A stretch of DNA of 19,489 bases from Promethearchaeota archaeon (GCA_016839765.1 JAEOTP010000093.1:1-19489); one strand, 5' to 3'; shown: positions 1-19,489, numbered from the stretch's first letter. Program-made: numbers and translations. Notes: a model not told the origin generated them from the letters alone.

Positions 1-243
1 ACAAATTTTATTGATGAAGAAAATTATTTATTAATTACAAAAGAATTTGGTCCAAGTAAGTTTGTAGAAGCATTTTTATGGCGAATATTCAATAATAAAG
101 AAATGAATCCCAATTACACCGAGGAAGATATGAAAGGAAATAAAAGCTTAAGAGCAAAATATAAAAGTGAAATTCAGCCTACTAGTAGATCTTCTTCACA
201 TTATTCTTTTGAATTTGCTAAATCTCCAGAAAAAGAAGAGTAA
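1..243 (+). CDS. 3' end of a gene truncated by the window start (80 aa: TNFIDEENYLLITKEFGPSKFVEAFLWRIF...FAKSPEKEE*); function unknown
   Basis: Frame 1 is open from base 1 to TAA at 241-243, with protein-like composition; it converges on the 307..2052 gene. Not in the ORF track. Confidence 0.7.
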   Translation, partial: TNFIDEENYLLITKEFGPSKFVEAFLWRIFNNKEMNPNYTEEDMKGNKSLRAKYKSEIQPTSRSSSHYSFEFAKSPEKEE

Positions 244-306
244 ATATAAATTTTAAAGATGATAAATATTTAAAAATAAATGTTACATGTACAAATAAAA
301 TCCTTA

Positions 307-2043
307 TTAATATTTATCTACAATTTCCTTTAACCCTAAAATAGGCACAATTATTTTATTAGGTCTAAAAAGCAATTCATAATCTAATTCATGTAATGTT
401 CGTTCTATTGTAAAATAATTAATTAATATAAAATGCAGATTAAGACTTTCATCAAATAGTTTTGCCATTAATCGATTTTCCCAACTATTAAGCAATTTCA
501 TAATCATTTCAAGAATTTTATGGGTTTGAGTTATTTTAGATGTTTTTCTAAAATAAAGGCTAAATAAAAATTCCTCCGGAACCTCAAATTTCTTAGGATC
601 TACAATTTTTTCTTCAATCAAATGAAGTAGCGTGTTAAATTTAATATAACTCAAAGATCTTAGAAATGAACCTAAATCCTTCTCTATTGGAAACTTGTTT
701 TTTTTCTCTTCAGGAGTCAATTGGGGATCACCTTCAAAATCGATGAAGTAAAATTGATATTGTCCATTAGTTTTGTTATAAAGTATTTGTTGCATATGCA
801 AATCTTGATGAACTGGTTGGATTACTATCTGTGGTACTTGAAATTCTGCTCTAAATTTTTCAATGATATCCTTAATATCAATTAATATTGAGCTTATTTT
901 AGGGGATTTAAAGAAAGAACTCTCAGATCTTTTCTTCATTTTAGATTCAATTGTTGTTATCATTGAATTTAGCTTGTTAGTATAATTTCTGAGGTATTCT
1001 ACACTATCAACTATTTCTTTATCAAATTGTATTTGATCCGATAAAATCATTGCTTTATGTAAGTACTTTATTTGAATACCAATTTGCTCTGAAACTTTTA
1101 AAGATTCACTACAATTTTCCTTTATTAGTTCAACCCTCTTTTGTTTATCATCAAGATAAGAATAATCCGCATCTAGGTCTTTATAGACACGATTGATCAT
1201 ATTATTAAGTTCATTCCAGTAAATATCTCCTACATTTCCAATATTGGGTACATTTTCGAGAATACCTATGGTATCTTTCTCATGGAATTTGAGAGTACCA
1301 TAAATTTTTGGAGCATTTGAAAATTTATTTTTAACCAAAACAAATAAAATTCTTGGTTCAAAACTTTCGAGGAACTCCTTGTAAGATTTTACTACATATG
1401 AAATTGGACTAGAATTAGGTATATTTAAATTTTTAATACTCAAAAGAAATAGTAAATTAGTGGTATTTCCTCCTCCTAACTGCTCTAATGAAAGTTCAAA
1501 TCTGTCAGGGTATAAACTTGCTTCTATGAGATTCTGAACTTGCTTCATATTAATTTCATCTTGAAATTGGTCAGTATATAATGTCAGATTTAAGGACATG
1601 GAGGGAAAAAATTCTGAAATCTCTTTTTCAAAAAATAATTTTTTCCAAAAAAACAAGCAGTATTCTGCTTCTATCAAATTAACTGGAAAAACATTACTTT
1701 GGCCCTCCTCTGGGATAGTCCTTATAAGCATTTTACTAAAGGTGTTTTCTGTCAATTTAACGATATTTTGCCTAGTATTCTCTATAGGATCAAGAATATC
1801 CGTAATCTTATGATAATATATTAAAGGTAAGAAGTAGGATTTGGTATACGTCTCTTTTTCTACGGTTATTACTATAATAAATATCCTATCTGAAATGAAT
1901 TCAAAATATTTAATGACTATTCGAAATTCTAAATTGGATAGTAATAATTTATCACCGAACCATCTTCTTGAAATAAGCCATGCTTTAAACTCATTGGAAT
2001 TAATAACTTGCTGGATTAAATTTTTATCAAAATCCGATGACAT
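307..2043 (-). CDS. Maltokinase/Pep2 (TreS C-terminal)-like sugar kinase, APH/ePK-like fold, divergent
   Basis: N-terminal 'AWLISRRWFGDK' matches the Mak cap (WL..RWF..K). Also VVK lysine, HQDLHMQQIL (canonical HGDLHLGQVL), FIDFEGDP (IDFEGEP), KDLGSFLRSLSY (RDVAGMLRSF.Y) and ERTLHELDYELLFRP..IIVPILGL (EKA.YEL.YE...RP.W..IP..G). The ORF track starts at TTG 2052; ATG 2043 is preferred. Confidence 0.8.
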   Translation of the reverse strand: MSSDFDKNLIQQVINSNEFKAWLISRRWFGDKLLLSNLEFRIVIKYFEFISDRIFIIVITVEKETYTKSYFLPLIYYHKITDILDPIENTRQNIVKLTENTFSKMLIRTIPEEGQSNVFPVNLIEAEYCLFFWKKLFFEKEISEFFPSMSLNLTLYTDQFQDEINMKQVQNLIEASLYPDRFELSLEQLGGGNTTNLLFLLSIKNLNIPNSSPISYVVKSYKEFLESFEPRILFVLVKNKFSNAPKIYGTLKFHEKDTIGILENVPNIGNVGDIYWNELNNMINRVYKDLDADYSYLDDKQKRVELIKENCSESLKVSEQIGIQIKYLHKAMILSDQIQFDKEIVDSVEYLRNYTNKLNSMITTIESKMKKRSESSFFKSPKISSILIDIKDIIEKFRAEFQVPQIVIQPVHQDLHMQQILYNKTNGQYQFYFIDFEGDPQLTPEEKKNKFPIEKDLGSFLRSLSYIKFNTLLHLIEEKIVDPKKFEVPEEFLFSLYFRKTSKITQTHKILEMIMKLLNSWENRLMAKLFDESLNLHFILINYFTIERTLHELDYELLFRPNKIIVPILGLKEIVDKY

Positions 2044-2233
2044 AAGGATCAACTGTTATGATCTAATATTTATTCAAAATACCCTATACAAATTATATTT
2101 AATGATTTTACTAGTCTAGCCCTAAATTATTAATTTAGAAATTTTATAAGCGAATTTACCTTAGAAAAATCATAAAGTTTACAAATATAGAAAACAAATA
2201 AGAAAATAAATTTATTAATGGTAGGATTAATAC

Positions 2234-2776
2234 ATGTCATCTAGAAAGATAAAAAAGGAAAAATATGGTAAGGAACGAGTAATCTATGAAATTAAAGAGA
2301 GCTTAGAACATAAGACAGTCTTAAGGCTTGAAGCACCTCTTCTTGGATTAATTGCCTTCAGTGTTGCGTTATGGGGTTCGAAAATATTCACGGCCATTTC
2401 ACCAGGGACGAGCTTAATTTTTCAAATCGGTGTATATAATATTCATCTCCACCACTTTCATTATGGTATCATCGCATTAGCAATCGGATTGGTACTCACA
2501 TTTTTTGAAGGAAAGTGGTTTGTAAGAATTGAACATATTCTATTTGGTGCGGGTTTAGGTTTTATTGTTGATGAATATTGGTTACTTTTAATATTCGATG
2601 ATACAACATATTTCGGTCCAGAATCGCAATTTATCTCCGCGATGATCGGACTCGTAATAAGTATCATTTATATAGTGATAATTATAGGAGTTTATTTTGC
2701 GACGAAGGAAGAGCGAAAAATTTGGCGAGAGTTATATGAAGCAGTTAAATCAGATAAAGTTAAAATAGATATATAA
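2234..2776 (+). CDS. Uncharacterised 4-TM membrane protein with HLHHFHYG and GAGLGFIVDE motifs
   Basis: Four hydrophobic segments; His-rich motif before TM2 and G-x-G-L-x(3)-DE in TM3, as in a widespread hypothetical membrane family. AGGA at 2223-2226 precedes the ATG. Confidence 0.8.
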   Translation: MSSRKIKKEKYGKERVIYEIKESLEHKTVLRLEAPLLGLIAFSVALWGSKIFTAISPGTSLIFQIGVYNIHLHHFHYGIIALAIGLVLTFFEGKWFVRIEHILFGAGLGFIVDEYWLLLIFDDTTYFGPESQFISAMIGLVISIIYIVIIIGVYFATKEERKIWRELYEAVKSDKVKIDI

Positions 2777-3075
2777 TACAATTAATTAAATTAGATCTAT
2801 TATATTTGAAGTTATGCTACTAATTCTCTTAGTTTTGAAATTAACCAAAAGACATTATTTTAGTAATTATACCCCTTCTTAATCGATTAAAATAAATTAA
2901 ACGCCCTTTATTGAAATATCCAATAATATAATTAATCTAATGAAAAATTCTTTAAATTAGGACAAATTCTTAGAATTATATGTAAATTATTTATCCAGAT
3001 TTATAACTGAATTATTGGTTTTCAAAAAAATATATAATAATCATATTGTTGAATATTTAATAACTAAGAAGTTTT

Positions 3076-3255
3076 TTATTCCTCCTCATCTTCGTTTCTA
3101 TTCTTACTTTGGGTTATCGCCATTGAAAAAAAGAACATAAAAGCAATCAAAAATAATATAGCGATTAGTAGTGGAAATATAGGAAAAAAGCCATAAATAG
3201 TTATCAAAAAGATTAATATCACCACTAAAAAACAATGGATTCCTTCTATTTTCAT
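3076..3255 (-). CDS. Small 2-TM hairpin membrane protein (59 aa) with acidic C-tail (NEDEEE)
   Basis: On the minus strand, SD AAAAAGGTG (AGGTG at 3266-3262) lies 6 nt before ATG 3255, so ATG 3255 is preferred over the track's GTG 3264. Two hydrophobic helices are joined by a PIFP turn. Confidence 0.7.
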   Translation of the reverse strand: MKIEGIHCFLVVILIFLITIYGFFPIFPLLIAILFLIAFMFFFSMAITQSKNRNEDEEE

Positions 3256-3505
3256 TATTAACACCTTTTTTCAATTTTATAAATTCATTTATGCCTTATG
3301 CTTTTTATAGTTTGACCATCATTGAATTAAGCACTTTACAAATCTTTAAAAATGAACGCAATACAGAGAAGTCATACCCAAATTCGTAAGATACTCTTAT
3401 GGTTCTCAAATGTTCTTTTTATTCAATAAAAAAAATTTTAAATCAACTTTTTATTTCAAAATTGATTTTGATTGAAAAGCAACCGATAAAAATAAAATTT
3501 AATTT

Positions 3506-4054
3506 TTATGTGCTCCGCATTAATTCTAGCGTTTCTTTTCTATAGTTTTCTGTATCAAAATCTCCTGGATCAAATTCTAATGCCTTATCAAAGCATAAGA
3601 TCGCTTGTTCATATTTTTTTGTATCTTTAAGAATTAAACCCTTCATTATCCAGGCATTTGAAAATCTCGGATTTAGCTCTAAAGCTTTATCAAGACAAAT
3701 AATAGCTTGATCATATTTTTTCATTAAGGCTAATTTATCACCCTTACGACCCCAAGCTCTATCCCACTTTGGTGCTATAGAAATTGCTTTGTCTAAAAGC
3801 TTAATTGCCTTTTTGCCCTCTGTCATATCAGCCATATCAACAAGATCCCATGCTTTTTCGGGTATCTGCATCGCTTTAACTATAGTTATAGTATCTCTCA
3901 ATCCCATAGCCATTTCTTTACCGATTATTGCACCTCTTGAATTTGGATTAATGTGTAAAATATAATTAAAACGTTTAATAGCTTCATTAAACTTGCCTTC
4001 TTTCATTAGTTCATTCGCTTCATCAATTAATCGACTTTCGTTAAAAACCTTCAT
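3506..4054 (-). CDS. Tetratricopeptide repeat (TPR) protein
   Basis: Repeated TPR consensus: AWGRKGDKLALMKKYDQAIICLDKALELNP and AWIMKGLILKDTKKYEQAILCFDKALEFDP, plus a degenerate N-terminal repeat. Confidence 0.92.
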   Translation of the reverse strand: MKVFNESRLIDEANELMKEGKFNEAIKRFNYILHINPNSRGAIIGKEMAMGLRDTITIVKAMQIPEKAWDLVDMADMTEGKKAIKLLDKAISIAPKWDRAWGRKGDKLALMKKYDQAIICLDKALELNPRFSNAWIMKGLILKDTKKYEQAILCFDKALEFDPGDFDTENYRKETLELMRST

Positions 4055-4258
4055 AATTTTTCTCGGAAATTTGTCTTAACGGATAAATTCTAATAAGTTA
4101 AATTCATTTATAAGTGTTATACTGGTTTCTTCTATGATAAGATAAGGAAGTTAAATCTAAAATACTTTTTAATACCTTAATCATTATTTATTTTTAATTT
4201 CTATTAATATCACATTTAAATTTAAAGACGACTTTTTTTCATATTAGAATAGGAGATA

Positions 4259-6442
4259 ATGGATATGACAGAAGGAAAAAGCATTTACCTCTCGTTAGTA
4301 TTTCACTTTCATCAACCTGTCGATCAACTGGATTTCGTCTATGAGGATGCCTATAAGAAAGCTTATGAGCCATTATTGGATAACTTATACAAATACTCTG
4401 GGGTTAAGGTTACTCTACATTTTTCTGGAAATCTATTAGAATGGTTAATTACTAATAAACCTAAGTTCATTGAAAAATTGAAACATATGGCTAAGCGAGG
4501 GCAATTAAAAATAATTGGTGGTGGTTATTATGAGCCTATATTTGCTATCATCCCTTATAGAGATAAAATTGCTCAAATGAACAAATTGTCAACTTTTATT
4601 AAAGAAAAATTTGGTCTAGATGTTAAAGGAGCATGGTTATCAGAAAGAGTTTGGGAACCAAATTACCCATCATTTTTGAGTGAGGTAGGTTTAAAATATG
4701 TTATTGTGGATGATAATCACTTTAGATCAACTGGTATAACTGAAGTTGATACACTCTATTCCTATATTACTGAGGATGAGGGAAAAACATTAAGGGTGTT
4801 CTCCATTAATGAAGAATTACGATATCTAACTCCCTGGAAACCCACCTATTTATCTGTTGAATATTTAAAGAAAATGGCTGATGAGAAAGGAGATAGAATG
4901 GCTTTATTGATTTCTGATGCAGAAAAGATGGGTGTATGGGGAACAACTCATGAAATATGCTATGTGGAGGGTCAGGGGCATCATGATGGAGATAATGGTA
5001 AACCATTCATACCAGCATTTTTAGAACAAATCATTAATAATGAATGGATAAAATCTATTACCCTTTCAGAGTATATGGAAAAAGTTCCAGCAAGGGGACT
5101 AGTTTATCTTCCTACAGCGAGCTATGATAAGATGGAAGAATGGGTTTTGCTAACTCCCATTAGAAAGAAGTTTAAAAAAATAAGAAAAAAATTAAAAGAT
5201 AATCCAAAAAAAGAGGATGAATACTTATTTCTGAAGGGAGGATTTTGGCGTTATTTCTTAGTAAAATATCCAGAATCAAATAATATGCATAAAAAAATGC
5301 TTTATGTACGTGAAAAATTAATTGATATCGAAAATCGATTAAATCAAGCAGAATTGATAAAACAACAACCAAAGATTGATGAAGCGTGGGACGAGATTTA
5401 TAAAGCCCAGTGCAATGATAGTTATTGGCATGGATTATTTGGGGGAGTCTATTTACAGTTTTTACGTTTTTCGGTATATACACATCTTATTAATGCTGAA
5501 AAAATTATCGATCAATTAAATTCAGAGATTGCAAAACTTCCAAATAAATACATTTCCATAGTTCCTGTTGATTTTAATAAGGATAGTAAAATGGATATTA
5601 TTATCGAATCTGATATCTTAAATCTGTATATTAATCCTTCTGATGGAGGAACTATTTTTGAATTAGATTTCAAACCTAAATCATATAACATATTAAATAC
5701 TTTAACAAGATGGCCTGAAGCATATCATGAAAGTGAAAAAATAGAAAAGGAAGAATTAATGATCGATAGGTTCAAAAGAAGTATGTTAAGGGTAAGGTTT
5801 TTAGATGGTGATGTTACTTTAGAGCAAATAGAGCAAGATAATTATGATGAATTTGGAACTTTCATTGATAGTGAATTTAATATAACTCGAAATGAAAAAG
5901 ATGGTAAATCTGCGATTCTAGAATTAGAATGCGCAGGAAACATTAAAGATCCTGATTCAGAAGAAGTTTTTCCTTCAACTATAAAAAAGGAGATCATTGT
6001 AGAAGACAATAAAATTAAAATCGTTTTAAAGGGAAATTTTGATAATATAGTTGGAAAAGAAGAATTAGTTGCAAGAATATTAGATAAATTACATATAGGT
6101 ATTGATATCCCGTTTTTCTTTAATGGTGATCCTAATAGGTTTACTTGGGAAAGTAACCAAATTTTATTCGCAAATGATAATAATAATGAGCTTTTAGCAT
6201 CTTTTGAGTATGAGGGACATCATTTTAAAGCATATGATGAATCTTATAATTTATTCTTTGAATTTGAGATTTCTAGTACTTCAAAATCAGATTTAGAGGC
6301 AATAAAAATAGGAAAATTCCCAATCATTGCATATGTATACACAGATGAGGGTTATAAGAAAATTTTTCAGGGAATTAATGTCATACCGCAATTTAAACTA
6401 TCAAAAAATTTTGAATATCATATAGAATTAAAAGTGCAGTAA
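4259..6442 (+). CDS. GH57 alpha-amylase / 4-alpha-glucanotransferase with C-terminal beta-sandwich (DUF1925/DUF1926-type) domains
   Basis: GH57 conserved regions HFHQP, GGGYYEPI, GAWLSERVW (nucleophile Glu), SDAEKMGVW (acid/base Asp), ASYDKMEEW, FLVKYPESNNMHKKM and AQCNDSYWHGLFGGVY. SD AGGAGA at 4251-4256 is better spaced for ATG 4265 than for 4259. Confidence 0.93.
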   Translation: MDMTEGKSIYLSLVFHFHQPVDQLDFVYEDAYKKAYEPLLDNLYKYSGVKVTLHFSGNLLEWLITNKPKFIEKLKHMAKRGQLKIIGGGYYEPIFAIIPYRDKIAQMNKLSTFIKEKFGLDVKGAWLSERVWEPNYPSFLSEVGLKYVIVDDNHFRSTGITEVDTLYSYITEDEGKTLRVFSINEELRYLTPWKPTYLSVEYLKKMADEKGDRMALLISDAEKMGVWGTTHEICYVEGQGHHDGDNGKPFIPAFLEQIINNEWIKSITLSEYMEKVPARGLVYLPTASYDKMEEWVLLTPIRKKFKKIRKKLKDNPKKEDEYLFLKGGFWRYFLVKYPESNNMHKKMLYVREKLIDIENRLNQAELIKQQPKIDEAWDEIYKAQCNDSYWHGLFGGVYLQFLRFSVYTHLINAEKIIDQLNSEIAKLPNKYISIVPVDFNKDSKMDIIIESDILNLYINPSDGGTIFELDFKPKSYNILNTLTRWPEAYHESEKIEKEELMIDRFKRSMLRVRFLDGDVTLEQIEQDNYDEFGTFIDSEFNITRNEKDGKSAILELECAGNIKDPDSEEVFPSTIKKEIIVEDNKIKIVLKGNFDNIVGKEELVARILDKLHIGIDIPFFFNGDPNRFTWESNQILFANDNNNELLASFEYEGHHFKAYDESYNLFFEFEISSTSKSDLEAIKIGKFPIIAYVYTDEGYKKIFQGINVIPQFKLSKNFEYHIELKVQ

Positions 6443-6571
6443 TTCTCGTATTAAAATCTTTAGGAAGTATATTTTGCTGTATTATCACGTACAATTTATG
6501 TCGAATTTATGAAGCTTTAAATATAATTCCAGCATATTATCAATAACTAAGAAATAATATTGGTTTTTTTT

Positions 6572-6715
6572 ATGGATTCTTACAAAAATGGCAAACGAAA
6601 TGGCTTCAACTATACCGATAAATCTGCTAAACAAAATATCGAAAATAATGAAGTTATAAAAAATATCCGTAAAAAATTAGTGGAAGAAAAATTTAAAAAG
6701 AAATTTCAGAAATAA
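6572..6715 (+). CDS. Putative small basic protein, 47 aa (MDSYKNGKRNGFNYTDKSAKQNIENNEVIKNIRKKLVEEKFKKKFQK)
   Basis: ATG...TAA ORF filling the GH57-pcm gap; TTTAAATA at 6516-6523 upstream and a T-rich tract after the stop. Below the ORF-track length cutoff. Confidence 0.5.
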   Translation: MDSYKNGKRNGFNYTDKSAKQNIENNEVIKNIRKKLVEEKFKKKFQK

Positions 6716-6772
6716 TTTTCTTCGTTTTAAAAAATAAGATTCTATTTTTCTTCGCTTACACTTAAATTTTGG

Positions 6773-7447
6773 TTATTCTTGCCAGCCATACTTCCCTATA
6801 AGGCTTACAAATCTGACCCCAGTGATGTTCTCAGATTTAAACTCATCTCCCTCCCTACGAATTATATAGAGATTCTGCCCCCATTCTCTAGATCCGGCTG
6901 GTATACAAAGAATGCCACCCTCTTTTAATTGCTTCTTATAGGGAGGAGGAACTTTTTTTGGTGATGCTGCTGTTACAAGAATTTTATCGTATGGCGCTTC
7001 TTTAGAATACCCTAAAGTGCCATCTCCATGAATTACAGTGACTCGATCTCCATAATTGGTATCTTCAAGACTTTTCTGGGCTTTATCAGCTAACTTTTTA
7101 TGGCGTTCAATGGTATACACATGACCAGGATTTTTACAATCTTCTGGAGCTACAATTTCAGCACACAGAGCAGCATGATATCCCGAACCTGTTCCTATTT
7201 CTAACACTTTATCTCCTTCTTTTAGTTCTAAATATTCACACATCATAGCATTCATATGAGGAGCACTGATAGTTTGACCTAAACCTATAGAAAGCGGAGA
7301 ATCTAGATAAGCTGATGATGCTGCTCCTTGGGGTACAAATTTATGCCTAGGAACCTTCAGCATTGCCTGAATTACATTCTGATCATTTACTATTTTACGA
7401 TTTATTAGACTTTCAACCAAATATTTCCTTTTTTCCTCAAATTCCAT
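6773..7447 (-). CDS. pcm: Protein-L-isoaspartate O-methyltransferase
   Basis: VPRHKFV, AYLDSPLSIGLGQTISAPHM, SAM motif VLEIGTGSGYHAA, GDGTLGYSKEAPYDKILVTAA and C-terminal VRFVSLIG. Confidence 0.96.
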   Translation of the reverse strand: MEFEEKRKYLVESLINRKIVNDQNVIQAMLKVPRHKFVPQGAASSAYLDSPLSIGLGQTISAPHMNAMMCEYLELKEGDKVLEIGTGSGYHAALCAEIVAPEDCKNPGHVYTIERHKKLADKAQKSLEDTNYGDRVTVIHGDGTLGYSKEAPYDKILVTAASPKKVPPPYKKQLKEGGILCIPAGSREWGQNLYIIRREGDEFKSENITGVRFVSLIGKYGWQE

Positions 7448-7510
7448 TTAAAGTTGTCAGTCTCTTAATCTTTTAATTTAGAATCTTAACAAAAACCAAT
7501 TGATTTATGT

Positions 7511-7518
7511 TATATAAA
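7511..7518 (-). promoter_or_regulatory. Candidate TATA box for pcm (TTTATATA on minus strand)
   Basis: Consensus archaeal TATA about 65 nt upstream of the pcm ATG, in the 92-nt U32-pcm gap. Confidence 0.35.
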
Positions 7519-7539
7519 TGATATAAATTTTATCTATGA

Positions 7540-8778
7540 TTATTTTTTTTCGAGAATGTAGATTTTATCATTTTCTTCACAATTATCAATTCTTAAATTG
7601 ATTTTAACTGGATCGCTGTACCTTTTTCTCGCAATACTTTTAATTTTTTCACCCTTAAAGATCATCTTATTTATTTTTTCAATTTGATAAGTATTATCTC
7701 CAATAATGATAATTTCATCTCCTAACTTTAATGGCACTTCCAAACTTTCTAACAAAACATTTGCAGTTTTAGAATTCGGATCAAATGTTAATACTTTCCC
7801 TAAATAGTGTTTTTTATAAGGAGATATGTTGCCTCTTTTTTCTAGCTCAATGTCTTCTAGTGTAGGCCTATGAAAATAGAAGCCGGTGTGAAATCCTCGA
7901 TTGTACACTTTAGATAACCTTTCTATCCAATTGGTTACTTTATGTTTAGTGAATGTCCCTTCAAAATGACTATCTATTGCTTCTCTATAACATTCAGACA
8001 CTGTTTTAATATAGAGGGGATCTTTCATCCGCCCTTCTATTTTGAAGGCGTCAATATTGGCCTCAATTAGCTCAGGTATGTGTTCTATCATACAAAGATC
8101 CTTTGTATTTAAGAACATTTGACCATTATAAAGAAGTTCATTATTTTCATCATCTATAACTCTCCATTCTCTTCTACATGGTTGTATACAATTGCCCCGA
8201 TTTGCTGAATATTCCTCTGAATCACATAAAGTAGCAGAGAGATAACAGCGTCCTGAAATCGACGTGCACATTGATCCATGCACAAAACATTCAATTTCAG
8301 TAGTCTTCAGATGATGTTTTATGAGTTTAATCTGCTTTAATGATAGTTCTCGGGCTAATATTATCCGTTCTGCTCCCAATTCTTCAAAAAATTTAGCGGA
8401 TTCTGTATTCGATATATTTGCCTGTGTGGATATATGAAAAGGTAAATTTAATTTTTTAGCAAATCTAATAGTTGCTAAATCATGAGTGATAATAGCATCT
8501 ATCCCTCCTCTTTTTGCTTGATCTAGGAGTTTTTCTAAATCTTGAAGTTCTGAGTCATAAATTAGAATGTTGGTTGTTAAATACGCTTTAATTGGAGGAT
8601 TTCTACTATGGCAATAATCTATTACATCCTTAAAGTCTTCTCTCAAAAAGTTTTTAGCACTAGCTCGCATATTATAATCTTGAACTCCAAAATATACTGC
8701 ATCTGCTAAGCCTTCAATAATCTTCAATGAGTTCCAATCTTGTGCAGGAACTACTAATTCTGGTTTCATTAAATTCAT
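7540..8778 (-). CDS. Peptidase U32 family Fe-S protein (TrhP/YegQ-like, probable RNA hydroxylase rather than protease)
   Basis: PELVVPA, ADAVYFG, HISTQAN, RIILAREL, Cys cluster ECFVHGSMCTSISGRC...NRGNCIQPCR, KDLC, FKIEGRMK, and a C-terminal beta-barrel extension. Confidence 0.9.
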   Translation of the reverse strand: MNLMKPELVVPAQDWNSLKIIEGLADAVYFGVQDYNMRASAKNFLREDFKDVIDYCHSRNPPIKAYLTTNILIYDSELQDLEKLLDQAKRGGIDAIITHDLATIRFAKKLNLPFHISTQANISNTESAKFFEELGAERIILARELSLKQIKLIKHHLKTTEIECFVHGSMCTSISGRCYLSATLCDSEEYSANRGNCIQPCRREWRVIDDENNELLYNGQMFLNTKDLCMIEHIPELIEANIDAFKIEGRMKDPLYIKTVSECYREAIDSHFEGTFTKHKVTNWIERLSKVYNRGFHTGFYFHRPTLEDIELEKRGNISPYKKHYLGKVLTFDPNSKTANVLLESLEVPLKLGDEIIIIGDNTYQIEKINKMIFKGEKIKSIARKRYSDPVKINLRIDNCEENDKIYILEKK

Positions 8779-8895
8779 ATTTTATTTAATTCTATTGAAA
8801 ACATAGAAATTATAGAATAAAATTGTTATTAATTAAAATCTTATATTTTGATATTATATTTTAATAAGTATTGTAGATTTGTTTTATGAATTATA

Positions 8896-8901
8896 GGTGA
8901 T
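8896..8901 (+). promoter_or_regulatory. Archaeal Shine-Dalgarno AGGTGA for the flavoprotein gene
   Basis: AGGTGA directly upstream of ATG 8906. Confidence 0.65.
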
Positions 8902-8905
8902 ATAA

Positions 8906-9472
8906 ATGAAAGTTGTACTATTTAATGGAAGCCCTAGAAAGGAAGGAAATACTTATCATTGTTTGAATATTGTTATGGAAGAGCTGAAAAAAGAAGGAAT
9001 AGAGTGCGAATATATCTGGATAGGGATGGAAAAAATACGAGGTTGTACCGCTTGTTTAGAATGTATTGAGAATGATGATCAAAGATGCGTGTTGCCAGAT
9101 GATAAAATGAATGAATATATCCGAGCAATGCTGGAGTCTGATGGAATAATCATTGGTTCTCCAACTTATTTTTCTGATTTATCAACGAATACAAAAGCTC
9201 TAATAGAACGTGCTGGGTATGCTACTGGAAGACATTTAAGACATAAAGTAGGTGCTGCTGTAGTAGCTGTTAGACGTGCTGGTGCTAATCATGTCTTTTC
9301 AAGTATCAATTTCTTCTTTTTAATCAAGGAAATGATAGTAGTAGGAAGCACCTATTGGAATGTGGGTATTGGAAAAAAACCTGGGGAAGTTTTAGACGAT
9401 GAAGAAGGGGTTGAAACCTTCCAGAATCTAGGGAAAAATATAGCCCAAGTACTGAAAAAACTAAAAAGCTAA
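8906..9472 (+). CDS. Iron-sulfur flavoprotein (Isf) / NADPH-dependent FMN reductase-flavodoxin family
   Basis: FMN-phosphate loop NGSPRKEGNT, Cys motif CTACLEC-x7-C (CX2CX2CX4-7C), DGIIIGSPTYF, KALIER and DEEGVETFQNLGKN. Confidence 0.92.
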   Translation: MKVVLFNGSPRKEGNTYHCLNIVMEELKKEGIECEYIWIGMEKIRGCTACLECIENDDQRCVLPDDKMNEYIRAMLESDGIIIGSPTYFSDLSTNTKALIERAGYATGRHLRHKVGAAVVAVRRAGANHVFSSINFFFLIKEMIVVGSTYWNVGIGKKPGEVLDDEEGVETFQNLGKNIAQVLKKLKS

Positions 9473-9492
9473 TTTTTTTTTCCTTTTTTCTT
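9473..9492 (+). terminator. Oligo-T archaeal terminator after the Isf gene
   Basis: TTTTTTTTTCCTTTTTTCTT immediately after TAA. Confidence 0.6.
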
Positions 9493-9687
9493 AAAAATAT
9501 GAGAAGTTTGATTTTTTTTCTTTTTTAAAAAGGAATCTTTTACATCTCAATGAATTTAAATAAAAGTTTTTTCATATATTTTAAAGAGATATAACATATT
9601 TTCTTCGTAATAATTTATCAAATTTACTTTTAAATTAAGCTGGTATAAAAAATAAAATGGTATAAAGAAGAGGTATTTAAATTAGAT

Positions 9688-11937
9688 TTGAAATATTCAA
9701 AAAGAATCTTTTTTCTTACTTTAATTCTTATTGGTTTTGTATTAGGATTTTTCTCTCAAATTAATTACTCGAAAGCTCAAGTTGAAGGAGAATCTTTAGC
9801 TTTTCCTGTTAATTTCACAATGGAAGAATTTACTGAAAGTTTTGATAGCTTGGATAATGTAACCTCATTTGAAATTCCTCTACCCTCAAGTTCTTGGAAC
9901 TTAACTAATTTACAACTAAATTTTTCAAATATTAACCTACAACGTGAAATAAAACCAATTGAGGATCAGCATCATGGAGATTATGGAAATATATATTATA
10001 CAACTCCTTCAAAGAGAACTCATGGACTTGGAGTTCAAATAAATTTAACTGAAACCACTAGAATATTTGGGGCATATATTTATGGATACAAAAGCCCTGA
10101 AACAACAGAAGTCATTCAAGTTCAAATACGAGGATATAATGATGCAGAAAACAAACCGAATGATACAATATATGCTTTTACTAATATCAACGTTTCCTTA
10201 ATTCCGGGATGGTATTTACAAACTTTTAATTCTTCAGTAAGACTTCCAAAGGGTAATTATTATTTAGTTTTATTTGGTATTGTTTCTGGAGGCACCGATT
10301 ATTATTGGGCTTATAATGAAGATGATCCGAAAGATCCAAACCTTTATACATCAAAATATACAAATATTTGGAATATTGGAGTTCAAAATGCTCCTTATCT
10401 ATATAAATTGATTCAAAAAGTAAATAAAAGTTACAATCCAGAAGAAATTAATATGACTGCCGAAATTAATGGGGGATCCTATGACATTTTAAATTCTACA
10501 AATCCTTACTCTGGAATTCTATCCATTAATGGATTGAATTGGAATATAAACGATACTAATTTACACGTACCTATAAAAAATGATTTAGATATTGAATTAA
10601 ATTTTACTATTGATTACAATATTAAGCTAAAAAATTATCTACCTTCTAATGCATCAGTTTTAATTGAAGCAGATAAGGACAATATCTGGACTCTACCTCC
10701 AAAAATTACTAAATATTTCTGGAATTATTCTATAAAATTTTATTATCCTTCTAATTGGAATGATTTAATGGTTTTTAGAGATGGTGTAAATATTTCCTCT
10801 TTAGTTTATATTGATCCACTTGAAAAATCACTTCTTATAACAAATGACATTATTATTAATGGAGCAGAATGGAATATTACTGCTACTTCTCCATTATTCA
10901 ATTTTGGGTTAGATATACGTCGTTATGAATATGAGCCTGGTCAAGAATTAAGATTTTTAATAGATGAACCACCAACACCAGGTACTTATACCTTAAAATT
11001 ATATGATCCTGTTCATTTACCAATTGATGATGCCCAACAAACTATATCGTTACCAGGAGAAACAAATCTATTTACCTATACGTTTGATACACACCCACTA
11101 GAAGGAGAATATCATGCATACGTTTACTTTTTCGATGGAACAAATGCAGGTGTAGAAACTGCTACATTTATTATAACTGTTCCTTTTACAATTGATCCCT
11201 TAACACTATTTCTTATTATTTTAGCATCAGTCATAGTTATATCAGTTACCATCTCTATTGTAGTTTCTGTGAAAAAGCATAAAAGGAAAATTGAAGCTTA
11301 TAAAGAAGAAATATTCAATAAATGCATGGATATTTTAAATCTAAACTATATTATGGTTTCTGAGAAGAAATCCTCATTAAATGTATATGAGCAAGTATTT
11401 ACCACACAGAAACTTGATCCCACACTTATTTCTGGATTTTTATCAGCCATACACTCTTTTGGAATTGAATTAACCAATACTGATGATAAAACGCAAACAA
11501 TTAAGCTGGAATATAAAAACTCAAAAGTTTTGATGTCAGAATTTAAAGATTTTAGAATAGTAATAATTATGAATGAATTGCCCTCACAAAATTTCTTCGA
11601 TTCAATAAGTAATTTAGCTTTTGATATAGAACTTTATTATAGTAGGTATCTTGAAAATTTTAGAGGAAACATAGACCCATTTAAAGGAATTGAAAATCTA
11701 CTTAAAAAGCATTTAAATATCTCATTTTTATATCCATTAAAAATAGTAAAATCTGGAAAAACTAAAATATCTCCAACTGAAAAAATAATAATTGGGCGGG
11801 CATTAGAATCAATGAAAAAAAATAATCAAAATTATTTCTATATTACACATATTATGGAAGTAAAAGCTTGTGATTCTAAGGATATCGAAGCTATTTTTAA
11901 TTTACTTGATAAAAATATCTTTCAACCAGTTATATAA
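9688..11937 (+). CDS. Single-pass surface glycoprotein with cytoplasmic longin-like + winged-helix-like domains (paralog 1)
   Basis: TTG start with GAGGT SD; signal peptide ending ~SKA|Q; about 17 N-x-S/T sequons in the ectodomain; TM at 11200-11271 followed by KKHKRK; longin pattern YIMVSE-LNVYEQ-DPTLISGFLSAIHSFGIEL-TIKLEY-KVLMSE-FRIVIIM-helix-helix (~11341-11715). Confidence 0.88.
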   Translation: MKYSKRIFFLTLILIGFVLGFFSQINYSKAQVEGESLAFPVNFTMEEFTESFDSLDNVTSFEIPLPSSSWNLTNLQLNFSNINLQREIKPIEDQHHGDYGNIYYTTPSKRTHGLGVQINLTETTRIFGAYIYGYKSPETTEVIQVQIRGYNDAENKPNDTIYAFTNINVSLIPGWYLQTFNSSVRLPKGNYYLVLFGIVSGGTDYYWAYNEDDPKDPNLYTSKYTNIWNIGVQNAPYLYKLIQKVNKSYNPEEINMTAEINGGSYDILNSTNPYSGILSINGLNWNINDTNLHVPIKNDLDIELNFTIDYNIKLKNYLPSNASVLIEADKDNIWTLPPKITKYFWNYSIKFYYPSNWNDLMVFRDGVNISSLVYIDPLEKSLLITNDIIINGAEWNITATSPLFNFGLDIRRYEYEPGQELRFLIDEPPTPGTYTLKLYDPVHLPIDDAQQTISLPGETNLFTYTFDTHPLEGEYHAYVYFFDGTNAGVETATFIITVPFTIDPLTLFLIILASVIVISVTISIVVSVKKHKRKIEAYKEEIFNKCMDILNLNYIMVSEKKSSLNVYEQVFTTQKLDPTLISGFLSAIHSFGIELTNTDDKTQTIKLEYKNSKVLMSEFKDFRIVIIMNELPSQNFFDSISNLAFDIELYYSRYLENFRGNIDPFKGIENLLKKHLNISFLYPLKIVKSGKTKISPTEKIIIGRALESMKKNNQNYFYITHIMEVKACDSKDIEAIFNLLDKNIFQPVI

Positions 11938-11943
11938 ATAACC

Positions 11944-11952
11944 TCTTTTTTT
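11944..11952 (+). terminator. T-tract terminator candidate after paralog 1
   Basis: TCTTTTTTT starting 7 nt after the stop codon. Confidence 0.45.
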
Positions 11953-11976
11953 AAACTTTCTATTACTCAGACTTCA

Positions 11977-12018
11977 GGAAAAAATGTTGCCTATGTCCTT
12001 AAGAAACTTAACAGCTAA
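11977..12018 (+). pseudogene. Relic of the 3' end of an Isf flavoprotein gene (GKNVAYVLKKLNS*)
   Basis: Aligns without gaps to 9431-9472 (GKNIAQVLKKLKS*): 32/42 nt, 10/13 aa, same stop codon, same position relative to the downstream paralog. Weaker similarity may extend back to ~11953. Confidence 0.85.
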
Positions 12019-12213
12019 TCTCCATTTTTATTTTTTCTTTTGAAATGGGATATTCTATACCTAATAGATTTAAATATAAGTTTTTTTATATATCTTTAAA
12101 GACAAATATGTCAAGGTATTTTACATAATATCAACTAATCATTTGTCATAAGGTTAAGGTTATTATTGGTATAAAAAATAAAATTCTAGGAAAAAGGGGT
12201 ATTTAAGTTAGAT

Positions 12214-14463
12214 TTGAAACGTTTAAAAAGAATCTTTTTTCTTAATTTAATTCTTATAGCTTTTGTATTAGGATTTTTCTCCCAAATTGATTACTCTAAA
12301 GCTCAAGTTGAGGGAGAATCTTTAACTTTTCCTGCTAATTTCACAATGGAAGAATTTACTGAAAATATTAACAGATTGGATAATACCACATCAATTGAGA
12401 TTCCTCTGCCCTCAAGGTCTTGGAATCTAACTGGTTTACAATTAAATTTCTCAAATATTAAACTACAAAGTGAAATAAAACCAATTGAGGATCAAGAACA
12501 TGGAGATTATGGACCTATTTATTATACAACTCATTCCCGGAAAGTTTATGGACTTGGAGTTCAACTAAATTTAACTGAAACTACTACAATATTTGGTGCG
12601 TATATTTATGGTTATAAAAGTCCCGAAACAACAGAACTTATCCAGTTTCAAATACGGGGATATAATGAGGCAGAAAACAAACCGAATGATACAATATATG
12701 CGTTTACTAACATCAACATTTCCTTAATTCCGGGATGGTATTTACAAAGTTTTAATTCTTCAGTAAAACTTCCAAAAGGTAATTATTATTTAGTTTTATT
12801 TAGTATTGTTTCTGGAGACACCAATTATTACTGGGCTTATAATGAAGTGGATCCGAAGAATCTGAACCTTTATACATCAAAATATACAAATAATTGGAAT
12901 AGTGGAGTTCAAAATGCTCCTTATCTATATAAATTGATTCAAAAAGTAAATAAAAGTTATAATCCGGAAGAAATTAATATGACTGCTGAGATTAATGGGA
13001 GGTCCTATGATATTTTAAATTCCACAAGCCCTTACTCTGGAATTCTATCAGTTAATGGATTGAATTGGAACGTCAACGATACCAATTTACATATACCTAT
13101 AAAAAATGATTTAGATATTGAATTAAATTTTACTCTTGATTACGATGTTAAGCTTAACAATTATCTATCTTCTAATGCTTCAGTTTTAATTGAAGCAGAA
13201 AAAGACAATATCTGGACTCTAACTCCAAAAATTACTAAATATTTCTGGAATTATTCTATAAAATTTTCTTATCCCTCTAATTGGAATGATTTAATGGTTT
13301 TTAGAGATGGTGTAAATATTTCCTCTTTAATTCATATTGATCCACTTGAAAAATCAATTCTTATATCAAATAATACTATTATTAATGGAGCAGAATGGAA
13401 TATTACTGCTACTTCTCCATTATTCAATTTTGGTTTAGATATACGTCTTTATGAATATGGGCCTGGTCAAGAATTAAGATTTTTAATAGATGAATCCCCA
13501 ACACCAGGTAATTATACTTTAATATTATATGATCCCGTTTATTTGCCAATTGACGATGCTCAACAAACTATATCATTACCAGCAGAAACAAATCTATTTT
13601 CCTACACGTTCGACACACACCCACTAGAAGGAGAATATCATGCATATGTTTACTTTTTCGATGGAACAAATGCAGGTTTAGAAACTGCTACATTTATTAT
13701 AACAGTTCCTTTTATAATTGATCCCATAACATTATTTCTTATTATTTTAGCATCAGTAGTAGGTATATCAGTTACCACCTCTATTGTAGTAGTTGTAAAA
13801 AAACATAAAAGAAAAGTTGAAGCTTATAAAGAAGAAATATTCAATAAATGCATGGATATTATAAATATAAACTACATTATGGTTTCTGAGAAGAAATCCT
13901 CATTAAATGTATATGAGCAAGTATTCACCACACAGAAACTTGATCCCACACTTATTTCTGGATTTTTATCAGCCATACACTCTTTTGGAATTGAATTAAC
14001 CAATACTGATGAGAAAACGCAAACAATTAAGCTGGAATATAAGAACTCAAAAGTCTTAATGTCAGAATTTAAAGACTTTAGAATAGTTATAATTATGAAT
14101 GAATTACCCTCACAAAAATTCTTAGATTCATTAAGTAATTTAGCTTTTAATTTAGAAACTCAATATAGTAGATATCTTGAAAATTTTAAAGGAAACATAG
14201 ACCCCTTTAAAGGAATTGAAAATCTACTTAAAAAGCATTTAAATATCTCATTTTTATATCCATTAAAAATAGTAAAAACTGGAAAAACAAAAGTATCTCC
14301 AACTGAAAAAATGATGATTGGGCGGGCATTAGAATCAATGAAAAAAAATAAGCAAAAGTATTTCTACATAACACATATTATGGAAGTAAAAGCTTGTGAT
14401 TCTAAGGATATCGAAGCTATTTTTAATTTACTTGATAAAAATATCTTTCAACCAGTTATATAA
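12214..14463 (+). CDS. Single-pass surface glycoprotein with cytoplasmic longin-like + winged-helix-like domains (paralog 2)
   Basis: TTG start with GGGGT SD; same length and architecture as paralog 1; TM ~13726-13797; longin-like region ~13867-14241. Confidence 0.88.
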   Translation: MKRLKRIFFLNLILIAFVLGFFSQIDYSKAQVEGESLTFPANFTMEEFTENINRLDNTTSIEIPLPSRSWNLTGLQLNFSNIKLQSEIKPIEDQEHGDYGPIYYTTHSRKVYGLGVQLNLTETTTIFGAYIYGYKSPETTELIQFQIRGYNEAENKPNDTIYAFTNINISLIPGWYLQSFNSSVKLPKGNYYLVLFSIVSGDTNYYWAYNEVDPKNLNLYTSKYTNNWNSGVQNAPYLYKLIQKVNKSYNPEEINMTAEINGRSYDILNSTSPYSGILSVNGLNWNVNDTNLHIPIKNDLDIELNFTLDYDVKLNNYLSSNASVLIEAEKDNIWTLTPKITKYFWNYSIKFSYPSNWNDLMVFRDGVNISSLIHIDPLEKSILISNNTIINGAEWNITATSPLFNFGLDIRLYEYGPGQELRFLIDESPTPGNYTLILYDPVYLPIDDAQQTISLPAETNLFSYTFDTHPLEGEYHAYVYFFDGTNAGLETATFIITVPFIIDPITLFLIILASVVGISVTTSIVVVVKKHKRKVEAYKEEIFNKCMDIININYIMVSEKKSSLNVYEQVFTTQKLDPTLISGFLSAIHSFGIELTNTDEKTQTIKLEYKNSKVLMSEFKDFRIVIIMNELPSQKFLDSLSNLAFNLETQYSRYLENFKGNIDPFKGIENLLKKHLNISFLYPLKIVKTGKTKVSPTEKMMIGRALESMKKNKQKYFYITHIMEVKACDSKDIEAIFNLLDKNIFQPVI

Positions 14464-14522
14464 ATATATTATTTTGAGATTTATTTCATTTTCAATTAAG
14501 AAAGTTATTTATTTTTAAAAAT

Positions 14523-14540
14523 CGAAATAGTGTTTATATA
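14523..14540 (+). promoter_or_regulatory. BRE/TATA promoter candidate for the sulfatase (CGAAATAG..TTTATATA)
   Basis: TTTATATA at 14533-14540 with a purine-rich BRE-like element upstream, about 33 nt before ATG 14573. No SD, consistent with a leaderless or short-leader mRNA. Confidence 0.5.
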
Positions 14541-14572
14541 CTTTCTAATTATTATCTTCTACTTATTATTTG

Positions 14573-16102
14573 ATGCCTATGAGTGAAAAAATGAATGTAT
14601 TATTTATAATAACTGATGCTCAACGTGCTGATCATATGGGATGTGCTGGAAATCCCATAGTAAAAACACCTAATCTCGATAGGTTGGCGAGTGAAGGAAT
14701 TCGATTTACGAATCACTTCTGTACTAATCCTATCTGTATGCCCAATAGAGCTACTTTAGCTACAGGTGTATATCCTAATGTTCATGGGGTTAGAAGTAAT
14801 GGTATAAATCTGCGACAAGATATTCCAACAGTATTTCAAACATTAAGGAAAAGAGGATGGTATACTGCAGCTATTGGTAAAATTCACCATCAATATTGGC
14901 TTGGACCATTCCGTCATAAGAGTAGATCTGCGGAAAGTTTAACTGATTGGGCTACAGCAAAAGATAAAACATATCCCATTAGAGATAATTTTCCTCTTCC
15001 TTATTATGGGTATAATGAAGTAGAATTAATTTCTGGTAACGGTACAGTTTGTTCAGGCCATTATCTTCAGTGGTTAGAAGAGAAATCACCAAAATACGCT
15101 GAAGAAATGAAAAAGAGGGTTCAAAATTATGATAATCTTTTTAGTCTTTTTTGTGATGGGATTCCTGAAGATTTATATAATACTACATATGTGAAAGAAC
15201 GTACTATAGCATTTTTAGAGAGATATGCAAATGGAGATTATGGCAATATACCCTTTTATTTACATTGCTCCTTTCCAGATCCGCATTATCCATTATACCC
15301 CCCCAAACGCTATCAAGATATGTATAAGCCTAATGATATTATACTTCCTCCAAGTTTTAACGATATCAAAAATTTATACAACCATAAATTCTTAGGATAT
15401 CATTTAAAGAACCCCCCCTTTAAAAAGGCATTCTTACGCGAATCTACAGAAGAGGAAATACGAAAAATTACCGCATTAACATATGCAGCAATATCATATG
15501 TAGATTATAGTGTAGGTCAAATTATTGCTGCCCTAGAGAAGTTAGGTTATTCAGATGATACGATTATTATTTTCATGAGCGATCATGGAGATTTAATGGG
15601 GGATCACGGTTTATTATTTAAAGGTCCTTGTCCATATAATGGAGTTTTACAACTTCCATTAATATGGAAAGTACCAGGAATAACAAAATCGGGGATTTCA
15701 AATTCTTTATTAAGCTCAATTGACTATCCAAAAACCATTTTAAATCTTTTAAATATTTCTGAAAAATATCAACCCCCAGATATGCAGGGTTGTGATATAT
15801 CACCAATCTTAAAGGATCCAAACATGAAAATAAGAGATTGTGTTTTTATTGAGAATGATGAGGAAGTAGGTCCTTTAAAATCCAGATTAAGACATCTAGT
15901 CACAGAAGAATACAAATTAACAATTTATGAAGGTTTAAGCAATTTTGGAGATATTTATGATCGAAGAAATGATCCCCACGAATTAAATAATTTATGGTAT
16001 AATACAACTTTCAGAGAAAAGAGGTTTGAGTTGGTGAGTAAGTTATTACAAGAAAATTTGACGGCTCAAACAAAATATCCGAAAAGAATAGCGGGAACAT
16101 AA
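14573..16102 (+). CDS. Cys-type formylglycine-dependent sulfatase (family S1, choline-sulfatase/arylsulfatase-like), cytoplasmic
   Basis: NVLFIITDAQRAD, KTPNLDRLA, signature CMPNRATLATG (CxPxR), GKIH, SFPDPHYP, SDHGDLMGDHGLLFKG and DPHELNNL; no signal peptide. Start is uncertain (TTG 14570, ATG 14573 or ATG 14579). Confidence 0.93.
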   Translation: MPMSEKMNVLFIITDAQRADHMGCAGNPIVKTPNLDRLASEGIRFTNHFCTNPICMPNRATLATGVYPNVHGVRSNGINLRQDIPTVFQTLRKRGWYTAAIGKIHHQYWLGPFRHKSRSAESLTDWATAKDKTYPIRDNFPLPYYGYNEVELISGNGTVCSGHYLQWLEEKSPKYAEEMKKRVQNYDNLFSLFCDGIPEDLYNTTYVKERTIAFLERYANGDYGNIPFYLHCSFPDPHYPLYPPKRYQDMYKPNDIILPPSFNDIKNLYNHKFLGYHLKNPPFKKAFLRESTEEEIRKITALTYAAISYVDYSVGQIIAALEKLGYSDDTIIIFMSDHGDLMGDHGLLFKGPCPYNGVLQLPLIWKVPGITKSGISNSLLSSIDYPKTILNLLNISEKYQPPDMQGCDISPILKDPNMKIRDCVFIENDEEVGPLKSRLRHLVTEEYKLTIYEGLSNFGDIYDRRNDPHELNNLWYNTTFREKRFELVSKLLQENLTAQTKYPKRIAGT

Positions 16103-16137
16103 GTTTAATCTTTATTGAATTTAATTTATTCAAATTG

Positions 16138-16152
16138 AATAAAGATTTATAT
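16138..16152 (+). promoter_or_regulatory. BRE/TATA candidate for the TauE/SafE gene (AATAAAGA-TTTATAT)
   Basis: TATA-like element at 16146-16152, about 24-30 nt upstream of ATG 16176, which is leaderless spacing. Confidence 0.4.
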
Positions 16153-16175
16153 TTCTGAAAATGGATTAATTAACA

Positions 16176-17099
16176 ATGAATTTAGAAGTATATGAAATTC
16201 TTATTTTAATAACTATTGGTGCTCTGGTTGGTATTGGTATGAGCTTTATGGGTCAAACAGGGCAAGGACTTGTTATGCCTATAATTCTCATGTTAACTGG
16301 AGATGCGTTTTTAGCGATTTCTGTAAACCTATTAAATGATCTAATAGCTGCAGTAGCAGTAAGCATGGGATATATTAGAAAAGGAGAGTACAAACTTCAG
16401 GTTAACACTTTAATTGTAATCATACTAGCACTTGTTTTTGCATGTATAGGTGTTTATATTTTAATGGTAACTCCATTGGAGAGTATATACGGATGGTTTA
16501 TTCCCGCTTTCATAATATGCTTAGGTTTAGTATTCATTAAAAGTGGATATGCATCTACAGAGCGATTAAAAACAATCCTTAGAAACATTTATAATAGATT
16601 TCTGAAGAGTAATGAAGAAGAAGCAACTCTCATTGATATAGATCGAAATAACAACGATGATGAGATTGCTAAGAATAATGAAATACAAGAAGTTATTCCT
16701 TATGGCTCAAAATTATTTTACATAATTGCTATTGTTTTTGGCTTTTTCTTGGGCATGAATTCTGGACTGTTTGGTGCTAATTCTGGAATGATTATTGTTT
16801 TAGCCCTTATAATCCTTTATGGCTATCCAATTAAAAAAAGTATTGGTACAGCTCTCATATTAAGCATTATTGTTAGCATGTTAACTTTTACGCTATATCA
16901 AATTTTTGGAATCTTAGTAAAAGGCACTTATTATTTCAATCTAGAAATCTCAGTTTTCCTAGCATGTGGTTCAATTATTACTGGATTGTTAGCTTCAACA
17001 TATATTCAACGCTTATCTGCTAAAACAATGGGAAGAGCAATGGGCATTGTGATGGTTATTTTAGGAACAATAGCTTTAACTTTTTATTTTATCACTTAA
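16176..17099 (+). CDS. TauE/SafE (TSUP) family sulfite/organosulfur exporter-like membrane protein
   Basis: About 8 TM helices in two related halves with Gly-rich motifs GALVGIGMSFMGQTGQGLVMP and GFFLGMNSGLFGANSGMIIV, plus IKKSIGTAL; adjacent to a sulfatase. Confidence 0.85.
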   Translation: MNLEVYEILILITIGALVGIGMSFMGQTGQGLVMPIILMLTGDAFLAISVNLLNDLIAAVAVSMGYIRKGEYKLQVNTLIVIILALVFACIGVYILMVTPLESIYGWFIPAFIICLGLVFIKSGYASTERLKTILRNIYNRFLKSNEEEATLIDIDRNNNDDEIAKNNEIQEVIPYGSKLFYIIAIVFGFFLGMNSGLFGANSGMIIVLALIILYGYPIKKSIGTALILSIIVSMLTFTLYQIFGILVKGTYYFNLEISVFLACGSIITGLLASTYIQRLSAKTMGRAMGIVMVILGTIALTFYFIT

Positions 17100-17232
17100 A
17101 ATAACTGGAAAATGTTAATTAAAAAAGTAAGAACCTCAAAATTTTTCATAAATATTTTTATATATTTATAAAAAATAAGACAAAAACTTTTTTATAATCA
17201 GAAGACGATTAGATTATCAAATAATAAATAAG

Positions 17233-19489
17233 ATGAATATGGGTCAAGGATTGCATAAAAAAGGAACAATAATTATATATTTGTTACTGTCGGTTTTATC
17301 TATTAGTTTAATTTATCAGAGTAGATTTATTAAGGCTCAAGGAAATGGCTTATCTTTAACTATTCAAAAAAGTTTTGAAATGACAGAATATTCTGTCTTA
17401 GAAGGATTAAATCAGAGTGTAGATTCAATAAGCTTTCAGTTACCTTCCTCCTCATGGACTATTGATGATATTCAACTAAATTTCAGTGATATAGAACACG
17501 GAATAGATCTAATAACAATTGAAGATAATCTGCATAATACATATAAAAGAGTCCATAATAAAAATCCCGCTCAATACATTTTTGGTCAAGCGGTTCAAAT
17601 AAAACTTGATTATCCTACAAATATATCTGGAGTTTATATTTTCGGTAAGGTAAATGGATCTCATCCCGGTATCCCTCAAATACAAATTAGAGGTTATGAT
17701 ACTACTAATAATAATCCAAATACTACAATCTATGGATCAACAAATTTAAACATCACTTCTACTCCAGGTTGGTATTTTCAGAATTTTTCTACTCCTATCT
17801 CATTAAATAAAGGAAATTATTATTTAGTTCTAAATGGGTCTTTACTGCCATTATATTCTACTGTACTAGGAGCAGGATTTTGGTGGGCATATAATGATTT
17901 TGACCCTTTAAATCCGCAATTAAAAACTTCGGAATATAATGAATCTGATCAATGGAGCATTGGAAGTTCTGGAGCTCCATTCTTATATAAACTCGTTCAA
18001 AAATTAAACCTCCCATTCTATCCAGAAAGTAATAATATGACTGTAAAAATTAATATTAACCATTACAATGTTATGAATGGTAGTTCTATGGGTGATGGTT
18101 ATTTAAATCAAACTAATTTAGATTACACACCTGGAACTAATAGTTTTACATTAAATGTATATAACAATAAATCTGAGAATCTAATTTTTAATGTGAGTTA
18201 TAAAATACATATTAGTAACATTATATTATCTACCGCTTCAGTTTCTATTAAAGGAAATATTAGTAATGATTGGACACTCACACCAACTATTTTAAGACAT
18301 TCTTATAATGATTTAGTTGAATTTAATTATCCTATGAGTTGGGAAAATTTAACTATTTATAGAGATGAGCAGGATATAACTTCAAATATAACAATAGATT
18401 CAATTAAAAGAATTATTATCATACCAAATATTATGATTATTCAAGGCGCAGAATGGGAGATAAAAGCTCACTCTCCTAACATTTTATTTGGTCTAAATAC
18501 GCCAAAAACAGAATTTAATTTAGGTCAGGAATTACGTTTTTCTTTGGAAGAACCTATAATTCCTGGTAATTACACATTTATTTTAATTGATTCTGCTGAC
18601 ACTGAGGAAACTAGAATTAAAAAAGTTATTCCAATTGATGATAATGTATTTTCTTATGAACTTCCCTTAACTTCTCCTGATGGAACATACATGGCATATG
18701 TATTTTGGAATAATGAAACTGATGCTGGTGCTCAATCACAAGAGTTTCTAATTTCTATTCCAAATTCGGGACAACCTCTAGATTTATCGATGCTAATAAC
18801 GATTGTTATTATCTTAGTAGTTGGTCTTGTTTCTGGTATTTCAATTTATATTGGAGTGAAACATATTATTAAAAAACGCAGATACGACATGGAGAGGCTT
18901 CTTAATAAATGCATTGATATTTTAAACTTAAATTATTTAATTGTTACTGATAATAAATCTGGATTAGATGTATATACTGAGTCTTATGGAGATAAAAAAT
19001 TAGATTCCACCTTAATATCTGGGTTTTTACAAGCTGTGCGAGAATTTGGTTCACATGTTGCTGAAAAAGATACAAGAATAGTTAAACTAGATTATAAGGA
19101 CACTATTATCTTAATGAAAGAATTTGTTAATATCAGATTAATTTTAAATATGAAAGACACTCCCTCGGAAGACTTTATTTATTCAGTCGAATCATTAGCT
19201 TACGAGATTTACAAAAGATATGGAGATCAGATTGAAAATTTTAGAGGCGGTCTTAAACAGTTCAGTGGTATAAAGGAATTAATCGATAAACATCTAAATG
19301 TATCGTTTCTATTGCCTTTCAAGGTTGTTGAGAATCCTATTATTAAACTATCTCCTTCAGAAAAAGCAATGGTAAATAAAGCCATACAATTTGTAAAAGA
19401 TCATAAATTTGATTACTTCTATTCATTATATTTATTACCTGCAAATGAATGTACTCCTAAGGATGCTGAAACTATATTAAATTTAATAG
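17233..19489 (+). CDS. Third, more divergent paralog of the membrane longin protein (752 codons visible, truncated about 9 codons before its expected end)
   Basis: My frame-1 translation is open from ATG 17233 to the window end: MNMGQGLHKKGTIIIYLLLSVL..IKAQ..LPSSSW..QLNFS..QIRGY..PGWYFQNF..KGNYYLVL..GQELRF..TM(18793-18858)..NKCIDILNLNY..LDSTLISGFLQAVREFG..KHLNVSFL..SPSEK..ECTPKDAETILNLI. Not in the ORF track. Confidence 0.92.
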   Translation, partial: MNMGQGLHKKGTIIIYLLLSVLSISLIYQSRFIKAQGNGLSLTIQKSFEMTEYSVLEGLNQSVDSISFQLPSSSWTIDDIQLNFSDIEHGIDLITIEDNLHNTYKRVHNKNPAQYIFGQAVQIKLDYPTNISGVYIFGKVNGSHPGIPQIQIRGYDTTNNNPNTTIYGSTNLNITSTPGWYFQNFSTPISLNKGNYYLVLNGSLLPLYSTVLGAGFWWAYNDFDPLNPQLKTSEYNESDQWSIGSSGAPFLYKLVQKLNLPFYPESNNMTVKININHYNVMNGSSMGDGYLNQTNLDYTPGTNSFTLNVYNNKSENLIFNVSYKIHISNIILSTASVSIKGNISNDWTLTPTILRHSYNDLVEFNYPMSWENLTIYRDEQDITSNITIDSIKRIIIIPNIMIIQGAEWEIKAHSPNILFGLNTPKTEFNLGQELRFSLEEPIIPGNYTFILIDSADTEETRIKKVIPIDDNVFSYELPLTSPDGTYMAYVFWNNETDAGAQSQEFLISIPNSGQPLDLSMLITIVIILVVGLVSGISIYIGVKHIIKKRRYDMERLLNKCIDILNLNYLIVTDNKSGLDVYTESYGDKKLDSTLISGFLQAVREFGSHVAEKDTRIVKLDYKDTIILMKEFVNIRLILNMKDTPSEDFIYSVESLAYEIYKRYGDQIENFRGGLKQFSGIKELIDKHLNVSFLLPFKVVENPIIKLSPSEKAMVNKAIQFVKDHKFDYFYSLYLLPANECTPKDAETILNLI

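Follow-up and report, generated by a model that had tools for sequence, protein, structure and literature searches.

We asked what three related proteins, each with a conserved domain directly behind its single transmembrane (TM) helix, could do at the surface of an archaeon. The window analysed here, an entire contig (C83) of 19.5 kb, belongs to the Promethearchaeota, from a Loki-type (Lokiarchaeia-type) Asgard archaeon. It encodes three paralogs of ~750 aa, and their ORFs and hydropathy profiles bore out the description given in an earlier note, made from the sequence alone: a signal peptide, an ectodomain, one TM helix with a positive-inside stop and a tail of ~220 aa. The same note had called them an array of three; the three copies are present, but a sulfatase gene and a TauE gene interrupt the array. 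The genes, and the domains of paralog 1, are as follows:

9688-11937, plus strand: paralog 1, 749 aa, TTG start (ORF, hydropathy, sequons, homologs); in order, signal peptide, ectodomain, TM helix, predicted longin domain, winged-helix-like end
9940-10422, plus strand: predicted lectin/CBM-like jelly-roll domain of paralog 1, residues ~85-245 (model residues 56-216)
10891-11187, plus strand: predicted membrane-proximal Ig/macroglobulin (MG)-like beta-sandwich of paralog 1, residues ~402-500
11200-11289, plus strand: TM helix (residues ~505-528) and basic stop-transfer patch (KKHKRK, 529-534) of paralog 1
11338-11727, plus strand: predicted longin domain of paralog 1, residues 551-680, with a conserved KxSG loop, LISGFLxAIxxFG helix and Arg623
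11728-11934, plus strand: C-terminal β-α-α-α-β unit of paralog 1, residues 681-749 (69 aa; secondary structure)
11953-12213, plus strand: duplication junction between paralogs 1 and 2, with translations GKNVAYVLKKLNS and GKNIAQVLKKLKS, each followed by a stop
12214-14463, plus strand: paralog 2, 749 aa, tandem duplicate of paralog 1 with identical domain order
14570-16102, plus strand: Cys-type sulfatase (CMPNR motif), no signal peptide (PF00884, E 1.3e-45)
16176-17099, plus strand: TauE/SafE-type anion exporter (PF01925, E 4.3e-25)
17233-19489, plus strand: paralog 3, at least 752 aa, ORF open at the 3' end, architecture as in paralogs 1 and 2

Paralogs 1 and 2 were 87.7% identical to each other and either was ~40% identical to paralog 3; a dN/dS of 0.29 between the first two indicated purifying selection. 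According to its translations and to a local alignment of positions 9511-9687 with 12024-12213, the duplication junction holds remains of the final part of the FMN-reductase (Isf-like) gene that lies upstream, together with a repeat of the intergenic region that bears the promoter. Paralog 3 lacks its final few residues (roughly 5-10) and its stop codon because the contig ends there.

Kyte-Doolittle profiles showed that each paralog begins with a hydrophobic signal segment and has one further, strongly hydrophobic stretch (maximum 3.0 in paralog 1), which is followed by KKHKRK or KKRR. N-x-S/T sequons numbered 18-19 per ectodomain, ~4-5 SD above the 6.6-8.7 expected from shuffled sequences, as compared with only 1-2 in the tails; cysteines were distributed in the opposite way, none in the ectodomain and two in the tail. 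Some homologs carry a zinc ribbon downstream of the tail, and soluble and GTPase-fused versions of the same longin are encoded elsewhere in the genome. All these sequence indicators point to a cytoplasmic tail, and none to a tail outside the cell, the possibility that the earlier note had set against its own reading. In the AlphaFold model of the tail the TM helix runs unbroken into the cytoplasm (model residues 2-31). The paralogs are probably type-I single-pass surface glycoproteins with heavily N-glycosylated ectodomains.

The ectodomain of each paralog is all-beta and rich in N-glycosylation sequons, and according to an AlphaFold model (pLDDT 92.7) it is a lectin/CBM-like jelly roll atop Ig/MG-like domains. 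In a VIA-wide structure search the jelly roll matched a baseplate protein of phage phi812 (Z 15.8, 152 aa, 2.6 Å), the lectin-like domain of Cwp84 (Z 13.2) and several CBMs (Z 8-9), one of them a porphyran-binding module (Z 8.4); the modelled domain belongs, by fold only, to the CBM or lectin-like beta-jelly-roll group. DUF4082 gave weak matches in only 2 of 60 homologs (E 0.006). The membrane-proximal sandwich matched, in the same search, MG domains of complement C5/C3 and alpha-2-macroglobulin (Z 10.2-11.5, 90-97 aa, 2.2-2.5 Å). Characterised S-layer proteins gave no specific match by structure and none by sequence: the Haloferax volcanii S-layer protein (7ptp_A) appeared at Foldseek rank 44 as a generic Ig-like match (Z 10.0 over 89 aa).

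The AlphaFold model of the tail (pLDDT 90.5, pTM 0.83) presented a helix, the order β-β-α-β-β-β-α-α and then a small β-α-α-α-β unit. DSSP placed strands at model residues 33-40 and 46-51, a helix at 59-75, strands at 84-90, 93-100 and 103-109, and helices at 115-137 and 144-157, which is the longin order, with the five-stranded antiparallel sheet of that fold. The best superposition was with Sec22b (1ifq_A; Z 12.9, 123 of 127 aa aligned, 2.9 Å), and synbindin (Z 11.8), SRX (Z 11.6), AP2 mu/sigma and COPI zeta were also among the best matches. The best 50 structural entries for this domain were all longins (Z ≥9.4), in concordance with the VIA-wide search; Z values of 9-12.9 over 110-124 residues correspond to complete solved longin domains, and the best Foldseek matches were exclusively longin or roadblock domains. 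On the model, then, residues 551-680 are a longin domain, as the earlier note had read from the pattern of the tail. Sequence searches were silent on this point: with E values allowed up to 1, no Pfam family matched the three paralogs or 60 homologous tails, the longin families (Longin, Sybindin, Sedlin_N, Clat_adaptor_s, SRX, Fuz_longin and others) gave no significant match, NCBIfam had no match for the paralogs, and the PDB gave no sequence or profile match.

The tail shares the β-β-α-β-β-β-α-α fold with Sec22b, TRAPPC4 (synbindin), sedlin and the N-terminal domains of AP mu/sigma (1ifq, 2zmv, 1h3q, 2xa7) over the whole solved domain (Z 10.7-12.9, 114-123 residues, ~3 Å), at 6-12% identity, i.e., with no detectable sequence similarity. 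Those longins are soluble or lie N-terminal to a C-terminal anchor, whereas here the domain follows the TM helix, C-terminal to a glycosylated ectodomain, and is extended by a winged-helix-like unit. The related fold of the roadblock/LC7 platforms (MglB-MglA, Ragulator-Rag, and the Lokiarchaeal roadblock and roadblock-longin proteins; 6hjm, 6ehr, 8yqg, 8yqk, 9jue), an α-β-β-α-β-β-β order that has no counterpart of the two C-terminal longin helices, scored lower: their roadblock matches (Z 7-8.6) ended at model residue ~135-147, leaving at least the final longin helix uncovered, while the longin domain of the Loki roadblock-longin protein reached Z 9.3. Robl_LC7 (PF03259) matched 15 other genes of the genome and none of the three paralogs. 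These soluble platforms bind small GTPases as dimers, and a similar general logic is proposed below for the membrane-anchored tail.

Conservation among 119 tails was highest in the longin part. The loop preceding strand β2 reads K(81%)-x-S(76%)-G(88%)-L(66%), and Arg623 (model position 104), at the start of β5, is kept in 90%. Since β5 adjoins β1 in the standard longin sheet, Arg623 would fall near the KxSG loop. It may correspond to a catalytic arginine finger or may instead form a structural salt bridge. Catalytic arginines are known in the GAP-type longins FLCN (R164), NPRL2 (R78) and SMCR8 (R147), in which, as in the tail, a small domain lies C-terminal to the longin and both a Gly in the loop leading into β2 and an Arg close to it are conserved; the GATOR1 chains gave weak two-domain matches to the tail. 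The GAP-type longins are marked, however, by a GP motif ending that loop (PMC12290439), which was absent from the consensus of the 119 tails, where the loop reads K-x-S-G-L and the position after Gly is Leu in 66%, Pro not being the consensus. "NPRL2-like longin" proteins have been reported in Asgard genomes (Liu et al., preprint 10.1101/2020.10.19.343400; PMC12290439); a search of the whole genome with Pfam NPR2 gave no match.

We then surveyed the spread of the ectodomain-TM-longin architecture, as the earlier note had proposed. Full-length homologs numbered more than 214, those named being all Asgard, and a search with the tail alone returned 628 clusters (50% identity level). In these the tail occupied the C-terminus or lay at most ~200 residues from it, behind N-terminal regions of up to ~1,460 aa; a TM helix stood at most 45 aa upstream in 121 of 150 representatives, nearly all the others being fragments. 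The tail was found in 188 of the 201 Asgard genomes sampled and in 86 of 86 of good quality, behind varied and unrelated ectodomains (tail identity 26-78%) and almost always directly after the TM helix. Fusions of Asgard longins to many signalling domains are known, and the published descriptions consulted deal with soluble proteins or two-component fusions, in contrast with the architecture described here.

Eukaryotes use the longin fold for docking small GTPase switches, and longins also regulate SNAREs, form the cores of adaptors or simply dimerise; given this diversity, the shared fold alone says nothing firm on function, and the missing GP motif of the GAP-type longins counts against a GTPase role. 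The earlier note had proposed that the tails signal to, or recruit, small GTPases. The contig itself offered nothing in favour, with no GTPase, roadblock or other longin gene besides the paralogs, but relatives elsewhere did. On contig C28 of the same genome, the genes for a distant tail-bearing receptor and a Ras-like GTPase (182 aa, G000:C28:30194-30739) are transcribed divergently, 284 bp apart. At the 20 loci of the closest relatives of this GTPase (≥47% identity), a tail-bearing gene directly adjoins it in eight, co-oriented and with gaps of 15-214 bp, against none of 20 control loci, whose Ras-like GTPases have 42-47% identity; the Fisher test (p = 0.003) overstates this difference, because the genomes are related and many control loci are one syntenic locus, leaving effectively ~5 versus ~6 arrangements. 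The eight loci came from four genera and involved at least five different membrane partners, two of which (768 and 782 aa, from another genus) are members of the paralog family (36-37% identity; E 1e-237 and 1e-218 to the family profile). Elsewhere the association was sparse: a Ras-like gene occurred within 6 kb in only one of eight related arrays, not adjacent, and at eight other tail loci of the own genome a GTPase lay within 5 kb in two and directly adjacent in one, counts close to chance given its 71 Ras-like genes in 3.3 Mb. A P-loop GTPase encoded elsewhere in the genome is, in addition, fused to a longin of the same subfamily as the tail. From these sequence data, GTPase docking by the tail is plausible.

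We therefore put forward, tentatively and at somewhat less than even odds, that the tail of these type-I surface glycoproteins serves as a platform, tethered to the membrane, on which a small GTPase of the Ras family docks or is regulated. Outside the cell, the lectin/CBM-like jelly roll would stand on a stalk of Ig/MG-like beta-sandwiches; the TM helix would be prolonged as a rigid juxtamembrane helix of ~20 residues, and the 182-aa protein of C28 would be a candidate for docking on the tail behind it. Binding or clustering of the ectodomain, probably on glycans, could then set the location or the nucleotide state of the GTPase. Physical contact between the two, any GEF, GAP or effector activity, the ligand and the signal across the membrane are putative elements of this scheme, and "kinase-free transmembrane signalling" is a hypothesis; the adjacency of relatives' genes to one Ras-like GTPase provides testable candidates for the link from outside to inside. 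One of the closest arrangements known is the SRP receptor (1nrj, 5ck3, 7obq), where the SRX longin of SR-alpha (Z 9.5-11.6 to the tail) is held at the membrane by an Arf-like GTPase partner, SR-beta. There the GTPase is anchored and the longin is soluble, whereas the putative partnership proposed here would join an anchored longin to a candidate GTPase that lacks a TM segment.

Other functions were weighed against this platform. The proteins could be structural coat or adhesin glycoproteins whose longin and winged-helix-like tail serves only to oligomerise or anchor them. It would cluster the proteins or link them to the cytoskeleton or to machinery that shapes membranes, and small GTPases would play no part. 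Dimers are the usual state of longin and roadblock domains, the family occurs in several copies (2-4 in tandem at each locus), the ectodomain is generically lectin- and Ig-like, and the absence of a GTPase gene from the contig agrees with such a role, as do the many unordered surface proteins of cultured Lokiarchaeia, which have no ordered S-layer (PMC9834061). Nevertheless, a 220-aa tail retained across 188 of 201 genomes (26-78% identity), with unrelated ectodomains in front of it, is more than anchoring requires, and the adjacency to one GTPase subfamily and the longin-GTPase fusion would be left unexplained; we consider this reading unlikely, though deserving real weight. A cargo or sorting receptor, its longin recruiting coat, adaptor or ESCRT-type machinery for vesicles or protrusions as longins do in AP sigma/mu, COPI zeta and longin SNAREs, would fit the structural matches to Sec22b, AP2 mu/sigma and COPI zeta. 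Some tail-bearing homologs also have terminal helical repeats that weakly resemble MIT, but this match is sub-threshold (E 0.0027) and missing from the three paralogs. With no coat or ESCRT genes nearby, either on the contig or in the related loci, and internal vesicle traffic not established in Lokiarchaeia (PMC10933270), such a receptor seems distinctly improbable.

The last 69 residues raise the idea of a membrane-tethered transcription regulator, whose winged helix would bind DNA either while membrane-bound or once proteolysis had freed the tail. A winged helix is a three-helix bundle with a beta wing, and the unit looks winged-helix-like in its order of elements in the model (strand 165-167, helix 177-192, bridge at 198, helices 200-206 and 211-222, strand 226-228), and a protein-atlas feature search returned TrmB/HTH-family clusters, at scores (0.77) under the tool's meaningful level. 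Its sole match in the whole-tail search was, weakly, the MetAP2 insert domain (Z 7.6, 64 aa). The putative recognition helix of paralog 1, SKDIEAIFNLLDKN, reads as acidic and hydrophobic rather than basic, no Pfam HTH family matched the three paralogs or the tails of 60 homologs, and conservation peaks in the longin part, all of which makes DNA binding very improbable. The interrupting genes would fit sensor or substrate-capture proteins of a sulfate-ester utilisation locus, in which sulfated glycans or organosulfates would be bound by the lectin-like head and their capture relayed by the tail, to control uptake, the cytoplasmic sulfatases or export by TauE. We regard this as rather unlikely: the sulfatase has no signal peptide, so that its substrate would need import, and no importer gene is present in the window; moreover, the related loci all come from one taxonomic family and one sister-family genome, and shared ancestry could explain the synteny. 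Being about the ligand, it can coexist with the GTPase platform. In its favour are the Cys-type sulfatase (arylsulfatase NCBIfam, E 1.1e-71, under the equivalog cut-off) and the TauE gene inside the array, the likeness of the jelly roll to the porphyran-binding CBM, and the recurrence in eight related loci of the same sulfatase inside the array (five), an MBL-type alkyl-sulfatase within it (three) and a syntenic TauE (two).

The window is the complete 19,489-bp contig C83 of a 3.3-Mb genome (96% complete) with a GC content of ~29%. It carries an array of three genes for longin-tailed surface proteins, paralogs 1, 2 and 3, and two interleaved genes:

9688-11937, positive strand: paralog 1, long ORF
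12214-14463, positive strand: paralog 2, long ORF
Between paralogs 2 and 3: gene for a Cys-type sulfatase (PF00884, E 1.3e-45; motif CMPNR) that lacks a signal peptide
Also between paralogs 2 and 3: TauE/SafE exporter gene
17233-19489, positive strand: paralog 3, long ORF; the contig ends ~5-10 residues short of the expected stop

On the 5' side of the array are an FMN-reductase/Isf-like gene and genes for a U32 peptidase, PCMT, a GH57 glucanotransferase and a TPR protein. The window also contains a 581-aa ORF at 307-2052 (negative strand) with no Pfam match, and a 180-aa membrane ORF at 2234-2776 (positive strand) whose Ost5 match was sub-threshold (E 0.0036). Paralogs 1 and 2 were 87.7% identical in a gapless, collinear alignment, and paralog 3 was ~40% identical to each of them. 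Paralogs 1 and 2 originated by tandem duplication. The duplicated stretch included the 3'-terminal 13 codons of the Isf-like gene (GKNVAYVLKKLNS versus GKNIAQVLKKLKS, each followed by a stop), with the relic GKNVAYVLKKLNS plus stop at 11977-12018; a second copy of an AT-rich promoter spacer with a GGTATAAAAAATAAAAT box stems from the same duplication, the junction being positions 11953-12213 of the window. A dN/dS of 0.29 indicated purifying selection on both copies.

ORFs, signal and transmembrane (TM) segments and sequons confirmed the architecture that the earlier note had described for the three paralogs. Each begins with a hydrophobic N-terminal signal segment whose C-terminal end reads SKA|Q or IKA|Q, and has one strong TM segment (~505-528 in paralog 1) directly followed by KKHKRK. 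The ectodomains carried 18-19 N-x-S/T sequons each vs 6.6-8.7 expected by composition, and the tails 1-2, about the composition expectation; cysteines numbered none in the ectodomain and two in the tail. Relatives of the tail also support its cytoplasmic location: some short homologs have a zinc ribbon after the tail, TM-less forms in the same genome (L005, L011) join a Cys-rich N-terminus to the same longin module, and in one further form from that genome (L010/L022) a P-loop GTPase bearing GENGVGKT and NFQD is joined directly to the same longin subfamily. The location of the longin tail inside the cell and of the ectodomain outside, as had been proposed, is therefore well supported by sequence indicators, as distinct from formal predictor output.

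Soluble versions of the module were seen at L021:2438-3817 (contig C25 of the source genome, G000) and L026:6247-7139 (G000:C32), both with a CxxC...CxxC N-terminus followed by the longin and the winged-helix-like unit. The C25 copy had a weak MIT-like match at its C-terminus (E 0.0027), and terminal helical repeats resembling those of this copy were present in two long receptors, P0241 and P0261; the repeats and the MIT-like match hint at a possible ESCRT-III link. The GTPase-fused form, L022:114-2756 (G000:C95), is an 880-aa protein with an N-terminal longin (IISGFLTGISHF), a GTPase-like domain and a long helical TPR-like region.

Searches of the paralogs and tails against Pfam, NCBIfam and PDB sequences and profiles gave no match except one attributed to chance, a PDB profile match to the S1 region of RNase R (E 0.02), aligned through the LISGFLxAI helix. 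Matches to IQ_SEC7_PH (E 0.09) and TNFR_16_TM were set aside as noise or TM composition, and a protein-atlas feature search returned unnamed Asgard clusters only (scores up to 0.87). An AlphaFold model of the tail, built from an alignment of 60 tails, reached a pLDDT of 90.5 and a pTM of 0.83. In this model the TM helix runs on into the cytoplasm up to model residue 31, residues 32-161 (protein 551-680) follow the order β-β-α-β-β-β-α-α, and a β-α-α-α-β unit closes the chain at 162-230.

The top Foldseek matches in the PDB were exclusively longin or roadblock proteins: COPI zeta, AP2 sigma, RagC C-terminal domain, sedlin, Tca17, Sec22b, SRX, Fuzzy and MglB. VIA-align, a structure-superposition search run independently of Foldseek on 48,161 representative chains, gave Z scores of 11.8 for synbindin, 11.7 for Sec22, 10.9 for AP2 mu, 10.7 for sedlin and 9.3 for a solved Lokiarchaeal longin. 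Roadblocks scored lower (Z 7-8.6), in alignments that left out at least the final longin helix, and in a second superposition Sec22b aligned over 123 of 127 residues at 2.9 Å (Z 12.9). Because longins superpose better and the roadblock matches are both lower and shorter, the prediction of a longin fold made in the earlier note is well supported by the model. The C-terminal β-α-α-α-β unit is putatively winged-helix-like; its sole match, at Z 7.6 over 64 aa, was the MetAP2 insert. A ToxR-like DNA-binding reading was dropped because the putative recognition helix is acidic.

Conservation scored over 119 tails was highest at D548, where the juxtamembrane helix ends, in the K-x-S-G loop ahead of β2, in the LISGFLxAIxxFG helix, at Arg623, where β5 begins (90%), at a P-S pair preceding helix 2, and at F/G/F in the region of helices 2-3. 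Longin sheets usually place β5 next to β1, and from this order, as distinct from model coordinates, Arg623 would come near the KxSG loop. A GP motif in the pre-β2 loop together with an adjacent arginine finger is the defining mark of GAP-type longins (PMC12290439). The tails retain the Gly, but Pro is not the consensus after it, so that the defining GP feature is lacking. The tail may serve as an effector site, a GEF-like platform or a GAP. As for NPRL2 relatives, Pfam NPR2 matched nothing in this genome.

The ectodomain model was all-β (pLDDT 92.7). The closest structural match of the jelly roll at residues ~85-245 was a phage baseplate domain of the receptor-binding type (Z 15.8); it also resembles the Cwp84 lectin-like domain (Z 13.2), several CBMs and PHR domains. 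The domain next to the membrane (~402-500) is MG/Ig-like (Z ~11). Foldseek matches to Eph, complement and fibronectin ectodomains reflected merely strings of β-sandwiches. The earlier note had named a match to a characterised structural S-layer protein as a refuting outcome; the structure searches with the ectodomain gave no specific match of this kind. Surface proteins are numerous on cultured Lokiarchaeia, which have no ordered S-layer (PMC9834061), and the family described here likely contributes components of that unordered coat.

A survey of Asgard genomes, suggested in the earlier note, found the tail to be widespread. The full-length family comprised more than 214 clusters at the 90% identity level, all the named ones from Promethearchaeota or other Asgard lineages, and a search with the tail gave 628 clusters at the 50% level. 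The tail was C-terminal or within ~200 residues of the C-terminus, with N-terminal regions of up to ~1,460 aa ahead of it. A TM helix lay at most 45 residues upstream in 121 of 150 representatives, the rest being nearly all fragments that start inside the tail. Within the Asgard phylum, to which this census applies, a profile search detected the tail in 188 of 201 sampled genomes and in all 86 of good quality, with several copies per genome (11 matches in the source genome). The full-length jelly-roll form occurred only in the window's own taxonomic family and one sister-family genome. Proteins with 4-11 predicted TM segments ending in the same longin, without the winged-helix unit, were found at L028:2998-4134, L038:7834-8910 and L059:9456-11048, so the longin is not limited to single-pass receptors; two of these three adjoin GTPase genes.

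The proposal that the tails act on small GTPases has partial support. No GTPase or roadblock gene was found on this contig; elsewhere in the genome there were 71 Ras-family and 15 roadblock matches, and tail genes were no closer to GTPase genes than expected by chance. A distant tail-bearing receptor on contig C28 (723 aa) lies 284 bp from a divergent 182-aa Ras-family GTPase (G000:C28:30194-30739); this GTPase served as the query for a search of 200 genomes of the phylum. The GTPase gene or genes had a tail-bearing ORF immediately beside them in 8 of the 20 loci of its closest relatives (at least 47% identity) vs none of 20 control loci with more distant Ras-like matches (42-47%). The nominal Fisher p of 0.003 overstates the evidence because the genomes are related and many controls are one syntenic locus; the effective comparison is ~5 distinct arrangements against ~6. 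The adjacent pairs share orientation, with gaps of 15-214 bp, and span four genera and differing membrane partners: three GTPases precede a 1605-aa receptor, two a 782-aa receptor and one a 768-aa receptor, a 1318-aa receptor precedes a GTPase, and multi-pass proteins of 358-378 aa carry the longin alone at their end. Two of the partners, those of 768 and 782 aa, are members of the window's family (36-37% identity over the full length), and the C28 GTPase is the best match in the source genome of the GTPase adjoining the 782-aa receptor. Gene adjacency in relatives, as distinct from the three window genes themselves, thus gives comparative support to a putative GTPase link. In the first of these arrangements (L029:270-2221, G030:C133) the three tandem Ras-family paralogs lie 15 bp upstream of the receptor gene, operon-like. 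The C-terminal extensions of long homologs had no P-loop, so these homologs include no receptor-longin-GTPase fusion.

We regard these proteins as single-pass surface receptors that bear a longin domain of the GTPase-platform kind. A wider reading, which we offer tentatively and with more doubt than confidence, is that these are phylum-wide Asgard membrane receptors, single-pass and some multi-pass, whose cytoplasmic longin might directly bind and regulate a dedicated Ras-family GTPase, the three lectin-tipped paralogs being glycan-sensing members. If true, this would be a kinase-independent receptor-to-small-GTPase signalling axis older than eukaryotes. Asgard genomes encode dozens of small GTPases and >100 longin/roadblock gene families; a conserved longin module at the inner end of surface proteins would be a concrete answer to what regulates these GTPases and what they respond to. 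Since the module is near-universal in the sampled Asgard genomes and repeatedly beside one GTPase subfamily, it offers a cloneable pair for testing a pre-eukaryotic surface-GTPase link. Published work covers the Asgard longin/roadblock expansion, longin-GTPase fusions, NPRL2-like longins joined to two-component domains, and structures of Loki roadblock and longin proteins; full-text literature searches turned up no account of a receptor family built as ectodomain-TM-longin, which large Asgard longin-fusion catalogues may list uncommented.

Eight related loci were syntenic with the array, with the U32 peptidase first, the Isf-like gene next and then two to four paralogs among varying interleaved genes: the sulfatase in five of the eight, an MBL-type alkyl-sulfatase in three and TauE in two. 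This synteny may be plain inheritance, because all eight loci are close kin. The array context is consistent with sulfate-ester use. Positions 14570-17099 of the window, together with L012-L017, show a sulfate-ester theme, with a cytoplasmic sulfatase and TauE inside the array and no obvious importer. The array in the related loci ends at a ~198-aa neighbour, ruled out as a GTPase, which is a 4-TM protein with a central KKEKKK/GGGG linker (L012:1476-2072 and orthologs in L013-L017, six related loci). Its gene is convergent with the last receptor gene and would sit just past the end of this contig.
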